NCBI GenBank assembly: GCA_030752795.1
Contig: JASMDM010000044.1
Coordinates: 17,096 to 81,095 of the forward strand
DNA: 64,000 nt
Direction: 5' to 3'
Source of the DNA: SAR202 cluster bacterium
Lineage (GTDB): Bacteria > Chloroflexota > Dehalococcoidia > Lucifugimonadales > UBA1123
Shown here: positions 1 to 64,000 of the stretch, one piece after another
Layout of the letters: each line of letters begins with the position of its first letter
Position numbering within the stretch: the stretch's first letter is position 1
Notes under the pieces: model-generated
Seen by the model: only the letters and a program-made list of their open reading frames with translations
Databases searched by the model: none
Told to the model about the DNA's origin: nothing
Program-made: the position numbers and the translations under genes

Positions 1-930
1 TTTTAGGTTCAGGAGGAACGGGGTCGTTCGCGCAAGGTCGTCGAACAACCTCAATGGGAGATCGACGCCCAAACGGCCCGCGATCGCCATCAAGTGGATG
101 ATCGCGTTTGTGGAACCGCCGATGGCGTGCAGCGTACGAATGCCGTTCTCGAACGATTCGCGCGTCATGATCTTCGACGGCCGCACGTCGTCTTCGACGA
201 GTTTCAGGATTTGGCGACCGGCCGTCTCAGCGAGCCGCAACCGCCTGGAGTCCACGGCCGGGATCGACGCGTTGCCGGGAGGCGCGATGCCCATCGCCTC
301 GACGACCGATGCCATCGTCGATGCGGTGCCCATCACCATGCAGTGGCCGGGACTGCGAACGATGCACGTTTGGAGCTCGGACCAATCTTCCTCGGTGATG
401 CGGCCGGCTCGGAGCTCGACCTCGTAGCGGCGGCAGTCGGTGCAGGAGCCAAGCTCTTCGCCACGCCAGTTCGCCTTGAGCTGAGGCCCGCCGGTAATCA
501 GAATCGCGGGAACGTCCGCGCTCGCGGCGCCCATGAGCAGGGCAGGGGTCGTCTTGTCGCACCCGCCGAGGAGGATGACGCCGTCGAGCGGGTTGGCGCG
601 GATGGACTCTTCGACATCCATGCTCATCAGGTTGCGGAACAGCATCGTCGTGGGGCGCATGTTGTACTCGCCCAACGACATCACGGGGAACTCCATCGGA
701 AAACCGCCGGCCTGCCACACGCCTCGCTTCACGGCCTCGGCTAGCCCTCGCAGGTGCGAGTTGCAGTGCGTGAGTTCGCTCCAGGTGTTGCAGATCCCGA
801 TGACCGGCTTGCCCTCGAACGCGTCGTGGGTATGCCCCTCCGCCATGAACGCTGCTCGTCGCAGCCAGCCGTACAACTCCGGCGTATCGAACCACTCTTG
901 GCTTCTCAATTTTCCCGTGCTCTGCTCCAT
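1..930 (-). CDS. IlvD/Edd-family dehydratase (dihydroxy-acid or sugar-acid dehydratase), N-terminal 310 codons; the gene runs off the left edge
   Basis: Own minus-strand translation from ATG at 930: MEQSTGKLRSQEWFDTPELYGW...GICNTWSELTHCNSHL...LGGCDKTTPALLMGA...GHCMVMGTASTM...HAIGGSTNAIIHL. The frame stays open to base 1. It is absent from the supplied ORF track, probably because it has no stop codon in the window. Confidence 0.85.
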   Translation of the reverse strand, partial: MEQSTGKLRSQEWFDTPELYGWLRRAAFMAEGHTHDAFEGKPVIGICNTWSELTHCNSHLRGLAEAVKRGVWQAGGFPMEFPVMSLGEYNMRPTTMLFRNLMSMDVEESIRANPLDGVILLGGCDKTTPALLMGAASADVPAILITGGPQLKANWRGEELGSCTDCRRYEVELRAGRITEEDWSELQTCIVRSPGHCMVMGTASTMASVVEAMGIAPPGNASIPAVDSRRLRLAETAGRQILKLVEDDVRPSKIMTRESFENGIRTLHAIGGSTNAIIHLMAIAGRLGVDLPLRLFDDLARTTPFLLNLK

Positions 931-1123
931 GGATGTGCGCTCCTACAATCGAATGTCGATTCAACAGGGGTCCATGATACTACCGCTTCCCCGTTGCCGC
1001 TGCGAAAAAGCGAGCGCCCAGTGATGCGATGCTCGGAACCGGTGCATTGGACGACCAAAGTCGCGATTCGGAACGACTCATCGGCAACTAGCCAAGATCA
1101 TTCGGGCCGCCCGGCCTTTCGGC

Positions 1124-1918
1124 TCACGCGAGCAACAATTGCCAAAACGCTCGAGCCGCATCCAAGTTTTCAGGCGTCATGTCAGCCTGCCGCGACATGC
1201 TGAACATGGGCCCATCGTCCCAAGTAAACCCCACGGGCTCCATGGTGGCCGCGACGAGTTGCCGGTACAACCTGATGCGCTCGGGCTTGTTTGTCGCCTG
1301 ACAGCACTCTGTGAACAGGTCGAAGTAGTCAGGATCGCTGGTCTGCCAGCAGCGAATGGCGTCCTTTTCACCTGTCCAAGGCATCCCGCGAACCAAGAAG
1401 TAATCCACCATCAGGTCGGCGAGCTGATACACCATACGCAGATCTATGGCTTGCTGATAAACGTCGTCCGGATTGTGCAGCATCCGTTCGGTTTGAGCCA
1501 AATTGTACAGAGCTTTGTCAGCCCGGGCGATTGACTCCCCTTCTCCGAAGCTTGCGAATATGTCACCTCGGACGATTTTCTCACGAAGATTCTCCAGGCG
1601 CCCGCACCTGTCCAAAACGATGGTCCCATGTGGCATCCAGTTGATGTAGGTTGATCGAGGATCTGACAAGGAAATCGAACCAGGCTCGGCGTGCGCCAGG
1701 GTTCTGATGTCTTGTTGCGTCGTTATCACCAAGTCGACCAACACGCCGTCGCAAAACGCAGTGCCGTTCGCTACCGACAACGGCCGCTCTGTCAAGACGA
1801 CGAGGAGGTCACGGTCGCTGTGCGGATTCTGCGTGGGATGCCCCGTGGACCCCATGAGCATCAGCCCGTCAACCAGCGGACTTGTTTTCAGACGTTCGAC
1901 CAGAGTCTCGAATTCCAC
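1124..1918 (-). CDS. nucleotidyltransferase-domain protein
   Basis: 264-aa ORF with GTG start. N-terminal MLMGSTGHPTQNPHSDRDLLVV fits the GS...D-x-D nucleotidyltransferase-fold motif. The rest is not recognised. Confidence 0.6.
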   Translation of the reverse strand: MEFETLVERLKTSPLVDGLMLMGSTGHPTQNPHSDRDLLVVLTERPLSVANGTAFCDGVLVDLVITTQQDIRTLAHAEPGSISLSDPRSTYINWMPHGTIVLDRCGRLENLREKIVRGDIFASFGEGESIARADKALYNLAQTERMLHNPDDVYQQAIDLRMVYQLADLMVDYFLVRGMPWTGEKDAIRCWQTSDPDYFDLFTECCQATNKPERIRLYRQLVAATMEPVGFTWDDGPMFSMSRQADMTPENLDAARAFWQLLLA

Positions 1919-2093
1919 GTTCTTTTAGACCTCAGCTGGCACTCCGGCACATCGTCGGCGCTCGCTAAACTCACCACTTTTGGCAACGACCCTTGGGTTG
2001 AACTTTGTTCGAACTTGGAAAGCCGTCAACTCGGGAGAATACACCCAGGTGTGCGGAGAATCGAGCTGTTTCGTTGATTCCGATGCGAGAGAG

Positions 2094-2852
2094 CTATTCG
2101 CCCTCTGGCGCTTCCTCTCCGGCGTCCGATGCGTTCTCACCGTTCGACGACTCGTCGGCTGCGCTGTCGGAACTCTGCACAGTGTCGGCGGGCTCGTCAG
2201 GGGCCGGTTCGGCGGCTTGCTGGGCAGCCATTTGTTGCATCGCGCGAACTTGCTCGTCGATCCAACGTTTCAGGGCGTCGAGGGCCGGCGGCGCGACGTA
2301 GAAGACCTGGATGTCGGCGGCGAACTGCACGCGGTGGTCTTCGCGAACGAAGAGAACGCCGACGTCGCCTTCGCCCAAGGTCTCCTGGATGCGCTCGGCG
2401 ATCTTTTCGTAACGGGCTTGCAGCGTGGACTGGAAGCCTTCCATCGCCAGCGTCATGAGTTTCTCGGAGGACGGGCCCATGGACATCACACGCTGCCAGT
2501 CGGTGTGCTCGTTGACCATCTCGCGGTTTTCGGTCGCCACGAGATTCGCCGACGAACTCGCCATCGCCTGGATGTATCCACACCCCATCGGGTTCATCGT
2601 TTCCAGCAACGGTATCGCCGCATCGCCTTCCTCATACAGCATCTCATGGTAGACGTGGGTCACTGGGCCGAGTGTGCGCTCGAGGTTTCCGACGGCGTCG
2701 CGCACTTCGGACCAATAACGTTGCAGCATCGCCTCGCCCTCTTCCTGGATTCCGGGCGGGAAGACGTAGTTCGGCACCAGGAACAGCTTCCGGGCATTCC
2801 CGTAGGCGTCGGCTCTCGGCTTGGGCATCTGCGATAGGGGTTGCTGTGTCAT
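2094..2852 (-). CDS. hypothetical protein with acidic low-complexity C-terminal tail
   Basis: The realistic-composition part of the 512-aa track ORF starts at ATG 2852 (MTQQPLSQMPKPRADAYGNARKLFLVPNYVFPPG...). The upstream part of that track ORF is Arg/Pro-rich overlap with argS. The tail is ...AEPAPDEPADTVQSSDSAADESSNGENASDAGEEAPEGE. No family recognised. Confidence 0.6.
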   Translation of the reverse strand: MTQQPLSQMPKPRADAYGNARKLFLVPNYVFPPGIQEEGEAMLQRYWSEVRDAVGNLERTLGPVTHVYHEMLYEEGDAAIPLLETMNPMGCGYIQAMASSSANLVATENREMVNEHTDWQRVMSMGPSSEKLMTLAMEGFQSTLQARYEKIAERIQETLGEGDVGVLFVREDHRVQFAADIQVFYVAPPALDALKRWIDEQVRAMQQMAAQQAAEPAPDEPADTVQSSDSAADESSNGENASDAGEEAPEGE

Positions 2853-2971
2853 CTCGAGACTGTCACTCCTGAGTCTTCTCGTCGGGTCGGCCTGAAGGCC
2901 GAGTCCACCGTTGCTTGGGGTGCGATGGCCGTTATGGTCTAGTTCGGAGAGGACGGCTGTTGGGCCTAACC

Positions 2972-4648
2972 TTACATCTGCTCCGGCGCGCTCATGCCCA
3001 TGAGGTCCAGGCAGTTTGCGAGCACGGTTTTGGCGGCTTCGCAAAGCTTGAGTCGCGCCCGCGTGAGCGCTTCCTCGCCTTCGATCCCGGAGACGACACG
3101 GCACTGTTGGTAGAACCAGTGGAAGGCCCCGGCCAGCTCTTGGGCGTAGTGGGGCAAATGGTGAGGCTCTAGATTCTCCGCCATCATCTCCACGAGCTCG
3201 GGCAGCACGGTCATCTTGCGAATCAGGTCCAGCTCCGCTTCGTGTATCAGCAGCGACAGATCGGCTTGCGAATGGTCGATACCCTGTTCCGCAGCTTTCG
3301 TTAGAATGCCCGCGATTCGCGCGTGGGCGTACTGGACGTAGTAGACGGGATTGTCGCTGGACTCGCGTTTGGCGAGCTCCAGGTCGAATTCCATCTGGGT
3401 TTCGGCCGCCCTCGAGAGGAAGAAGAAGCGGCACGCGTCGACGCCGACCTCGTCCACGAGCTCGGAGATGGTGATGATGTTGCCTGAGCGTTTCGACGCC
3501 CGGACGAGCTCGCCGCCCTGTTTGAACGAGACCATCTGGCAGAGGACCATGGTCAGATAGTCCGGGTCGAAACCGAGCGCCTGGACGGCGGTCTTCATGC
3601 GACTGACGTGCCCCTGGTGGTCCGCTCCCCATATGTTGACGACACGCTCGAAACCGCGCCCTTCGAACTTGTCATGATGGTAGGCGATGTCCGACGCGAA
3701 GTAGGTGTGCGAGCCGTCGGATTTGACCAGGACGTTGTCCTTGTCCTCGCCGAGTGCTGTTGAGGCAAACCACACGGCGCCGTCCCGTTCTTCGATGTAC
3801 CCGCCTTCTCCGATGATCTGCATCGCCCGAACGTAACGCCCCGAATCGAACAGTGACTGCTCGCTGAACCACAGGTCGTACTCGACCCCGAGACGGTTCA
3901 AATCTTCGCGAATCGAATCGATCATTCGCTTCACGCCTATTTTGCCGATCCCAATGACAGCGTCTTCGGGCGCCAAGGCGAGGTAGTCTTCGTCTCGCCC
4001 GTCGTCTATGGCCGAAGCCAGATCCGACATGTACTCGCCTTGATAGCCGTCTTCCGGCAGAGGCTCGTCCCGCCCGTGAAGCTGGAGGTACCGGGCGTAC
4101 AGACTCCTGTGGAACAGCTTGATCTGATTCCCGGCGTCGTTTACGTAATACTCGCGTTGGACGTCGTATCCGGCGGCGTCGAGAATCTTGGCAAGCGCGC
4201 TGCCGATAACCGCTCCTCGGGCATGGCCGACGTGGAGCGGTCCGGTTGGGTTGACGCTCACGAACTCGACCTGCACTTTGCGTTGCGCGCCGACATCGCT
4301 GTGTCCGAACCGGTCGCCCTGCGCGATCACCGCGGCGACCTGATCTTGAAACCACGTCGCGCCCATCGAGAAGTTGATGAACCCAGGTCGCGCCGCCCAA
4401 ACGCGCTCAAACGCGCCCCTGGAGGGGATCTGCTCGGCAATCTGCTCGGCAATCGCCATCGGATTCATCCTCATTTGACGGGCGAGCTTCAGCGGCAGCG
4501 TGCTGGAGAGATAGCCGTGCTCGGGATTATTCGGCCGCTCGACGACGGCGTCATCGACCTCCGCCTCGGGCAGGTTGCCTTGCGCCTGTGCCTCTCGGAG
4601 CCCGGCCAGTACGATTTCAGTGACGTCGTTGCGTAAGTCGGTGGTCAT
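2972..4648 (-). CDS. argS: arginine--tRNA ligase
   Basis: 558 aa. Contains the class I HIGH-type motif (PTGPLHVGHARG) and an ArgS-like anticodon-binding C-terminus ending ...MGMSAPEQM followed by TAA. Confidence 0.97.
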   Translation of the reverse strand: MTTDLRNDVTEIVLAGLREAQAQGNLPEAEVDDAVVERPNNPEHGYLSSTLPLKLARQMRMNPMAIAEQIAEQIPSRGAFERVWAARPGFINFSMGATWFQDQVAAVIAQGDRFGHSDVGAQRKVQVEFVSVNPTGPLHVGHARGAVIGSALAKILDAAGYDVQREYYVNDAGNQIKLFHRSLYARYLQLHGRDEPLPEDGYQGEYMSDLASAIDDGRDEDYLALAPEDAVIGIGKIGVKRMIDSIREDLNRLGVEYDLWFSEQSLFDSGRYVRAMQIIGEGGYIEERDGAVWFASTALGEDKDNVLVKSDGSHTYFASDIAYHHDKFEGRGFERVVNIWGADHQGHVSRMKTAVQALGFDPDYLTMVLCQMVSFKQGGELVRASKRSGNIITISELVDEVGVDACRFFFLSRAAETQMEFDLELAKRESSDNPVYYVQYAHARIAGILTKAAEQGIDHSQADLSLLIHEAELDLIRKMTVLPELVEMMAENLEPHHLPHYAQELAGAFHWFYQQCRVVSGIEGEEALTRARLKLCEAAKTVLANCLDLMGMSAPEQM

Positions 4649-4811
4649 TTGTGGTGTTACCTACTGCCTGAGGGCGGATCATCGTTTGTTTTGGGATTCC
4701 ATATCCGGTGCGTCACTCATTATAGCCGTCGTCACGAGCCGGATTCCAATTGACTGCGCCGGCGCCCCATCGCCATTTCGAATTGCCGTCGAGATGCGTC
4801 AGGGTGCTTCC

Positions 4812-5150
4812 GTTCCTCTTCCCACACCCGTGCGGCCTGAGTCCCGACGCATCGGGATCGCGACATCGTCGGAACCTGTCAAAGGCCCGCCCACGAGCAA
4901 GTCCCGCCCAGCATTCGCGCGACAACGGTTGAGCGGCTTGCGATTCGACAGGTCCCGACAAGGTCGGGATCCCGCTGCGTCAGGACTCGCCACGAACGTG
5001 AGCGACGAGCATCCGTTGCTCTGACCCGTCGGCAACTCGAAAGATTCCGCCGATACGATGGGCCTGTTCCTCCTCCCACACCCGTTCGGCCTGAGCCTGT
5101 CGAAGGCCCGCCCACGAACAAGTCCCGCCCAGCACTCGGGCGACGACGGT
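4812..5150. repeat. two copies of a roughly 90-120 nt intergenic repeat plus small TCCCGAC...GTCGGGA hairpins
   Basis: Copy 1 is 4812-4935 and copy 2 is 5063-5150. They share ...GTTCCTC(T/C)TCCCACACCCGT(G/T)CGGCCTGAG...GTC(A/G)AAGGCCCGCCCACGA(G/A)CAAGTCCCGCCCAGCA.... Copy 1 carries a roughly 35-nt hairpin insertion. Confidence 0.6.
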
Positions 5151-5236
5151 ACGGCGTCTTGTGGTTCTGACAAGGCTCGGATTCCGATGCGCCGAGGTCC
5201 AAGTAACCGCATCGAAAAAGCCTGCCTGCGGGGCTC

Positions 5237-5267
5237 CAGATTCTTCGCCTGCGGCCTCTGAATGACA
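5237..5267. repeat. half copy of the GTCATTC-GAGGCCGCAGCCGAAGAATCT repeat family, reverse orientation
   Basis: CAGATTCTTCGCCTGCGGCCTCTGAATGACA is the reverse complement of the core seen at 39937, 59951, 60225 and 63765. Confidence 0.7.
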
Positions 5268-5394
5268 GAATTGTTAAGCGCCGCTGCTGTCTGATGCGTT
5301 GCTCACCAAGATCGCGGAAGGGCGTCAGGCACGAGAGCTCAGTGTCGCTCGGCACGTTGGGCGAGGCCGCAATCATGGGTTCCCGATGCCTGCT

Positions 5395-7080
5395 CTACTC
5401 GCCCTCGTCCCGGTGCACAATCCGGCCGCCGACCATCGTGAGCAGCGACCTGAGCTCGGGCAGCGCCTCCTGTGGCATGTCCAGCAGGTCGTCCGACAGA
5501 ACCGCCAGATCGGCCAGCTTGCCGGGCTCGAGCGAGCCGCGACGGTCCTCGTCGAAGCAGAAGTACGCCCCGCCGACGGTAAACGCCCGCAGCGCCTCCA
5601 CGCGCGTCAGCCGCTGGTCCGGTCCGAGCACCGCGCCCGTGCGCCGCTCGGTGCGCGCGACGGCCGACCAGAACGTAGCCCACGGGCTGTACGGCTTGTT
5701 GTCGGTGCCGAAGCCGAAACGGATTCCCTCATCGATGTATCGCTTGTGAGCCACAACTGTGTCGGCTACGGCTGTGTCGTCCAAATAGGCCGATTCTCGC
5801 AGCCACAGCTCCGTGAGCAGTATCGTTTCGACGAGCAGGCCGAGCCTTTCGATGCGGCGCAGTTGCTCGGTCGTCGCCTGAGTCAGATGGTCGAGCACCC
5901 ATCGTCGACCCCGAATCGCACTCTCTCGATTTACCTCCTCGAACACATCGAGAACGTCTTCAAGCACATCTCGAATCAGCGAGTTCACCCGAAGGTTGTG
6001 CTTCGCGGCCAGACCGACGAGCTGCCGGAACAACTCGGGCGGATAGTGTGTCTGCGCGAAGCCGGCCCAGCCCGTGTACGGCAATTCGGCTGATCTGGCG
6101 CGGGCCACGTACTCGCTGCCGCCGGATTGCAAATAGACGCCGGTCAACTTCAGCATGTCGTCGCCGAATCCTTGTCCCGAAGCGGTGTGCGCCCATAGCT
6201 CGACATCTCGTTCCGCTTGCGCCAACGACTCCCAGGCAGGACTCAGCGTCAGGTGGGAGCGGACGGTCATCTCGCCCGTATCCCAGACCTCTTTGTACGC
6301 CCGCAAGACCTCCGGTGCGACGCCGTGCCCTTCGTAGGTCCCGGTTGTGCCGACCGCGTTGTACATCCGCATCGACTCGCGTAACGCTTTGACGCGTTGA
6401 GCGTGTTCGAATCGTGGCACGACCCGCATCAGAGTGAACTCCACAGTCGGGTACAGGTTGTCGTCGAAGAAGATGCCGGTGGGCTCGCGGTCCGCGCTTT
6501 TTTCGATGGTCACGCTGGTGTTGGGCCCGGATGTGTTCCGATCGACACCGGCGAGCCTGAGCGCCATGCTGTTGGCGACGGACACCGAAGGCGGCACATT
6601 CCACGGCGTCCACGTTCCTTTGATGTAGACCGGGTTGTCGGGCGCCGCCTGGTCGAGGTCCCATCTTGTCGGGTACCGGCCTTCGGCTAGCGTTGCGGTT
6701 GCATCGGCGTAGTTCGGAGGGTCGCCCACGGGCATGGTCACGACCCACTCGCCGGGACGTTTTCGCTCTACTTCAGACCGGATGAGCTCCTGAATGTCGG
6801 CGATAGACCGTGCGTCCTCGAGCGACGGCAAGATGCCTTTGAGGCCTTCGCGATCCATGTGGGCGTGGACGTCGATGATGCCCGGGATTAGCGTCTTGCC
6901 TTGCAGATCTACGACGGTCGTGCCTCGACCGACAAGCGCCATCACGTCGGCGTCGCTTCCGATTGCTTAAATAGCGCCGCCCTGAATAGCGACCGCGGAT
7001 TGGATCGACGATCCTGCGTCTACCGTGAGCACGCGACCGTTGTGCAGAACGGTGTCAGCCGATCGATTCGCTTCTGCCAT
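5395..7080 (-). pseudogene. amidohydrolase-family (Amidohydro_3-like metallohydrolase) gene interrupted by an in-frame TAA; the longest intact ORF is 5395..6945
   Basis: The track ORF begins MMALVGRGTTVVDLQGKTLIPGIIDVHAHMD... Reading the same frame upstream gives ATG(7080) MAEANRSADTVLHNGRVLTVDAGSSIQSAVAIQGGAI-TAA(6967-6969)-AIGSDADVMALVGRG. This is the normal N-terminal beta-sandwich of this family, broken by one stop codon. Confidence 0.75.
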
Positions 7081-7182
7081 GAGCAGCGTCTCCTTTATGA
7101 CGGTTCTGCGTGATCGTACCAGATGGGATAGCATTGGCCTGCGCCAAGGTCCGTGGAATTCGAAAAACCCGGAGGTTGTCTC

Positions 7183-7968
7183 ATGGCCGAATGCAAGCCG
7201 CGATTAGATGGGAAGGTCGCCATCGTTGCCGGCGCCGGATCCCAGGGCCAGATCATGGGCAACGGAAAGGCCACGGCGATCCTGATTGCCCGCGAGGGAG
7301 CTCGCGTGTTGCTCGTCGACTCCGTGGAGGATCGCGCTGTCGAGACGCGGGACGCGATCGCCGCCGAGGGAGGCGTTGCGTCGGTGTTCGCCGGCGATGT
7401 GACGAGCGCGTCGGATTGCGAAGCGATGGTCGAGCAGGCGGTTGCGAGCTACGGGCGGCTCGACATCCTGCACAACAACGTCGGCATCGGCGGCGCGGGA
7501 ACCGTGCTCGAGGTCACCGAGGAGGCTTGGGACCGTGTGATGGAGGTCAACGTCAAGAGCATGATGCTGACCAGCAAGTACGCGATACCGCACATGGTCG
7601 CGGGCGGAGGCGGAGCGATCACGAACGTGTCGTCCATATCCGCCATTCGACCACGAGGATTGACCGCGTACAGCGTGTCCAAAGGAGGCGTCATCGCGCT
7701 CACACAAGCGATGGCGATCGACCACGCGAAGGATCAGGTCAGAGTCAACTGCATCATGCCCGGCCCAGTCTACACGTCGATGGTCGCCGTCAACATGACC
7801 GAGGACCGCCGCGAAGCCCGGCGTCGAGCGTCTCCGCTGCAAATCGAGGGCACGGCGTGGGACATCGGATACGCGGGCGTGTACTTGGCCAGCGACGAAG
7901 CTCGTTGGGTCACGGGCGTGATCCTGCCCGTCGACGGCGGCGTGACGATCGCCAGCCCATCGCGGTGA
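7183..7968 (+). CDS. SDR-family oxidoreductase
   Basis: GKVAIVAGAGSQGQIMGNG (Rossmann Gly-rich motif), NNVG, and YSVSK (the YxxxK catalytic motif). GGAGG lies 7 nt upstream of ATG 7183. Confidence 0.9.
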   Translation: MAECKPRLDGKVAIVAGAGSQGQIMGNGKATAILIAREGARVLLVDSVEDRAVETRDAIAAEGGVASVFAGDVTSASDCEAMVEQAVASYGRLDILHNNVGIGGAGTVLEVTEEAWDRVMEVNVKSMMLTSKYAIPHMVAGGGGAITNVSSISAIRPRGLTAYSVSKGGVIALTQAMAIDHAKDQVRVNCIMPGPVYTSMVAVNMTEDRREARRRASPLQIEGTAWDIGYAGVYLASDEARWVTGVILPVDGGVTIASPSR

Positions 7969-7981
7969 TCTGCTCGTAAGC

Positions 7982-8743
7982 TTAACTTTCTCCGGCGCCT
8001 CTGACGGCTGTGGCTTCGATCTCGACCAGGATGCTCGGTCTGCCCAACGCGGGCACGCCTACGACGGTCGCGGCAGGTCGGATGTCGCCGAGCATCTCGT
8101 TCAGCCCTTGAGAGACCGGGCCGAGATTCTCTTGTCCGACGACGTACGTTCGGGTTCGTGCGGTGTCGGCGAACGACAACCCTTGCTGCTCGATGCCCCA
8201 ACGCATCCAAGCTAGCGTCTCGATCGTCTGGCCGTAGGCGTCGAACGGCGATCCGACTTCCTCGTCCAACCGCACGGAAGTCGTACCCGAGACGTAGACC
8301 ACATCGCCGACCCTGACGGAGCGACAATAGTGGTGGTCTTCCTCGTACGGGCGGCCTGAGTTCACGTTGACCCGCGACTCTCCGGCGCCCTCGACGGCCT
8401 CCACCTCGATCATCTCGGCCACCCGCCGGTCGCCCGTTCCCTGAACCGTGATGCCTGCCGATGTCGGGTGGTGCGGGTGCATGATCCGGAGACGTTCGTC
8501 GGCGGTGTTGACGTCGACATACGCGACGGTGGTGTAGTGCCGCGTGCTCACGATGTCGGCGGCTCCACAGCCCGCCGATCCGATCATCGCAACGATCTTG
8601 TTCGATACCCGACGACTCTGGGCCGATACATCCCCCGGGTTGTGGATGACGCCGTCCGGTTCTTTGGCGGTGACACCGGAGACCCATATGTCGGCGCCCG
8701 CGCAGACAGCGCCCGAATAGCCCCAGTCGGCGGCGTTCGGCAT
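7982..8743 (-). CDS. tandem double RidA/YjgF/L-PSP-domain protein
   Basis: 253 aa with two repeats. Each has the ...VSG(V/T)T... core and a (I/V)E(V/I)EA(V/T) C-terminal strand (IEVEAVEGAGES and VEIEATAVRGAGES). Confidence 0.8.
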   Translation of the reverse strand: MPNAADWGYSGAVCAGADIWVSGVTAKEPDGVIHNPGDVSAQSRRVSNKIVAMIGSAGCGAADIVSTRHYTTVAYVDVNTADERLRIMHPHHPTSAGITVQGTGDRRVAEMIEVEAVEGAGESRVNVNSGRPYEEDHHYCRSVRVGDVVYVSGTTSVRLDEEVGSPFDAYGQTIETLAWMRWGIEQQGLSFADTARTRTYVVGQENLGPVSQGLNEMLGDIRPAATVVGVPALGRPSILVEIEATAVRGAGES

Positions 8744-9126
8744 ACCCCGACGCGCACCGCCGTCGATGCCGAATTGCGCACGGCTTCGACTTCCACGACA
8801 ACCTTCCCATCGTCTGGTAAGAAATGCACTTGAGTCAGGCTCATGGCTGGCCGAACCGAGCCGAACGCGCCGCCGTGTGCTCGACCAAGCGCATCGTGAT
8901 CCGATGGATCGGTGCAGAAGACCCGCGTCCCCACGACGTCTTCCTTCGCGCAGTCGAGCTCACCGAGCGCGTCCTCGGCGCGTGCGACGGCGTCGCGAAA
9001 CTGCGCATCGGCCGTATCGCCGGCGCCGGTCACACCCGAGACGAACACCCGGTCATCGATCGAAACAGCTCCGGTGGAGTCGTAACGATCTTCGGCAGAG
9101 GCTGAAATGGATAAGTGTTTGTTCAT
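8584..9126 (-). CDS. RidA/YjgF-domain protein; its 3' 160 nt overlap the next gene out of frame, so it may be a frameshifted fusion
   Basis: ATG 9126 is preceded by AAGGA. The sequence MNKHLSISASAEDRYDSTGAVSIDDRVFVSGVTGAG...VVVEVEAV forms one RidA domain of about 116 aa. The remaining roughly 60 codons are R/S/T/P-rich and overlap 7982..8743. Confidence 0.65.
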   Translation of the reverse strand: MNKHLSISASAEDRYDSTGAVSIDDRVFVSGVTGAGDTADAQFRDAVARAEDALGELDCAKEDVVGTRVFCTDPSDHDALGRAHGGAFGSVRPAMSLTQVHFLPDDGKVVVEVEAVRNSASTAVRVGVCRTPPTGAIRALSARAPTYGSPVSPPKNRTASSTTRGMYRPRVVGYRTRSLR

Positions 9127-9399
9127 CGCACGCGTCCTTGGTGAATGTATCGAACCGGCGTCATTAATCAACGAACTAGGATTGAGACAGTCCAATCGCA
9201 ACTACGTAGTCGACGACCAACAAACGTAATTTCGTCACATCTCATGGATTCGAATTGTCAAGAACTGGGTCCAGCATTCGCCGGAGTATTCACACCTTGG
9301 TTGATTTGAAAATGTCCGAATTATACCGCATGTCACATATTTGATGAAATCATGTATTGGACAATGTAGCAGTCAACGATGACACCGGCGCCGCCGGTT

Positions 9400-9604
9400 G
9401 TAGGGGAGGGTTTCAAACCCTCCCGAAACATTGCCCGCAATCATGCTTCGAATTCATGTTCACGCGACATACCGAATCGTAATGAATCACGCTAGTCTGA
9501 TTCGTAAACTCAACAAACGCACTTTTGCCAACCCGCGTTTTTCGATATCGCCAACACTGTTTGTTCAACAACACAACGGGAGGGTTTGCCAAACCCTCCC
9601 CTAC
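9400..9604. mobile_element. MITE-like element: AT-rich core of about 150 bp flanked by inverted copies of a self-complementary GTAGGGGAGGGTTT-N-AAACCCTCCC hairpin
   Basis: Left end is 9400-9424, GTAGGGGAGGGTTTCAAACCCTCCC. Right end is 9578-9604, GGGAGGGTTTGCCAAACCCTCCCCTAC, the same unit in reverse complement. The interior is visibly AT-richer than its surroundings. Confidence 0.5.
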
Positions 9605-9672
9605 GGATTGTGTTCGAACGAGATCAGGTTTGCTCTGGTCGTTGGCCAGCTTCACCTCTCTGGCGGAGGCGA

Positions 9673-10890
9673 TCAGTCCAACGGGCGATCTTGGTTAGGC
9701 GAGAACACGTTGCCCTCGAACGGGTGGGCGGCGGCGACCTCTTCGTTGAGCACCACGCCGAGTCCGGGTTCGGTCGGCGGGATGATGTAGCCGTCCTGCC
9801 ATTGGATCGGCTTTTCCAGGATGTCGCTGTAGAATCCGCCGAAGGTCTCGATGCTTTCCTGAATCAAGAAGTTGGGGCTGCAGGTGTCGATCTGGATGTT
9901 GGCGGCCGCTTCGACCGGGCCGCAGTAGAGATGGGGTGCGATCTGCGCGTAGTGCGCTTCGGCCATCCCCGCGATCTTTTTCGCCTCCATGATGCCGCCG
10001 ACCCGTCCCAGCGCCATCTGCAGGATGACGGCGGCTTGTTGCTGGAGCAACTCAGCGAACTCGTACTTGGTCGACAGTCGTTCGCCTGAGGCCACGGGGA
10101 TGGTCGTGCTATGGGCAACTCGGGCCATCTCGCGCCGGTTTTCCGGCGGAACAGGCTCCTCGAACCAAAGCGGGTCGAACCGCTCGATACGCCTGGCGAG
10201 GCGGATGGCGCTCGACGTCGTCATCTGGCCGTGCGTCCCGATGAGCAGATCGCACTTGTCGCCGACGGCCTCGCGTACGTTCTTGACGACGAGCTCGGCG
10301 TTGGACAGCGCCTCGAGCGAGAGCTGCCTCGGGTCGAACGCCGACATGGGCATGACCGGGTCGAATTTGACGCCCGTGAACCCCATCTCGACGTATTGTG
10401 CGGCCCGAATCGGCGCTTTTTTGGCGTCGCCGAAAATGTTGCCCGGGATCGGATCCTCGTTATCGAATTTCGTCTCCGTCCCGACGGAGCCAGGGTACAG
10501 ATATGTGTACGAGCGAAGTTTCTCGCGGACTTGGCCACCGAGCAGATTGTAGATCGGCTGATTCAGCGCTTTCCCGACGATGTCCCAGCAAGCCATCTCG
10601 ATGGCGCTAAGGACGCCGAGCGTCGTCAGGTCGGGGTGTTGCGCGTAACCACTGGAGTAGATAACCCGCCACAGACGCTCGGTGTTAAACGGGTCCCAAC
10701 CGACAACGTGGCGCTCGCAAACATCCTCGATTAATTGCGTGACGCGTGGCGGTGAAAACGGTACGCCGTACGCCTCGCCGATGCCGTCGATATTATTGTC
10801 CGTCGTCAGCTTCACAAAGACGAAATAAGGCCCGCCGTGATGTGGTGGCGGATTAGCAACGACGTACGTCTTGAATTCCTTGATAATCAT
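9673..10890 (-). CDS. enolase-superfamily enzyme (mandelate racemase/muconate lactonizing family, acid-sugar dehydratase-like)
   Basis: 405 aa: MIIKEFKTYVVANPPPHHGGPYFVFVKLTTDNNIDGIGEAYG...SAIEMACWDIVGKALNQPIYNLLGG. The N-terminal capping domain and barrel-domain pattern are typical of galactonate/mannonate dehydratase-like members. Confidence 0.9.
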   Translation of the reverse strand: MIIKEFKTYVVANPPPHHGGPYFVFVKLTTDNNIDGIGEAYGVPFSPPRVTQLIEDVCERHVVGWDPFNTERLWRVIYSSGYAQHPDLTTLGVLSAIEMACWDIVGKALNQPIYNLLGGQVREKLRSYTYLYPGSVGTETKFDNEDPIPGNIFGDAKKAPIRAAQYVEMGFTGVKFDPVMPMSAFDPRQLSLEALSNAELVVKNVREAVGDKCDLLIGTHGQMTTSSAIRLARRIERFDPLWFEEPVPPENRREMARVAHSTTIPVASGERLSTKYEFAELLQQQAAVILQMALGRVGGIMEAKKIAGMAEAHYAQIAPHLYCGPVEAAANIQIDTCSPNFLIQESIETFGGFYSDILEKPIQWQDGYIIPPTEPGLGVVLNEEVAAAHPFEGNVFSPNQDRPLD

Positions 10891-10965
10891 GGTTGAAATG
10901 CCTCCGGACGGTTTTGGTTATTCTGGCGTATTTTCACACCGGTGACAGGCAGATTCGGGAACCTG

Positions 10966-11000
10966 GATCAGGTTTTCAGACACTCTCCGAAAACCTGATC
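10966..11000. promoter_or_regulatory. perfect 12-bp inverted repeat with an 11-nt spacer, upstream of the enolase-family gene; candidate operator or RNA hairpin
   Basis: GATCAGGTTTTC-agacactctcc-GAAAACCTGATC, lying 76-110 nt upstream of start codon 10890. No U-tract follows on either strand. Confidence 0.35.
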
Positions 11001-11261
11001 GTTTGCCAAGATATCGACGGTGTCGAGGCAGAATCCGCCCGCCATAGTTCCGTTCGTCGGAACCTGTCGAACCGCCTCAACGCGAAACATTCGTTGCAGT
11101 TGCGTCAGGCGAATTCTACTAGAACGAGGGATGAATTGCATCGAAAGGCGGGGTGCGTGGCGAATGTCGCTTGTGCCTCCGCATGTCGATGGCGTGCGCC
11201 GATGGACACTAGCGTTGGTGAAGGCGATCAGTCGCCGATAGGAGGCACGCCCAGCCAGGTT

Positions 11262-12326
11262 TCAGGCAGTCACGCGGATGAGCTTGCCGTCGCCCAGCGA
11301 TCCCGACTCGACGATCTTGCCGATGATGACGCGTACGCCGACTCCTGCGGATTCAAGCTCGTCGATCAAGCGTGGCGCGTCGTGCGCGGGCAGTGAGATC
11401 AGCAGCCCGCCGGAGGTTTGCGGGTCGACGAGGATATCGGCTGCAGTGTCGGGCAATCCGTCGCCCCAATCCAACAGGTCTTCGACGGCGAGCATGTTGC
11501 GCGCGCCGCCTCCGGTGAGAACGCCCTCTTTCGCCAGCTCGACTGTGCCTGGCAACAGCGGGATCGCGCCGTATTCGATTGTCGCCGCGGCGCCGCTGGC
11601 GTCCAGCATGCCTCGCAGGTGCCCGAGAAGACCGAATCCGGTGGCGTCGACGCAGGCATTGACGCCGACTTTAACCATGGCGTCCGCAGCCGCGGCGTTG
11701 AGCTCGGACATCACGACAATCGCGTTCGCCAGAACGTCGTCGTCGACCACCTGGGCTCTTCCGGCGGTCGTGATGATCCCGGTGCCGATGGGTTTCGTCA
11801 GCACGAGGACGTCGCCGGGTTTCGCGCCCGCGTTGGTGACCTGTTCGCCCGGTTTGACGATGCCGGTGACAGCAAGGCCGTACTTGGGCTCCGCGTCGTC
11901 GACGGTGTGGCCGCCCGCGATCAGGACGCCGGCTTCTTTGGCCTTGGCGGCGCCACCTTTGAGAACGTTTGCCAGGAGATCTTTCGGAAGGTCGACGGGG
12001 AATCCGACGATGTTCAACGCGATGACCGGTTTGCCGCCCATGGCGTAGACGTCGCTAAGCGCGTTGGCGACGGCGATCTCGCCGAACGCAGTTGGGTCGT
12101 CGACGATCGGCGGAAAGAAGTCGACCGTCTGGACCAGCGCAAGGTCGTCGGTCAGCCGATACACGGCTGCGTCGTCGCCCGTGCTGATGCCGACCAAAAG
12201 GTTGGGGTCGGTGACTATTGGCAGCTGACGCAGAACCTGCGCCAGGTCCTCAGGACTGAATTTGGCCGCTCAACCGGCGCAAGATGCGAGGCTGGTCAGC
12301 CTCACGTGGTCGTGTACCTCGGTCAA
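11262..12326 (-). CDS. selD: selenide, water dikinase (selenophosphate synthetase), Sec-containing form; TGA at 12270-12272 decoded as selenocysteine
   Basis: The track ORF 11262..12197 starts mid-protein (VGISTGDDAAVYRL...). The same frame upstream reads TTG(12326) TEVHDHVRLTSLASCAG-TGA-AAKFSPEDLAQVLRQLPIVTDPNLLVGIS. C-A-G-U-A-A-K-F-S-P aligns with E. coli G-A-G-C-G-C-K-I-S-P (Cys17/Lys20), so the TGA sits at the catalytic Cys/Sec position. GGAG lies 9 nt upstream of the TTG. Confidence 0.9.
12243..12258 (-). promoter_or_regulatory. candidate SECIS mini-hairpin for selD
   Basis: 11 nt after the UGA: CAGUCC-UGA-GGA(C)CUG, 6 bp with one bulged C. An alternative hairpin, GCGCAG-GUU-CUGCGU, follows directly 3' of it (27 nt after the UGA). 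Folded by eye only. Confidence 0.35.
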
Positions 12327-12461
12327 ATTCTCTCACTCCAATGAAGTCGATTGCTGTCCCGCGCGACTCGCGCGACTCTAGAGCGATGAGCGAAACGGGG
12401 GTCAACGTTTGGTGACCTCAATCCACGTCCACCGCCTACACACACGAGGTGTCTCAGTATA

Positions 12462-13916
12462 TCAAACGCCAACCAACTGGTGACCTGACGGAGCGTAAGC
12501 CGCTTCGTCGCGATTGCCCGGATAGAACTTCGCCTGACCTCGCTCACGCTTCATCTCGCCGTCTTGGATGACGATCTGTCCGCGCTGCATCGTGAACACC
12601 GGTTTGCCGAGGACTTGCTTGCCCTCGAACATGGTGAAGTCGGCGTTGCAGTGCTGGGCTTCCGCGCTCAGTGTGTGCGACACGGACGGATCGAAGATGA
12701 CCAGGTCGGCGTCGGACCCAGCGGTCAGAGACCCCTTCTGCGGGTACAGGCCGAATATCTTGGCCGGGTTCTCACACATCACCTGGACCAGGCGGGGCAG
12801 GGTGACGCGGCCGCGGTTCACGCCCTCTTCAAAAGCTACGCAGAGCATCTGCTCGGCCCAGTTGCCGCCGAAGCTGGCTTCAAATATCGAGGAGTCCGCG
12901 CTGCCGTCGACGCTGTCTTCGTCTCCAGCCGATTGGCCTCCGGTGAACTTTTGGTCCGCCCTGAACCCGCAGAAGTCGCTGCCGATCGTGTCGATCAATC
13001 CGCTCGCGAGGCCGCGCCACATCGCCTCGTTGTCCGGTCGCTCTCTGAGCGGCGGACCGATCTTGGCGAGCGCGCCGTGGTCGAGCATCTTCTGGTTCGT
13101 CAGGTCCAGGTACTGCGGGCAAGTCTCGCCGAATAGACGAAGACCGTCGCCTTTGAATCGCGTCAACACGTCGAGCACTTCTCGGGCGCTGAGATGGACG
13201 ATGTACAGCGGGCAGTCGGCGACGGTCGCATAGGTTGCCGCCCTGTTGATCGCCTCGATCTCCAAGAGCCGAGGTTGCGATTGCGCGAAGTACTCGGCCG
13301 AGGTTTTGCCTTCGGCGGTGAATTGATCGACCAGGTGGTCGATGCAATACCCGTTCTCCGCGTGGACCATGGCGATGCCGCCGTCGCGCGAAGCGAGCTC
13401 CATCGCTCGCAGCATCCGATCGTCCGGCATCATCATGCCGCGACTGGGATACGTCATGAACATTTTGAACGAGATCACGCCCATGTCGATCAGTCCCGGG
13501 ACCTGCTCTTCGACGTCGTCGGCCGCGAGGAGAATCGCGTGAGCGCCGTAGTCCAGATACGAGGTCTCGTTGGCCTCTTCGATGAATCGATTTACCGCGT
13601 CGATCGTGGTGTCGTCTTCACCGGCGGCCCGCCGGCTTCGCACGAACGGAACGACTGTCGTGATTCCGCCGAACGCCGCGCTGAGCGAGAACGTTTCGAT
13701 GCGGTCGGCGTTCTCGGGGTGGTTGTGCGCGTCCACGACGCCCGGCAACACGTACGCGCCGCTGGCGTCGACGACCCTCGAGGCGCGATCTGGCGCAATG
13801 TCGGGACCGATCTCGGCGATGGTCTCGCCCGAAATGAGAACGTCTTCACGGGTTATCCCGGACCCTCGAACCACCAGTCCTCCGGCGACAATGTAATCGG
13901 CTTTCTCGCTGGTCAT
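12462..13916 (-). CDS. cyclic amidohydrolase (D-hydantoinase/dihydropyrimidinase-like)
   Basis: 484 aa: MTSEKADYIVAGGLVVRGSG...VLPGVVDAHNHP (metal-binding HxH region). Length and N-terminal composite-domain layout fit the hydantoinase/dihydropyrimidinase/allantoinase group. Confidence 0.85.
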   Translation of the reverse strand: MTSEKADYIVAGGLVVRGSGITREDVLISGETIAEIGPDIAPDRASRVVDASGAYVLPGVVDAHNHPENADRIETFSLSAAFGGITTVVPFVRSRRAAGEDDTTIDAVNRFIEEANETSYLDYGAHAILLAADDVEEQVPGLIDMGVISFKMFMTYPSRGMMMPDDRMLRAMELASRDGGIAMVHAENGYCIDHLVDQFTAEGKTSAEYFAQSQPRLLEIEAINRAATYATVADCPLYIVHLSAREVLDVLTRFKGDGLRLFGETCPQYLDLTNQKMLDHGALAKIGPPLRERPDNEAMWRGLASGLIDTIGSDFCGFRADQKFTGGQSAGDEDSVDGSADSSIFEASFGGNWAEQMLCVAFEEGVNRGRVTLPRLVQVMCENPAKIFGLYPQKGSLTAGSDADLVIFDPSVSHTLSAEAQHCNADFTMFEGKQVLGKPVFTMQRGQIVIQDGEMKRERGQAKFYPGNRDEAAYAPSGHQLVGV

Positions 13917-14071
13917 CGGCGTCTCCTATCTCATCGTTCTGGCTGGTATCATACGCTGGGCCGAAGCGGTGTCAAGCTCGTGTGATTGAGTTGTCAGTCT
14001 GCGCGGGTTAGAATGGGTTTTCCGTTCCCGTTTTTCGACATTTGTATTCATTTGAGTACCTGGAGGCACAG

Positions 14072-14875
14072 ATGACTGATTTCAAAACCACCGTGGGCAA
14101 CGTCGAGATGGTGTCGCTGACCGATGGTCAGGGCGCGGGTCCGCCGACAGGCGTCTTCCCGGAAAGCACGGACGAAATCTGGCGTGCCGAGTACCCCGAG
14201 CTCGTCGATGCTGAAGGCATGATCCATCCGCGTTACGGCTGCCTGGCCGTTCGCTCCAGCGGCAAGCTCATCATCGTCGACACCGGCATGCAGGCCCCTG
14301 ACGGCGCGCTGCTGAACGACATGAACGCCAAAGGCGTGGACAGGGACGCGGTCGATCTCGTCGTTACGACTCACCTGCATCCGGACCACGTTGGCTGGAA
14401 CTTGACCGACGGGAAGCCTACCTTCCCCAAAGCGCGGTATCTCGCCCCTCGAACCGACTGGGACTACTGGACTCAGCCCTCGGTAGTCGAGAACGCGGCG
14501 CACATCCAGAACCAGGTGCTGCCCCTCAACGAGCTCAACCTGCTGGACCTGATGGACGACGACTATCAGATTACCGACGAACTCCAAACACTGGCGACAC
14601 CGGGCCATACGCCGGGGCACATCTCGATCAGAGTAACCTCCGCCGGAGAGCGAGGGTTCATTCTGGGCGATGTCGCGCATAGCCCCGCTCAGGCGCACTA
14701 CACCGACTGGAATCCAGCTTTCGACATGGACGGTGCGACCGCTCGGCAGACGCGCAACAGGATCGTTGACAAGTTGGAAGAAGAGGGTGCCGTGGTCGCG
14801 ACCGGCCACTTCCCCGACCCGGGCTTCGGTCGATTCGTAAGACAGGCCGGCCGCCGCGTTTGGCAAGTTCTCTAG
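14072..14875 (+). CDS. MBL-fold metallo-hydrolase
   Basis: THLHPDHVGW (the HxHxDH motif) and later PGHTPGH. GGAGG lies upstream of ATG 14072. Confidence 0.85.
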   Translation: MTDFKTTVGNVEMVSLTDGQGAGPPTGVFPESTDEIWRAEYPELVDAEGMIHPRYGCLAVRSSGKLIIVDTGMQAPDGALLNDMNAKGVDRDAVDLVVTTHLHPDHVGWNLTDGKPTFPKARYLAPRTDWDYWTQPSVVENAAHIQNQVLPLNELNLLDLMDDDYQITDELQTLATPGHTPGHISIRVTSAGERGFILGDVAHSPAQAHYTDWNPAFDMDGATARQTRNRIVDKLEEEGAVVATGHFPDPGFGRFVRQAGRRVWQVL

Positions 14876-14960
14876 GCTTGAAGTGTTCCGCGAGTCCGAG
14901 GGAGTGATTCCCGGGCTCGCGGCCAACTATCCGAAAGTGTTCGAGATCAGTCTCCGAAAA

Positions 14961-15614
14961 ATGAAAATACGTTGGGGTGTGGCGGTCGCATGGTTGGCGC
15001 TGGCCTGCGCCTCTTTGGCGTCGTGTGGGGGAGGCTCGGACGTGCCGGCCGAGGTGCAGGCGCTGCTTGAGCTGGACCGGGGAATCGAGCTCGAAAACGC
15101 CAGCAACTTCGAGCGAGCCCACGACGCGTACGCCACCGCCATCGACATCGACCCCAACTTCGCTGAGGCGTATGCTCGGCGGGGTCGCTCGTACTTGAGA
15201 TACGAAAACCTGCGTCCGAGCTTGGCCGATCTGAACAAAGCCATCGAGATCGACCCCGATCTGGCGATTGGGCACTTGTATCGCGGGATGTTCATGGCCA
15301 AGATCGAGAGGTGGGACGAGGCGTCCCTCGATATGACCAAATCGATCGAATTGGACCCGTCGAACGTCGACGCCTATCTCCAGCGATCGCGCTTGTTCGC
15401 GGAACGAGACGAACCGGAGTCGGGACTCGCGGACTTGGATTCGGCCATTGCCCTCGACGTACAATCCGCCGACCTCTACATGGAGCGCGCCGCACTTCAT
15501 ATGATCGTCGGCAACACCGCCAACGCCGCCGCCGACCTGGAGCAGGTCCTCAGCGTCAGCCAAAACGACGAGCAGCTCATGGTAGTCCGCCAGATGCTGT
15601 CGATCATCCGATGA
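14961..15614 (+). CDS. TPR-repeat lipoprotein
   Basis: MKIRWGVAVAWLALACASLASCGG has a signal peptide with lipobox L-A-S-C. Repeated 34-residue A..Y..AI..DP(N/D)(F/L)A.AY..RG units follow. Confidence 0.8.
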   Translation: MKIRWGVAVAWLALACASLASCGGGSDVPAEVQALLELDRGIELENASNFERAHDAYATAIDIDPNFAEAYARRGRSYLRYENLRPSLADLNKAIEIDPDLAIGHLYRGMFMAKIERWDEASLDMTKSIELDPSNVDAYLQRSRLFAERDEPESGLADLDSAIALDVQSADLYMERAALHMIVGNTANAAADLEQVLSVSQNDEQLMVVRQMLSIIR

Positions 15615-15758
15615 CCAAGAGTGAACAGCTCATCAGCTTTCAGCAGTCAGCAGTCAGGTTGAGCATAGTTGCGTGTGGGCGACGGACAATGTGGGGAGTT
15701 ACCACGGCGAGTCAGCCTCGACAGCGATCGGAAGACAGACAGCGTTGCTCCAAAACAC

Positions 15759-15850
15759 TTGTCATTCTGAGCGAAGTCGAAGAAACTGGGGCCCCGCAGG
15801 GAGTAGATCGTCGCACAGGCCAGATCCTTCGCGGCGGCTCAGGATGACAA
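15759..15850. repeat. palindromic repeat (divergent full copy of the GTCATTCTGAG family)
   Basis: TTGTCATTCTGAGCGAAGTCGAAGAAACTGGGGCCCCGCAGGGAG...CCAGATCCTTCGCGGCGGCTCAGGATGACAA. The two arms are imperfect reverse complements. Confidence 0.7.
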
Positions 15851-15967
15851 CCGAAGAGCAGCCCTTCGGAAATCCGGATGCTTCAGAATCCCAGCTTCGC
15901 CAAGGGTTGTCGAAGTCCCAACAAGACGCGACTTCCGTTGCACAAACCACCTGACGCGCGCGAATCG

Positions 15968-17245
15968 ATGATGAGCATTCGTGCGAACGCCAACGACCGA
16001 CCGGCGTCCCCTGTCGGCACGCGGGACATCATCTGGCTCCTCTCGCTGTCCATCGTCCTGGTGTCCACGCTGCTGCCGTTCTCCAGCTACGTCGCCGCGA
16101 TGCCGTTCATCAAAGAAGAATGGGGCCTCAACAACACCCAGGCAGGCGCCATCTTTTCAGCTTACCTCGCCGGGTACGCAGTGGCGGCACTGCTCGTGTT
16201 GCCGCTGACCGACCGGTTGCCCGTGACTCGTGTGTTCATGGCCTCGGCGATCACGACGGTGTCGGCCAACGTCCTCTTCCCGTTGGTCGCTCAGGATATC
16301 GTCACTGCTTCCCTGTTGAGGGCCGCGGCGGGGGTCGGACTGGTCGGCATATACATGCCCGGACTCAGGATGATCTCGGAGCGGTTCGCCGATTCGGGCA
16401 AAGGCGCGGCGATGGGCATGTACGTCACGGCCTTCTACTCCGCGAGCGCGATTTCGCTGGCATCCACGGGCGCGTTGATGTCGCGGTTCGAATGGAGAGA
16501 CGCGTTCCTGATTCTCGCGGCGATCTCGGCGGTAAACATCCCATTGGCGTACATGGTTACGGCGGGACGCGACATTAGCCGCGGCGCCAGATCGACCGGC
16601 CGGCTCAACGTCCGCGTCATCCGGAACAAGAGAGCCCGGGCGAACATCCTCGCGTATTCGTTGCATGCCATGGAGCTTTACGCGGTGCGAGTTTGGTTGC
16701 CTGGGTTGTTCATGGCAGTGCTGGTCGCTTCGGGAGAGGACCCGGCTGACGCCGCGGTGAAGGCCGCGACGGTGGCTGGGATCGCTCTCGCGTTCGGATC
16801 CGTCGGACCGCTGATGGGCGGCGCCATGTCCGACCGATGGGGTCGCGCCCGAACCGCGGCGGGCATATTCGCGTTGAGCGGCGCCTGCTCCTGGGCGATC
16901 GGTTGGATCGGAGGAGTTCCGTGGCCAGTTCTCGTCGGCGTTGCCGTCGTCTACGGTTGGGCAATATCGGCAGATTCGTCGATCTACTCGACCGCGGTAA
17001 CCGAATCCGCCTCATCCGGCGATCTTGGCTCGATGATGGCGATGCAAGCGTTCCTGGGATTCATGGGCGGCGTCGTCGGTCCGATTCTGATCGGCGGGGT
17101 GCTTGACGTGTTCCCTGACACCATCGACTGGGGCATGGGCTTCTCGGCGATCGGCATGCTTGCCGTCATCGCGATCCCGGTGCTGTTGCGCACCGGGGAC
17201 CCGACGAACGAAGCGCTCACCGAAGAAGAATCGGCGCCGGGATGA
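15968..17245 (+). CDS. MFS transporter
   Basis: About 425 aa from MMSIRAN..., with multiple hydrophobic spans and an MFS-like loop (LTDRLPVTRVF). The start is uncertain; 15878 is the outermost option. Confidence 0.85.
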   Translation: MMSIRANANDRPASPVGTRDIIWLLSLSIVLVSTLLPFSSYVAAMPFIKEEWGLNNTQAGAIFSAYLAGYAVAALLVLPLTDRLPVTRVFMASAITTVSANVLFPLVAQDIVTASLLRAAAGVGLVGIYMPGLRMISERFADSGKGAAMGMYVTAFYSASAISLASTGALMSRFEWRDAFLILAAISAVNIPLAYMVTAGRDISRGARSTGRLNVRVIRNKRARANILAYSLHAMELYAVRVWLPGLFMAVLVASGEDPADAAVKAATVAGIALAFGSVGPLMGGAMSDRWGRARTAAGIFALSGACSWAIGWIGGVPWPVLVGVAVVYGWAISADSSIYSTAVTESASSGDLGSMMAMQAFLGFMGGVVGPILIGGVLDVFPDTIDWGMGFSAIGMLAVIAIPVLLRTGDPTNEALTEEESAPG

Positions 17246-17492
17246 ACTCGTGTTCACCGTTGCGGAAGCCGGATGCGACCGACTCAACAGCCGTGTCGAG
17301 TGGCCTGCGAGCGCCGTCGCGTTGGGCGGTCCGAAACCTGCTTTCTGATGCGCGATATCGGCTCTAAGACAATTGTGAACTGCCCCCGTCGTCTACTATA
17401 ATTCAGACGACCGATCCCCTTTCCCGACATCCCTCTGACCCGGCGCGATGCCCTGGTCGATGTCGGATGCCGCGACGCCGAGAAATGGATAT

Positions 17493-17849
17493 ATGAGAAT
17501 CTACTTTTGCCCGGAATGCGGAGGCTACTCCCTGGGACCCGCCTCCCAATGTGACGAATGCCAAGCCGTGTTGCCCGAAGACAGTTGGGCCGACATTTCC
17601 GAGGAAGAACTTTCCCAACTCGAGTACATAGAAGATCTGGAACTGCCTCCCGGTATGCCAACTTGGGAGTACGAAGTCGTCAAGCTGAGCACCGCATCCG
17701 GAGTGAACGGGATCAGCTATTCAACGGGAGTCCTAAAGCGCATGGGCGAAAAGGGCTGGGAGCTAATCAACATACTCCCAGGCGAGGACTCGGGTGTCCT
17801 GCGTTACGGGGTGTTCAAGCGGTCTTGGGCGCCGGATTACGAAGAGTAG
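17493..17849 (+). CDS. zinc-ribbon plus DUF4177-like small protein
   Basis: MRIYFCPECGGYSLGPASQCDECQ has two CxxC pairs. The C-terminal WEYEVVKL...RMGEKGWELINILPG...YGVFKR resembles DUF4177. The start is uncertain between 17448, 17460 and 17493. Confidence 0.65.
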   Translation: MRIYFCPECGGYSLGPASQCDECQAVLPEDSWADISEEELSQLEYIEDLELPPGMPTWEYEVVKLSTASGVNGISYSTGVLKRMGEKGWELINILPGEDSGVLRYGVFKRSWAPDYEE

Positions 17850-18006
17850 ATCCCGGCCTAACCACCCGTTGACGGGCGCCTCGACGTTTGAGGGAGAATG
17901 CCCGATTTCGGCCGTCCGGACCCGCCAATCGCTTCAGCGCCGCCCCAAAATCCGAAACTTCGTCGTCGATTTCGTCGATACTCGAACAGTGTCATAGGAG
18001 AACGCA

Positions 18007-18924
18007 TTGAAACTCGGCATGAACCTGATCAACTTCGGGCCTGGGGCCACCTCCGAGTCTTTGCTGCGCTCCGCGGTCCTCGCTGAGACGCTCGGCTTCC
18101 ATTTCGTCATGATCGCCGATCACGTAGCAATAACACCGGACGTCAGCGGCCGCTATCCCGCGCCGTTCTACGATCCGTTCATCACGCTCGCTTGGCTTGC
18201 GGGCGAGACGAAGAAGGTCGAGCTCGGCACCACGGTCATCGTGGTCCCGTACAGGAACCCGGTCCACACCGCTCGCCTCGCCGCCAACATAGACCAGATC
18301 AGCGGCGGCAGATTCATCTTCGGCGTGGGCGTCGGCTGGGCCCGGCAGGAGTTTGCGGTCATCGGCGCAGACTTTCACCGACGTGGCGCGGTGACGGACG
18401 AGTATCTGACCGCTATCAAGACGCTTTGGACTCAGCAACCGGCGTCGTTCGACGGCTGGAATGTCCAGTTCCGCGGCATCGATCCAACTCCCATGCCGGT
18501 CCGGTCGCCCCATCCGCCGATTTGGGTCGGCGGAGCGAGCCCCGCTGCGATGCGGCGCGCCGTCATTCATGGCGACGCGTGGCACCCGATGCGGATTAGA
18601 ACCGACCACATGCGTGATGTCGGACTGCCGGCGCTCCGCGAGACGGCCGAGAAGCTGGGGCGCTCCGTGCCCGCGCTCTGCCCGAGGATCCGGCTGGGCT
18701 TGACCAACGGTCCTTTACCCGAAGACACCAGGCTCGCCGGGGAAGGCACGGTCGATCAAGTGCGGACGGACCTGTCCGCGCTGGAAGAACTCGGCGCTGA
18801 CTACGTGCTTCTGGACACATGGGGAGACGACCTAGCGGAAACCACGCTCTATGAGCGGACATTCGCTCAGTACTCCACCGTGGCCGACAAGATCGCGGAC
18901 CTGCCGAACGAAACGGTGCGGTAG
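18007..18924 (+). CDS. luciferase-like monooxygenase (LLM) family oxidoreductase, probably F420-dependent
   Basis: TTG start with AGGAG 6 nt upstream. MKLGMNLINFGPGA...FHFVMIADHV...GGRFIFGVGVGWARQEF... is the typical LLM TIM-barrel pattern. Confidence 0.88.
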   Translation: MKLGMNLINFGPGATSESLLRSAVLAETLGFHFVMIADHVAITPDVSGRYPAPFYDPFITLAWLAGETKKVELGTTVIVVPYRNPVHTARLAANIDQISGGRFIFGVGVGWARQEFAVIGADFHRRGAVTDEYLTAIKTLWTQQPASFDGWNVQFRGIDPTPMPVRSPHPPIWVGGASPAAMRRAVIHGDAWHPMRIRTDHMRDVGLPALRETAEKLGRSVPALCPRIRLGLTNGPLPEDTRLAGEGTVDQVRTDLSALEELGADYVLLDTWGDDLAETTLYERTFAQYSTVADKIADLPNETVR

Positions 18925-18974
18925 CCGCGAGAAGCGTGTTTGATCGATCCGAGAACTGCATCGCGGGCACGCGA

Positions 18975-19466
18975 ATGATCGCCGTGCTGGCGGCAGCACC
19001 GGCCGCTTTCCGGATACTGGTCGCCTGCGGCTCAGAGCCAGCGAGTTCGCCTGAAACAGACGCCCTGGTCCGTGGCGAAGCGATTTACGACCAGCATTGC
19101 GCTGAGTGTCATGGCTCGGACGGCGAAGGCGCGGCCAACTGGCAGCGGCAAAACGCCGACAACACCTACCCGGCGCCTCCGCACGACTCAACGGGCCACA
19201 CCTGGCATCACAGCAACGGATACCTGTTCCGGACCATCCAAGGCGAAGGCGGAGCTTTTGACTTTACGGGGTTCAAGAGCGCAATGCCCTCATTCGGTGA
19301 CCGGCTCGATCCCCAAGACATCAGGACCGTCATCGATCACTTGAAGAGCATGTGGGGCTCGACGGAGTTGGCCGCGCAGTCGCGAGCAAGCGGCAAGACC
19401 CGTTCCCGCCCGATGAGTAGCCGTTTGCCGCGACCGACTGCGAATTCGGATTACGTCCAGCGCTAG
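18975..19466 (+). CDS. c-type cytochrome lipoprotein
   Basis: MIAVLAAAPAAFRILVACGS contains a lipobox. CAECHG is the CxxCH heme-binding motif. A distal ...SAMPSFG may supply the Met ligand. Confidence 0.8.
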   Translation: MIAVLAAAPAAFRILVACGSEPASSPETDALVRGEAIYDQHCAECHGSDGEGAANWQRQNADNTYPAPPHDSTGHTWHHSNGYLFRTIQGEGGAFDFTGFKSAMPSFGDRLDPQDIRTVIDHLKSMWGSTELAAQSRASGKTRSRPMSSRLPRPTANSDYVQR

Positions 19467-20023
19467 CTCGGCCCGTACTGCCGGCGCCAATCCGACAGGA
19501 TGCTGTCGTCGTATGGGAAGGGCAGGGGAGGCAGCGCGTCGAGGCCCCAGAATCGGGCGTCTTGCGTCTCCGGTCCGGCGGTGAGCTCGCCGCCGGTGAC
19601 TTGTGCTGCGTAGGCTGCAAGCACGACCGAGTGGCCGCCGCCGGAGTACAGTCCGACCAAGCCAAGGAGCTCAACTTCAACGTTGGTCTCTTCCTTGACC
19701 TCGCGCACCGCCGCGTCCTCGATCGCCTCGCCCCTGTCCACGTATCCGGAAGGGAAGCTCCACCGGCCCATCATCGGCTCGATGTCCCGTTGGACCATCA
19801 GCAGCGCGTTGTCCTGACACACGAGCACGACCGCCGCTAGCTTCGGGTCCAGGTACACGACGTGGCCGCATTTCGAGCAGTACGGTCGCTCCACGTCCGG
19901 GTCGGACCGTCCGATTACGTCGCCGCCGCACCTGCCGCAATAAGCGTTGTCGTCGTATCGGGAATCTTGTTTCGGAATTGGTTTGTCTCCGGTCAGGCGG
20001 ATGTCATTCTCTGACTCACTCAA
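19463..20023 (-). CDS. NUDIX hydrolase with N-terminal zinc ribbon (NudC-like architecture)
   Basis: CGRCGG...CSKCGH, followed by the Nudix box GYVDRGEAIEDAAVREVKEETNVEV. Confidence 0.85.
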   Translation of the reverse strand: MSESENDIRLTGDKPIPKQDSRYDDNAYCGRCGGDVIGRSDPDVERPYCSKCGHVVYLDPKLAAVVLVCQDNALLMVQRDIEPMMGRWSFPSGYVDRGEAIEDAAVREVKEETNVEVELLGLVGLYSGGGHSVVLAAYAAQVTGGELTAGPETQDARFWGLDALPPLPFPYDDSILSDWRRQYGPS

Positions 20024-20178
20024 TTATATATCCTTCTTTCGTGATCTCCGACAAAAGACCTTCGACTCTCCCGACGATTATTGACGGTCGAACGGGGCAA
20101 TTCTATAATGGCGACGGCGGCTCGGCCGCGCTCATTCAAGACTGACAATCAAGCTATCCATGTCGACAGGAGTGTCAT

Positions 20179-20937
20179 TTGCCACAAATACGAGAGAACA
20201 AAGTGAAGCGCAAGCTCGAACGGGGCGAAATCGCCGTGGTTCTCGCCGGACTTACGACGCCGGACCTGCTGGACTCGATGGGTCCGTTGGGCTTCGACGG
20301 TGCGTGGATTGAAGGCGAGCACGGTCCGATCGACTTCGCGGATATTCCGGACCTGACCAGGGCGTGCGACCTTTGGGAGATGACCTCAGTGGTCCGAGTG
20401 AACCTCAACGTGCCTGGCGTGATCTACCGCACGCTCGACGTCGGAGCGCAGGGCATCGTGGTGCCTCACGTGAACACCGCGGACGAGGCGCGGGCGGTCG
20501 TCGATGCGTCGAAGTTCGCGCCGATCGGCGCTCGCGGGATGTTCACCAGTCGCCAGGGCTACGGCGTTCCGGACTACGTGAATCAGGCCAACAACCAGAC
20601 GCTCGTCGTCGTGCTTATCGAGGACATCGTCGCGGTGAACAATCTGACCGAGATACTCGAAGTCGACAACATTGACGTCTTCTTCGTCGCTCCGGGAGAC
20701 CTAGCGCAGAGCATGGGCCACGTGGGCGACATCTCGCATCCCGAGGTCGTGGCTACAATCGATCGTGCCCTCGCCCAGATCACGGCGGCGGGACGCACGG
20801 CCGGCGCGCTGGTGACCGATGGGTCAGTCGATACGTACATCCAGCGTGGCGCAAGATTCCTGATGATCGGTTGGCAGGGTTGGGTAGCCAACGGCGCGGC
20901 CGCGTTCCAAGACAAAGTCGCGGCGGCCGGGGGCTGA
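20179..20937 (+). CDS. HpcH/HpaI-family aldolase
   Basis: TTG start with AGGAG 6 nt upstream. ...GFDGAWIEGEHGPIDF...VVRVN...RTLDVGAQGIVVPHVNTADEARAVV...PIGARG is typical of the family. Confidence 0.85.
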   Translation: MPQIRENKVKRKLERGEIAVVLAGLTTPDLLDSMGPLGFDGAWIEGEHGPIDFADIPDLTRACDLWEMTSVVRVNLNVPGVIYRTLDVGAQGIVVPHVNTADEARAVVDASKFAPIGARGMFTSRQGYGVPDYVNQANNQTLVVVLIEDIVAVNNLTEILEVDNIDVFFVAPGDLAQSMGHVGDISHPEVVATIDRALAQITAAGRTAGALVTDGSVDTYIQRGARFLMIGWQGWVANGAAAFQDKVAAAGG

Positions 20938-20976
20938 CCCGTTTCCGAATCGGAAGAGACCGAGCGAGGGTCCGCC

Positions 20977-22242
20977 ATGCGTAACATATCGAGAGCCCTC
21001 GCTCGCGTCGTTCCGGACCCTTACTTCGAATTGGCGACGAGCGTTGGCGAAGCGTGCGTTGAGCTCGGCGCCCGAGCTTATCTCGTCGGCGGCGTCGTTC
21101 GAGACGTTCTGATGGGCTGGATCGAATTCGGCGACCTCGACATCATGATCACCGACGCCCCTCCCGATCCGATCAACCTCATCGCAAAGGCCATCGGCGC
21201 CCGCGTCGTCAAATCGTCCCTGTTCTCAACGGGACGTCTCGATCTCAACGGCACCGAGTTCGATTTGACGGTCGCCCGGTCCGAGTCCTATCGCGCGCCG
21301 GGAGCCCTGCCCGATGTCGCGCCCGGCGTGTTGTCTGACGACCTTGCTCGGCGCGATTTTTCGATCAACGCGATGGCGGCAGAACTCTCGCCTGACGCAT
21401 TCGGCGACGTCATCGATCCCCACGACGGCCAAGCCGATCTCGAGAACGCTGTCCTGCGCACGCTGCACGAGCGCAGCTTTCACGAGGACGCGACGCGGAT
21501 GCTCCGGGCGGCACGGTACGCGGCTCGATTCGAGTTCGCGTTGGAACCCCGAACACGCGAGCAGCTCCGGAACGCGCTGCCGCATCTACGGGCGATATCG
21601 CCAGTTCGATTCCGGAACGATCTCCAGCGGGTATTCGACGAGCCGGACGTTCCGGAGGTGTTGGCTCTGCTGGATTCCTGGGGTGTTATCGCAGAGTACT
21701 TACCAGGCACGGCGATCGACTCGAAGCCGTGGGAGCGGTTCCGGGCCGCCAAGCCATCGGATCAAGGTCAACGACATCGGATAGCGTTCGCACTGTTGGC
21801 GCTTACCGGCGATCCCACATCGCATCCGACCGTGGACGTCAGGCTTGCGCTGGACGCCGATGCGACCGCGGCGGTTCGGTCCGCCATCGCGCTGCAAGGT
21901 ACCTTGCCAGAACTAGACGCCGACGACCTCCGCCCAAGCGAGCTCGTAAAGGCGCTCGACACGCAGATTCCCGACGCGGTTGCCGCCAACGCGCTCGCCA
22001 CCTCCAACGTCAATTTGAGTGCGAGGCTTGCGCTGTACCTGGACACCTACAGATGGGTAAAGCCAGCGCTCGACGGGCATGACGTCATCGGCATCGGCGT
22101 GAAGCAAGGGCCAGCGGTAGGCAATGTGCTGGCCAGACTGCGCGACGCACGGCTCGACGGAGAGCTCGATTTGCGCGAAGAGGAAGTCGCCCTGGTCAGG
22201 CAGGCCGTGTCACGTCAGGATTTCTTCGACCCGAAGGGCTAG
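20977..22242 (+). CDS. cca: CCA-adding enzyme / poly(A) polymerase-family tRNA nucleotidyltransferase
   Basis: YLVGGVVRDVLMG...GDLDI head-domain motifs, followed by RDFSINAMA. Confidence 0.8.
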   Translation: MRNISRALARVVPDPYFELATSVGEACVELGARAYLVGGVVRDVLMGWIEFGDLDIMITDAPPDPINLIAKAIGARVVKSSLFSTGRLDLNGTEFDLTVARSESYRAPGALPDVAPGVLSDDLARRDFSINAMAAELSPDAFGDVIDPHDGQADLENAVLRTLHERSFHEDATRMLRAARYAARFEFALEPRTREQLRNALPHLRAISPVRFRNDLQRVFDEPDVPEVLALLDSWGVIAEYLPGTAIDSKPWERFRAAKPSDQGQRHRIAFALLALTGDPTSHPTVDVRLALDADATAAVRSAIALQGTLPELDADDLRPSELVKALDTQIPDAVAANALATSNVNLSARLALYLDTYRWVKPALDGHDVIGIGVKQGPAVGNVLARLRDARLDGELDLREEEVALVRQAVSRQDFFDPKG

Positions 22243-23468
22243 ATGTCTCTGAGTGCTCGGGTCAGCTCGAGCAGGGCGTTTGTGACCGCCCTGGCTTTGA
22301 ATCGCGATCGACGAACGGGGTAGCGGCCCGATCGAGTCGTAACGTTGCGGCCAACGGCGAAGGCCATGTGCGCCGAATCGATCTCGCCGCTGGTGGGGGA
22401 GGGCCGCGTAACGAGGCTCGTGACGCCGACTCCGACATCGGCCTGAAACAGCGCCCTCGCCGCTTCTGCCATCGCCGCTGCGATATCCGTGTCGGGACTG
22501 GATTCTGCAATGCCGGCGTCAATCGGTATGTCATTGCTGCCGGGAAACTCTCCCCGCGAGGCAACCATGCCGCCTCGGAAGATATCGGCGCTCCCTGCTA
22601 CGTCGGTGAGCGTGCTAGCGAACATGCCGCCGGTGAAGCCTTCGATCACACCTAGCGTCTTGCCAGCCGCCTTCAACGCCTCGATCGCCATCGATGCGGC
22701 GGTTTGGTCGTCCACACCCCAGACGGCGTCACCCACGATGTCACAGATTTCGGTCTCCATCGGTTCGATCAGTTCATACGCTTCTTCCGAAGTGCGCGCG
22801 GTTGCTATCGCCCGCAGATGGATCCCGTCTTCTTTCGAGTAGATGCCCAGCGTCGGATTGATGCTGCCGAACAGCGGCGACAGCATCTCGTCGAGCCCGC
22901 CCTCGGTGATGCCGAAGGTCTTAAGGGTTCGGGTCACGATTGACACGTCGGGGTTCATGGTTTTGATCTTCGGGCCAACCTGATCGCCCCACATGCCGTA
23001 GAGCTCTCTGGTAGGTCCGGGCATGGCGGCGATGACCTTGCCGTTTCTGTGCACCCACCAACCGGGCGCGGTGCCCAACGGATTGGGAATCGCGTCGGCT
23101 GAGTCGATGAGAGTGGCCTGCTTGATGTTGGTGGCGGGCATCGGGAATCCGCGGCCCTCGAACTGGCTCTTGAGATGCGCCAGCAGGTCGTCTTGAACCA
23201 CCATTTGCTCGCCCATCACACGTGCGATGGATTCGCGGGTCAGATCGTCTGACGTCGGCCCCAATCCACCGGATGTGATCGTCACGTCCGATCGGTTCCA
23301 CGCCCTGTCGACGGCTTCGAACAGGCGCTCAGGGTCGTCGCCGACCTTCGTGACCCAACAGACCTCCACGCCGATCTTCGCAAGCTCGGAGGCGAGGTAG
23401 CCTGAATTCGTGTCGACGATCTCGCCCATCAGAATCTCGGTCCCGATGGAGATTACTTCAGCATGCAT
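22239..23468 (-). CDS. cinA: CinA-family competence/damage-inducible protein (MoCF-binding domain plus nicotinamide-nucleotide amidase)
   Basis: MHAEVISIGTEILMGEIVDTNSGYLASELAKIGV...ITSGGLGPTSDDLTRE, with a C-terminal PncC-like domain. Confidence 0.9.
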   Translation of the reverse strand: MHAEVISIGTEILMGEIVDTNSGYLASELAKIGVEVCWVTKVGDDPERLFEAVDRAWNRSDVTITSGGLGPTSDDLTRESIARVMGEQMVVQDDLLAHLKSQFEGRGFPMPATNIKQATLIDSADAIPNPLGTAPGWWVHRNGKVIAAMPGPTRELYGMWGDQVGPKIKTMNPDVSIVTRTLKTFGITEGGLDEMLSPLFGSINPTLGIYSKEDGIHLRAIATARTSEEAYELIEPMETEICDIVGDAVWGVDDQTAASMAIEALKAAGKTLGVIEGFTGGMFASTLTDVAGSADIFRGGMVASRGEFPGSNDIPIDAGIAESSPDTDIAAAMAEAARALFQADVGVGVTSLVTRPSPTSGEIDSAHMAFAVGRNVTTRSGRYPVRRSRFKARAVTNALLELTRALRDI

Positions 23469-23624
23469 GGATATATCCTGTCCCGTCTCGAACGCGGCTC
23501 CGGTGGAGGGTAGAGGCGTGGGCGGGCGCAGCCACTCGTGATACAACCGGTAATGTGGGCGATTCAGCAGACGGCGTCTCTGCAGGACCGCAAATGTTCG
23601 GGCGTCGAATCCGACCGAAGCCGA

Positions 23625-24662
23625 TCAGCCTGAACCGCCGGCAGAGTCGTCATCCCCGTAAGGAATGTCCTCGACCAGACCCAGCAATGTGTCGGTCCAG
23701 TCGGCGTCCAGGAGGACGATCGGCGTCGTGTACTCGTCAGAGACCGGTGTCGCGTAATAGAACTTGCCGTCTGGCGATTTGTCGCCTAGCGAGAAAAGCA
23801 CGCCGTCGGTGAACGAGACTCCGCGCTCCGTCAAACCCGCGAACCTAATCTCGATGGCCTGACCTTGTTCTTCGATTCCCCACTGTGTATAGTCGCGCGC
23901 TTCAACTCGAGCCGATTCAACTGTAATGTTGTCGGGGACAGTCATCAACGGGGTGTACTCCGTGAATTTGTCAGAGTCGAGCGGTCGGGCGACCTTGTCG
24001 TCCGGCGTCTTCTTCGCGAACCACTCGCCGTCTTGTTGTTGCAACGAAAGGTATTCGGTCCCTGCCAGGGCGGCATCGCCATAGTAGACGTTGACCTCTT
24101 CAATGCTCTCTGGCGTTCGCTTCACGAACCACTTCGGAATCGGCGGTTCGTTGGCAATGCGTCTCAGCACCTCTCCCCACGAGGCCGCGATTAAGAAAAG
24201 CTGCGTGAATCCGCTAACCTGGCCGTAGTGGAAATCTCCGTCCGGAGTGGCCGCGCCCAGCCGGAACTCGACGCTTCTGCCTGCCGTTAGTCCAACTTCG
24301 ACGATGAGTCCGGGTTGGTCCAAACCGTACTCGGCCGGGTCTTCGATAATCGTGCGAACCTCAGAGAAGTCTCGCTTGGTTTTCGGCCCGCTGACCAAGA
24401 GAACGATCCCGCCCCAACGAGTTTGGCTCGGCGGAATGCCAACCGGAGTGTCGAACACCCAAGCTTCGTCCTCGTCCATGTGGAAGCTCTGAGTGCTCTC
24501 TGTGGTGCTGACTTTGATCCTGTTGATGTCGTCCATCGACACCTGGTAGAACCAGGGCGGTTTGATCGCCGCGTCTTCTTCGTCCTCAAAAGGATTGATG
24601 TAAGCGACGATGCCAACAATCACGACGCCGACCACGAGAACTACCGTAGCTTTCCAGTTCAT
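23625..24662 (-). CDS. DUF4340-like protein; last gene of the GldG-type ABC operon
   Basis: 345 aa with an N-terminal membrane anchor (MNWKATVVLVVGVVIVGIVAY). Its position directly after a GldG-like gene is typical for DUF4340. The family call is from memory. Confidence 0.6.
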   Translation of the reverse strand: MNWKATVVLVVGVVIVGIVAYINPFEDEEDAAIKPPWFYQVSMDDINRIKVSTTESTQSFHMDEDEAWVFDTPVGIPPSQTRWGGIVLLVSGPKTKRDFSEVRTIIEDPAEYGLDQPGLIVEVGLTAGRSVEFRLGAATPDGDFHYGQVSGFTQLFLIAASWGEVLRRIANEPPIPKWFVKRTPESIEEVNVYYGDAALAGTEYLSLQQQDGEWFAKKTPDDKVARPLDSDKFTEYTPLMTVPDNITVESARVEARDYTQWGIEEQGQAIEIRFAGLTERGVSFTDGVLFSLGDKSPDGKFYYATPVSDEYTTPIVLLDADWTDTLLGLVEDIPYGDDDSAGGSG

Positions 24663-24674
24663 TCAGTCACCTGC

Positions 24675-26330
24675 CTACCTTCGCCTCCACCACGCGATGA
24701 CGCCGAAGATGAGCATTATTATCGGCGGCACCAACCAGCTTGACCATTTGATGAAATTCCGCTCGCGTTGATTCACGACAAGCTCTCGGAACGGCACCAG
24801 TTTGGGTCTGACGGCTATGAGGTCGAAGTCCTCGGCCAACCAGTTGACGGAGTTCAACAGCAAATCGGCATTTTCGCTGCTGAAGAAGAACCCGTTTCGG
24901 GCGAAATCGGAGTCGCCGAATATGACCAGTTTGGCGACCGTATCGGGGTTGGTGACGACCTGCCCGTCCAATGTGCCGCCTGCTTGAACGACGGCCGCCA
25001 GATCCAACGGACCACCCAGATCGGTTTCCGTCTCGAACTCGACCTCGTCCGGGTTAGTCTCCAGCCAACTCGCCGGAGTAGACGATATGAGAGTGTCATA
25101 TTGGATGAATGGCGGAAGGTCCTCGGGCGGGAGCGCGAGAGTCAGCGCGGTCACGCCAGGGAAGAACGCCACATTAACTTGATCGGCAATCGGGATCCCC
25201 GATGCGCCGCTCGTGTTGAACTGGAGGTTGGATTTCTGAACCATTGGCGTCAAAAGTTCGCCCGCCACGTTGCTCACGATATCGGCGACACTTTCTTCGA
25301 ATATATGAACGCCCCATCGTCTCAAGAATTGCCTGTAAGTGCCCGGGGAATCGGTGTCGAGCAGCGCCACCAGCTTGCCCCCGTCCAGCATGTACTCCAT
25401 GAGCGCGTCGAGCTCCTGGATCGACAGGTCTTGATCCGGACCGCCGATTATGAGAACCGCCGCGTCAGCCGGGACTGCTAGATCCTGTTTCAGGTTGAGC
25501 GGCCAAATTTGGTAGTTGTCTCGCAACAAGCCTTCGCGGGCAAAATCGTAACCGTTCGGGTCGGTCTCGCCGGTCGCGGGATCTCGCGTCAAAAACGCTT
25601 CGCCGTGGCCGGTCAGGAAGTAGACGCGTTTTTGCTGAATGCCGGTGGCGATTAGCACTCCGGTCAAGAAATCCTGCTCGGAATAATTGAAAACGCCTTG
25701 TTGGTTCCCGGACTCCACGTCTTCGAAGACGATCGTCGGGTACTGTTCGACTCCGTATTGCAGAGCTTGTTCCCGCTCCAGTTGCGGGTCGATGAATCGG
25801 TACGTGAAGTTCGAGCTGCGCCGTTGGAACTCGTTGAGCAGGTCTTCGGCTTGTTGCTGCGCGAAAGAGTTCTGGGAATCGTTCGGGATGAAGAACGCGT
25901 TCGCCCTCACTGGAGAGTCCAACCTGTCGAGTATCTGCTGGGTTTGCGGCGACAGTGAGAACACCCTCGTCGAGGTCATGTCGAATCGGGTCGATGCGCG
26001 GAAGAACAGGAAGTTTACGAGCATCGCGATCAGCAAAAACGCCAAGGTCATCACGATCGCGTTGGCGCCGAAGCGTCCGCGTCGCCCTACCATGAACATC
26101 GCGATGGCCCGCGGTGACAGGACGAGGGCAATGAACAGGAGGACGAGCCCGATGATCAGCACGGTCAGCGAGACATTACGAATCTCGTCGATCGTCAGCA
26201 CAAGTACGACGCCGGCAAGGGTGGCCACGAACCCCACGACCGCGCTGATGGCGCTCCAGAAGCCAGCCGATGCGACCGACGAAGTGAGGGTCTCTCTGAT
26301 TACTTCTCTGTTCGAAGGTTGTCCAGTCAA
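24675..26330 (-). CDS. GldG-like ABC-transport auxiliary protein
   Basis: Large extracytoplasmic protein with N- and C-terminal transmembrane segments, following the ABC-2 permease. The TTG at 26330 lies 1 nt after the permease stop. The track start at 26411 would overlap the permease by 80 nt with implausible sequence. Confidence 0.7.
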   Translation of the reverse strand: MTGQPSNREVIRETLTSSVASAGFWSAISAVVGFVATLAGVVLVLTIDEIRNVSLTVLIIGLVLLFIALVLSPRAIAMFMVGRRGRFGANAIVMTLAFLLIAMLVNFLFFRASTRFDMTSTRVFSLSPQTQQILDRLDSPVRANAFFIPNDSQNSFAQQQAEDLLNEFQRRSSNFTYRFIDPQLEREQALQYGVEQYPTIVFEDVESGNQQGVFNYSEQDFLTGVLIATGIQQKRVYFLTGHGEAFLTRDPATGETDPNGYDFAREGLLRDNYQIWPLNLKQDLAVPADAAVLIIGGPDQDLSIQELDALMEYMLDGGKLVALLDTDSPGTYRQFLRRWGVHIFEESVADIVSNVAGELLTPMVQKSNLQFNTSGASGIPIADQVNVAFFPGVTALTLALPPEDLPPFIQYDTLISSTPASWLETNPDEVEFETETDLGGPLDLAAVVQAGGTLDGQVVTNPDTVAKLVIFGDSDFARNGFFFSSENADLLLNSVNWLAEDFDLIAVRPKLVPFRELVVNQRERNFIKWSSWLVPPIIMLIFGVIAWWRRR

Positions 26331-26331
26331 A

Positions 26332-27042
26332 TCATCGCCACCTTCGGGTTTCCAAAGACCTGATCGTGAAGAAGATAAAAACCGCGGCGATGGACACGAA
26401 GTAGACAACATCCGCGGTGTCGATCACGCCTCTTGAGAAATCTTCCACGTGTTGGCTCATCGACATTCCTGAGAACACCAGAGCCGCCGTGCCGGTCACG
26501 ACCTCGCCGATTCGGTCGACGAAAGACAGTATCAACAAGATCGCCGATCCGACCACGGCCGACACTATCTGGTTGGCAGACAGGGAGGAGCCGAACAGGC
26601 CGATCGCAAGAGCCGCCGCGCCGTGCAAGAGCAGTCCGAGGTATGCCGCAAACAACGGGCCCGTATCCGGCTGGCCGAAAACGTACAGCAACAGCACGTA
26701 GTAGAGAGTCAACGCCAGCGTCATCAGGAGGATAAGGTAGCTGGCGATGTACTTGCCGAGCACGACCTCCCAGTCGCGGACCGGCGAGGTCACGAGCAAC
26801 TCGAGCGTGCCCAGCTTTTGCTCTTCCGCCAGAAGGCGCATCGTCAGAATCGGAGCTAAAAACACGATGAAGAAGCTGGCCCAGTCGACGATACCGCGTA
26901 CGCTTGCTTCAGCGAACGGCGCGGTGATGTCGAAGACGAAAAAGATCCCGGTAAGCGATAGGAACATCGCTCCAACGACGTATGCGCCCGGGGTCGAAAA
27001 GTAGATCTTGCTCTCTTTGACGGCGATTGTCAGTGTGTTCAT
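26332..27042 (-). CDS. ABC-2 type transporter permease
   Basis: MNTLTIAVKESKIYFSTPGAYVVGAMFLSLTGIFFVF... has about 6 hydrophobic spans. Its ATG overlaps the ATPase stop (ATGA). Confidence 0.8.
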   Translation of the reverse strand: MNTLTIAVKESKIYFSTPGAYVVGAMFLSLTGIFFVFDITAPFAEASVRGIVDWASFFIVFLAPILTMRLLAEEQKLGTLELLVTSPVRDWEVVLGKYIASYLILLMTLALTLYYVLLLYVFGQPDTGPLFAAYLGLLLHGAAALAIGLFGSSLSANQIVSAVVGSAILLILSFVDRIGEVVTGTAALVFSGMSMSQHVEDFSRGVIDTADVVYFVSIAAVFIFFTIRSLETRRWR

Positions 27043-27989
27043 CTGGCCACGACCTCTTCTTCTGTTGTCAGCCGCAAGAAGATCTCTTCCAGCGACATGA
27101 CCACGCCTTCGAGGCCGAGCAGGTCCCAACCCGCATTCACGACCTTCGCGGCCAGGCCGGCTCTGATTTCGACGCCCAATTCGGACTGGACCCGATACTT
27201 CGGCACCTGACCTGGCTCATCGGGGATGCGGTCGACGCTTTGAACGCCGTCGACGTCAGCCATAGCCTTTATCACGTCTTGTTGCGGGCCTTTGACCTCG
27301 ATGTCGACGCGCTCACGGCCGACGAGGCGTTCCGCCAGGTTCTCTGGGCTGTCGACCGCGATGATCTGACCCTCGTGAATGATGATGACACGTTCGCAGA
27401 TCTGGCTGACCTCGGGCAGAATGTGCGTGCTGAGAATCAGGGTCTGCTGGCCGCCAAGGTCTTTGATGAGCTGTCGGGTTTCGACGACTTGAATCGGATC
27501 GATCCCAATAGTCGGCTCGTCCAGTATCAACACCTCGGGTTCATGAAGAATCGCTTGCGCGATGCCGACCCGCTGTCTAAACCCTTTGGAAAGCTTGCCG
27601 ATGATGGTTGTGTAGTAATCCTCAAGATGGCAAACACCAACGACATCGTCGGTGCGAGACGCGATTCGCCCTCCCGACATACCTCTCAACTTGCCCATGA
27701 ACGTCAAGTACTCCTTGATGTTCATTTCCGTATAAAGCGGCACGGTCTCCGGAAGATATCCAATGTGGCGGCGAGCCTCCAACGACTCGGTGACGATGTC
27801 GTAGCCCGCTATCGTCACTTCTCCGGACGTGGGTGGAATGAAACCGGTGACGATTTTCATCGTCGTCGTCTTGCCCGCGCCGTTCGGGCCCAGGAACCCC
27901 AGGATTTCACCTGCTTCGACGCGGAAGCTAACGTCGGTGATCGCCGGGTAGTTCCCGTACATCTTGGTGACGTTGTTGACTTCTATCAT
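27039..27989 (-). CDS. ABC transporter ATP-binding protein
   Basis: Walker A GPNGAGKTT, signature LSKGFRQR, Walker B LILDEPT. Confidence 0.95.
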   Translation of the reverse strand: MIEVNNVTKMYGNYPAITDVSFRVEAGEILGFLGPNGAGKTTTMKIVTGFIPPTSGEVTIAGYDIVTESLEARRHIGYLPETVPLYTEMNIKEYLTFMGKLRGMSGGRIASRTDDVVGVCHLEDYYTTIIGKLSKGFRQRVGIAQAILHEPEVLILDEPTIGIDPIQVVETRQLIKDLGGQQTLILSTHILPEVSQICERVIIIHEGQIIAVDSPENLAERLVGRERVDIEVKGPQQDVIKAMADVDGVQSVDRIPDEPGQVPKYRVQSELGVEIRAGLAAKVVNAGWDLLGLEGVVMSLEEIFLRLTTEEEVVAR

Positions 27990-28430
27990 CCCGATATCCT
28001 TTTCGCCAACCGCAACGTTGTTCGGTGACGCTCGACACGCATACGTATCGCCAGGCTATCTCATATGTACGCACAAATCGCTCGACGGGATTTCTCGACG
28101 CCAACGCTGTCGTCGGGACCCCACAGGTAAGCACACGCCCCGAGCCTGTCTGACGAACCGCCTGGGAACGCACCTCGGCGAAACGCAGGCACAAGCCTGT
28201 CACGCAAACCTAAGGGATTCTAAACCATCTCATCGGACGCGTTCAAGGCTTGCGAAATCCCTGATTGGCGGAACTGACGCGTTTTCGCTTTTTTCTTTAG
28301 GGAGGTGTCGTTTGAATCATAAGGTTATAATTAGGTGGGTTGCCACAATTCAAACAACAACGTCCGACGCTTCAGCTCGAGCGAGCTTGACTCGGCGCCG
28401 GTGTTTGCAATCGATCACGAGGCACAATCG

Positions 28431-29813
28431 ATGACGACGGGCTTTAGATCAATACCTCCCGTGAACGAGCTCTTGGCCGACAAACGGGTTGAGCAGCTCG
28501 TCGAGGTCCACTCGAGAGACGCGGTTGTCGACCTGATTCGAGAGCAACTAGACGATGTCAGAGCCGCCATATCGAACGGCGACGCGGCGCCCGGCATCGA
28601 TGACATCATCGCCCAGATCGCGCGCAAATGCGAGGAGCGATGGCGACCGTGGCCGTCAAGAGTCATCAACGGAACCGGAGTCATCCTGCACACCAACCTG
28701 GGCCGCGCGCCATTGAGCGACGATGCCGTGCGGGCGATGGAGAGGGCGGCGATCAGCTACGGCGACCTTGAGTACGATCTGTCGACCGGCAAGCGCGGCT
28801 CTCGCCACGAGCACGTGTCCCGTCTCGTGTGCGAGGCGACCGGCGCGGAAGCGGCCATGGTCGTCAACAACAACGCTGCGGCGGTGATGCTCGGACTCGC
28901 TGCGCTTGCGGCGGGACGGGAGGTCATCGTGTCGCGCGGCGAGGCGGTGGAGATCGGCGGAGGATTTCGGATACCGGACGTTCTGAAGCAGAGCGGCGCC
29001 GAGCTCGTCGAAGTCGGAACCACAAACCGCACCTATGCTAGAGATTACGAGACGGCGATCACCGAACGGACCGGCGCGATACTCGCCGTCCACGCATCGA
29101 ATTTCAAAGTGATGGGCTTCACCCACGCCCCGACGATCGCCGAATTGGTGGATGTCGGACGGCGCAAAGACGTCCCCGTGCTACACGATCTTGGTTCCGG
29201 TTGCCTGCTCCCGACGGAGCCCTACGGCCTGGCGCCCGAGCCGATGCCGCAGGACGCGGTGCGCGCCGGAGTCGACCTCGGGTTCTTCTCCGGCGACAAG
29301 TTGCTCGGCGGACCGCAAGCCGGCATTATCATCGGCAGCCTTGAATCGGTTGCGGTAGTCGCCAGGCATCCGCTGGCCAGGGCGATGCGGATTGACAAGA
29401 TAAACATGGCGGCTTTGGCGGCAACGCTGTTGCACTACATCCGCGGCGAAGCCGAAACCGCCGTTCCGATATGGAAAATGATTTCCGCGACCGACGATGC
29501 GATCAAACAAATGGCGTCGGACTGGGCGGAGAGCGCCGGTGGCGAGGCGACTGTCATGGAATCGAGATCGGCGATTGGCGGCGGAAGCCTCCCCGGCGAG
29601 ACGCTGCCGACATGGGTCGTGAGTCTGCCGACGCACAGGGCGCTCCATGGGGCCGAAGGCGTCGCTCGCGCGCTTCGCGAGAGCACTCCGCCGGTCATCG
29701 CGCGGATCGAGGATGACAAGGTTCTAGTCGACCCGAGGACCGTGTTGCCGGACGACGAGCCCGCGTTGCTCGAAGCGATGAAGCGCGCGGTCGAGATCGG
29801 AGGCGGCGAATGA
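28431..29813 (+). CDS. selA: L-seryl-tRNA(Sec) selenium transferase
   Basis: MTTGFRSIPPVNELL...VINGTGVILHTNLGRAPL...MVVNNNAAAVML...FSGDKLLGGPQAGII (PLP-lysine region). GAGG lies 8 nt upstream of ATG 28431. Confidence 0.92.
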   Translation: MTTGFRSIPPVNELLADKRVEQLVEVHSRDAVVDLIREQLDDVRAAISNGDAAPGIDDIIAQIARKCEERWRPWPSRVINGTGVILHTNLGRAPLSDDAVRAMERAAISYGDLEYDLSTGKRGSRHEHVSRLVCEATGAEAAMVVNNNAAAVMLGLAALAAGREVIVSRGEAVEIGGGFRIPDVLKQSGAELVEVGTTNRTYARDYETAITERTGAILAVHASNFKVMGFTHAPTIAELVDVGRRKDVPVLHDLGSGCLLPTEPYGLAPEPMPQDAVRAGVDLGFFSGDKLLGGPQAGIIIGSLESVAVVARHPLARAMRIDKINMAALAATLLHYIRGEAETAVPIWKMISATDDAIKQMASDWAESAGGEATVMESRSAIGGGSLPGETLPTWVVSLPTHRALHGAEGVARALRESTPPVIARIEDDKVLVDPRTVLPDDEPALLEAMKRAVEIGGGE

Positions 29814-30109
29814 CCTCGAATCGCGGTCGCCAGGACCCGGAATCCCGGTTGCTTAGGCAGGCCAATCTGCCGACCGAAGTGCACCTGCGGCGCATGAAAG
29901 TTCGCCCAGCGTTGGACAAGCTCGACAAGTATCTGAACGACGCCGTCATGGCCGGATTTCCGCGAGTCAGAGTGGTGCACGGCAAAGGCGTCGGCACTAT
30001 GAAGAAGGCCGTCGCCGATTTTCTGGCAAGCCATCCGTTGGTGGCTCGGCAATACGCCGCGAGCCCATCGGAAGGCAACGGCGGCGTCACGATCGCCGAA
30101 TTGGAATAA
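29810..30109 (+). CDS. Smr-domain protein
   Basis: ...EVHLRRMKVRPALDKLDKYLNDAVMAGFPRVRVVHGKGVGTMKKAVADFLASHPLV...GNGGVTIAEL matches the Smr/MutS2 C-terminal pattern. Its ATG overlaps the selA stop. Confidence 0.8.
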   Translation: MTSNRGRQDPESRLLRQANLPTEVHLRRMKVRPALDKLDKYLNDAVMAGFPRVRVVHGKGVGTMKKAVADFLASHPLVARQYAASPSEGNGGVTIAELE

Positions 30110-30183
30110 GCGCCGCGAAGTTTTCGCGGCGTCTGGCCGCGACGGCCTCGCACATCGATTAGCGACCCGGTTCAGGACCGACG

Positions 30184-31533
30184 ATGACATTGTTCGAGCA
30201 CGAAGCGGCTCAGAAGAAAGAGAAACTCGCTCCGCTGGCGGCGAGAATGCGGCCGCGCACTTTCGATGAGTACGTTGGGCAGGATCACATCGTTGGGTCG
30301 AACACCACGCTGCGTCGGGCTCTGAACGCTGGACACGTCCCGTCGATGATCCTCTGGGGGCCGCCCGGAACCGGCAAGACGACGCTGGCCACGCTGCTGG
30401 CCACGATGACGTCCAGCTATTTTGAACGGATCAGCGCCGTCGGGTCCGGCGTCGCCGATCTGCGGCGCGTCATGTCGGAAGCCAGCGATCGGCTTGGGAT
30501 GCACGGCCAACGATCAATCCTGTTCGTCGATGAAATCCACCGGTTCAATAAAGCGCAACAAGATGTCATTCTCCCCCAGGTCGAGGATGGGACCATCGTC
30601 CTGATCGGAGCGACGACAGAAAATCCGTCTTTCGAAGTAGTGTCGCCGCTGCTGTCGCGGTCGACCGTGTACGCTCTCACTCCGCTCGCGCCCGAGGAAG
30701 TCGAGCAGGTGGTGCATGCGGCGCTCAACGACTCGAACCGAGGCCTCGGAACTCTCGACGTCACGCTGGATGAAGACGCTTTTGAGGTATTGGTCAACCT
30801 GTCGAACGGCGACGCTAGGACGGCACTGAACGGGCTCGAACTGGCGGTGTTGTCCGCGCCGATGAGCTCAAGCGGCGGGCGCATCGTTGACCGCGAGACC
30901 GCTCACGATGCGATGCAACGGCGCGTCGCGCGGTACGACAAATCCGGCGACATGCATTACGACACGATCTCGGCGTTCATCAAGTCGGTCCGCTCGTCGG
31001 ACCCCAACGCGGCGGTCTACTGGCTGGCGCGCATGATCGAGGCCGGCGAAGACCCGCTATTCATCGCACGAAGGATCGTCGTGCTCGCGGCGGAAGACAT
31101 CGGGATGGCGGACCCGCAGGCGCTGTCCGTGGCCGTCGCCGCTCAACAGGCCGTCCATTTCATCGGCATGCCGGAAGGGCGGATACCTCTCGCCGAAGCA
31201 ACTGTTTACCTGGCGACGGCGCCGAAGAGCAACGCGGCTTACATGGCCATCGGCGGAGCGCTGGAAGACGCTCGCAACACCCGCAACGATCCGGTGCCGC
31301 TGCATCTGCGGAACGCCGTCACCGGAATGATGCGCGACCTCGGCTACGGCAAAGACTACAAATACACGCACGACTTCGAAGGCCATTTCACACCTACCGA
31401 CAACTTGCCCGAAAACTTGAAGGACCGCAAGTACTACGAGCCGACCGATCAGGGCTACGAGGCAGAGGTGGCCAAGCGTCTGAGCCGCTGGTGGGGCGCG
31501 CTGGCATCGTTGTCAGATCAGGACGAGTCGTAG
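30184..31533 (+). CDS. rarA: replication-associated recombination protein A (AAA ATPase)
   Basis: LAARMRPRTFDEYVGQDHIVG..., MILWGPPGTGKTTLA, ILFVDEIHRFNKAQQD, and the C-terminal MgsA domain YDTISAFIKSVRSSDPNAAVYWLARM. Confidence 0.95.
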   Translation: MTLFEHEAAQKKEKLAPLAARMRPRTFDEYVGQDHIVGSNTTLRRALNAGHVPSMILWGPPGTGKTTLATLLATMTSSYFERISAVGSGVADLRRVMSEASDRLGMHGQRSILFVDEIHRFNKAQQDVILPQVEDGTIVLIGATTENPSFEVVSPLLSRSTVYALTPLAPEEVEQVVHAALNDSNRGLGTLDVTLDEDAFEVLVNLSNGDARTALNGLELAVLSAPMSSSGGRIVDRETAHDAMQRRVARYDKSGDMHYDTISAFIKSVRSSDPNAAVYWLARMIEAGEDPLFIARRIVVLAAEDIGMADPQALSVAVAAQQAVHFIGMPEGRIPLAEATVYLATAPKSNAAYMAIGGALEDARNTRNDPVPLHLRNAVTGMMRDLGYGKDYKYTHDFEGHFTPTDNLPENLKDRKYYEPTDQGYEAEVAKRLSRWWGALASLSDQDES

Positions 31534-31754
31534 CGCCGGGCCTATCTCCACCAGGGTCAGTGGCTTGCAGGCTACCCGAATGCGGTCGTGGCGAGTTCAA
31601 CCGATAGCAGCTGGCACGCGCGAACTCGAACCTCCCATGGCCGCTCTGGAGCGATCCCTTTTTGGGCCCCGTTCGCCTCAACAACTGAGCTCGATTGACC
31701 TCGGCTTCGGCGATTGCTAAACTCGCGCCATCAGTCTGGGAGCCGCGATCATCG

Positions 31755-34700
31755 ATGCTCTGTCCAAGTTGCGGTCAAGAAAACCGACGGGATGCAACGT
31801 TCTGTGACGCCTGTAGCGCTCGTCTGACCGCACTCGACGCCTTGGCCCGAGGGTCCAATGAACTCGTCGCCGGTCTGATTGCTGACTTCGTCGGCCGCCG
31901 CCGCGAGATGAGCGATCTGGTTTCCGCGTTTGACGACGCAAAATCAGGCGAAGGCCGACTGGTCATGCTAGTCGGCGAGCCAGGGATCGGCAAGACCCGC
32001 ATTGCGGAAGAGTTCGCCGCCCACGCCATGACGCAGAAGTCCGTCGTGCTCTGGGGACGGTGCCACGAGCAATAAGGCATTCCGCCGTTCTGGCCATGGG
32101 TGCAGGCGATCCGGTCCTACGTCCGAGAGCGCGGACCCGAAAAGCTCCTCTTGGATATGGGTGCTGGCGCATCGGTGATCGCCGAGATCGTACCTGATGT
32201 CAACGAGATGCTGCCTGACCTCAAGTCGCCGCCAGAGCTCGACAGCCCGGAGCAAGCCCGGTTCCGCCTGTTCGACGCCACTGCCACTTTCCTGAAGAAC
32301 GTATCTCACCGATCAGACGCCCTAGTGCTCATACTGGAAGACCTGCACTGGGCCGACAAGCCTTCTCTGCTGCTGTTGGAATTCCTGGTCCAGGAGCTTT
32401 CCGAGGGCCACCTGATGGTCGTCGGGACGTATCGGGACGCAGGCCTGTCCAGACAGCACCCTCTGGCCGAAACCCTTGGCGAACTCACTAGGTCGCGCCC
32501 GTTTCAGAGAGTTGCACTTCGAGGTCTGAGCCTCGAGGATGAGGGAGAGTTGATCCACGCCACATCGGGAGCGCAACGAAATCAAGAGTTCGTTGAAATG
32601 ATCCACTCACGCACAGACGGCAATCCCCTGTTCACTGGCGAAGTGCTGCGAATGCTGAAACAAGAAGGCGGTGTCGGTTGGGAAGACGCAGGTTTCAGGA
32701 TACCAGAGGGCGTGAGAGAGGTAATAGGCAGGCGGTTGAACCGGCTGACCGAACGATGCAACCAGGCGCTGACCGTGGCTTTTGTGATCGGTAGAGAGTT
32801 CGAGTTTTCGCTGCTAACCCCACTTGTGGAGGGTATGTCCGGAGACGAACTGTTGGAGTCGTTGGAAGAAGCGCTATCCGTCCGTGTGATAGAGGAGTTT
32901 TCGGACACGGAGGGCCGCTACCAGTTTACCCATAAGTTAATACGAAATACGCTTGCAGAGGAGTTATCGCTTACGAGGCGAACGCGATTGCATGCCCGTG
33001 TCGCTGAGACTCTGGAGCAGCTATACGGCGCCGAAGCGCAGGCACACGCTGCTGAGCTTGCTCATCACTTCTCACAAGCCGAGACAGTCCTTGGCACAGA
33101 AGCGCTGGTGCGCTATTCGATATTGGCCGCGGAGCGTGCGATCGTAAGCTATACGTATGAAGAGGCAAAAACCCACTTTGACCAGGCGATGAAAGCCAAG
33201 ACTGGCCAAGGTGTGGATTCGGAGATGGCTGCTATTCTGTTCGGGCTCGGTCGAGCCCAAGTAGCCACATACGTGCGAGATGAAGAGGCCCGACAGGCAG
33301 TCTCAAACCTGAGTCGTGCCTTCGATTACTACGACGAAGTCGGAGATGTGGATCGTGCCTTGCCCATCGCTCAGATTCCCCCGACCACGTACATAGCGTC
33401 GGATCCCAAGTTCCGACGCCTGGTAACTCGTACCTTGGAGTTGGCGCCAACTGACTCCCATCATGCCAGGGCTCTCCTGCAAACCTCCGGCCTCGAGTTG
33501 GGTTTGCGTGGAGCCGATTATGAGGGAGCTCGCGATACATTTGATCGCGCCATTGCAATCGCACGGCGCACGGAGGATGCTGCTCTCGAGATGAGCGTGC
33601 TGTCCCAGGCTGCTAGGGTGGATTGGTACCATCTGCGTTTCCAGCAGTATCTGGATCGCGGCCTCGCCGCCATCGATCTCGCATACCGAGTTAATGACGT
33701 CAGCGCCGAGGTACGGGCTCGAGTTCACGCTTTGGGTTCTCAAGTTGTGATTGGCGACCTGGAAGGGGCACGCCAGCATGCGCCGGCTTTGGTGTCCGTG
33801 GCCGAAAAGAGTCGTCTGCGGTCACGCCTGGCGATGGCGCTTGCGCTGAACGCCGACCTATCCCGATTCGAAGGCGACTGGAGGAAAGCCCGCAAATTCA
33901 GCGATCGAGCTTTAACCGAAGGTCCCCTGTTCGCACATATCCTGGGCCCACGGGTACTGTTGGAGTACGATACAGGTGAATTCAACCAGGGCGAAGCATA
34001 TCTTAAGCGACTCTTGAAGAGTACGCGCCGGTCAACGCCAGGACGGATTTCGAATTCGTAATGCCCGCCGTGGTCTTGCCAATCGTGACGTACATCACTG
34101 GGGTCGCCCGCCATTTGAACGTTGCCGAAGAAGTTGCGGCAACCGTGCTTTCATCATCCGTCACCACCCCGTTATTTGATAGGTTCGCCAGGATCGGGCT
34201 GGGATTGATCGCCGTCCAGCGAAATGACGCTGCTGCGGCCGAAGAACACTACAGTGCTCTGGGACCACTCCAGAGCGCGCTGTTCATGGAACTTGGCGTG
34301 TGTGACGATCGCATCCGGGGCCTCCTTGCCAAAGTGACAGGCCATTTCAAATTGGCGATGTCTCATTTCGAAGATGCGCTGACCTTTTGCCGCACGGCCG
34401 GGTGCCATCCCGAACTGGCCTGGACATGCCACGACTACGCTGGCATGCTCATCCAGCGTGACGAATCAGGTGATCTCTACAAAGCCAGAGAGCTTCTCGA
34501 CGAGGCCGGCCAGCTCGCTTCAGACCTCGGCATGAAGCCACTCAACGAGAAAGTAAACGCGGTCAGAGAGCAACTCGACGCCCGGCCTGCGCCCAAGCCC
34601 TCCTACCCGGATGGATTGAGTCGCAGAGAGGTCGAGGTGCTTCGTCTGGTGGCCGCCGGCAAGACCAACCGCCAGATCGCCGATGAGCTCGTAATCAGCC

Positions 34701-34803
34701 CGGGGACCGTCGCCTACCACATTACAACATCCTCAACAAGACAACATCGGCCAACCGCGCCGAGGCCACGGCGTACGCCATCAACCACGACTTGGTTTCC
34801 TGA
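31755..34803 (+). pseudogene. large zinc-ribbon / AAA-ATPase / TPR / LuxR-HTH transcriptional regulator, disrupted by one in-frame TAA and two frame breaks
   Basis: Three consecutive track ORFs (31695..32075, 32100..34061, 34061..34846) form one architecture. (1) ...VLWGRCHEQ-TAA(32073-32075)-GIPPFWPWVQAIRSY is in frame. (2) Around 34005-34020 the sequence switches from ...EAYLKRLL to the frame reading LEEYAPVNARTDFEFVMPAVV. (3) Around 34721-34727 the LuxR HTH ...GKTNRQIADELVISPGTVAYHI continues only in another frame as NILNKTTSANRAEATAYAINHDLVS-TGA(34801-34803). Confidence 0.8.
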
Positions 34804-35175
34804 TTCACGGTCTCTGATCCCCTCGCGCATCGCCCTTTCTTGTTGAGCGCTCGACGGTTCTAGCCGTCCAAGCGCACCGCTTCGGACGCCGCCTCGGCCC
34901 CTGATTTCTGCCCCATAAAACTCGTCCCGGTTTTTTAGCCTCCCTATTGGTTTTCGCCACAATTGGGCGCCGGTTTCGATAACCGCACGCCTGGCGACCA
35001 CCGAAACCTTGAACTTCTTCGAGGTTCAACGGGTCCGCGGCGGAATCCTCCACCTTGAAAGACTAGAACTCCTTTTTCGAAACCCTTGAACTTCTGAAGA
35101 TACGCCCGCATACCACTGAGCGCGACCCTCTGCCTATCACCAGCGGCCACCCCGCCGCGAGGAGGCGAAGGAACA

Positions 35176-35778
35176 ATGAAACACACGCGCAGTATTGGCA
35201 AACTGACCATCGTCCTTGGCATCGGCGTCGCAATGTTGACTGGAAATCTGGCGCCAAACATCTCGATCGCCGTCGACGCGTTCACCCCCAACCAGAGCGA
35301 TGAACAGATCGTTAAGGCAATGGTCGTACCACCCTCCGAGGTCTACATCGAAGACCTGGAATACCTGAAGAAATTGGGAACTATCTTGAGGACGACCACT
35401 AGCGGCAACGAAGCGCTGTCTTTCGCAGTCGATCGTGAGATCGGAGTGGTGTTTCAAGATGATAACGGGGCAATGTTCAAACCGGCGCAGGGCTACATCA
35501 TCCTGGACCGGACAGTCTCGCCCGTGGCGGCTTCGCTAAGTTTCGTGCGTGAGATGGCCCACGCTCTGAACGACGTCCAAGAGAACACCGGTGACGCATT
35601 CCTCTCCACTCGCGATGAGTACATCACGGATATGCTTTTGGACGAGGTCGTTGCGACCGTCAAGACGATCTGCGCCGAAACCGAGCTCGAGGACACGATT
35701 GTCGATGTATCCTGCATTGCCGCAACGTTGGAAGACCCGTATTGGGCTGCCTACGTGGAAGCCGTTCGGGATGCCTAG
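35176..35778 (+). CDS. hypothetical secreted protein; may be truncated
   Basis: The signal-like N-terminus is MKHTRSIGKLTIVLGIGVAMLTG. The same frame continues after TAG and TGA stops into track ORF 35818..36039. No family recognised. Confidence 0.5.
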   Translation: MKHTRSIGKLTIVLGIGVAMLTGNLAPNISIAVDAFTPNQSDEQIVKAMVVPPSEVYIEDLEYLKKLGTILRTTTSGNEALSFAVDREIGVVFQDDNGAMFKPAQGYIILDRTVSPVAASLSFVREMAHALNDVQENTGDAFLSTRDEYITDMLLDEVVATVKTICAETELEDTIVDVSCIAATLEDPYWAAYVEAVRDA

Positions 35779-36897
35779 GACCGTGATGCCTGAGACTGGG
35801 AGAACGGTCCCCAAGCATTGATCACGAAGACAGAAAGTGAAATGATCGGGAGAGAAGCCGGATTCGAGCGTTTGGTCACGGCCTTCGAGAATGGTGAGGT
35901 CATCGGTTCGGTGACTGGAGAGACCCACCCAACCTACTACGGAGGATGTGGGACGCGGTGCACTAAACTGTTGCTGTGTTCACCACCAAGGACCGCGCTG
36001 GCGGCGGGTAGCTGGCGCAAGCGTACTTGGTCGCTCTGACGTTCGCTTAGGAGGGTGGGTATCCGCTATGCATGCTGGGGTTCAGTTGACGTGTGACGAC
36101 GAGTCGGAGAATCTCGTCTTCGCTGTCGATACGCGAATCCCGAACGGCAACCAGGCTTTGTCCGCGACCGCCTTTCGGCAGAACCTCATTGAGGGAGTCT
36201 CGCCGCCCGTTCCCTCTTGGCCTGGCTGAGCTGTAACCGCATCAAAATAGAACGCCTTCAGGTCTTCCAAGAACTCCAGGGCGGTGACTGGGTACTCACC
36301 CGAACATCCTCGGACCCAACATTGAAAGGCTGTCGCCCCGCCGATGAAGGCACGCGGTCGATGAGATCGCGACCCGCCGCTCTGCGACCGGAGGCCCTTC
36401 CACCCATGGGCGGCCCCTTCGTACACGGGGCATTCGATGTTTAGCAAGCTTGTTCGAACAACCTCCTATGACTGGTTCGGCAGGACCATTTCTCACCTTC
36501 CCCAGTCACGTCCTGCGATGTTGGCACGTCGCCCTTGCTCGGTCAACTTCAGGAAATGCTATCTAGCATTGACTGGCGGGCGGTTGACTAGCGCCGCGCA
36601 AAACAGCCGGAGCGTTTCCCATTTTGAATGCATCCCGGCGTGATTCGATCGCCTCTACCCTCGTGCGACGTCCAAGGCAGAGCCAGCCGTGGGACAGCAC
36701 CTGCATCCGCATTGCAGCTCATGTCCGATTCGGCGAGTTGACCATTGAGCCGCGACTGCTAATTCTCGGGTCGAACCACAGACGCTCGACAATCCGGGGT
36801 TTGTTGATATAATCGCCCTATCATCCCCGAGGCGTATCGGCGACGACACGGTCGGTGCGCAGATGACATGTATCGGAAAGTAGAAGGAGAGTCGCCC

Positions 36898-37416
36898 GTG
36901 GTTGACCAACAAGGCCAAATATTGAGACCGGAGACGATGATCGAGGAGTTCAAGAAAAACGGCGTGACGCACATCATCACGATTCCGGACTCCGAAACGA
37001 ATTACCTGTACGAGCTCATGGAGAAAGATCCTTCGCTGGACATCATCCCGGTGGCCCGCGAAGGGGAGACCATGAGCACTGCGCTGGGCCTGAACATCGC
37101 GGGCAAAGTGCCGGTGTGCCTGATCCAGAACACCGGCATGATGGAAGCCGGCGACTCGATCCGCGGGATGGCGCTGGACGCCGGGTTCCCGTTGGTGATG
37201 GTGATCGGTTACCGAGGCTGGACTCGCCACGGCGTCGTCAACGACACGGCCGCGAAATATACCGAGCCGTTCCTGCACGCGTTCGGGATAAATTACTACC
37301 TGGTCGAGACCGATGACGACGGCTCACGCATATCGTCGGCGTTCGAAGAGGCGCGAGCCACGAAGCGGCCGGTGGTCGTGCTGATCGGCGACGAGTACCA
37401 CGGTTTCAACAGGTAG
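36898..37416 (+). CDS. ThDP-dependent sulfopyruvate/phosphonopyruvate decarboxylase-like, alpha (N-terminal PYR) subunit
   Basis: ...GVTHIITIPDSETNYLYE...IPVAREGETMSTALGLNIAGKVPVCLIQNTGMMEAGDSI.... A GTG at 36898 is preceded by AAGGAG 8 nt upstream. The track start at 36868 is an alternative. Confidence 0.8.
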   Translation: MVDQQGQILRPETMIEEFKKNGVTHIITIPDSETNYLYELMEKDPSLDIIPVAREGETMSTALGLNIAGKVPVCLIQNTGMMEAGDSIRGMALDAGFPLVMVIGYRGWTRHGVVNDTAAKYTEPFLHAFGINYYLVETDDDGSRISSAFEEARATKRPVVVLIGDEYHGFNR

Positions 37417-37476
37417 ACCCGCTCCGGACGTGGGGCACACCAACATTGTTACGAATGGGAATCATCGGAGGTCATC

Positions 37477-38067
37477 TTGATCGAAGCAACGGATGTATTC
37501 GAAGCATTTCTGCCGCATAGAGGCGACGCCATTGTGTCCGCCACCGGCACGGCGGGCAGCCATTGGAGAGATTTCAGCACCAACACAAGCAGAGACATCT
37601 CTCTCGGCGGCGCCATGGGCCACACGACGCCTGCAGCATTCGGTTTGGCGATGGGCCTGCCCGACGAAAAGGTCGTAGTGTTCGACGCAGAGGGTTCGCT
37701 GCTAATGAACCTCGGCGTGCTTGCGACAATCGCGGGCAAAAAGCCAGCCAACTTCTACCATTTCCTGTTGGACAACGGTTGCTACGCCACGACCGGCGGT
37801 CAACCTGTGCCCAACTCGCAGGAGATCAACTACGCAGGCATGGCCAGGGAAGCCGGTTACGCCTCGACGTACGAGTTCGACGACCTTGAAGAGTTGGTCA
37901 CCAATCTCGAAAGCATCATGCAGGAAACCGGACCGGTGTTCGTCGCGATCAAGGTCTTCGCAGAAGTCCAGAACCTACCTATCGCCCTTCGAACACGCCG
38001 GCCGAGCCGCAGCCGAATGGAGACAATCGTCGACCTACAGAACGAGATCGGAATCAGCGCCGAATAG
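37477..38067 (+). CDS. ThDP-dependent sulfopyruvate/phosphonopyruvate decarboxylase-like, beta (PP-binding) subunit
   Basis: TTG start after GGAGG. ...LGGAMGHTTPAAFGLAMG...VVVFDAEGSLLMNLGVLATIA...LLDNGCYATTGGQ is a ThDP/Mg-binding GDG-like region, with AEGS in place of GDGS. Confidence 0.8.
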   Translation: MIEATDVFEAFLPHRGDAIVSATGTAGSHWRDFSTNTSRDISLGGAMGHTTPAAFGLAMGLPDEKVVVFDAEGSLLMNLGVLATIAGKKPANFYHFLLDNGCYATTGGQPVPNSQEINYAGMAREAGYASTYEFDDLEELVTNLESIMQETGPVFVAIKVFAEVQNLPIALRTRRPSRSRMETIVDLQNEIGISAE

Positions 38068-38130
38068 TCAGGCGCCGACCCGCAACAAGATTCGGCATGC
38101 TCCAGGTACGGACGCAAAGACGTTGAAAAC

Positions 38131-38370
38131 ATGATTTCACTGCCAGTCGCATTGGGGATGCTGAAAGTGGGCTTGATCTTCGGATGGGTCATCGCCGGGT
38201 TGTTCGTGGCGTGTGCATTCGTGATCGCGGTCGTGTTCACGGTCGATCTGGGTGAAAAGGGTTTCGGCATAATTGGAGTCGCGGGGCTGGGATTCGTCGT
38301 CGGAGCAATCCTCGGCGGCGCATTCGAGTTGGTCGGCCACTCGCTCGAGCAAATGACAGACACCGAGTAG
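38131..38370 (+). CDS. small membrane protein (hypothetical)
   Basis: 79 aa with two clear hydrophobic helices (LKVGLIFGWVIAGLFVACAFVIAVVF and IIGVAGLGFVVGAILGGAF). Confidence 0.45.
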   Translation: MISLPVALGMLKVGLIFGWVIAGLFVACAFVIAVVFTVDLGEKGFGIIGVAGLGFVVGAILGGAFELVGHSLEQMTDTE

Positions 38371-38476
38371 ATTCTGGTCGCTGCTCTCTGCAACGGCGGC
38401 CCAGCAATCTGCGGCCTCGCTACAAGCCCATCGGCTCCCCCGGTGTCTCAGCTTGCCGTCGATGTGACCGAACTCG

Positions 38477-39691
38477 CTATGCCTCAGCGGCGGGCTCAGG
38501 TTGGACGGAGTCGAAGCGAGCCACTCGCCGGAGCACCCACGCCGCGTTCACCACGACTACCGCGCCGCCGATTGCGATTGCTACAGGCGCGCCAACTGCG
38601 TTCGCGATGGCGCCGGTGTGGAACCCCGCCAGTCCGCTGACTCCCCACATCATCGCCTGAAAGCTCAGAACACGGCCTCTCAAGCCGTCAGGCACGCTAG
38701 TTTGGAGGACCGTGTTCACGGTGGTCTCGTACATCACCACGGAGGCGTACGCCGCGGCAATTACGACGAGGGAAACAGGCAGCCACTGAGAGAACGCGAA
38801 CACCACAAGGAACACGCCGAAGCCGAAACTGCCGCCGACCATGAGGCGCGATTTTCGGTTGACCTCGCCGATGTTCGACATGATTATCGACGACACCGTC
38901 GCGCCCGCGCTGCCCGCCGCCAGCAGGTACCCGAGCCCCGACGCTCCGGCGTCCAGCACGTCGCGTGCCATCACCGGCATCATCGCCTCGTGCGCCCAAC
39001 CGAATCCTTCAACGACGAACACCATCAGGATCAGCGTCCGAACTTTCGGGTCGCTGATGACGTATGAAAAGCCTTGCTTTAAGTCCTCCAGCGGTGTCGT
39101 CGGCGTCCGGGGTTCGCGCGTCACCTTCCGCATTGCGAGGATGAGAAACGGAGCTAGACCGTAACACACGGCGATCACCACGTACGCGTAACCGATGTCG
39201 AACCGGCTCACCACTGCGCCAGCCAGGAGAGGCGCTACGATGCCCATCACCGTCATGCCCGCAAATCGGGCGGCCGTTGCGCTCAACAACTTTTCGCGGC
39301 CGACGATGTCCATCGTCATTGCCATCATGGTCGGGACGTGGGCCGACGCCACCGTGCCTTCTAAGAACGAAGCCAAGATTACGTGCCAAAGCTTGATGTT
39401 GTCGGTGAGTATGAGGACCGCGAGCGTCAAACCGAGCAAGCTCCGGATGCTCATCGACACGAGCACCAATTGCCTGCGCGGGATCCGATCCGAGAGCACG
39501 CCACCGACGACCGCGAACAGAGTCAGCGCAAGGCCCCCCGTGCCCGCGGTAATGCCAACCCACAGAGGCGAGTCGCTGACCTGAAGGGCCAGCCAACCGT
39601 GCACCGTGAAATAGGTAATCAGCGCCATGTCGTTTAGGACGCTGGCGAACCAAAACATTCTGAATTGGCGATCTCTAAATAGCGACCACAC
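38477..39691 (-). CDS. MFS transporter
   Basis: 404 aa, MWSLFRDRQFRMFWFASVLNDMALITYF..., with about 12 hydrophobic spans and an LSDRIPRR loop motif. Confidence 0.85.
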   Translation of the reverse strand: MWSLFRDRQFRMFWFASVLNDMALITYFTVHGWLALQVSDSPLWVGITAGTGGLALTLFAVVGGVLSDRIPRRQLVLVSMSIRSLLGLTLAVLILTDNIKLWHVILASFLEGTVASAHVPTMMAMTMDIVGREKLLSATAARFAGMTVMGIVAPLLAGAVVSRFDIGYAYVVIAVCYGLAPFLILAMRKVTREPRTPTTPLEDLKQGFSYVISDPKVRTLILMVFVVEGFGWAHEAMMPVMARDVLDAGASGLGYLLAAGSAGATVSSIIMSNIGEVNRKSRLMVGGSFGFGVFLVVFAFSQWLPVSLVVIAAAYASVVMYETTVNTVLQTSVPDGLRGRVLSFQAMMWGVSGLAGFHTGAIANAVGAPVAIAIGGAVVVVNAAWVLRRVARFDSVQPEPAAEA

Positions 39692-39936
39692 AAGCTCTTC
39701 TCAGTTAAACCGGCGCATCCGATTTGGGGAGTGTTCCATCGTGGCGACGCATGCCCGAAAAATCGCATCTGTCGCGGGTCGATCACGGGGCAGACGCGGT
39801 TCAACCGCTGGTCTCAACGAGTCACGTTGGTTGGGCACTGTATCCATTCAGCGACCGTGGGTATCCGCTCGCCCTGAGCAACGTTATGTCCGACGATCGG
39901 ACAAAGCATGAGGCAGCAACGACGGCTCAAAATAGT

Positions 39937-40085
39937 GTCATTCTGAGGCCGCAGCCGAAGAATCTGGGGCCCCGCAGGGAGATAATTTTCGCATACGACC
40001 AGATCCTTCGCTGCGGCTCAGGATGGCGAGATGAGGAGCCGTTACTTGGAAGCTTGTCGAAGGGCCTCCGCCCATCAAGATGCGA
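39937..40085. repeat. roughly 150-nt mosaic palindromic repeat; near-identical inverted copy at 60115..60260
   Basis: GTCATTCTGAGGCCGCAGCCGAAGAATCTGGGGCCCCGCAGGGAGATAATTTTCGCATACGACCAGATCCTTCGCTGCGGCTCAGGATGGCGAGATGAGGAGCCGTTACTTGGAAGCTTGTCGAAGGGCC.... Its reverse complement matches 60115-60260 with only scattered mismatches. Confidence 0.75.
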
Positions 40086-40471
40086 GCCACCCTAGGCAGC
40101 GGGTTGATCGCGGACCACCAACGCGTCACCGACGTCACCTCCGGCGCGCTCTCAGTGAGCTCGCGCGACTGGAGTGGCGCGCCAACAAACCCGCGCGCGC
40201 GCTCCTGCGGAACCCCAGATCCGACGCTTCACTGAGGGTGGCATAGAAGCCGTGTCGCTGCCCACCAATTAACCTATCTCGTGGCAGCGATAACGCCGAC
40301 CCTGATAGTGCGCACTGAAGCTTTGCCGGTCGCGGATTCGGTGTATGGTACGTGTGGCGACCGAGTCTCGGCAGGGAGGACGGGTCACCTGAGCAATCAG
40401 TCCACTCAAGTGCTTCGGATCCATCCAACCGGGGTGATCTCTTGCGCCTCGGCAGACCGCCAGGCTCCCGG

Positions 40472-41509
40472 TCAGACGGCTGTTTCCCTCATCGTCGCAT
40501 CGAAGACGTCGAGGGTGTAATCGATGTCTTCCGACGTTATGCCGTAGTGGGTGACATACCGCCATCGCTGGGCGGGTCCGCCGCCCTTGACGCCGCGCTC
40601 GTTGAGCTTGCGAGCCAGTCCCGCCCGGTCCGGGTGGTCGACTTCGAAGAACACCAGATTCGTCTGCAGGCTATCGGGGTCGATGGTGACGCCGGGAATG
40701 TTTGCCAATCCTGTCGCGAGCTTGCGGGCGTTGGCATGGTCTTCGGCAAGCCGGTCGACCATCGTGTCCAGCGCGACGATTCCCGCTGCCGCGACGATGC
40801 CTACCTGCCTCATACTGCCGCCAACGATTTTGCGCCATCGCCGAGATCGGGCGATGAAGTCGTGGCTGCCGCAGATTATCGAGCCTATGGGGCAGCTCAG
40901 GCCCTTGGACAGACAAAACGTGATCGAGTCTGCATCTTTGGCCAACTCGGCAACCGGAGCCTCGAGCGCGACCGCAGCGTTGAAAATCCGAGCGCCGTCG
41001 ATGTGGAGGGGCGTTTCGCGATCGTGGGCGATGTCGGCAATCGTCTTTGTGTCCTCCGGTGTGAGAACCGCTCCGCCGCACGCGTTTTGGGTGTTCTCGA
41101 GCGCGACAACGGCGGTGCGGGGTTGGTGTACGTCGTTCGGCCTGAACGCCGCGATGACGTCATCCGGATTCAGCATCCCTCGGTCGTCGTTGGGAATCGT
41201 GTGGAACGAGATTCCACCGAGCACGGACGCGCCGCCGGCTTCGCTCCTAAAGATGTGGGCTTTGTTCCCAAGAATGATCTCGTCGCCGCGACCGGCGTGC
41301 GAGAGCATCGACACGAGGTTGCCCATCGTCCCGCTTGCGACGAACACGGCTGCTTCTTTGCCCATGCGGTCGGCGGCAATCGCTTCGAGGCGATTCAGCG
41401 TCGGATCATCGCCGAATACGTCGTCGCCGACTTCGGCTTCGGCCATCGCGCGGCGCATCTCGGGAGTCGGGTGGGTAACCGTGTCGCTTCGTAGATCGAC
41501 ATCTCGCAT
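40472..41509 (-). CDS. ltaE: low-specificity L-threonine aldolase
   Basis: [42 protein letters not shown]...ASGTMGNL...[12 protein letters not shown] (PLP-lysine region). Confidence 0.92.
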
Positions 41510-41634
41510 TAGCGTGCCTCCAACATCGGGAAACCAGTTTCAATCACGCGCACAATTCTATCAAAGCCAGCTTGTCAAACGCTATCGTCTCGCCTAAGAT
41601 TTACCTGGTTCGAAGCTCTTTCACTGGTTCCAGA

Positions 41635-42288
41635 ATGACACAGCAACATCTCACATTAGAAAGCGGCCATCTTTCGTTGGAGTCCGTGCTTGACATCCCC
41701 GACTCCAACGACAAAGTTCCCGGCGTGGTTCTGTGCCATCCCGATCCTCGCTATGGCGGCGACATGGACAACGACATCGTTGTCAGAACGGCGCGAGACT
41801 TGGCGAGCGCGGGCATCGCTGCTCTCCGGTTCAACACGCGGGGCGTTGGGAACAGCGACGGCGAGTTCGACCGCGGCAACGGCGAGACCGACGACATGCT
41901 GTCCGCCGTGAACATGCTCGAGGTGCACGAAAAGATCGACCCAAGCAGAATCGGTGTATTCGGATACTCCTTCGGCGCGTCCGTGGCACTCCAGACGGCA
42001 GGGGAGTCGAGCGTCGTCAAGGCCGTGGCGTCGGTCTCGTGTCCGGCAACGATCTTCAGAGTGTTGGGTTCGATAGAAATGCTGCAACCGAAACTATTCG
42101 TGATGGGCGACAAAGACCACAACTTCCCGGTCGAACAATTCCGGTTTCTCACCAAGCGATACTCCGAGCCCAGAGAGGTGTCTGTTGTCACCGGCGCTGA
42201 TCACCACTTCCGCGGCATCGAATCGATCGTGGGCGAGATGACGGCCGACTTTTTCATCCGACGGTTGACCGGCGACCAGGCGGGCTAA
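41635..42288 (+). CDS. alpha/beta hydrolase (COG2945-like), paralog 1
   Basis: ...GVVLCHPDPRYGGDMDNDIV...RFNTRGVGNSDGEF...VFGYSFGASVAL (nucleophile elbow G-Y-S-F-G). Confidence 0.8.
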   Translation: MTQQHLTLESGHLSLESVLDIPDSNDKVPGVVLCHPDPRYGGDMDNDIVVRTARDLASAGIAALRFNTRGVGNSDGEFDRGNGETDDMLSAVNMLEVHEKIDPSRIGVFGYSFGASVALQTAGESSVVKAVASVSCPATIFRVLGSIEMLQPKLFVMGDKDHNFPVEQFRFLTKRYSEPREVSVVTGADHHFRGIESIVGEMTADFFIRRLTGDQAG

Positions 42289-42289
42289 C

Positions 42290-42931
42290 GTGCGGCAAGC
42301 GGCAATCTCGTTTCGAAGCAAACGCCTGACGCTCGACGGAGTGATCTCGACCCCAGGCCAATCCGACGACGAACCAGGGGCGCTCGTCGTGTGCCACTCG
42401 CATCCAACACTGGGCGGCGACATGACCGACGCAGTGGTGATGGCGATTTGCGAGGCGGCGGACTCGGTGGGAATGGCTACTCTCCGATTTAATTTCCGAG
42501 GCGTCGGTGATAGCGAAGGGCAGTTCACCAACGGCGACGAGGAAGGGCACGACGTCAAGGCCGCCGTCGACACGATCCGCAGGTGGCCAGGAATCGACGG
42601 CAGGAGGGTGGCCATCGCCGGGTACTCGCTTGGCGCAGCGATCATTCTCGACAATCTGAAACGGCTAAAGCAAGCCCGAGCCATCGTGGTGGTTGCTCCC
42701 ACCGTCGAGTCGCTCAAGAACCCGAAATTCGCTGGCGACGAGCGGCCTCGGCTGGTGGTGGCGGGTCAGAACGACAAGGTGGCGCCGTCGCTCGCGATCC
42801 AACGCGAACTCGACTCCGCGAGTCAACCGCTGAGATTCGCCGAGATGCTCGACGCGGACCATTCGATGCGCGGCCACGAATCCATGGTCGGTGATCTTGT
42901 AGCCGAGTTCGTCGCGGGCGCGCTCGCCTGA
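42290..42931 (+). CDS. alpha/beta hydrolase (COG2945-like), paralog 2
   Basis: GTG start 1 nt after the paralog 1 stop. ...LVVCHSHPTLGGDMTDAVV...RFNFRGVGDSEGQF...IAGYSLGAAI. Confidence 0.8.
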   Translation: MRQAAISFRSKRLTLDGVISTPGQSDDEPGALVVCHSHPTLGGDMTDAVVMAICEAADSVGMATLRFNFRGVGDSEGQFTNGDEEGHDVKAAVDTIRRWPGIDGRRVAIAGYSLGAAIILDNLKRLKQARAIVVVAPTVESLKNPKFAGDERPRLVVAGQNDKVAPSLAIQRELDSASQPLRFAEMLDADHSMRGHESMVGDLVAEFVAGALA

Positions 42932-43131
42932 GAGCACGCTGGATCGCGTGAGGTCCGTCCGTCTGTGACCCGATTTCAGCGCCCATTTCTTTGACTTGGC
43001 GTAGGCCGATCACGCGAGTCCGCAGATATTTTTGTTTGCGACTGAGGCCCTCAGCTACGCTTGACGCATCGGGACGTGGCTTTCGAAGTTTAGATGTAGG
43101 CGCCAACAGATCTGAACGTTCGGAGGTTGCG

Positions 43132-44523
43132 GTGACATACGAAACCAGGGATCGCCTCGAACGAGACTCGATGGGCGAGTTCCAAGTTCCGGTCGACGCC
43201 TATTACGGCACCAACATGATGCGCGCCGTGCTCAACTTCCCGATCAGCGATCTGCGGTTCGGACGGTCGTTCATCCGGGCGATCGCGTCGATTAAGCAGG
43301 CGGCTGCCAACGCTAACGCGGAGCTCGGGTTGTTGAATCCGGAACTGGCCGGTGCGATCGTCCAAGCCGCGGCTGAAGCTGACAAGGGCGAATTCGACGA
43401 TCAATTCGTAGTCGACATTTTCCAGCCCGGGTCGGGCACCTCGACCAACATGAATGCCAACGAGGTGATCTCAAATCGTGCGATCGAGATTCTCGGCGGC
43501 GAAAAGGGCTCTCGCACACCGGTGCATCCCAACGATCACGTCAACCTGGGCCAATCGTCCAACGACGTAATCCCAACCGCCATCCACGTCGCCGCGCTGA
43601 AGGCCGTCTACGACGAGCTCGTTCCGGCGCTGAAAAAGCTTCGTACATCGCTTCGGGTGACGGCTGACGAGTTCATGGAAGTCGTGAAGACCGGCCGGAC
43701 TCACTTGCAAGACGCAACACCGATTCGTCTGGGACAAGAGTTTGTCGGGCATGCCGGCCAGTTGGATCGGGCGATCGTGCGACTACGTGCGGCCGAATCC
43801 GAGCTTGGCGAAGTCGCGCTGGGCGGCACGGCCGTCGGCGCCGGCGTAAACGGTCACCCTAAGTTGGCGCCGAAAGTCTGCGCCGAACTCACCGAGATGC
43901 TTGGCGTCGATATCCGCGAAACGTCGAATCACTTCCAGGCGCAAAGCACCCTGGACAACATAGTCGCCGCCAGCGGCGCTTTGAAAACCGTGGCTGTCAG
44001 CCTGATGAAGATCGCCAACGACATTCGCTGGCTCGGGTCCGGGCCCCGCGCCGGGTTCGGCGAGATCACGCTGCCTGAGGTGCAACCGGGCAGCTCGATC
44101 ATGCCCGGCAAAGTCAACCCGGTCATACCCGAGTCGGTTTGCCAGGTGGCGGCACAAGTCATCGGCAGTGACGCAACTATCGCCGTTGCAGGGCAGTCTG
44201 GCAATTTCGAGATCAACGTCATGATGCCGGTGGCAGCGTACAACCTGCTTCAATCGATAGACCTGATGGCCACCGCGTCCGCCAACTTCGCCGAGCATTG
44301 CATCGACGGATTGCAGGCTACAACCGCCGGACCCGACATGTTGGATCGCGGGCTCGCAATCGTGACGACGCTCGTTCCGCACATCGGATACGACGCCGCG
44401 GCCGCGATCGCGCACGAGGCCGGGGAGACAGGTCAGACGATCAAGGCAGTGGCGCTGCTCCGTACGGATCTGTCAAGCGACGAGCTCGACAAAATCCTCG
44501 ACCCGTCGACGATGACGGGGTAG
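43132..44523 (+). CDS. class II fumarase/aspartase-family lyase (fumarate hydratase or aspartate ammonia-lyase)
   Basis: GTG at 43132 with GGAGG 5 nt upstream. ...GSGTSTNMNANEV..., GQSSNDVIPTA, and the signature GSSIMPGKVNP. I cannot separate FumC from AspA by eye. Confidence 0.9.
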   Translation: MTYETRDRLERDSMGEFQVPVDAYYGTNMMRAVLNFPISDLRFGRSFIRAIASIKQAAANANAELGLLNPELAGAIVQAAAEADKGEFDDQFVVDIFQPGSGTSTNMNANEVISNRAIEILGGEKGSRTPVHPNDHVNLGQSSNDVIPTAIHVAALKAVYDELVPALKKLRTSLRVTADEFMEVVKTGRTHLQDATPIRLGQEFVGHAGQLDRAIVRLRAAESELGEVALGGTAVGAGVNGHPKLAPKVCAELTEMLGVDIRETSNHFQAQSTLDNIVAASGALKTVAVSLMKIANDIRWLGSGPRAGFGEITLPEVQPGSSIMPGKVNPVIPESVCQVAAQVIGSDATIAVAGQSGNFEINVMMPVAAYNLLQSIDLMATASANFAEHCIDGLQATTAGPDMLDRGLAIVTTLVPHIGYDAAAAIAHEAGETGQTIKAVALLRTDLSSDELDKILDPSTMTG

Positions 44524-44783
44524 GGCGCTGGTCTCGGTCCAAGGGCCATGCAGCCTACGCAGAAGCGACAGGACCGACATCTAGAGCGGGCCGTAGCGCG
44601 CCGAGGAGCCGGTTTCTGTATCTTTGGCAACTCAACCTACGTGCGTTGACCTCGCCACGCAACGTGCTTACCGTTCCGCCGATTTACGCTTTCGGTTGCG
44701 GGTCGAGGCGCAATCCGGTCATCGGACGGCAGATTCATACACATCTCTCGCTGACATCTTCTGGGCCCAACAGTCCGGTAGTG

Positions 44784-44933
44784 ATGATCTGTATGTACTG
44801 CAAAAACATCCAAGACGTGCAACACAATTGGCACGCTTTGGAGAGCGTCCTTCAATCGCTGGAACGGAACTGCATCTTCTCCCACGGCATCTGCTCTGAT
44901 TGCCAAGACCAACAGGTCGGTTCGCTCGAATGA
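44784..44933 (+). CDS. small Cys-rich (CxxC...CxxC) putative zinc-ribbon protein, 49 aa
   Basis: MICMYCKNIQDVQHNWHALESVLQSLERNCIFSHGICSDCQDQQVGSLE. It sits in an AT-richer spacer and is followed by a strong terminator. Coding status is unproven. Confidence 0.4.
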   Translation: MICMYCKNIQDVQHNWHALESVLQSLERNCIFSHGICSDCQDQQVGSLE

Positions 44934-45032
44934 TTAAGCGAGGTTCGGCAATTCCCACGGACTGGCTCGACATTGAGGGATGGGCATAAGAAGCAAAACG
45001 TGCTTCCGGGAAGCGTCAGGAACCGCAGATGC

Positions 45033-45072
45033 AAAACCACCCCGGCGTTGAATCACGTCCGGGGTGGTTTTT
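45033..45072. terminator. bidirectional rho-independent terminator between convergent genes
   Basis: AAAACCACCCCGG-cgttgaatcacgt-CCGGGGTGGTTTTT. The 9-bp GC-rich stem has A/T tracts on both sides. Confidence 0.7.
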
Positions 45073-45109
45073 CGTTACTTGGTGAAGATCAAGTTGTCGG
45101 CAGCCAAGG

Positions 45110-48100
45110 CTACATCGTCAGGCGTTTGTACAGATACAGCAGGCGCTCGGGGAGGTCGTAGATGTTGTCCAGGACCTCGTAGCCCATGTCCGCACACATC
45201 GTCTTCAGGTAATCGTGGCCGTTCTTATCGACGGTGAGGCAGAACGCGTTGATGTTCTTGCGCCTGGCCTCGTCGAGCGCCATTTTGGTGTCGTGGACCG
45301 CGTACTCTTTCTCGACGCCCTCGCGGCTGTAACCCCTGTCTTGAGGCCTGCCGTCGCTGACCAGGAACAGTATCTTGGTCCTCGCGTCCTGCTTCTCGAG
45401 TTTGGTGGTAGCGTGGCGAATCGCGGGCCCCATCCTGGTGGCGTGGAGAGGCGCCACCCTGTCGATGCGCTTCTTGACGCGATCCGAGAAGTTCTCGTCG
45501 AGCTCCTTGATCGTGTAGAACTCGACGTTCTCGCGACCATAGCCTGAGAAGCCGTAAATGCCGTAGATGTCGCCGATCGCCTCTAGAGCGTTGACGATCA
45601 GAACGATCGCCTCTTTCTCGACATCGATGATGCGTTTGTATGATCGCCTGGCAGCCTCGCCGCGACGCGTTCGGAGCCACACCATGTACTCGACCGGATC
45701 GTCCGGGGCGTCCCAGTCGTCGGCGGTGCGCTTGCCTTCGTCGATGGCCTCGGCGGTGGATGCGCTGGTGTCGATCAGGAACGCCGCGGCAACGTCGCGC
45801 TGAACCTTGTTCCTGCGCCAGTAGAACTTGTCGCTCGGGCTGACGCCGGTCTTCATGTCGACCATCGCCTCGATGACCTCGTCGATGTCGATCTCCTCGC
45901 CGTCTTCGAGCTTGCGGACCCTTCGGAACATCTCCGGAACCATCATCTCGAACTGTCGCCTGATCTTCGTGACGAGCCCGCCGAATTCGTGGAGCGTGGC
46001 GCCGTAGAAGGCCGGGTCGCCCTCTTGCATCGTCTTTTGTCGCACGATGCACCATCGCGGCTTGTAGTCGTCGGCCCGGAAGTCCCACTCGTCGTACACG
46101 AACGTCTGAGGCTCGCTAGCCTCCAGTTCGGAACCTTCCTCGTCGACGTGCGTGAACGGCCCCTGGCCGAACTCAGGGTTGTCCGGCAGGTTCAGTCCCG
46201 CCTCTTTCAAGAGATTGTCAGCGAACAGGCCCTGCGAATTCTGGATGTCGCCCTGGACCGCCTGCAGGTCCAACTCGGCGCTGTTCTGTAGCAACTCTTC
46301 GAGCTGTTCTTGTGTGATCGGGTCGCCGGAGGCTTCGCCCACCGAATCCTGATCCTGCATTCTGAGTTGACTGAGCAGTTGAACGAGCTCGGGTTTGAAG
46401 TCGCCTCGGAAGTCGACGTCCTCGATGGATTCGTACTCCTGCTCCGAGTCCGGCCGCATCTCCATCTCCATGCCGTCGGCCATTTGTTGGAAGAGCTGCT
46501 CCATCTCGGCGGGGTCCATGTACTGGTCGTCTTGCTCTTCGTCCTCGCCAACGTCGACGTCTTCCCAGTCTTCCGGCGGCACTTCCTCGTTCGGGATGGC
46601 CGCGATGATGGCGTAGACGCGCAACGTCGCTTCGGCGGTGTCTTCGACGGTGGAGCCGGCGCTGAGCACTCGTTTCGCGATGGCCGCGATCTGCTTGGCT
46701 TGGTCCACGTACTCCAGCGGCGCCGGAATGGTTTTCTCTTGCTGCAGGCTTAGCCGCACCAAGAACTCGACCAGCGCCTCTCGGACAGGCAGAGACTGAA
46801 TCTCGGGCCGGCCCTCGTTCGAATCTTGTTGGACTCGGTCGTACGCGCTGCGGATGCCGGGGTACTCGTTCTTGACCGTGAAGTCGAGCCTGCCGTCTTC
46901 TACGACGGTGAACACGTCGAGCGCCAACTTGCGGTCTTCGAACATGTTGAAGAACCGTTGCATATCGGTGATCCAGGCGCGTTCGAGCCCTTCGCCTTCG
47001 ATTTCGCCTTGCTCAACGGATTGGGACGGCCGAGAGCGGCTCGCTTCAAGCTCGGCCCGGCGGTCGTTGAATATCTCGGACGGCCGGTCGAATTCGAAGT
47101 AGAAGCTTCCGAACTCAAGGTGGGCGACCTGGTGGGTCGAGACCACTTTGAACCACGAGAAGTTCTCGGGCTTGCTCTGATATCGGTCCACGATGCCCGG
47201 AACGAAGACGGTTGAGCCTTCAGTCGAGGGCGATTCGGCGGAAACCCAGCCGATGTTCTTATCGACAAGATCCCCGGACGCTGCGAGCTTGATTTCGGCG
47301 CCCGCCAGAGCACGGCAGTACATTTCCATGACCGGCTTGATGTGGTCGAACTCCACGCCCGATGAGAGCGCGACAAGCGTCGCCTCGGAATGAGCCGATT
47401 CGATCTTGAAGTATGCTAGACCGCCGTCGGGGTTCTGTCGCAGCAGGTTGACTCCTTCGTCGAACCAACGCTCGACCTGAGTCATCGAAAGGCGGTCCAT
47501 GATTTGTGAACAGCCCTTGATGAACTCAGGGACAGCGACCGGCGACTCTTCCATGAGCGCTTCGGCCAGTGTCAGGATTCGCGCGTGGTGCTCTGAGCTG
47601 ACCTGCGACAACGCTTGCGAAGTCTCCAGCATCACGTTGGGGATGTTCGTGCCGCCGGCCTGGACCTGCCGCTCGGCGATCTTGAGGAACCGGAATCGCT
47701 GGTCCTCGCCGATCTTCGGCAACGCTTTCGCGCCGGACTCGAAGAAGCTCTTGACCTCTCGCCATCCGGAATCTACGAGGGCGGTCGCTAGGCCGATGAA
47801 AGCGGTCTTGTCTTCGCCGATGAGCGGGAAGATCTGCTGGCCCAGAGCGAGGCACTCGGCCGCCAGATCGTACGACCGGTGCGAAAGAGCGTCGAGGAAG
47901 CCGGCAAATCGCTCCAGCTCGGGGAACGAAAGGCTTTCCATCAGCGCGGGGCTGTACGCGAAGAACTTGCACGCGAGGGTGCTGGACTTCCAAGTGCCTT
48001 TGTAAAGGCTGCTGCCCAGCTTGGCCCAGCCCTCGATATGTCGGGAGCGAAGTTGGGCCATCGCCTCGGGGCTAGCCTCGAAGTACGCGGTGGCCAGGGT

Positions 48101-48394
48101 AGGGGACTCGCCGCAGAGCTCGGTGCCACATTCAGTCCATCGCATGAAGTAGTTGAACGGCATGTACGTCAGCACCTGAGGGCTGACGCGGTAGTACTGA
48201 GCCGCGGCCTCCCACGACCTGACGGTTTGCTCGGCAATCTTCAGCCCGGCCATCGCCCATTGGGCGACCGACTCTTCATCGAGGCTGGCCGGCATTTGCG
48301 CATGGGCTTTCTCGAACTCGTCGGTGACCGGCGCAGGAAACCGGCGGAAATGTTCCTGCATCTCTTCGAGTGTCGGCGGTCCTGTGTTTTCCAC
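45110..48394 (-). CDS. 1094-aa NorD/CbbO-like protein with C-terminal von Willebrand factor A (VWA) domain
   Basis: GTG start with AAGGAG 5 nt upstream, overlapping the Nudix stop. The C-terminal part reads ...AAAFLIDTSASTAE (MIDAS DxSxS)...ILFLVSDGRPQD.... The central part reads ...VVSTHQVAHLEFGSFYFEF, and there is a long acidic linker. Confidence 0.85.
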   Translation of the reverse strand: MENTGPPTLEEMQEHFRRFPAPVTDEFEKAHAQMPASLDEESVAQWAMAGLKIAEQTVRSWEAAAQYYRVSPQVLTYMPFNYFMRWTECGTELCGESPTLATAYFEASPEAMAQLRSRHIEGWAKLGSSLYKGTWKSSTLACKFFAYSPALMESLSFPELERFAGFLDALSHRSYDLAAECLALGQQIFPLIGEDKTAFIGLATALVDSGWREVKSFFESGAKALPKIGEDQRFRFLKIAERQVQAGGTNIPNVMLETSQALSQVSSEHHARILTLAEALMEESPVAVPEFIKGCSQIMDRLSMTQVERWFDEGVNLLRQNPDGGLAYFKIESAHSEATLVALSSGVEFDHIKPVMEMYCRALAGAEIKLAASGDLVDKNIGWVSAESPSTEGSTVFVPGIVDRYQSKPENFSWFKVVSTHQVAHLEFGSFYFEFDRPSEIFNDRRAELEASRSRPSQSVEQGEIEGEGLERAWITDMQRFFNMFEDRKLALDVFTVVEDGRLDFTVKNEYPGIRSAYDRVQQDSNEGRPEIQSLPVREALVEFLVRLSLQQEKTIPAPLEYVDQAKQIAAIAKRVLSAGSTVEDTAEATLRVYAIIAAIPNEEVPPEDWEDVDVGEDEEQDDQYMDPAEMEQLFQQMADGMEMEMRPDSEQEYESIEDVDFRGDFKPELVQLLSQLRMQDQDSVGEASGDPITQEQLEELLQNSAELDLQAVQGDIQNSQGLFADNLLKEAGLNLPDNPEFGQGPFTHVDEEGSELEASEPQTFVYDEWDFRADDYKPRWCIVRQKTMQEGDPAFYGATLHEFGGLVTKIRRQFEMMVPEMFRRVRKLEDGEEIDIDEVIEAMVDMKTGVSPSDKFYWRRNKVQRDVAAAFLIDTSASTAEAIDEGKRTADDWDAPDDPVEYMVWLRTRRGEAARRSYKRIIDVEKEAIVLIVNALEAIGDIYGIYGFSGYGRENVEFYTIKELDENFSDRVKKRIDRVAPLHATRMGPAIRHATTKLEKQDARTKILFLVSDGRPQDRGYSREGVEKEYAVHDTKMALDEARRKNINAFCLTVDKNGHDYLKTMCADMGYEVLDNIYDLPERLLYLYKRLTM

Positions 48395-48403
48395 GCGGTC
48401 TCC

Positions 48404-48982
48404 TTAAGCGGTCCAATCTCCTAAAACGTCCAGGAAATTGACCAATACTCGTGCGGTTGCGCCGAATATCACGTGTCCTTCAAATACGAAGGAAGGGGAG
48501 TTCTCCGGTTGACCGTTCTTGATGCGAATCTCGTCTCGTCGGTTGCTTTGGCAGCGCAGGTGTTCGATGGGCGCTTCGATGACTTCCGCCACTTCGTACT
48601 TGCTCGGAACGAAATCGTAGGGATACGGAATGGTGCCGACATAGGCGCTGATGAGGAACTTGGAGATCGTCGGCACGTCGTCGAGTTGACCGAGGACCTG
48701 GACGTCATCGGGACGGATCCCCATCTCCTCGTGCGTCTCTCGGAGCGCCGTGTGCAGCATCGAACCGTCTCCGCGGTCCATGCTGCCGCCGGGGAACGAG
48801 ATTTCGCCTTTGTGGTGCTCAACTTTGTCGGTTCGTTTGTTGAGCAGGACGCAATACTCCCCGTTTTTGGGGTAAACGACCAGCATGACGCCCGCGGGGC
48901 GAAGAGCGCCGTCTTCGACGGTTTTCCTGGTGCAGTCTGCAAGGGCTTGCCTGATCTGCTCTATGGGTGATGCGCTCAACAA
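48404..48982 (-). CDS. NUDIX hydrolase, CoA pyrophosphatase type
   Basis: VLLNKRTDKVEHHKGEISFPGGSMD matches the CoA-Nudix LLTxR..x..H.G...FPGG signature. The Nudix box is GSMLHTALRETHEEMGI. Confidence 0.85.
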   Translation of the reverse strand: MLSASPIEQIRQALADCTRKTVEDGALRPAGVMLVVYPKNGEYCVLLNKRTDKVEHHKGEISFPGGSMDRGDGSMLHTALRETHEEMGIRPDDVQVLGQLDDVPTISKFLISAYVGTIPYPYDFVPSKYEVAEVIEAPIEHLRCQSNRRDEIRIKNGQPENSPSFVFEGHVIFGATARVLVNFLDVLGDWTA

Positions 48983-49037
48983 GCGCCTCCGCCCGGGTAG
49001 CGTCCCCGGCCTGAGCTAACGTGATCGAAGGGCAAGC

Positions 49038-49955
49038 CTATTCGAAGACAGATGTGGTCAGCTCCTCAATGCTCCGTTGCACGGTGTGGTCATCGGTGAC
49101 AGCCCAGTTCACGGCCACCTGGCATGCACGTCTAGGCGTGATTCCCTGCTTGATGAGCTGTCCCGCGTATATCAGCAACCGCGTGCTGGCGCCTTCGCCC
49201 AAGCCGTGCTCTTTGAGGTTGCGGACCTTCTCTCCCAACTTGGCGAGCTGGAGAGCCGTGTCAGGGTCGACGCCGGATTCGTGCGCCACAATTTCGGCTT
49301 CCGTTTCTCGCGGAGGATAATCGAACTCGATGGATATGAACCTCTGACGCGTGCTGTGCTTGAGGTCTTTCAGCGCGCTTTGGTAGCCAGGGTTGTAGGA
49401 GAGGATCAGCAGGAAGCCCTCTCCGGCCTCCAGCAGCTCGCCGCGTTTCTCGACCGGCAAGATGCGCCGATGGTCAGTCAACGGGTGGATCAAAACAGTC
49501 GTGTCTTTGCGCGCTTCGACGATTTCGTCCAAGTAGCAGATGCCTCCGGCTTTAACAGCCCGGCTCAGAGGACCATCGATCCAAACGGTCCTGTCGCCTT
49601 CCAGAAGGTACCGGCCCACCAGGTCGCTGGCGGTGAGGTCTTCGTGACAGGCGATCGTGATCAAAGGAAGGTTGTCCGGTTCGGCGTCATCGCCGTTGGT
49701 CGATTCCGCAGCCGTCGTTGCATCGGGGTTCTGGCGGATGCGAGTCAAGGGCTGCGCCAGTCGATAGGACATGTATTCAACAAATTTGGTCTTGCCGCAA
49801 CCGGTTGGGCCCTTGAAGATGATTGGAATCTTTTGAGCATACGCGGCTTCGAAGAGCTCGATTTCATCGCCCACCGGAAGGTAGTATGGCTCTTCGGTTA
49901 TGTGGTATTCCTCGATGATATAGCTACGAAAAAGCGTCCGTTTTGTTGATGTCAT
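49038..49955 (-). CDS. CbbQ/NirQ/NorQ/GvpN-family (MoxR-class) AAA+ ATPase
   Basis: ...[18 protein letters not shown] (Walker A)...[14 protein letters not shown] (Walker B). About 300 aa, typical of the family. Confidence 0.9.
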
Positions 49956-49973
49956 CTGTTGTGTCCGCTCTCC

Positions 49974-50576
49974 TTAGGTCTGGCTCAGGGCCCGCTGGCG
50001 CCAGGTCTCCTCGACGTGTTCCCTCAACTCGTCGAGTCCTCGATCGTTGGCGATGACTGCGTGGGCGTGTCCGGCGCGCTCTTCCTGGGACATCTGGCTG
50101 GATATCCTGGACCGTGCCGTCTCTTCGTCCATGTTGTTGCGATCGCGGAGACGAGCGATAACTGCTTCCTCCGGCGACGTTGTAACCCAAATTTCGTCGG
50201 CCAGCGGGGTCCATCCGGCCTCGATCAAAATCGCGGCTTCGATGACGATTCGCGTGACGCCGTCGCCATTGAGAACCGCGATGCGCTCTTCGATCATTTC
50301 GTAGATGCGCGGATGCATAATCGCGTTGAGCTGGTCCATCTTCGCGGGATCGCCGAACACGATCGGGCCGAGCTTCCGACGATCGATTTCACCCGATTCC
50401 GACACGACATCGTCGCCGAACGCATCTACGACGTCTTGGAACGTCTTCGTGCCGGGAAGATAAGCATCATGACCGACCAAGTCGGCGTTGATAATTGTTG
50501 CGCCAAACTCGGACAGAATCTCCGAAACTTGTGTCTTGCCGGTGCCTATGCCGCCGGTGAGTCCAATAACGAACAT
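49974..50576 (-). CDS. coaE: dephospho-CoA kinase
   Basis: MFVIGLTGGIGTGKTQVSEIL...INADLVGH..., 200 aa. Confidence 0.92.
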   Translation of the reverse strand: MFVIGLTGGIGTGKTQVSEILSEFGATIINADLVGHDAYLPGTKTFQDVVDAFGDDVVSESGEIDRRKLGPIVFGDPAKMDQLNAIMHPRIYEMIEERIAVLNGDGVTRIVIEAAILIEAGWTPLADEIWVTTSPEEAVIARLRDRNNMDEETARSRISSQMSQEERAGHAHAVIANDRGLDELREHVEETWRQRALSQT

Positions 50577-50755
50577 GCGAATATCGCCACCCTGGAAAAT
50601 TCAACATATTCTACTAGAGCCGACGAAAGCGGGTCAACCTGCCGGATGAACGTTCGGCAGGCATGCGCATGCGTCAATCAACGCGATAATTATCACGTTG
50701 ACTCAAAGAACGCAACGATGTTGGCTTCAACCGACTGCCTGCAGACGAATGTGGA

Positions 50756-51313
50756 TTGTCATATGAGGCGCCGCAGCCGCATGCGGAGACCCGGCGTGAG
50801 GTGAAGTTGTGCGTGGTCCACAACGGTGCTAAGCTAATTAATCGTCAGCGGCAAGCACGATATTACGCTCATGAGGGACTTCAATTGCACCTGGTTGTCG
50901 ACGGATACGGCGCGGACCCAGACGCATTGCGCGACGAAGATCTGATCCTCCGATTCCTGGACACATATCCTGATGAGATCGGAATGACGAAGATCATTCC
51001 GCCTCAGGTCTACACCTACCAGGGAAAGAAACCCGAAGACTGGGGCGTCTCGGGATTCGTGCTGATCGCCGAAAGTCACATCAGCGTCCATACCTTTCCT
51101 GATCGGGGTCACGTGAACATCGACGTGTTCTCTTGCAAGCCTTTCGACGTGTCCGATTCGCTGGAAACTGTAAAAACGACGTTCTCGCTGGCCCGTACCG
51201 ATGTCTGGACGCTGGACCGTGGACTCGAGTACACCACCGCGCGTCAGGCGTACCAAGGCATGGTTCGGGAGCGCGTAGGGCTAGTTGCAAAGTCTGGCAT
51301 CGGCGATGGCTGA
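50756..51313 (+). CDS. S-adenosylmethionine decarboxylase proenzyme (pyruvoyl, class 1)
   Basis: ...GLQLHLVVDGYGADPDAL...GVSGFVLIAESHISVHTFPDRGHVNIDVFSC..., where ES is the self-cleavage site. The start is uncertain, as no internal ATG lies between TTG 50756 and the core domain. Confidence 0.8.
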   Translation: MSYEAPQPHAETRREVKLCVVHNGAKLINRQRQARYYAHEGLQLHLVVDGYGADPDALRDEDLILRFLDTYPDEIGMTKIIPPQVYTYQGKKPEDWGVSGFVLIAESHISVHTFPDRGHVNIDVFSCKPFDVSDSLETVKTTFSLARTDVWTLDRGLEYTTARQAYQGMVRERVGLVAKSGIGDG

Positions 51314-52214
51314 GCTCGCGGACGGCGCGGCGTCGGAAGGTCCGTTCCAATGGAACACCTTCCTGGACACACCGCCTGAGGAAGACCGATTCGACGACGC
51401 CTCTTTTGTTGTTCTGCCCGTTCCGTACGAGCGCACCACTTCGTTCCTAACCGGAACCCGCGACGCGCCTGCCGCCATCATCAACGCCTCCGCCCAACTC
51501 GAGGATTATGACGTCGAGTTAGGCGCCGACACATCGTTGGCGGGCATCCACACGGCGCCCGCGTTGCTCCGGGACCTGGGAGCAGCCGACGCGATCGTCG
51601 GACAAGTGGACAGGCTTGCCGACTGGGTCGTCCGTGAGGGCAAAATCCCTGCAATGCTCGGGGGCGAGCACACCGTCACGATCGGAGCTGTCAGGGCTCT
51701 GGCTCGCTACCACGAAGATCTGTCAGTTCTGTTCTTGGACGCCCACGCAGACCTCCGCGACAGCTACATGGGGACCCAATGGGGGCACGCATCGGTCGCA
51801 CGAAGGCTGCTCGACACATGTCCTGTCGTGCACGTGGGAGTGAGGAGCCTGGCGGAGGAAGAACGCAAATTCATCGACGAGACGGGGTTGCCGGTCCGCC
51901 TATGGCCACCGGAAACCGATTTCGACGCACACGTTCAATCGGTCATCGATTCGCTGACGCCGCATGTCTACGTCAGCGTCGACCTGGACGTTCTTGACCC
52001 GTCGATTATGGCCGCGGTTGGCACGCCGGAACCGGGCGGGATGGATTGGGGCCAAATTACGCGTCTGCTGAAGGCAGTTGGGCGGCATCGTCGAATAATC
52101 GGATTCGACGCAGTCGAGCTGTCTCCGAGCGCAGGACCGCCCGCCTGCACATATTTGGCCGCGAAGCTAGTTTACAAGATCATGGGATACGCTCTGTCTT
52201 TCGACCAATCGTGA
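51306..52214 (+). CDS. speB: agmatinase (arginase/ureohydrolase family)
   Basis: ...GGEHTVTIGAV..., FLDAHADLRD, SVDLDVLDPS...GTPEPGG (Mn-binding motifs). Its ATG overlaps the upstream stop (ATGGCTGA). Confidence 0.9.
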   Translation: MAELADGAASEGPFQWNTFLDTPPEEDRFDDASFVVLPVPYERTTSFLTGTRDAPAAIINASAQLEDYDVELGADTSLAGIHTAPALLRDLGAADAIVGQVDRLADWVVREGKIPAMLGGEHTVTIGAVRALARYHEDLSVLFLDAHADLRDSYMGTQWGHASVARRLLDTCPVVHVGVRSLAEEERKFIDETGLPVRLWPPETDFDAHVQSVIDSLTPHVYVSVDLDVLDPSIMAAVGTPEPGGMDWGQITRLLKAVGRHRRIIGFDAVELSPSAGPPACTYLAAKLVYKIMGYALSFDQS

Positions 52215-52393
52215 GCCCATGATAAGATTACTGCGAATCGCCGCCGGCTCCAAGACAAGCGTGCGACCGATGAATTCGGCATCAAAGTCGAATGCCTTGA
52301 CTCATCAGGGCGACCGGTGGCCAGCGTCTGCATCCGAGTGACCGGTCGCGAATGTAAGATGTGGGGAACCGCAGCAACGAAAGGCGTCTAGTG

Positions 52394-53587
52394 ATGGCGG
52401 CTCAGGACAAACTGATCTATCTGGACAACGCGGCCACGACCGCGGTCCGGCAAGAAGTGCTGGACGCGATGTACCCGCACTTCGTCACGAGTTTCGGCAA
52501 CCCGTCGGGCATACACGGCGTCGCCCAAGAAGCTCGAAAAGCCGTCGATGAGTCCAGAGAAACCATTGCCGGAATACTTGGCTGTCGCATCGGCGAGGTG
52601 GTGTTTACGAGCGGCGGCACCGAGGCAGACAACGCGGCAATTAAGAGTGTCGCCCTTGCCTTGCGCCATGTTGGCAACCACATCATCACGACCAGCATTG
52701 AGCACCACGCCGTGCTGCACTCCTGCCATCAGCTCGAGCAGTTCGGTTTCGACGTGACGTACCTGCCGGTCGATTCGGACGGCCTCGTCAATCCTGACGA
52801 CGTAGCCAACGCGATCACGAACCAGACCATCCTGGTCAGCGTAATGCTGGCCAACAACGAAATCGGCTCCATACAGCCCATGAGTTCCATCTCGGACGTT
52901 GTGCGGCAGGAATCCGATCGGCGCGAAAAAAAGATCGTCATGCACACCGACGCCGTCCAGGCCGCCGGATATCTGGACCTCAACGTTCGCGAGTTGGGCG
53001 TCGACCTTCTGAGTCTGTCAAGCCACAAATTTCACGGACCTAAAGGTGTCGGATTACTGTACGTGAAGCGAGGAACGCCGTTCGAGCCTCAAATGACGGG
53101 AGGCGGCCAGGAACGCGAACGCAGATCCGGCACCGAGAACGTCCCCGGCATCGTCGGGATGGCGCATGCGCTTCGCCTCGCCACCGACGAGCGCGAAGAG
53201 CTGTCGGCGCGACTAACACCGATGCGAGATCGGATCATCGAAGGGCTCCAGCGCGATTTGGATCGAGTCAGGCTCAACGGTCACCCGACTCGGCGGCTCG
53301 CCAACAATGTGAACATCTCCTTTGAGAACGTCGAAGGGGAGCCTATACTGCTGGGTCTGGACCTTGCAGGCATATGTGCCTCCAGCGGCAGCGCCTGCTC
53401 GTCGGCGTCGCTTGAGCCGTCGCACGTTCTGCTCGCCATCGGACTCGACGCTGACCTGGCTCAGAGCAGCCTGCGCGTCACACTGGGCCGAGACAACACC
53501 GATTCAGACATCGATTATCTGTTATCAGTACTGCCGGATTTGGTGGCGCGGTTACGCCAGATGCCATCACTGTCGGGAGTTAAATAG
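52394..53587 (+). CDS. cysteine desulfurase (NifS/IscS class V aminotransferase)
   Basis: IYLDNAATT..., [12 protein letters not shown] (PLP Lys), SSGSACSS (active-site Cys). Confidence 0.92.
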
Positions 53588-53611
53588 ACCATCGGACAGG
53601 AAGTTACACAT

Positions 53612-54199
53612 ATGCGAATCCCATTTCACCGGGCGGTGCGTTCGGCGCCCACACGGCCATTCCCCCGTCGATGCGAAATCTCGTTCGCGGCCGCGCTGGT
53701 CATGGCGACGTTGTTGACAGTCGCTGCTTGCGGCAGCGACCCCGGAATCCACTACGCCAGGGGTCGCAGCATCGAAATCCATGCCACGAATCCGGTGACT
53801 GTCGAAAAAGTCGCCTTCACGGACACTAAAGGCGGGCACCGAGTCGTAAGGCCGCGCGCGTCGAATCGCGAGCTCGCGGTTGTCAAGGTGACCGTCGTCA
53901 ATCGGACCAGCACCGTGATGCCGTTGTTGATCCAACCGGATTCTGCCAAGCTCGGTGATCGACGGGGCGAGCGGATCGTCGCGGTTGACCCGTTCGGAGT
54001 TTCGGCAACCACGGACGTTGAGGTCAACGAAGAAAACCTGTACTCACCCTTGCTCTGGGGTGAAGTTCCGCTCGAACGCCAGATGCAAGTGCAAGGCTGG
54101 ATGGTTTTCGACGTGCCTAAAGGCCTGACCCTCGGTTCCCTGTTTTGGGACGAAGTGGATGAGGTAACCGTGGACTACATCGAGTACTTCAGGCGATAA
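53612..54199 (+). CDS. DUF4352-like lipoprotein
   Basis: The signal and lipobox read ...LLTVAACGS. The beta-rich body reads ...LAVVKVTVVNRTSTVMPL...GWMVFDVPKG. The family call is from memory. Confidence 0.6.
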   Translation: MRIPFHRAVRSAPTRPFPRRCEISFAAALVMATLLTVAACGSDPGIHYARGRSIEIHATNPVTVEKVAFTDTKGGHRVVRPRASNRELAVVKVTVVNRTSTVMPLLIQPDSAKLGDRRGERIVAVDPFGVSATTDVEVNEENLYSPLLWGEVPLERQMQVQGWMVFDVPKGLTLGSLFWDEVDEVTVDYIEYFRR

Positions 54200-54373
54200 C
54201 TCCGAAGATCCGTCACGACGAACATCGCCGGACCGGCATCCACTTTCCCGGTACGCAACATCATGGATATCCGGCGCCGAAGTGCGATTCGTGAATCTAT
54301 TCTAAGAACGCCGCATCCGATATAATGAGGTCCAACTCAGTCGGACCCACATAGAAAACCGGTGGAGGAATCG

Positions 54374-54700
54374 ATGGCACACCCTATTGTAGTTACCGAC
54401 GCGAATTTTGAGGAAGAAGTTGCTGGGTCCGATACGCTCGTCGTGGTGGACTTCTGGGCCGAGTGGTGTGGTCCCTGCAAGATGATCGCACCCATCGTCG
54501 AGCAACTCGCTGACGAGTACGACGGCAAAGTCAAATTCGCGAAACTCGATGTTGACTCGAACCCGCAAACCGCGATGAACTTCGGCATTCGCGGCATCCC
54601 GGCCCTTCTGATCTTCAACGACGGCAAGCCCGTTGACACGGTCGTCGGCGCGGTGCCCAAGTCCGTGCTCAAAAAACGGGTCGACGCCGCGATCTCTTAG
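54374..54700 (+). CDS. trxA: thioredoxin
   Basis: MAHPIVVTDANFEEEV...VVDFWAEWCGPCKMIAP...GIRGIPALLIF. GGAGG lies 5 nt upstream of ATG 54374. Confidence 0.95.
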   Translation: MAHPIVVTDANFEEEVAGSDTLVVVDFWAEWCGPCKMIAPIVEQLADEYDGKVKFAKLDVDSNPQTAMNFGIRGIPALLIFNDGKPVDTVVGAVPKSVLKKRVDAAIS

Positions 54701-54919
54701 GCGCCTGACGGCGGGGCAACCCAAGGACAAAGACCCGCCGGAATCGCTTGCCTGAACACAACGAGATATAGCCGACCTCGCGCTTTGTGCGCTAGGCCGG
54801 TAGTCTTGCCCGAAATCTTCGGCTCGTCATCCGTTCGCGGTGTCGGGTCGGCGAAACTTCGCGACCGCGTGGCATCAAGATCGGTGTCCGCGGATTGGGA
54901 ACCGATCGAAGTTGCACAT

Positions 54920-55017
54920 GGGAGCGGATGGGGCCTGGTGGCTCCTGCGGTCTTCAAAACCGTTGGCGGCAACCCTGCGGTTGGCGCGGTGGGTTCGACT
55001 CCCTCTCGCTCCCGCCA
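54920..55017 (+). tRNA. selC: tRNA-Sec (anticodon UCA)
   Basis: GGGAGCGG-AU-GGGGCC-UGGU-GGCUCC-U-GCGGU-CUUCAAA-ACCGU-[long variable arm GGCGGCAACC-CUGC-GGUUGGCGC]-..GGG-UUCGACU-CCC..-UCGCUCCC-G-CCA. Hand folding gives an 8-bp acceptor stem, a 6-bp D stem with a 4-nt loop, a 7-nt anticodon loop with UCA at 54954-54956, a variable arm of about 25 nt, and an encoded CCA. These are the bacterial tRNA-Sec hallmarks. Confidence 0.9.
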
Positions 55018-55320
55018 CCCGTGTGCCCTGAACCGCGCCCCTCAATATTGGCTACGATTGATGATCGCCGCGCCTAACCGTGAGTGATCCCGCTCCCCCG
55101 ACCGTGCGTCCCATCATGTTCCGTCTTTCAACGCGCTGGGTAATATCCCACACCGGACAGTTTGTCGCCACACGTCGGCAGATTACTGCCGTGAGTTCGG
55201 CGGTGAACCATGGTTTCCCAAGCCTGTTGTCGGTTAAATATTGATATGGGAACTTGCTCACGCTAGCGTTTCTGATTTATCAATTCCCGAGTCGCGGTGG
55301 CTCGGTTGGGAGATCGCAGG

Positions 55321-55617
55321 ATGGTCGAATTTTCGACGACTGAACGGGCGGACAGTGCCAGCGAGCATTTCACGGCTCTGAAGAAATACGCGAACCGCGT
55401 GGTATTGGAGGGTCAGACGCTCTCGGAGGCCGAGGCGGAAGATAAAGAAGCTCGATTGCAGGAAGTTCGCGAGTTCGGCGACAGATACGGATTCTCGGAC
55501 AAAGACGTGGTCAAGCTGATCTTCGGCAGGATTTTCAGCGACCGCAAACAGTGCGGATGCCCGACGTGTCGTGCCCGTCGCCAAATGCGCATCGACAAAG
55601 CGGGCAGGGGAGCGTAG
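55321..55617 (+). CDS. hypothetical protein (98 aa) with C-terminal CGCPTC motif
   Basis: GGGAGA lies 7-8 nt upstream of ATG 55321. MVEFSTTERADSASEHFTALKKYANRVVLEGQTLSEAEAEDKEARLQEVREFG...KQCGCPTCRARRQ. A strong terminator follows. No family recognised. Confidence 0.45.
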   Translation: MVEFSTTERADSASEHFTALKKYANRVVLEGQTLSEAEAEDKEARLQEVREFGDRYGFSDKDVVKLIFGRIFSDRKQCGCPTCRARRQMRIDKAGRGA

Positions 55618-55691
55618 TCCGACTACGCGGAGAATGACCTGGCTCGCGCGAGCGCCACGGCAGTTCTCAGGCCGTGCACGAAACAACAAAC

Positions 55692-55722
55692 GAAAAGGGA
55701 CGGTCTCGCGACCGTCCCTTTT
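55692..55722. terminator. bidirectional rho-independent terminator
   Basis: AAAAGGGACGGTC-tcgc-GACCGTCCCTTTTT, lying between convergent genes 55321..55617 (+) and 55744..56286 (-). Confidence 0.75.
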
Positions 55723-55743
55723 TGAGTCTCCGAATTGGCTCGT

Positions 55744-56286
55744 TTAGCCCTGAGTCAGCAGTATCCCGAGGACCTCAGGAGCGGCTTGGGTGGCCCTTTC
55801 TCGAAGGCCGTCGGCGTCCAGGCTGCCCAGAGGGTGCGGAAGCACCACGTACGGGTAGTCTGGGATTCCGCCAAGCTTCGCCATGGCCTCGGCACTGTTA
55901 GCGAATGGCTCGGTGCAAATCACTGCCGTCGGCAAGCCTTTGCGCTCGAAGGTGATTCCGTCGTGCACACTGCACGACGAGCAGGACCCTCAATCGCCCG
56001 ATGCGGTAATGATTACGTCACACTCCTTCGCCATCTCCTCGATGATCGGAGCGGGACACGGTCGCGAGGCGTTGCCCTTGTTGCGCTCGACGACGGTTTT
56101 GAAGCTGTAGCTGTCTGCCAGCACTTCACTGATCGCGGTCAGCAACTTTTCCGAATTGAGTTTGCCGTTGGCCAACAAGCCGACGACTTTGCCGTCCAGC
56201 GTGGTCGGGCGCTCGGCAACGACCGCGTGAGCAGGTATCGGCTGCACCGTAGGGTCGAGCACTCCCAACTTGGTTGCGATTACCAT
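55744..56286 (-). CDS. U-G-S-C motif selenoprotein (180 aa; TGA at 55990-55992 read as Sec); function unknown
   Basis: Track ORFs 55990..56286 and 55744..55968 share one frame. The joined sequence is MVIATKLGVLDPTV...AKECDVIITASGD-U-GSCSSCSVHDGITFERKGLPTAVICTEPF...LGILLTQG. GGGAGG lies 7 nt upstream of ATG 56286. A SECIS hairpin starts 11 nt after the UGA. selC, selA and selD are all in this window. Confidence 0.85.
55960..55978 (-). promoter_or_regulatory. SECIS element (mini stem-loop) of the UGSC selenoprotein mRNA
   Basis: UGA followed by 11 nt (GGGUCCUGCUC), then GUCGUGCA-GUG-UGCACGAC. This is a perfect 8-bp stem with a G/U-containing apical loop, matching the spacing of the minimal E. 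coli fdhF SECIS. Confidence 0.65.
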
Positions 56287-56328
56287 AAACGAACCTCCCT
56301 TTCGGTCGCGAGACCTTTCACCCCTTGG

Positions 56329-57360
56329 TTATCCCTGGACCCTCTTGGTCACCGACTGAGAGCCGGCGCCTGCGCCCCACAGCGGTATTATACTCGAAAA
56401 CGCGCCAGCCGCACCGCCGGCCACCAATATCGTGATGTTGTCCAGCTCGGACGCCACCGGAACCATCCTTGACGATCCATCGGCGTTGGGCGGCACGACC
56501 TCGCCGGCTGCGCGCCAGTCCGCGTCAGACCGCTGGGACGTTTCGAACAAGAACTGTCGCACCTGGGCCTTCGACCAGCCCGCCGCTTTGATGTTGCCGA
56601 TGTGCTCCGGGCACAACACGGCGACGAGCTCGTTTTGCGTCGGACCCACCGAGAACATCGCGTCTCGGAAACTTACCAGAATCTCCTCCGGCGCCTGTGC
56701 GTGATGGTTGGCAACTTGAGTGCCCGACAACGCTGCGAATATCGACACGGTGCTGTCGCCGGCATCGAAGCCGCGAGTCGCGTGCATGGGCTCCCACGGA
56801 TTGACGTCGTCCGCTTCGGCCATGCACCAAGAGAACTTGCCCGGATGCCCGAGCGTCGCCTTGTCGATTTCACCGGAAGACGAGCCCGTGGCGTTGATGA
56901 TGATGAGCCTGATCGCTCGACCGATCGTCGCGTTGGCCCGATGCCCGGGACCGAACACGCTCACGCCCGAATTGATGCCGATCTCTTTCGCGATGGGACC
57001 GCTGACCACAGTGAGCACGGCGGCGCCCATCGTCGACGCCGTGATGGCGTGGAGGTTGAACTCCGGCTCGCACATGGCTTCGACGGCGGTCACGATGACC
57101 GGAAAGTACTCGGGCAGACAACCAGCCATGACCGCGTTGACGGCGATCTTCTCCGCCGTGATCACGCGGCCCTTGGTCGGCTCGGTTCCCACGATCTCGG
57201 ACGGCGATCGACCGGCGGCGGCCAGACATGCCAGCACGCGATCGGGCGTCGGCGGCGTGATGGGCAAGCCGTCCGTCCAACCTCTTCGCAGGTACTCCTC
57301 GGCTATCTCCGACTCTTCGTCGAATTCCAATATCGCTGAAGTCAAATTAGCGCCTGTCAT
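56329..57360 (-). CDS. conserved hypothetical protein (343 aa), probably co-transcribed upstream partner of the UGSC selenoprotein
   Basis: GGAGG lies 5 nt upstream of ATG 57360. MTGANLTSAILEFDEESEIAEEYLRRGWTDGLPITPPTPDRVLACL...AVNAVMAGCLPEYFPVIVTAVEAM.... It ends 42 nt before the UGSC start. Composition is coding-like, but I recognise no family. Confidence 0.75.
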   Translation of the reverse strand: MTGANLTSAILEFDEESEIAEEYLRRGWTDGLPITPPTPDRVLACLAAAGRSPSEIVGTEPTKGRVITAEKIAVNAVMAGCLPEYFPVIVTAVEAMCEPEFNLHAITASTMGAAVLTVVSGPIAKEIGINSGVSVFGPGHRANATIGRAIRLIIINATGSSSGEIDKATLGHPGKFSWCMAEADDVNPWEPMHATRGFDAGDSTVSIFAALSGTQVANHHAQAPEEILVSFRDAMFSVGPTQNELVAVLCPEHIGNIKAAGWSKAQVRQFLFETSQRSDADWRAAGEVVPPNADGSSRMVPVASELDNITILVAGGAAGAFSSIIPLWGAGAGSQSVTKRVQG

Positions 57361-57576
57361 CCTACCCTCCACGTTCGCAACGCAGCCGTTGCAGATTGGC
57401 TGGTAATCTAGACCACAGCCTCAATAATAGCAAGTTCGACGAACCCTGCAACTCGGAAATTTCGTTTGAGAGGGCCAATACTGCCGTCCGGTTTATGACT
57501 GGCTGCATCGTGCCCTATGCTAAAATTGCCTCGAACAACAGCTCAAGGCGACTCACGACTCCCGGGAGACGATTGT

Positions 57577-58488
57577 ATGACCCAACAGGAAGCTAGGCCC
57601 AGGTTCGAGTCGGTGCCAACTGCCGCTTCCGATTCACCACCGAAATTCGCCCATCCGTCTGAAAAGGAATTCGCGCAGATATTGGACTTCTACGGATTGC
57701 GATGGTCGTACGAACCGTACTCGTTCCCGCTTCGTTGGGACGGCGACGCGATCGCGGAAATGCTGACGCCCGATTTCTACCTGCACGACCTCGACCTGTA
57801 CCTCGAATTGACCACGATGAAGCAGAGCCTGGTCACGCAGAAGAACCGGAAGATCAGACGGATTCGAGAGATATATCCGGATATCAACATTCGGCTGCTC
57901 TACAGGAAAGACTTCCACCGGCTGCTGGCCAAATTCGGATTCGGACCGTTGGCCGAGTCTGGCGTCCCGGGAATCAACAAGGTTCTTCTATCCGACGGGC
58001 AAGTCCAGCAGAAGGTTGACGAGCTCGGCAAAGCGCTGTCGAAAGACTACGCTCAAAAGCAGCCGGTCCTGGTCGGTGTGCAGCGAGGCATGGTGTGCTT
58101 CATGGCGGACCTGATGCGAAAGATCACGCTGCCCGTCATGATGGACTTCATGTCGATCTCGCACTATCGCGGAGCCGACGGCGCCGGTCTCCGGATCACG
58201 AAGGACTTGGACATCGACCTGTACGGCCACGACGTCGTTTTGGTCGAGGACATCGTCGACACCGGCATGACGCTGAACTACCTGTTGGGCCATCTACGGT
58301 CAAAAGGGGCGGCGTCGGTCGAGGTGTGCACGCTCCTGGACAAACGAGCCCGTCGCATCGTGGACGTGCCGATAAAGTACGTGGGCTTCGAGGTCCCGGA
58401 CGAGTTCCTGGTGGGGTACGGACTGGACTATCAGGAGAAGTACCGGAACCTGCCGTTCATTGGAGTGCTGCGGCCCGAGGGCGGGTAG
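57577..58488 (+). CDS. hpt: hypoxanthine phosphoribosyltransferase with a roughly 140-aa N-terminal extension of unknown function
   Basis: The C-terminal roughly 180 aa read ...VLVGVQRGMVCFMADLMR...VVLVEDIVDTGMTLNYL (PRPP loop)...VGYGLDYQEKYRNLPFIGVL. The N-terminal part is MTQQEARPRF...EFAQILDFYGLRWSYEPYSFPL...LTPDFYLHDLDLYLELTTMKQ.... Confidence 0.85.
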   Translation: MTQQEARPRFESVPTAASDSPPKFAHPSEKEFAQILDFYGLRWSYEPYSFPLRWDGDAIAEMLTPDFYLHDLDLYLELTTMKQSLVTQKNRKIRRIREIYPDINIRLLYRKDFHRLLAKFGFGPLAESGVPGINKVLLSDGQVQQKVDELGKALSKDYAQKQPVLVGVQRGMVCFMADLMRKITLPVMMDFMSISHYRGADGAGLRITKDLDIDLYGHDVVLVEDIVDTGMTLNYLLGHLRSKGAASVEVCTLLDKRARRIVDVPIKYVGFEVPDEFLVGYGLDYQEKYRNLPFIGVLRPEGG

Positions 58489-58787
58489 GGGGCCGACGAG
58501 CGATCAAACGCGCCCCGAAGTAAGCAACGGGACGCCATCGCCTTACCGGCCAGGTCCGCATGGCAATGAATTATGTCAGACACAAGAACGCCCCAAGGGA
58601 CTTCGCCTATCTGCTCATCGCCCCGCTGCCTCCGCGGGTGGGCCGCGTCGGCTCTCATGCCAGAAGCATGTGGCTTGGTTCCTTGGGACTTGATTAATAC
58701 TACCAAATATCCGGAGATTTATCAATGCGCTTGGACCCTCGCGGTGCATGACAGACCCGTGTGTTTCTAGTCTTGGGAACCTAGGCT

Positions 58788-59545
58788 TCACGAGACGATC
58801 ATGAACTCCATCTCGTCCATGTTCAGAGGTTTACGCTCCCATCGGGCCGCATTTCCGCGCCAGACGTGTTGCACGTCGAAGCCTGCGCTTTCCACGATGG
58901 CGACCAGCTCCGGCGGGATGAAGAGCCGCTCAGGGTATGACCTTTCTACGGGTCCACCGGGCATGTCGAATTCCTCAGTGATGCGTTGCGTCATCGTGGC
59001 AGGATCGAACTCAGCTGACTCGATTTGTTCGGGCGTGATTTGCCGAATCGTCCAGTAGCCGTTCAAAGTGGTCAATACAAACGGCGAACCGGGCTTCAAC
59101 GTGCGGTGGATGTTCTCGAGAATCGCTGAATCGTGTTCGACCGGATCTTCGCCGTGGCGAGCAATCCAAGCGAGCCCTCGCATATGCAGATGGCGGCGTC
59201 GTGCACCGGGCGAAGACTGAATCGGGTGGCGTTCGCCCGCACCCAGTCCGGCCGTTGGTCGAGGCTGGCCGCCGACGCCATCGCCTGCCGGAGCATGCCA
59301 CCAGATAGATCTACATTGGTGACACGGTAACCTCTGCGAGCGAGTTCGATCGAATGGCGACCAGTCCCGCATCCGACGTCCAGAATTCGTGCTCCCGGCC
59401 GAAGATCGAGTTCTTCGACCAGGAAATCGACCTCCCACAGCGTGCCCCTGGTGAAATTGTTGGTCATGTATATCGGCGCATGCGCGTCGAAGAATTTGTT
59501 CCAAAAGTGCTTGGTTCCTCCGCGAGGCGAGTCACCGGAATCCAT
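58788..59545 (-). pseudogene. class I SAM-dependent methyltransferase with a 1-nt frame break near 59150-59165
   Basis: AGGAGG lies 8 nt upstream of ATG 59545. MDSGDSPRGG...ILDVGCGTGRHSIELARRGYRVTNVDLS (motif I)...AAICICEGSLGLLA then runs into junk and a stop at 59096. The other frame continues GEDPVEHDSAILENIHRTLKPGSPFVLTTLNG... to 58788. Confidence 0.75.
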
Positions 59546-59894
59546 CGTCGACACCTCCTGATAGTCACGCATCGTGCGCGATCGACGGCGCCGATCGTGC
59601 TGCTCCCAGAGTGTGGGGTCTGTATGCACACCATACGATAGACACGGTCGCGATGACAGCCACAACCTTCCCATATAGTGGCGGATTGAGATGGCGCGAC
59701 GTGACACGATAAGAGGGCGTCGGCAAACAAAAGGGCGGCCCTTCGCAAGAGCGGTGAGTTCATTGCTAAAGAGTTCACAAGTGTTCCTAGCCACCCGATG
59801 CATCGCCTCGAGCGTCCGCGAGCAGCGGGCGTTTTTCTTTTCTCGGAATGTCCGCTGAACGACTCGCGGCGGTTGCCACTCCCGTGACAAAGTA

Positions 59895-59983
59895 TGAAAA
59901 CTGGCTTGGCCCTGGTGGCGATAAACAGAATAAGTGGCGCGGAACGAGATTTGTCATTCAAAGGCCGCAGCCGAAGAATCTAG
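59895..59983. repeat. extended half copy of the GGCGATAAAC...GTCATTC-GAGGCCGCAGCCGAAGAATCT repeat, forward orientation
   Basis: ...CCCTGGTGGCGATAAACAGAATAAGTGGCGCGGAACGAGATTTGTCATTCAAAGGCCGCAGCCGAAGAATCTAG aligns with the reverse complements of 60225-60310 and 63765-63850. Confidence 0.65.
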
Positions 59984-60114
59984 TCGCTGAACACACTGCT
60001 TCGCCTGAGCAACCCAAACAGCAACCCAAACGCTTCTTTCCTCCGGGGGTATCCATCACGGCAAGAAACGTTGAGCACAACGTGTCGGGTTAGTGACCAT
60101 AACGGCTGAAGCGA

Positions 60115-60310
60115 CGCTTGAGTGAGGGCGGCCTTTCGACGAGCTTCCAAGTAACGGCGCCTCATTTCGCCATCCTGAGCCTCAGCGAAGGATCTGGTCG
60201 TATGCGAAAAATGTCTCCCTGCGCGGCCCAAGATTCTTCGGCTGCGGCCTCAGAATGACACACATTGTCCGGCGCTACTTATTTCGTTTATCGCCATAAA
60301 GACCAGAGCG
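60115..60310. repeat. full mosaic repeat: inverted counterpart of 39937..40085 plus the GGCGATAAAC extension
   Basis: ...GAGCTTCCAAGTAACGGCGCCTCATTTCGCCATCCTGAGCCTCAGCGAAGGATCTGGTCGTATGCGAAAAATGTCTCCCTGCGCGGCCCAAGATTCTTCGGCTGCGGCCTCAGAATGACACACATTGTCCGGCGCTACTTATTTCGTTTATCGCCATAAAGACCAGAGCG. Confidence 0.75.
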
Positions 60311-60459
60311 CCAATGAGGACGTGGAGCCGGCCGTGGTCGCCTATGTTCATATCAACCACATCGGATAGCGTCCGATAATTCAAACGCGATTGCCGACAC
60401 GCTCGTTCGCGTTGATCGGTCGTCGGGGTGGTGATATCCTTGGCCCGCCGGATGGCGCA

Positions 60460-62205
60460 ATGCCGGCGAAAACCTTGTTTCGACACCGGAGGACTACATT
60501 GAGTACACCCACCGTCACGACCGTCACCAAGACCGAGGCCAGAGCCGCTGGCGGGATGGTGGCCACTAAACACGTCTACGCGACTGAAGCCGGCCTCGAG
60601 ATGCTCCGAGCCGGAGGCAACGCTGTCGATGCCGCCGTTGCCGCGTGCTTCGCTGTTGGCGTCGTGGAACCGGAATCCAGCGGAATCGGCGGGGGCGGAT
60701 ATCTCGTATACGAGGTGGGCGCACGGGGCGGCGTGTTCGGCTTCCCGATGCGCGGGCCGTTGGCGGCGACTCCGGACATGTACGAGCTCACCGGCGAAGA
60801 GTCGGTGGGCGGTTTCGGTTGGGCAGGGGTGACCGACAACGCCAACATCGAGGGCTACCGCTCCATCGCGACCCCCGGGGCCGTATCGGGTCTCTGCCTG
60901 GCCCACTCGCGCCTGGGCAAGCTGCCGCTCGTCGAGGTCTTGGCGCCGGCAGTTCGGCTGGCGCGCGAAGGCTATTCTCTCGGATGGCACAACCTCTACG
61001 CACGAGGCAATCAAGCGGGAATGCTCTTCAAGTACGACGAACTCCGGCGCGTCATGATGCCGGGCGGACAGATGCCCGTGCGGAGAGGCCTCAACGAGGC
61101 GCGCGTGTGCAATCCTGAGCTCGCCAACATCCTCGAGGCGATCGGTCGAGACGGACCGGATGCCTACTACAAAGGCGATTTCGCCAAGGCGCTGGTCGCC
61201 GACATCCAGGCGAACGGCGGAATCCTGTCCGAGCGGGACCTAGCCGAGTACAAGCCGTTCGTGTGGGACAGCGGCCTCGAATTCGACTATCGCGGTCTGC
61301 GAATCAGGGTGCCTCCGTACGCGAGCGCCGGCATCACCAGCGCGATGACGCTGAAGCTGCTCGAAGGCTTCGACGTGTCGTCGATGGGGCACAACAGCGT
61401 CGACATGCTTCACGCCTACATATCGTCCGCGCGGCTCGCGTACGCCGATCGATTCGAATACCTCGCCGATCCCGAGTTCGCCGACGTTCCGTGGAATGGG
61501 TTGGTATCCGACGATTACACCGCACGCCGTCAGCAGGAGATCGACATGGCGAGTCTCGTCCGGGCCACCCCAGGTGACCCGTGGCGAGAAGAAGGTCGCG
61601 AGTCGACGTCGATGCTCGCGGCTAGCGCCCCGGCCCTCGACAATGGGACGACACACTTGTGCGCCATGGACGCCGACGGCAACGCGGTCTCGCTGACGAA
61701 CACCGTCATGTCCGGGTTCGGCTCCGGAATCATCCCGAAGGGATCTGGCGTGGTGATGAACAACGGCATGATGTGGTACGACCCTGTGCCGGGACGCGTG
61801 AACTCGATCATGCCCGGCAAGTTCCCGCTGAACAACATGACCCCGATGCTCGCGATGGACGGCTCCGGCGTCAAGCTCGCGGTCGGCGCTTCGGGCGGAC
61901 GCATGATCACCAACTGCGTCACGCAGCTTTTGGTCAAGATCATGGACTTTGGCATGGGACCGCAAGCCGCGATCGACTCGCCTCGCGTCGATTGCAGCCT
62001 GGCGCAAACCCTGATCGACCCGAGGCTGGACGCCAGCGTCGTCTCCGAACTCGAGTCCCGAGGACACCGACTGCGCCCGATCAGCGGCGAGTTCCAGGCC
62101 GGCTTCACGACGTTCGCCAGCCCAGTCGTGATCTTGCGAGAGGCGCCGGATTCGTTCCGCGCCGGCGTCGACACGTTCCACTCGGCGTACGCTGAGGGGG
62201 TGTAG
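60460..62205 (+). CDS. ggt: gamma-glutamyltransferase
   Basis: ...GGMVATKHVYATEAGLEMLRAGGNAVDAAVA...SGIGGGGYL...DNGTTHLCAMDADGNAVSLTNT (autoprocessing Thr)...SGFGSGI...GASGG. The start is uncertain between 60391 and 60460. Confidence 0.93.
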   Translation: MPAKTLFRHRRTTLSTPTVTTVTKTEARAAGGMVATKHVYATEAGLEMLRAGGNAVDAAVAACFAVGVVEPESSGIGGGGYLVYEVGARGGVFGFPMRGPLAATPDMYELTGEESVGGFGWAGVTDNANIEGYRSIATPGAVSGLCLAHSRLGKLPLVEVLAPAVRLAREGYSLGWHNLYARGNQAGMLFKYDELRRVMMPGGQMPVRRGLNEARVCNPELANILEAIGRDGPDAYYKGDFAKALVADIQANGGILSERDLAEYKPFVWDSGLEFDYRGLRIRVPPYASAGITSAMTLKLLEGFDVSSMGHNSVDMLHAYISSARLAYADRFEYLADPEFADVPWNGLVSDDYTARRQQEIDMASLVRATPGDPWREEGRESTSMLAASAPALDNGTTHLCAMDADGNAVSLTNTVMSGFGSGIIPKGSGVVMNNGMMWYDPVPGRVNSIMPGKFPLNNMTPMLAMDGSGVKLAVGASGGRMITNCVTQLLVKIMDFGMGPQAAIDSPRVDCSLAQTLIDPRLDASVVSELESRGHRLRPISGEFQAGFTTFASPVVILREAPDSFRAGVDTFHSAYAEGV

Positions 62206-62254
62206 GCCGCCTATCCCGCAGATAGCTAACTTGGCGCCAACCGAGACAATCGGG

Positions 62255-62288
62255 CTAAACAAAACTGGCGGCGCAAATCGCGCGCCAG
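62255..62288 (-). terminator. candidate rho-independent terminator of the DUF4097 gene
   Basis: Minus strand: CTGGCGCGCG-atttg-CGCCGCCAG (stem with one bulge), followed by TTTTGTTT. Confidence 0.45.
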
Positions 62289-62354
62289 TAAAGACTCGAT
62301 TCAGTTTTCGCCGCGACTACTCGACGACGATGTCGCCGTCGCCGACACGGACGG

Positions 62355-63151
62355 TCAACGCCGCATCGCCGGCCCCACGGTTCCGGCGAACCGATGCTCT
62401 GTATTTTCGACCACCGTCTCGGAAAGCTCGACCCGAATTTTCCCTTCTTGTTCGATCTTGAGGTCGAGATCGACGCTCGGTGTACCGGTCAATTGCGCCG
62501 TTACAGATCCGCTGCCTGACGAGAACTTATTCTCGCTGCCTTGAGCCAGCTCGCCTTTGAAATCGACGTCGCCGCTGCCAGAGCTCAGCCCGAAGCTGCC
62601 CTCCAAGTCACGCGCATCGACATCGCCGCTGCCGGTGCTGAGCGTAACGTCGCCTCCGGTGTTCACCAGCGTTAGCGATCCGCTGCCCGAGTTCACGCTT
62701 CCTGACGCGTTCACCGCAGGCACGTCAACGTCGCCGCTGCCGGTTGACAACGAGAACGTGGTGTCCGCGGGAACTGTAATCGTCACGTCCGCGCGGCTGT
62801 TGTTTTTGGTCTTCGCGATGACGGTAATCGTGTTGCCGTCCCGAGTCGCGCTGTATTCGATGCTTTCCGGCTTCCGCAACTCGGCGGTCACCGTGATGCT
62901 GTCGGCGGGTCCAAGAATCAATTCCACGTCGCCGTTCCCGATATCGGTGTTCACAGCCGGATTCGACCCAACGCCGAACATGTCCGCCTTGGTTTCCGTG
63001 GCGCCGCCTCCAATCGAAATCCCAACGGACGACCGCAAGCGACCATCGATATCGCCGCCAACGATCCGATCAACGTCAGTGCCGCGGCTCGCCTCAGCCG
63101 GCTTCCAAAAAGCCGTCGTATGGGTTGGTTCCGATCCTCGTTAGTCGACAT
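62355..63151 (-). pseudogene. DUF4097-like beta-repeat lipoprotein (putative adhesin fold) with a frame break just after the lipobox
   Basis: ATG 63151 opens MSTNEDRNQPIRRLFGSRLRRAAALTLIGSLAAISMVACG (signal peptide plus lipobox) and then runs into junk. The adjacent frame, from about 63038, reads RSSVGISIGGGATETKADMF...SGSGDVDVPA...SGSGSLTL...TGSGDVDARD...SGSGDVDFKG...SGSGSVTAQ. The switch lies at about 63020-63038. Confidence 0.7.
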
Positions 63152-63273
63152 GGCATAACCTCCAGGCTCGCTGCCCCATATGATGCGATCCGTGCGCGTC
63201 TTTCGATTTGGCTACACTTGGACGCTATCATCGAGCACGGCGCCGATCACCATCACCCCGACCGATCTCGCCA

Positions 63274-63311
63274 CGATAAAACGGTCGACGCAGTGGTCGA
63301 CCGTTTTATCG
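63274..63311. promoter_or_regulatory. perfect 16-bp inverted repeat with a 6-nt spacer, upstream of the DUF4097 gene; candidate operator or RNA hairpin
   Basis: CGATAAAACGGTCGAC-gcagtg-GTCGACCGTTTTATCG, lying 123-160 nt upstream of start codon 63151. Confidence 0.35.
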
Positions 63312-63764
63312 AGGACGGTAGTCCGTTTGGGGGAGTGCAACTGGCGCTACCCGGAGTATTTGGGCTCGAATCGACGGCATTAGCGAGGCGGGAAGACATC
63401 GACATGTCATCGAACATCGGACTGTCGCCGTGCTCGAGATGCGAGGCGAAACGACTCGAGCAGTTTTCGGCAAGGACAGGGCACACTTCGAGTCGTTTGC
63501 CAACCTGGTCGCCATCTGTACGCGTATCATCGATTCCTGATGGCTAGGCCGATTGATGCTGCATAGACTGAGATGCACTACATCTCTCGGTTGCCCTTTT
63601 AGACCCGATGCGTAGGCAGCGATGTCACTTCTTTTATCGAGTCAGTCCGGCATTTGCTCCATACGAAAGATCGAGCAGGCGCTCCTCTTCCGCCGTGTAT
63701 TGCGCGATCATCGAGCTCTCGGAGAGTACGCTTGTGCGTCGTGCGGTAACAGTGCGTGTTCAGT

Positions 63765-63850
63765 GACCAGATTCTTCGGCTGCGGCCTCTGAATGACACA
63801 TATTATTCGCGCAACCTAATCTGTTTATCGCCACAAGGGCCAGAGCACCA
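63765..63850. repeat. extended half copy of the GTCATTC...GGCGATAAAC repeat, reverse orientation
   Basis: GACCAGATTCTTCGGCTGCGGCCTCTGAATGACACATATTATTCGCGCAACCTAATCTGTTTATCGCCACAAGGGCCAGAGCACC parallels 60225-60310. Confidence 0.6.
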
Positions 63851-63938
63851 CGTGGGCCGGCGGGCTCGGGCTTCAAAGCCGGCCCGGTAACCCGTCTTCT
63901 TGCCGTTGTCGGTTTTCGCCAAACAACCGATGAATCTT

Positions 63939-64000
63939 TTACTCGGGTACCGACGCCATCATTGGCTCGATGTCGACGAGCTCTTTCACGAGCAACGCGA
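63939..64000 (-). CDS. 3' end (about 20 codons) of an unidentified gene entering from the right edge
   Basis: The minus strand reads ...ALLVKELVDIEPMMASVPE-TAA (stop at 63939-63941). It is too short to identify. Confidence 0.3.
   Translation of the reverse strand, partial: ALLVKELVDIEPMMASVPE

Follow-up and report, generated by a model that had tools for sequence, protein, structure and literature searches.

Organization of the locus

The region between positions 54374 and 57360 of the window (the whole 64,000-nucleotide stretch of SAR202 DNA analyzed here) contains genes for a thioredoxin, a selenocysteine tRNA, a small protein with a CGCPTC motif, a selenoprotein of the UGSC family and a 343-residue protein, referred to here as the partner. 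These features, which had been listed in an initial annotation of the region, were all confirmed at the same or nearby coordinates. With the further elements of the locus they are:

54374..54700 (ORF 54362-54700), plus strand: trxA, encoding a canonical TrxA (TIGR01068)
54920..55017, plus strand: tRNA-Sec gene (selC), 98 nt, anticodon TCA (ARAGORN)
55297/55321-55617, plus strand: small ORF with a CGCPTC motif (ORF list)
55693..55722, minus strand: intrinsic terminator, 13-bp stem flanked by an A-run and a T-run
55744..56286, minus strand: UGSC selenoprotein gene, 180 aa including Sec99 (translation; NF041046, PF24696)
55959..55979, minus strand: SECIS hairpin, 10 to 13 nt past the UGA (fold energy and covariation)
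55990..55992, minus strand: in-frame UGA, the Sec codon, in the context TASGD-U-GSCSSC
56287..56328, minus strand: 42-nt intergenic spacer holding the UGSC ribosome-binding site, AAGGGAGG
56329..57360, minus strand: partner gene, 343 aa (ORF; ATG at 57360, stop at 56329)

A GGAGGG sequence lies 6 nt 5' of the partner ATG at 57360. An alternative GTG start at 57372 would yield 347 residues, and residue numbers given here follow this longer form (subtract 4 for the 343-residue protein). The distance from the partner stop to the UGSC ATG is exactly 42 nt. Because of this short gap, the separate ribosome-binding site of UGSC and the single terminator after it, the partner and UGSC genes constitute one bicistronic operon, as had been supposed initially. 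The terminator ends this transcription unit and, with its stem flanked by an A-run and a T-run, is probably bidirectional. Both trxA and selC lie past this strong terminator on the opposite strand. The flanks in the window otherwise hold housekeeping genes, and a NifS/IscS-type cysteine desulfurase is encoded 3 kb away.

The local trxA is of the ordinary housekeeping type and belongs to a separate transcription unit. Its product scores 131.6 bits against TIGR01068 (cutoff 96.8) and 122 bits against PF00085, and carries the active site WCGPC (WAEWCGPCK in the translation). The selC gene lies outside the operon and serves in trans, being needed to decode the UGSC UGA.

The UGSC selenoprotein

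The downstream gene of the operon encodes a full member of the UGSC family. It scores above both cutoffs, with 149.2 bits against NF041046 (cutoff 125) and 197.9 bits against PF24696 (cutoff 25; profile positions 2-171 of 172), and combines the U-G-S-C sequence and a TGA codon with SECIS with a length of about 180 residues. The initial annotation had regarded this protein as an unknown selenoprotein, but the family has been catalogued as such since 2007-2008 by Zhang and Gladyshev (PMC1976440, PMC2398784). UGSC is commonly found in oceans and soils.

The in-frame UGA genuinely encodes Sec rather than being an error, and a conserved, covarying SECIS hairpin follows it. The hairpin folds with -24.2 kcal/mol (z = -3.6). 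Its core consists of five base pairs, which form in 59/59 homologous sequences; three of these pairs show compensatory changes. Changes on both sides of a pair occur in 16 cells, as against 3.0 expected, a value matched by 0/500 shuffles. The apical loop reads AGUGU, with G and U invariant. Of the 67 related genome loci, 66 have TGA at the Sec position and one, L079, has Cys; the metagenome loci all have Sec, but these were chosen by a TGA-containing pattern. A similar preference is seen in the GOS tally of 255 Sec and 21 Cys forms (PMC2398784).

The active-site loop, G97-D98-U99-G100-S101-C102-S103-S104-C105, contains a UxxCxxC motif whose last cysteine is not universal, occurring in 99 of 121 paired loci. 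An AF2 model of the Cys-form homolog P0122 (pLDDT 89.9) predicts a flavodoxin-like α/β-fold for UGSC. In this fold, U99-x-x-C102 lies where a strand crosses over to a helix, with the U/C residue at the N terminus of helix 100-115. The fold differs from the Trx-like fold guessed in 2008 (PMC2398784).

The partner protein

A protein 100% identical to the partner (P0001, 343 aa) is found in a SAR202 MAG under the name 'hypothetical protein.' The partner contains both the GWTDGLPITPPTP and NAVMAGCLPEYFP motifs. Neither Pfam nor NCBIfam gave any match to it, even at E <= 10, and a profile search against the PDB likewise gave none at E <= 10. The AF2 model of the partner (pLDDT 79, pTM 0.83) had no significant Foldseek match in the PDB, the best being a cyanuric acid hydrolase with an E value of 0.04 and a TM score of 0.23. 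Toblerone-fold cyclic amide hydrolases (AtzD/barbiturase) were considered and rejected: the top-ranked entries 5hy4, 6dhj and 6bum were not significant (E 0.04-0.3, probability <=0.30, TM 0.18-0.23, r.m.s.d. 11.5-15 Å), and no sequence match to this family was found in Pfam or NCBIfam at E <= 10. The partner, which the initial annotation could not place, is thus still unplaced by these sequence and structure searches. It is a member of a large unannotated family that divides into about 6,600 clusters at a 50% identity threshold, without a structural relative detectable by Foldseek in the PDB.

Across 135 sequences, the invariant residues of the family are D34, C85 (in a MAGC motif), R145, R152, N160, E186 and W193. 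C85 is the universal cysteine, located between two helices in the AF2 model, and C183 is conserved at 93%. Both cysteines are kept in partner paralogs at 10 loci that lack UGSC, and so Sec is not indispensable to the chemistry of the partner fold in general. Tandem-duplicated forms also occur. The conserved polar residues, the UGSC-less paralogs and the tandem duplicates suggest that the partner is an enzyme in its own right, and we propose that it is the catalytic or substrate-binding subunit of the pair.

Linkage of the partner and UGSC across lineages

The initial annotation had called for a gene-neighborhood check of UGSC homologs against the 343-residue family, and linkage proved to be conserved in both search directions, with frequent fusion. 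The partner-anchored search covered 80 genome loci, drawn from Chloroflexota, Methylomirabilota, SAR324, Binatia, Proteobacteria and Actinomycetes. UGSC is present in 67 of them, and 63 have it immediately downstream in the same orientation. The reverse search covered 120 metagenome loci picked solely by a DNA pattern for the Sec codon and SECIS. About 97 of these UGSC loci could be evaluated, and 86 have the partner directly upstream; among the rest of the 120, 20 are too short to judge and two have the partner otherwise arranged. Cys-form UGSC loci have the partner as well (4/4 examined).

The two genes overlap in four loci (L014, L029, L201 and L205) and are fused in other lineages. Among the 150 top-ranked partner cluster representatives, 61 are long, and 34 of these are natural fusions that carry a UGSC domain, in either order. 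The juxtaposition is far beyond chance: across many phyla, UGSC almost always adjoins the partner or is fused with it. In the searchable literature, we did not find this near-obligate pairing or fusion of UGSC with the 343-residue family and Trx/FTR modules; the sole mention in the 2008 paper is of an unidentified 'UGSC/Unknown_1 fusion' (PMC2398784).

Thioredoxin and related redox domains

Recycling by thioredoxin, proposed at the outset from gene proximity, gains independent support from other lineages. In Nonomuraea, a trx-partner-UGSC operon has overlapping stop and start codons. The partner N terminus carries an in-frame fusion to a Trx-fold domain with a C-[PE]-T-C motif (Redoxin, AhpC-TSA or Thioredoxin_2) at 26 loci, and Trx-fold CxxC fusions to the partner are seen in 21 of 50 evaluable UGSC-anchored metagenomic modules. 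Two representatives carry FeThRed_B (PF02943) at the partner C terminus, including P0208, with the order UGSC-partner-FTR (E 1.4e-16). These fusions imply that electrons from ferredoxin can drive this disulfide/selenenylsulfide chemistry, and the FTR domain would then stand in for a free thioredoxin rather than reduce one. CxxC domains on the partner or UGSC are also found that are weakly NifU-like, at 20 bits versus a Pfam threshold of 27. In the window's own subfamily the partner has no Trx domain fused to it; the TrxA encoded nearby is a plausible reductant for the pair.

A proposed two-subunit Sec-dependent reductase

From comparative genomics and structure prediction, and with moderate confidence, we favor a reading in which the partner and UGSC are two subunits of one thioredoxin-fed, Sec-dependent selenol/thiol reductase. 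The partner would bind a small-molecule substrate, probably anionic, at a site formed by C85, R145, R152, N160 and E186. Sec99 of UGSC would enter this site as the nucleophile or reductant, by analogy with the Sec of the glycine/proline reductase selenoprotein B. The reaction would yield a selenenylsulfide between Sec99 and either C102 or the partner's cysteine, which could then be reduced by a thioredoxin-fold protein. In other lineages this may be the fused or operon-encoded domain; in the SAR202 genome, free TrxA would presumably take this role, perhaps the copy encoded 1 kb away.

That the pair is a functional unit is indicated by the operon anatomy, the two-way linkage, its persistence in the Cys-form loci and the fusions. 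A redox relay is suggested by the Nonomuraea operon and by the Trx-fold, FeThRed_B and weakly NifU-like CxxC fusions. The strong usage of Sec over Cys, the likeness to selenoprotein B and the UxxCxxC motif all point to Sec as the catalytic residue. Counted against this reading are the weak GrdB/PrdB scores, the non-universal C105, the partner loci without UGSC, the lack of a Trx fusion in the window's subfamily, the housekeeping nature of trxA and the dissimilarity of the partner to GrdE/PrdA. If the reading is true, UGSC, common in oceans and soils, would belong to a Sec-dependent reductase with a partner from a large unannotated family.

Alternatively, UGSC may be an electron carrier only (a 'selenoredoxin') that makes no contact with substrate, the partner being a Cys reductase like MsrA/B, ArsC or a peroxiredoxin. 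C85, together with C183, would be oxidized at each turnover and re-reduced by UGSC, which would in turn be re-reduced by thioredoxin. We regard this as possible but rather doubtful. The conservation of C85 and C183 agrees with it, and the retention of both in the UGSC-less paralogs suggests that the partner chemistry is self-contained. The Trx, FTR and NifU-like fusions would suit any dithiol relay, and the predicted flavodoxin-like fold of UGSC is a generic redox-carrier fold. Moreover, UGSC C105 is absent in 8 of 9 cases without partner C183, versus 14 of 112 with it; however, this correlation comes essentially from one clade (Methylomirabilota/Rokubacteria) and may stem from a single event. 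Against the carrier role, UGSC has no remote homologs other than selenoprotein B subunits, which attack substrate, and so extreme a bias toward Sec is more usual for a catalytic nucleophile than for a simple carrier (PMC2398784). A closer kinship with those subunits, with the pair truly homologous to the B components of glycine/sarcosine/betaine/D-proline reductase and UGSC a minimal GrdB/PrdB, we consider unlikely. The partner would then be a GrdE/PrdA analogue that undergoes Cys self-cleavage to form a pyruvoyl group, binds the amine as a Schiff base and leaves the C-N bond to be cleaved reductively by Sec. The repeated weak UGSC matches to GrdB, GrdF, GrdH and PrdB and the UxxCxxC motif (PMC6778437) fit this reading, as do the invariant C85 within a conserved A-G-C motif and amino-acid/amine catabolic neighbors at several loci (RidA, M20 peptidase, amidohydrolases, TauD and an aminotransferase). 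The thioredoxin linkage is a further parallel, since grd operons also contain trx genes. However, the curated cutoffs are missed widely, and the partner matches neither PF09338 (Gly_reductase) nor any other Grd/Prd model at E <= 10. None of grdA, grdC and grdD was seen in the scanned flanks or recurrent neighbor clusters, and the pair occurs mainly in aerobic SAR202, Burkholderiales and actinomycetes rather than in Stickland fermenters. In addition, self-processing sites usually have a strand-turn setting, whereas the model places C85 between helices.

Two further readings were considered. It is very improbable that trxA, selC, the CGCPTC ORF, UGSC and the partner are one co-evolved five-gene selenium module, and the comparative data largely refute it. 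All five features do lie within 3 kb, and the trxA-selC-UGSC arrangement recurs, but only in L001 and L002, close SAR202/Dehalococcoidia relatives. A tRNA-Sec gene adjoins UGSC in just two more of the 200 related loci (4/200 with L139 and L180), and trxA and selC are missing from the other ~195, so that their adjacency is lineage-specific. Within the window, the opposite strands, the 13-bp-stem terminator between them and the otherwise housekeeping flanks also argue against such a unit. The small ORF has no family match in Pfam or NCBIfam and essentially no conservation, its sole homolog being a weak one (30% identity) in L001, the closest relative; membership of this ORF in the module is not supported. 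The interpretation offered in the initial annotation is partly supported: the data favor the partner-UGSC operon, its conserved linkage and its thioredoxin connection, but not the five-gene neighborhood or the CGCPTC ORF. More improbable still is that the pair moves sulfur or selenium, through a persulfide/perselenide relay or in Fe-S or selenium-cofactor assembly, with no metabolite reduction. The weakly NifU-like CxxC domains on the partner or UGSC, the nearby cysteine desulfurase and the partner-fused FTR-like domain, itself an Fe-S protein, would accord with such a role. However, the NifU matches fall below threshold, no desulfurase cluster is among the recurrent neighbors of related loci, and selD, selA, selB, suf and isc were not found in the scanned 42-64 kb. 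Moreover, redox catalysis is the typical role of a Sec that is genetically encoded, with a SECIS, within a UxxC loop.

Comparison with known systems

The favored reductase reading draws on selenoprotein B (GrdB/F/H with GrdE/G/I; PrdB with PrdA), the only recurrent foreign-family match of UGSC. GrdB was matched, below threshold, by 10 of 30 members (best E 7.6e-5), and matches to GrdF, GrdH and PrdB were also found. The region aligned with GrdB spans profile positions 331-406 of 431, which we take to cover the selenoprotein B Sec site near residue 350. The UGSC protein of the window itself scores 20.3 bits against TIGR01917 (cutoff 602) and 16 bits against TIGR01918 (cutoff 65.45), both below cutoff, and no match to PF07355 was reported at E <= 0.01. 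The UxxCxxC motif documented for GrdB/F/H (PMC6778437, citing Wagner 1999; PMC13188914) is present in it as U99-G-S-C102-S-S-C105.

As in selenoprotein B systems, the Sec subunit gene adjoins that of a larger subunit, and a thioredoxin-linked electron supply is common to both. The differences are considerable. UGSC has 180 residues, compared with about 430 in GrdB and about 240 in PrdB, and its scores are far under the cutoffs. The partner and GrdE/PrdA are not homologs, and a pyruvoyl cofactor is not indicated. Neither a pyruvoyl proprotein subunit (GrdE/G/I, PrdA) nor GrdA, GrdC, GrdD or PrdC was found in the scanned 42-64 kb of the window or among recurrent neighbors, and the hosts of the UGSC pair are mostly aerobes, unlike those of the glycine/proline reductase systems.

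Thioredoxin-coupled Cys reductases with fused or dedicated redoxins, such as MsrA/B-Trx fusions, Trx-coupled ArsC and PAPS reductase, provide another comparison. These enzymes have an essential Cys, and their oxidized form is resolved via a thiol relay to a Trx-fold CxxC domain. The UGSC pair differs in the extra selenoprotein in its relay and in a partner without detectable sequence or structure similarity to them, but resembles them in that a Trx-fold CxxC domain is sometimes fused to the enzyme, here the partner. The FTR catalytic subunit (FeThRed_B, PF02943), absent from the window's gene, is similarly found on the C terminus of some partner members.

Organization of the locus

The gene for the 343-residue partner protein and the UGSC selenoprotein gene adjoin one another on the minus strand. 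The features of this region are:

57360 (ATG) to stop at 56329, minus strand: partner ORF, 343 aa, with GGAGGG preceding the ATG
Between the partner stop and the UGSC ATG at 56286, minus strand: intergenic spacer, 42 nt, including the ribosome-binding site AAGGGAGG
56286-55744, minus strand: UGSC gene, its frame crossing the TGA at 55992-55990 to give ...ITASGD-U-GSCSSCSVHD...
55722-55693, minus strand: terminator with a 13-bp stem, after the UGSC stop codon
54374-54700, plus strand: trxA, a canonical thioredoxin (TIGR01068, 131.6 bits versus a cutoff of 96.8)
54920-55017, plus strand: tRNA-Sec (selC), the sole tRNA in the window
55297/55321-55617, plus strand: small ORF with a CGCPTC motif

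Given the short spacing, the ribosome-binding site and the terminator after UGSC, the two minus-strand genes are a self-contained bicistronic unit. A SAR202 MAG protein named 'hypothetical protein' matches the partner at 100% identity. The wider flanks are of a housekeeping nature (aspartase/fumarase, SAM decarboxylase, agmatinase, a NifS/IscS-type desulfurase, an HGPRT fusion, a methyltransferase and a gamma-glutamyltransferase), and the scanned portion of the window showed no selA, selB, selD or grd/prd genes. The hypoxanthine phosphoribosyltransferase gene (57517-58488, plus strand) is divergent from the partner gene and encodes 323 aa, of which only residues 156-318 form the HGPRTase domain (TIGR01203, 184 bits); the N-terminal ~150 residues have no family match. 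The largest unassigned ORF near the pair, of 1,094 aa (45110-48394, minus strand), has no NCBIfam match at E ≤ 1e-5.

The initial annotation had combined trxA, selC, the small ORF, UGSC and the partner into one candidate selenium redox module. Its core inference, the pairing of UGSC with the 343-residue protein, holds up well, as the two are linked in both search directions and are frequently fused. The five-gene module itself is unlikely and not supported. The thioredoxin gene, tRNA-Sec and the small ORF all lie on the plus strand, past the UGSC terminator; only two close relatives, L001 and L002 (L numbers denoting related genome or metagenome loci), also have trxA and selC beside the pair; and the small ORF has a single homolog, 30% identical, in L001. 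Apart from the window, a tRNA-Sec lies within ~1 kb of UGSC in 4 of 200 related loci (L001 8470-8567, L002 7745-7843, L139 434-529 and L180 1133-1226), and in L139 and L180 it alone adjoins UGSC. For a single-copy gene this looks commoner than chance, though it may reflect a single lineage.

The small ORF (55297-55617) carries its CGCPTC at the C terminus and converges on the UGSC terminator, which is probably bidirectional. No family was found for it, and we rejected it as a Trx-like element because it has no Trx-fold match and is not conserved. The CPTC of this candidate ORF resembles the C-P-T-C of Trx-like domains fused to the partner elsewhere, maybe by coincidence.

UGSC is a selenoprotein of a known family

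After a U-to-C substitution, UGSC scores 149 bits against NF041046 (cutoff 125) and 198 bits against PF24696 (cutoff 25). The RNA 3' of the UGA forms a hairpin of -24.2 kcal/mol (z = -3.6), and its covariation was assessed over 48 nt aligned from 59 distinct homologs, which were retrieved via the partner protein and thus without selection for the hairpin. All 59 sequences retain the five core pairs, three of which show compensatory double changes, and both-side changes occur in 16 cells versus 3.0 expected, a value matched by 0/500 shuffles. The G and U of the apical loop, the feature of bacterial SECIS elements recognized by SelB, are invariant. UGSC is thus a real selenoprotein of a known family. 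Earlier work described it as uncharacterized, guessed at a Trx-like fold and found it commoner in non-marine aquatic samples (PMC2398784; PMC1976440); a 2026 review places it among the uncharacterized families (PMC13188914).

Among the public entries P0126-P0145, P0355-P0409, P0155, P0168 and P0222 (P numbers denoting database proteins or cluster representatives), many of those for UGSC are 98-residue N-terminal fragments, and those for partner-UGSC fusions likewise end at the UGA. The selenoprotein is systematically mis-annotated in databases, with most of its entries, and of those for the fusions, stopping at this codon. One entry, P0121, has W at the Sec position.

A structural model was made with AlphaFold2 from the Cys-form protein P0122, which is 53% identical to the UGSC of the window. 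The model (pLDDT 89.9) is a five-stranded parallel α/β/α sandwich with the U/C position at the start of the helix after strand 3. Foldseek matches it to generic flavodoxin-like folds (E 1e-4 to 1e-3), including the NagZ C-terminal domain, flavodoxins, WrbA, PTS IIB, PurE and RpiB. Since these matches are flavodoxin-like, the predicted fold of UGSC is flavodoxin-like, not Trx-like.

The partner and UGSC are linked and often fused

Scanning genomes with the partner profile yielded 80 loci, with hosts in the Dehalococcoidia/SAR202, Ktedonobacteria, Anaerolineae, Methylomirabilota/Rokubacteria, Poribacteria, Binatia, SAR324, Desulfobulbaceae, alpha-, beta- and gamma-proteobacteria and actinomycetes. 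UGSC is present in 67 of them, as detected by tblastn and HMM search of six-frame translations, and in 63 of the 67 it immediately follows the partner on the same strand; the remainder comprise one directly upstream, two convergent and adjacent, and one at 2.5 kb. The U position is TGA in 66/67 loci and Cys in one (a Rhizobiaceae MAG). Among the 13 loci without UGSC, three contigs end right after the partner and ten hold genuine UGSC-less paralogs.

The converse scan was anchored on UGSC by the pattern TGAGGNNNNTGYNNNNNNNGCAGTNTGCNNGA, built on the DNA of the Sec codon and SECIS and free of partner information. Run on a metagenome collection, it gave 120 loci, 117 of them within UGSC genes. 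The partner is directly upstream on the same strand in 86; 20 have <700 nt upstream and cannot be judged, and of the other 11 at least two have the partner rearranged (order reversed in L105, one gene in between in L119). A partner homolog also adjoins Cys-form UGSC from the protein database in 4/4 loci checked. The Cys-form locus of Nonomuraea sediminis is L201, and in L205/L206 and the P0349 locus UGSC precedes the partner with overlapping codons. In the Cys-form locus L202/L203 (4455-6922), IS elements (rve and HTH_Tnp_1 transposases) sit between partner and UGSC, splitting the pair.

ORF clustering over 81 loci, for which the ORF caller was crude and was confused by antisense ORFs over the split UGSC gene, revealed only variable neighbors: SDR, luciferase-like monooxygenase, NHL propeller, FMN hydroxy-acid dehydrogenase, MFS and CoA-transferase. 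A conserved third gene was rejected, as none of these occurs in more than 14 loci.

Fusions were surveyed in the best 150 partner-family cluster representatives, of which the 61 with at least 400 aa were Pfam-scanned. A UGSC domain is found in 34 of the 61, AhpC-TSA or Redoxin in six, and FeThRed_B in two. Inspection of individual sequences shows in-frame partner/UGSC fusions in both orders. In P0155 the partner leads into the N-terminal half of UGSC, and the sequence ends ...AIGD exactly where the UGA halted the gene caller; P0173, P0179 and P0208 start with the post-Sec half of UGSC and continue into the partner; and in P0209 a complete Cys-type UGSC precedes the partner. Because of these 'Rosetta stone' fusions, the partner and UGSC very likely act as one physical unit. 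Two loci with a gap of 0, L014 and L029, were rejected as fusions since the genes overlap in different frames.

A large, conserved partner family

The partner has no Pfam or NCBIfam match even at E ≤ 10, and a 40-homolog profile found nothing among PDB sequences. Its AlphaFold2 model is confident (pLDDT 79, pTM 0.83) and has no significant Foldseek neighbor in the PDB, the best being cyanuric acid hydrolase (E 0.04, TM 0.23). Matches to Toblerone-fold, PrpD and GAPDH-type proteins were too weak to use. A word-indexed search gave >7,900 clusters at 90% identity, which is a lower bound, and an exhaustive profile search gave 6,594 clusters at 50% identity (E ≤ 1e-3), or 1,842 at E ≤ 1e-30.

Conservation reaches ≥97% in the 135 full-length members (35-70% identity) at G31, D34, G35, L36, P37, P41, A77, V81, A83, G84, C85, G125, P126, R145, G151, R152, L156, N160, E186, W193, G201, G319 and W332 (numbered for a 347-residue form; subtract 4 for the 343-residue protein), while C183 is conserved at 93%. 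With one universal Cys and an Asp, two Arg, an Asn and a Glu, these positions look like the active site of an enzyme with an anionic ligand.

The whole partner domain is duplicated in tandem within one polypeptide in P0147, P0150, P0151, P0153, P0162, P0169 and P0287 (709-741 aa), and both copies in P0147, the sole duplicated sequence read, retain the xMAGC cysteine motif. Paralogs without UGSC occur in L036 (5281-7035), L077, L047, L054, L070 and L010. That of L036 comes right after nitrile-hydratase-like genes, whose alpha subunit has a CTLCSC metal motif, and those of Poribacteria are shorter, at 315 aa. Such paralogs may use a different reductant or substrate.

Thioredoxin-type and Fe-S modules accompany the pair

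In 29/200 loci, the partner is immediately preceded by a domain of ~120-160 aa that has a conserved C-[PE]-T-C motif and is scored as Redoxin, AhpC-TSA, Thioredoxin_2 or Thioredoxin_8. It is fused in frame to the partner in 26 of the 29, and UGSC is downstream in all but one. Such a domain precedes the partner in 21/50 UGSC-anchored metagenome modules with enough upstream sequence, and in only 5/79 loci of the genome set, which is biased to the subfamily of the window. The Nonomuraea operon reads thioredoxin (100 aa), partner (340 aa) and UGSC, and its stop and start codons overlap. In the fusions, the linker joining the Trx-like domain to the partner contains a conserved [RK]PGCGS (L061, L073, L075, L076, L089, L095, L102 and others), with a C-G-S similar to the U-G-S in the active-site loop of UGSC; its cysteine could sit on a swinging arm, or the motif could mimic that loop.

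P0208 bears a ferredoxin:thioredoxin-reductase (FTR) catalytic-subunit domain at the partner C terminus (E 1.4e-16). An extra CxxC domain of ~80-100 aa is found on the partner (P0164 residues 1-100; C termini of P0190, P0259 and P0271) and on UGSC in P0128 (residues ~180-257), with weak, below-threshold NifU-domain matches in 2/5 tested (PF01106, E 7e-4 and 0.015). The 'Unknown_1' of a 'UGSC/Unknown_1' fusion described in 2008 (PMC2398784) may be this NifU-like domain or else the partner itself. The accessory modules are all dithiol or Fe-S redox elements.

Proposed mechanism and significance

We propose that the partner would be the substrate-binding and catalytic subunit, with the UGSC selenol attacking at its active site. 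A selenenylsulfide would then form with C102 or with a partner cysteine, to be reduced by a Trx-fold module. Such a module may belong to the fusion or to the operon, and in this genome it would be free TrxA; the FTR-like domain would perform this reduction in some lineages. The main alternative is that UGSC is a mere dedicated electron carrier that re-reduces the partner's own cysteines. It draws a hint from partner C183, which is changed to Val almost only where UGSC C105 is also missing (8/9 cases), a pattern that stems essentially from one clade. A strict pyruvoyl mechanism of the Grd/Prd type is less likely, as is a role for the pair in sulfur or selenium trafficking.

Also found beside the pair are RidA, an M20 peptidase, amidohydrolases, TauD, an aminotransferase, transporters and LysR/IclR regulators. 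Together with the SDRs and luciferase-like monooxygenases, these variable neighbors point to catabolism of small organic nitrogen or sulfur compounds, which as a substrate context is speculation. Further still, it is possible, if doubtful, that the pair is the core of a widespread, unrecognized class of two-subunit selenoenzymes, in which thioredoxin or ferredoxin would supply the electrons and a catalytic subunit of new fold would reductively cleave a C-N, C-S or C-O bond of some dissolved organic compound in a Grd/Prd-like way. Its setting would be aerobic bacteria of marine, freshwater and soil habitats, SAR202 among them. If true, this would account both for the place of UGSC among the most abundant aquatic selenoproteins and for the near absence of Cys-form replacements. 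If the enzyme catalyzes a new reduction in SAR202 and further abundant heterotrophs, it would be relevant to selenium demand and to the turnover of dissolved organic matter.

The UGSC family is already known, and the nearest prior statement on its fusion is the 2008 remark. In the searchable literature we found no paper on UGSC being near-obligately paired, and often fused, with members of a large unannotated family, on Trx, FTR or NifU-like modules wired to the pair, or on a flavodoxin-like (versus Trx-like) UGSC fold. An orphan selenoprotein thus gains a near-obligate, often fused partner, from a family of ~6,600 clusters at 50% identity that is annotated in no database. The pair is now experimentally tractable, with two proteins to co-express, U99, C102 and partner C85 as residues to mutate, a likely reductant named, and Nonomuraea sediminis as a cultured Cys-form host.

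Comparison with selenoprotein B

When 30 diverse UGSC members were run through hmmscan, the sole recurrent foreign family was selenoprotein B. GrdB was matched by 10/30 (best E 7.6e-5), the general selenoprotein B model by four, GrdF by two, and GrdH and PrdB by one each, all far under the family cutoffs. The matches all fall on profile positions 331-406 of 431, which presumably cover the Sec site. The link to GrdB comes from the forward hmmscan alone, because the 120 best listed matches of the reverse profile search from the UGSC alignment were all UGSC. We treat the Sec-bearing domain of UGSC as a putative remote relative of selenoprotein B and do not claim membership. The U-G-S-C-S-S-C of the UGSC in the window agrees with the UxxCxxC of GrdB/F/H (PMC6778437; PMC13188914). 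The pair is provisionally classified as a Sec-dependent, thioredoxin-coupled reductase remotely related to the selenoprotein B systems, its catalytic partner being non-homologous to theirs.

Follow-up and report, generated by a model that had tools for sequence, protein, structure and literature searches.

Two open reading frames (ORFs) that lie in one frame and are interrupted by a TGA codon raise the question of whether they form a single gene, in which the UGA is read as selenocysteine (Sec), and, if so, what the encoded protein does. Such an arrangement is found on the minus strand of a 64,000-nucleotide stretch of DNA from a SAR202 cluster bacterium (contig JASMDM010000044.1; the whole stretch is referred to here as the window). 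An initial annotation of the window, made from sequence alone, proposed that the two frames together encode a hidden selenoprotein with a U-G-S-C motif and a SECIS element.

The reading frame and its selenocysteine codon

Direct reading of the sequence confirmed the joined frame, the strong ribosome-binding site (RBS) and the bidirectional terminator contained in that proposal. The features of the gene are as follows.

55744..56286, minus strand: gene of a UGSC-family selenoprotein with 180 codons and a stop, a single frame through an in-frame UGA (sequence, NF041046 and PF24696)
55990..55992, minus strand: Sec codon UGA, residue 99 (TGA in 86 of 88 related copies, Cys in homologs)
56299-56294, minus strand: RBS GGGAGG of the UGSC gene, with a 7-nt spacer to the ATG (read directly)
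55722-55693, no strand assigned: terminator hairpin common to the UGSC gene and a convergent plus-strand ORF, 13 pairs, 7 of them G-C, with T-runs on both strands

The gene starts with an ATG at 56286-56284 and stops with a TAA at 55746-55744, in the same frame as the TGA at 55992-55990. The joined product of 180 amino acids reads ...ECDVIITASGD-U-GSCSSCSVHDGITFERKG... and contains the motif D-U-G-S-C-S-S-C, the first five residues of which are D98-U99-G100-S101-C102. With Sec substituted by Cys for the scans, the protein matched the NCBIfam model NF041046, 'UGSC family (seleno)protein', at 149.2 bits (cut-off 125; residues 31-176 on profile positions 1-146 of 147) and the Pfam model PF24696, 'UGSC', at 197.9 bits (cut-off 25). 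Both scores exceed the curated cut-offs, and the family label that the initial annotation gave is right.

The family is abundant in aquatic metagenomes. Zhang & Gladyshev (2007/2008) named it 'UGSC-containing protein' and cited Hyphomonas neptunium ABI76733.1 as the example, and 255 Sec forms versus 21 Cys forms have been counted in the GOS data. The statement that no function has been assigned to it still holds in a 2026 review, where the family is uncharacterised (PMC13188914). Since UGSC proteins have been known since 2007, the gene in the window is a new and publicly misannotated member rather than a new kind of selenoprotein. The description 'hidden' is thus appropriate for the public records of the source organism, in which only a truncated 98-aa hypothetical protein is found at this gene, but not for the family, which was already catalogued.

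The initial annotation had proposed a comparison of homologs at the TGA column. Among 88 related copies, from loci mostly of SAR202/Dehalococcoidia, column 99 is TGA in 86 and TGT in two, while 151 of 156 full-length family representatives have Cys at this column and 145 of the 156 have Cys at column 102. The 81 codons 3' of the TGA show in-frame conservation in the 86 TGA-bearing copies. None of the observations that would have refuted the proposal was made: homologs do not end functionally at the TGA, a Cys/Sec column aligns, and the hairpin described below is conserved. A genetic-code reassignment of TGA was considered and rejected, because TGA is the ordinary stop of 14 of the 40 window genes. 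That the UGA terminates translation, leaving a pseudogene or separate 98- and 74-aa proteins, is practically excluded: gene callers split the gene at the TGA everywhere, as in the GenBank records of the source organism (the 99-aa fragments all end in ...SGD, and one caller read the TGA as Trp), but frame, amino acids and hairpin are retained downstream of the TGA in 86 copies, full-length homologs have Cys at the column, the family-invariant residues D109, E114, G117, P119 and H151-P152 all lie 3' of the UGA, and the 74-aa ORF begins at an internal GTG within a conserved helix and lacks an RBS of its own. We conclude that 55744-56286 is a single gene for a 180-aa UGSC-family selenoprotein, with the UGA at 55992-55990 as its almost certain, position-specific Sec codon.

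Genes for Sec synthesis had also been reported within the window, and we recovered all three with family models.

54920-55017, plus strand: tRNA-Sec (selC), convergent and 0.7 kb downstream of the UGSC gene (ARAGORN; Rfam RF01852, 71.9 bits)
28335-29813, plus strand: selA, L-seryl-tRNA(Sec) selenium transferase (TIGR00474, 545.2 bits, cut-off 267.9)
11262-12326, minus strand: selD, selenophosphate synthetase (TIGR00476, 353 bits, match from profile position 12)

The selD gene is itself Sec-containing, with an in-frame UGA at 12272-12270 (...ASCAG-U-AAKFSPEDL). No selB was found among the approximately 40 window genes scanned; in Paracoccus ferrooxidans, selB lies about 3 kb from a Sec-type UGSC gene.

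The hairpin downstream of the UGA

Two nested RNA structures, the larger one tentative, lie at or just downstream of the Sec codon.

55959..55979, minus strand: upper hairpin of the SECIS, a 9-bp stem (CGUCGUGCA / UGCACGACG) capped by a GUG loop (fold, codon conservation, Paracoccus comparison)
55948..55992, minus strand: possible longer SECIS, whose weaker lower helix joins GAGGGU, made up of the last two bases (G and A) of the UGA and the four that follow, to ACCUUC (minimum free energy structure)

The 8-bp hairpin GUCGUGCA-GUG-UGCACGAC, noted earlier as beginning 11 nt after the UGA, is present as described, and one extra C-G pair extends it to 9 bp (55979-55959). The region 55940-56000 folds with -29.9 kcal/mol (z = -3.9), a stability reached by none of 200 shuffled sequences. 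Codons +5 to +8 (TCG TGC AGT GTG) show zero synonymous variation in 83 distinct sequences and codon +9 (CAC) is replaced by CAT in one of 82, whereas further Ser, Val, Cys and His codons of equal conservation have a synonymous entropy of 0.2-2 bits. The hairpin core is identical across contigs of 32-60% GC, including those of 32-44% GC, and the opening G and U of the apical loop are invariant. Cys-type genes that encode CGSCSSCSV use different codons, and the hairpin is absent from them. In the Sec-type gene of Paracoccus ferrooxidans the 11-nt spacing and the GUG loop are kept, while one C-G pair has become G-C, a compensatory change, and one G-C pair has become G-U. The core pairs never vary in the 71 SAR202-type hairpins counted, which therefore show no covariation, and the argument from covariation comes from this one Paracoccus comparison. 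The lower helix is more doubtful, because 81.7% of its cells are paired and it shows no covariation. An Rfam scan of 53000-59000 returned tRNA-Sec as its sole match and no SECIS family.

These observations demonstrate strong selection at the RNA level on a hairpin 3' of the UGA that has the layout of a bacterial SECIS. On the sequence evidence, the gene is almost certainly that of a selenoprotein with a functional SECIS, as predicted.

The element had been called a textbook SECIS with the geometry of the E. coli fdhF element. In the minimal version of the latter, said to have been described by Liu et al. in 1998, the upper stem-loop reportedly lies 11 nt downstream of the UGA. The UGSC hairpin resembles the fdhF SECIS and the bSECISearch rules in standing directly 3' of the UGA with an 8-bp stem from 11 nt, in an apical loop that opens with G-U about 19 nt past the UGA, and in the possible lower helix that includes the UGA. 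It differs in having no bulged U, in its loop of only 3 nt (GUG), and in that most relatives (46 of 71) carry an A.C mismatch under a 7-bp core, at what is the lowest pair of the 8-bp stem; SelB binding is putative. The textbook description therefore goes a little too far.

The upstream partner gene and the thioredoxin system

Two further genes near the Sec codon bear on the function of the protein.

56329..57372, minus strand: partner gene (343-347 aa) of an orphan family; it stops 42 nt before the UGSC ATG
54362..54700, plus strand: thioredoxin (WCGPC), candidate reductant (sequence; the syntenic gene in the related loci L001 and L004 carries PF00085)

The partner has no match in Pfam or NCBIfam, and its large 345-aa family comprises at least 7915 relatives (clusters). 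It is located directly upstream of UGSC, on the same strand, in most of 80 genome loci, and the adjacency is found in Chloroflexota, Actinomycetota, Alpha- and Betaproteobacteria and haloarchaea; Cys-type UGSC loci of other phyla also have the partner. On plasmids, the taxa with UGSC matches are also those with partner matches, at adjacent coordinates. The two are also naturally fused: 13 long representatives match the partner profile after their UGSC domain, with E values down to 3.5e-96, and single-polypeptide fusions occur in about a dozen lineages. In terms of gene order and fusion, UGSC and the 347-aa orphan protein encoded upstream form a fixed pair. The two genes in the window are probably co-transcribed, and we regard an obligate functional coupling of the candidate pair as highly likely. 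Because of the UGSC-partner fusions, we infer that the partner family probably corresponds to 'Unknown_1' of PMC2398784.

The fold of the partner is predicted confidently and is without a PDB counterpart: a Foldseek search of the model against the PDB gave nothing below E 0.01 (TM about 0.2), and the sequence itself gave chance-level PDB matches only. Cys85 is invariant in both partner alignments, while Cys183 is invariant in the SAR202-type alignment and is missing from the conserved list of the broader one. Two loops of the partner, F140-G143 and T173-G178, are conserved as well, but the model resolves them poorly.

The neighborhoods of the pair repeatedly include genes of the thioredoxin system. 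The operon order is trxB-trxA-partner-UGSC in Arthrobacter, trx-partner-UGSC with overlapping genes in Nonomuraea, and partner-UGSC-trxB in Roseovarius, and in the Variovorax operon trxB is located two genes upstream of the partner-UGSC pair. Culturable Cys-type hosts include Arthrobacter ERGS1:01, Roseovarius THAF8 and Variovorax SRS16, and LysR regulators and transporters adjoin the operon. In one case UGSC is fused to Pyr_redox_2, a thioredoxin-reductase-like domain, with the partner gene adjoining. In the SAR202 locus the thioredoxin gene is convergent to UGSC and not co-operonic with it, and trxB is not adjacent. Taken as a whole, it seems reasonably likely that UGSC is fed by the thioredoxin system.

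Proposed function and comparison with known systems

AlphaFold2 modelled the Cys homolog P0002, which is 53% identical to the UGSC protein of the window, with a pLDDT of 91.8 as five successive beta-alpha units. Among the Foldseek PDB matches listed for this model all were flavodoxin-like (TM about 0.5) and none was a thioredoxin-fold protein; searches of the PDB with the single UGSC sequence and with an 80-sequence profile returned chance-level matches only. The model suggests that UGSC adopts a flavodoxin-like (beta-alpha)5 domain, with G-D-U-G-S-C predicted where helix 3 begins, on the C-terminal edge of the sheet, and the family-invariant residues N40, K42, K70, D90, D109, E114 and H151-P152 apparently placed together with it.

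The reading that we favor makes UGSC the selenol/thiol subunit of a two-component redox enzyme that is supplied by thioredoxin. In such an enzyme U99 and C102 would alternate between a selenol/thiol and a selenenylsulfide form, electrons would pass from NAD(P)H through TrxB and TrxA to U99/C102, and they would be spent in a reaction shared by UGSC and the partner. This reaction would probably be reductive and belong to the breakdown of a small organic or amino compound. The parallel would be GrdB and PrdB, in which the same UxxC(xxC) motif serves to cleave C-N bonds reductively. A more specific version, which we offer only tentatively, is that UGSC, the partner and TrxB/TrxA constitute an unrecognised two-component (seleno)reductase, widespread in aerobic marine, soil and halophilic prokaryotes, in which UGSC would be an offshoot of the Sec domain of glycine/D-proline reductase 'protein B' and would carry out selenol-mediated reductive cleavage of a partner-bound substrate.

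Alternatively, UGSC could be an electron shuttle only, with the chemistry taking place on the partner, where Cys85 and Cys183 would be the disulfide that is reduced. The fusion of UGSC to a TrxR-like flavoprotein does resemble TrxR-Trx fusions, trxB stands beside the pair without trxA in Roseovarius and Variovorax, and the partner has the conserved cysteines described above. Against this, Sec is rarely selected in mere carriers, and Sec forms outnumber Cys forms in the GOS data; Lys, Asp, His and Asn residues are invariant in UGSC besides the redox pair; GrdB and PrdB, its sole recurrent remote matches, use the equivalent Sec catalytically; and a separate TrxA is encoded in the Arthrobacter and Nonomuraea operons, so that a second pure carrier would be redundant there. 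We judge this to be rather unlikely.

A role of the pair in sulfur or selenium trafficking, with U99/C102 carrying a persulfide or perselenide from a NifS-like desulfurase to NifU-type scaffolds or SelD, appears improbable. It is suggested by a NifS-like gene located 2 kb from UGSC in the window and likewise in 16 related loci, by NifU-like domains fused to some UGSC homologs (34.7 bits in P0169, weak in P0008 and P0276), by the cysteine desulfurase, TusA and DsrE genes near the Paracoccus locus, and by the tRNA-Sec gene, which adjoins UGSC in 15 of 52 Sec-type loci scanned, within a subclade. However, the NifS and selC adjacencies are restricted to the subclade closest to the window, the constants across phyla are the partner and the thioredoxin system rather than desulfurases, and Cys-type members occur in genomes without evident Sec machinery nearby. 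The other neighbors of UGSC vary between lineages and define no pathway (gamma-glutamyltranspeptidase (GGT), peptide permeases, RidA, NifS and hydrolases).

Still less probable is a stand-alone thioredoxin-fold thiol/selenol oxidoreductase with a general antioxidant or disulfide-exchange role. The selenoproteome literature classifies it in this way, with the review that lists the family placing UGSC among Trx-like-fold proteins (PMC13188914), and a U-x-x-C at the N-terminus of a helix is reminiscent of CxxC redox motifs. The predicted topology is nevertheless one of five beta-alpha units and not beta-alpha-beta-alpha-beta-beta-alpha, the listed structural matches include no protein of that fold, and UGSC is almost never alone, as across phyla a specific partner lies next to it or is fused with it. 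Furthermore, the many conserved polar residues outside the CxxC suggest a dedicated site.

The selenoprotein call itself is routine, given a curated NCBIfam model and the presence of the family in selenoproteome surveys since 2007, and its practical gain is a corrected annotation for SAR202/Dehalococcoidia genomes, in whose public records the gene is split or truncated. UGSC is among the most abundant aquatic selenoprotein families, and its context now provides a testable system. What goes beyond the initial annotation, namely the linkage to the partner and to the thioredoxin system, the flavodoxin-like prediction and the GrdB/PrdB matches, amounts to a testable functional lead: a large partner family, a TrxB/TrxA supply and a possible distant kinship with GrdB/PrdB together define a two-gene target for biochemistry.

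Compared with the UGSC family at large, the protein of the window is a regular member: it matches over its full length, has about 180 residues and carries both G-D-U-G-S-C and the Sec/Cys column. Across the 156 family representatives, conservation does not extend to the third Cys of U-x-x-C-x-x-C, whereas the SAR202/Dehalococcoidia clade additionally fixes it, its codon lying within the SECIS stem.

Like thioredoxin and the TrxR-Trx fusions, UGSC has a C/U-x-x-C predicted at a helix N-terminus, and like those fusions it is linked to thioredoxin reductase by genome position and by fusion. Unlike thioredoxin, it is predicted to be flavodoxin-like and has a dedicated partner instead of a broad range of clients.

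The remaining comparison is with the Sec-bearing subunits of the glycine and D-proline reductase group. When 80 diverse UGSC members were searched at E <= 0.01, matches were obtained to GrdB (23), GrdF (8), PrdB (8), TIGR01918 (6) and GrdH (4), and no other remote family was recurrent among the 80. The UGSC protein of the window matches TIGR01917 at 20.3 bits (E 2e-4; family cut-off 602.2) and TIGR01918 at 16 bits (family cut-off 65.45); the matches to these two models and to GrdH align residues 69-164 approximately with profile positions 318-406, and PF07355 gave no match to this protein at E <= 0.1. GrdB/F/H carry UxxCxxC (PMC6778437), and UxxC is the motif recorded for GrdB and PrdB (PMC9312934, PMC13188914). 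UGSC is like GrdB/F/H (TIGR01917, PF07355) and PrdB (TIGR04483) in this remote match around the Sec and in the UxxC that begins with it, and like GrdB/PrdB it would work with a second subunit encoded beside it. In clostridia, grd operons contain genes of the thioredoxin system.

The suggestion that the partner is GrdE/PrdA-like was unsupported, because nothing but the fused UGSC domains gave a score when 21 diverse partner sequences were run against NCBIfam at E <= 1; no GrdE/PrdA model matched the partner or its relatives even at this threshold. Similarly, GrdE/PrdA (the pyruvoyl proprotein), GrdA, GrdC and PrdC are absent from the annotated neighbors of UGSC. The partner thus distinguishes the system from GrdB/PrdB, as do UGSC scores far below the family cut-offs. 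At about 180 aa, UGSC is equivalent to no more than a C-terminal portion of GrdB, whose profile spans 430 aa. We infer from the profile matches that UGSC may be distantly related to the part of the GrdB/PrdB 'protein B' that bears the Sec, and GrdB/PrdB-like chemistry in UGSC is conceivable, although we would not presume it. In contrast to the amino-acid-fermenting hosts of GrdB/PrdB, the hosts of UGSC are largely aerobic marine and soil bacteria and haloarchaea.

The UGSC gene and its in-frame UGA

Reading of the sequence confirmed that the two ORFs joined across a TGA by the initial annotation form one frame. From an ATG at 56286 (-), preceded by GGGAGG (56299-56294) with a 7-nt spacer, it runs to the TGA at 55992-55990 and is then open through to TAA at 55746-55744 (-), giving a product of 180 aa (...ECDVIITASGD-U-GSCSSCSVHDGITFERKG...). 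The strong ribosome-binding site and the bidirectional terminator described with it are both present, the latter as a 13-pair hairpin 3' of the stop codon with T-runs on both strands, and the selC, selA and selD genes said to share the window were all located:

11262-12326 (-), selD, selenophosphate synthetase
28335-29813, selA
54920-55017, tRNA-Sec (selC)

The selD gene is itself a selenoprotein gene, with an in-frame TGA (12272-12270) within the N-terminal ...ASCAG-U-AAKFSPEDL and a match to TIGR00476 that starts only downstream of this TGA. In 15 of 52 Sec-type loci (those with TGA at the residue-99 column), which belong to the subclade nearest the window, a convergent tRNA-Sec follows UGSC at a distance of 0.1-3.4 kb; this adjacency is lineage-specific synteny and no family trait.

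Scored with Cys in place of Sec, the protein reaches 149.2 bits on NCBIfam NF041046 'UGSC family (seleno)protein', above its cut-off of 125, and 197.9 bits on Pfam PF24696 'UGSC', so the family label given in the initial annotation is correct. A 'UGSC-containing protein' has been on selenoprotein lists since 2007 with its function unknown (PMC1976440), and a 2026 review keeps UGSC as uncharacterised (PMC13188914), in agreement with the earlier remark that no function had been assigned. Because the gene is a regular member of an already catalogued family, the finding as stated has low novelty. GenBank has a 'hypothetical protein [SAR202 cluster bacterium]' identical to the 98-aa N-terminal fragment, and for SAR202 MAGs it lists the gene in this form only (HJO82962.1, MDP6072783.1 and others). 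A collection of 15 billion sequences does not contain the full-length protein; the gene is therefore misannotated in the records of its source organism. In its relatives, too, the gene is broken into fragments of ~99 aa and 46-74 aa, and one gene call rendered the TGA as Trp.

The UGA is very probably decoded as selenocysteine, with a hairpin under selection. We scanned one genome per species, obtaining 214 relatives, of which the best 80 loci, nearly all from Dehalococcoidia/SAR202 MAGs, were combined with metagenome contigs and the window for comparison of column 99. This column, at which the initial annotation had suggested looking for Cys or TGA, holds TGA in 86 copies and TGT in two, and the downstream frame reads GSCSSCSVHDG... 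in all of them. Full-length homologs of other lineages have Cys at this column, as do 151 of 156 family representatives, and 145 of the 156 keep the second Cys. The family-invariant D109, E114, G117, P119 and H151-P152 all lie C-terminal to the UGA. Reassignment of the code is ruled out, since 14 of 40 window genes end at TGA as a normal stop codon.

The hairpin downstream of the UGA

The hairpin reported 11 nt past the UGA is present as GUCGUGCA-GUG-UGCACGAC, and comprises 9 bp with one extra C-G pair (55979-55959); the minimum-energy fold has an extra lower helix pairing the G and A of the UGA plus the next four bases. The 61-nt segment proved stable on folding (-29.9 kcal/mol, z = -3.9 with dinucleotide shuffles as reference). 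Codons +5 to +8 past the UGA are TCG TGC AGT GTG in all of 83 distinct sequences, and codon +9 is CAC in 81 of 82 and CAT once; at other codons of UGSC for equally conserved Ser, Val, Cys and His, synonymous entropy is 0.2-2 bits. The 17-nt core UCGUGCAGUGUGCACGA is unchanged in relatives from contigs of 32-44% GC, a composition that would disfavour its codons, yet they are kept. Cys-type genes (Cys codon at column 99) of Nonomuraea and Arthrobacter encode the peptide CGSCSSCSV from different codons and lack a hairpin of this kind.

A formal pair count gives no covariation among hairpins of the SAR202-type clade, because the core never varies there. Covariation is supplied by an ortholog of the Sec type, which is encoded on a plasmid of Paracoccus ferrooxidans with selB ~3 kb away and is split in its annotation into two hypothetical ORFs. 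Its hairpin, GUCGUGGA-GUG-UCCAUGAC, has the 11-nt spacing and the loop seen in the window; in the 5' arm Cys becomes Trp and in the 3' arm GUG is replaced by the synonymous GUC, turning C-G into G-C, and one further pair changes from G-C to G-U. The hairpin behaves as a SECIS would. Its description as a 'textbook SECIS' with the geometry of Escherichia coli fdhF holds for the hairpin and the 11-nt spacing, but not for the bulged U of fdhF, which it lacks, and the pair below the 7-bp core, G-C in the window, is an A.C mismatch in 46 of 71 relatives. Overall, the selenoprotein had been correctly recognized and every sequence feature described is present.

One Cys-type gene (L088:8294-8353) has a 9-bp hairpin (GCGUCAUAU/AUAUGACGC) where Sec-type genes carry the SECIS, which could be what remains of an earlier SECIS, or a coincidence.

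The partner gene and the thioredoxin linkage

UGSC occurs in an obligate pairing or fusion with the gene just upstream, referred to here as the partner:

56329-57372 (-), partner gene, 347 aa, 42 nt upstream of UGSC

The partner has no match in Pfam or NCBIfam, and its relatives make up at least 7915 database clusters (90% identity), all unnamed or 'hypothetical'. In most of 80 genome loci it directly precedes UGSC and shares its strand, in a few it is 2-3.5 kb away on the opposite strand, and in the fetched DNA of two it was not detected. When neighbouring ORFs of 88 loci were clustered, only the partner (85/88) and UGSC (83/88) were conserved throughout. The partner also adjoins Cys-type UGSC in Nonomuraea, Arthrobacter, Roseovarius, Variovorax, Paracoccus, Natrinema, Halalkalicoccus and uncultured lineages, and plasmid records place both in the same taxa at neighbouring coordinates. 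Thirteen long family representatives are natural UGSC-then-partner fusions (E down to 3.5e-96), very probably corresponding to the 'UGSC/Unknown_1 fusion' described in 2008 (PMC2398784). The partner carries a conserved G-W-T-D-G-L-P-x-x-P-P motif and an invariant Cys85, and a Foldseek search of its AlphaFold2 model (pTM 0.84, pLDDT 80) against the PDB returned nothing below E 0.01. A groundwater Chloroflexi contig (L079:2314-5540) has two tandem partner-UGSC pairs with TGA in both; in the second UGSC copy a stem codon is Thr for Ser and one base pair is lost.

The pair is frequently linked to trxB and trxA:

Arthrobacter: trxB-trxA-partner-UGSC
Nonomuraea: trx-partner-UGSC, genes overlapping
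Roseovarius: partner-UGSC-trxB
Variovorax: trxB two genes upstream of the partner/UGSC pair
Metagenomic lineage L090: UGSC fused to a thioredoxin-reductase-like Pyr_redox_2 domain, partner gene adjacent

Just past the convergent tRNA-Sec there is a thioredoxin gene, both in the window and in its closest relatives. Other UGSC fusions carry a NifU-like domain, and several Cys-type loci have RidA upstream of the pair.

Gamma-glutamyltranspeptidase (GGT), peptide permeases, hydrolases, LysR regulators and solute transporters are recurring but lineage-variable neighbours. GGT (window 60370-62202 (+)) is the commonest after the partner, in 31 of 88 related loci, and Dpp-type peptide permeases lie near the pair in 24; they could point to a role in the metabolism of peptides or amino compounds, or reflect nothing more than synteny within lineages. 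In Nonomuraea and Arthrobacter (loci L087 and L095) trx-partner-UGSC is flanked by genes for phosphosulfolactate synthase (ComA) and a CocE/NonD-type hydrolase, and sulfopyruvate-decarboxylase-like genes are found at window 36808-38064; a tie between the pair and organosulfonate metabolism is conceivable. The N-terminus of a hypoxanthine phosphoribosyltransferase homolog (57499-58485 (+)) is extended by ~160 aa that match no family, and this extension is kept in syntenic genes of related loci (L001, L004 and others). A 203-aa ORF between a NifS-like gene and thioredoxin (53588-54196 (+)) also has no family match, and a gene of similar size takes its position in the closest relatives (212 aa in L001, 159 aa in L004).

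Predicted fold, proposed chemistry and remote similarity to selenoprotein B

The AlphaFold2 model of P0002, a Cys homolog 53% identical to UGSC, has five beta-alpha units (pLDDT 91.8) with the UGSC motif where the third helix begins, and the Foldseek hits listed for it are all flavodoxin-like folds (TM ~0.5); the 'Trx-like fold' given in the literature is therefore unsupported. We propose a redox-active selenol/thiol pair of U99 and C102, which would lie at the C-terminal edge of this flavodoxin-like sheet and probably be surrounded by conserved Asn, Lys, Asp and His residues. Thioredoxin would re-reduce the pair, and the reducing power would drive a reaction carried out with the partner.

The window protein gives weak but consistent matches, in its Sec-containing region, to GrdB, GrdH and a generic selenoprotein-B model. 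Among 80 diverse family members, matches at E <= 0.01 were to GrdB (23), GrdF (8), PrdB (8), the generic model (6) and GrdH (4), with no further family recurring. These are the B selenoproteins of glycine, sarcosine and betaine reductase (GrdB/F/H), which have UxxCxxC after Sec (PMC6778437), and of D-proline reductase (PrdB); a UxxC motif is recorded for GrdB and PrdB (PMC9312934). Membership of UGSC in the GrdB/PrdB family is rejected, because its scores are far below the cut-offs and GrdE/PrdA, GrdA and GrdC genes do not accompany it. Useful leads to the function of an abundant orphan selenoprotein come from the partner, the link to thioredoxin genes, the newly predicted fold and the probable relationship with GrdB/PrdB. 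Given the recurrent remote matches and the shared UxxC motif, UGSC is probably best viewed as a stand-alone protein distantly related to the Sec domain of protein B. We weakly favour the idea that Sec would attack the substrate directly, as in PrdB and GrdB, rather than only relaying electrons.
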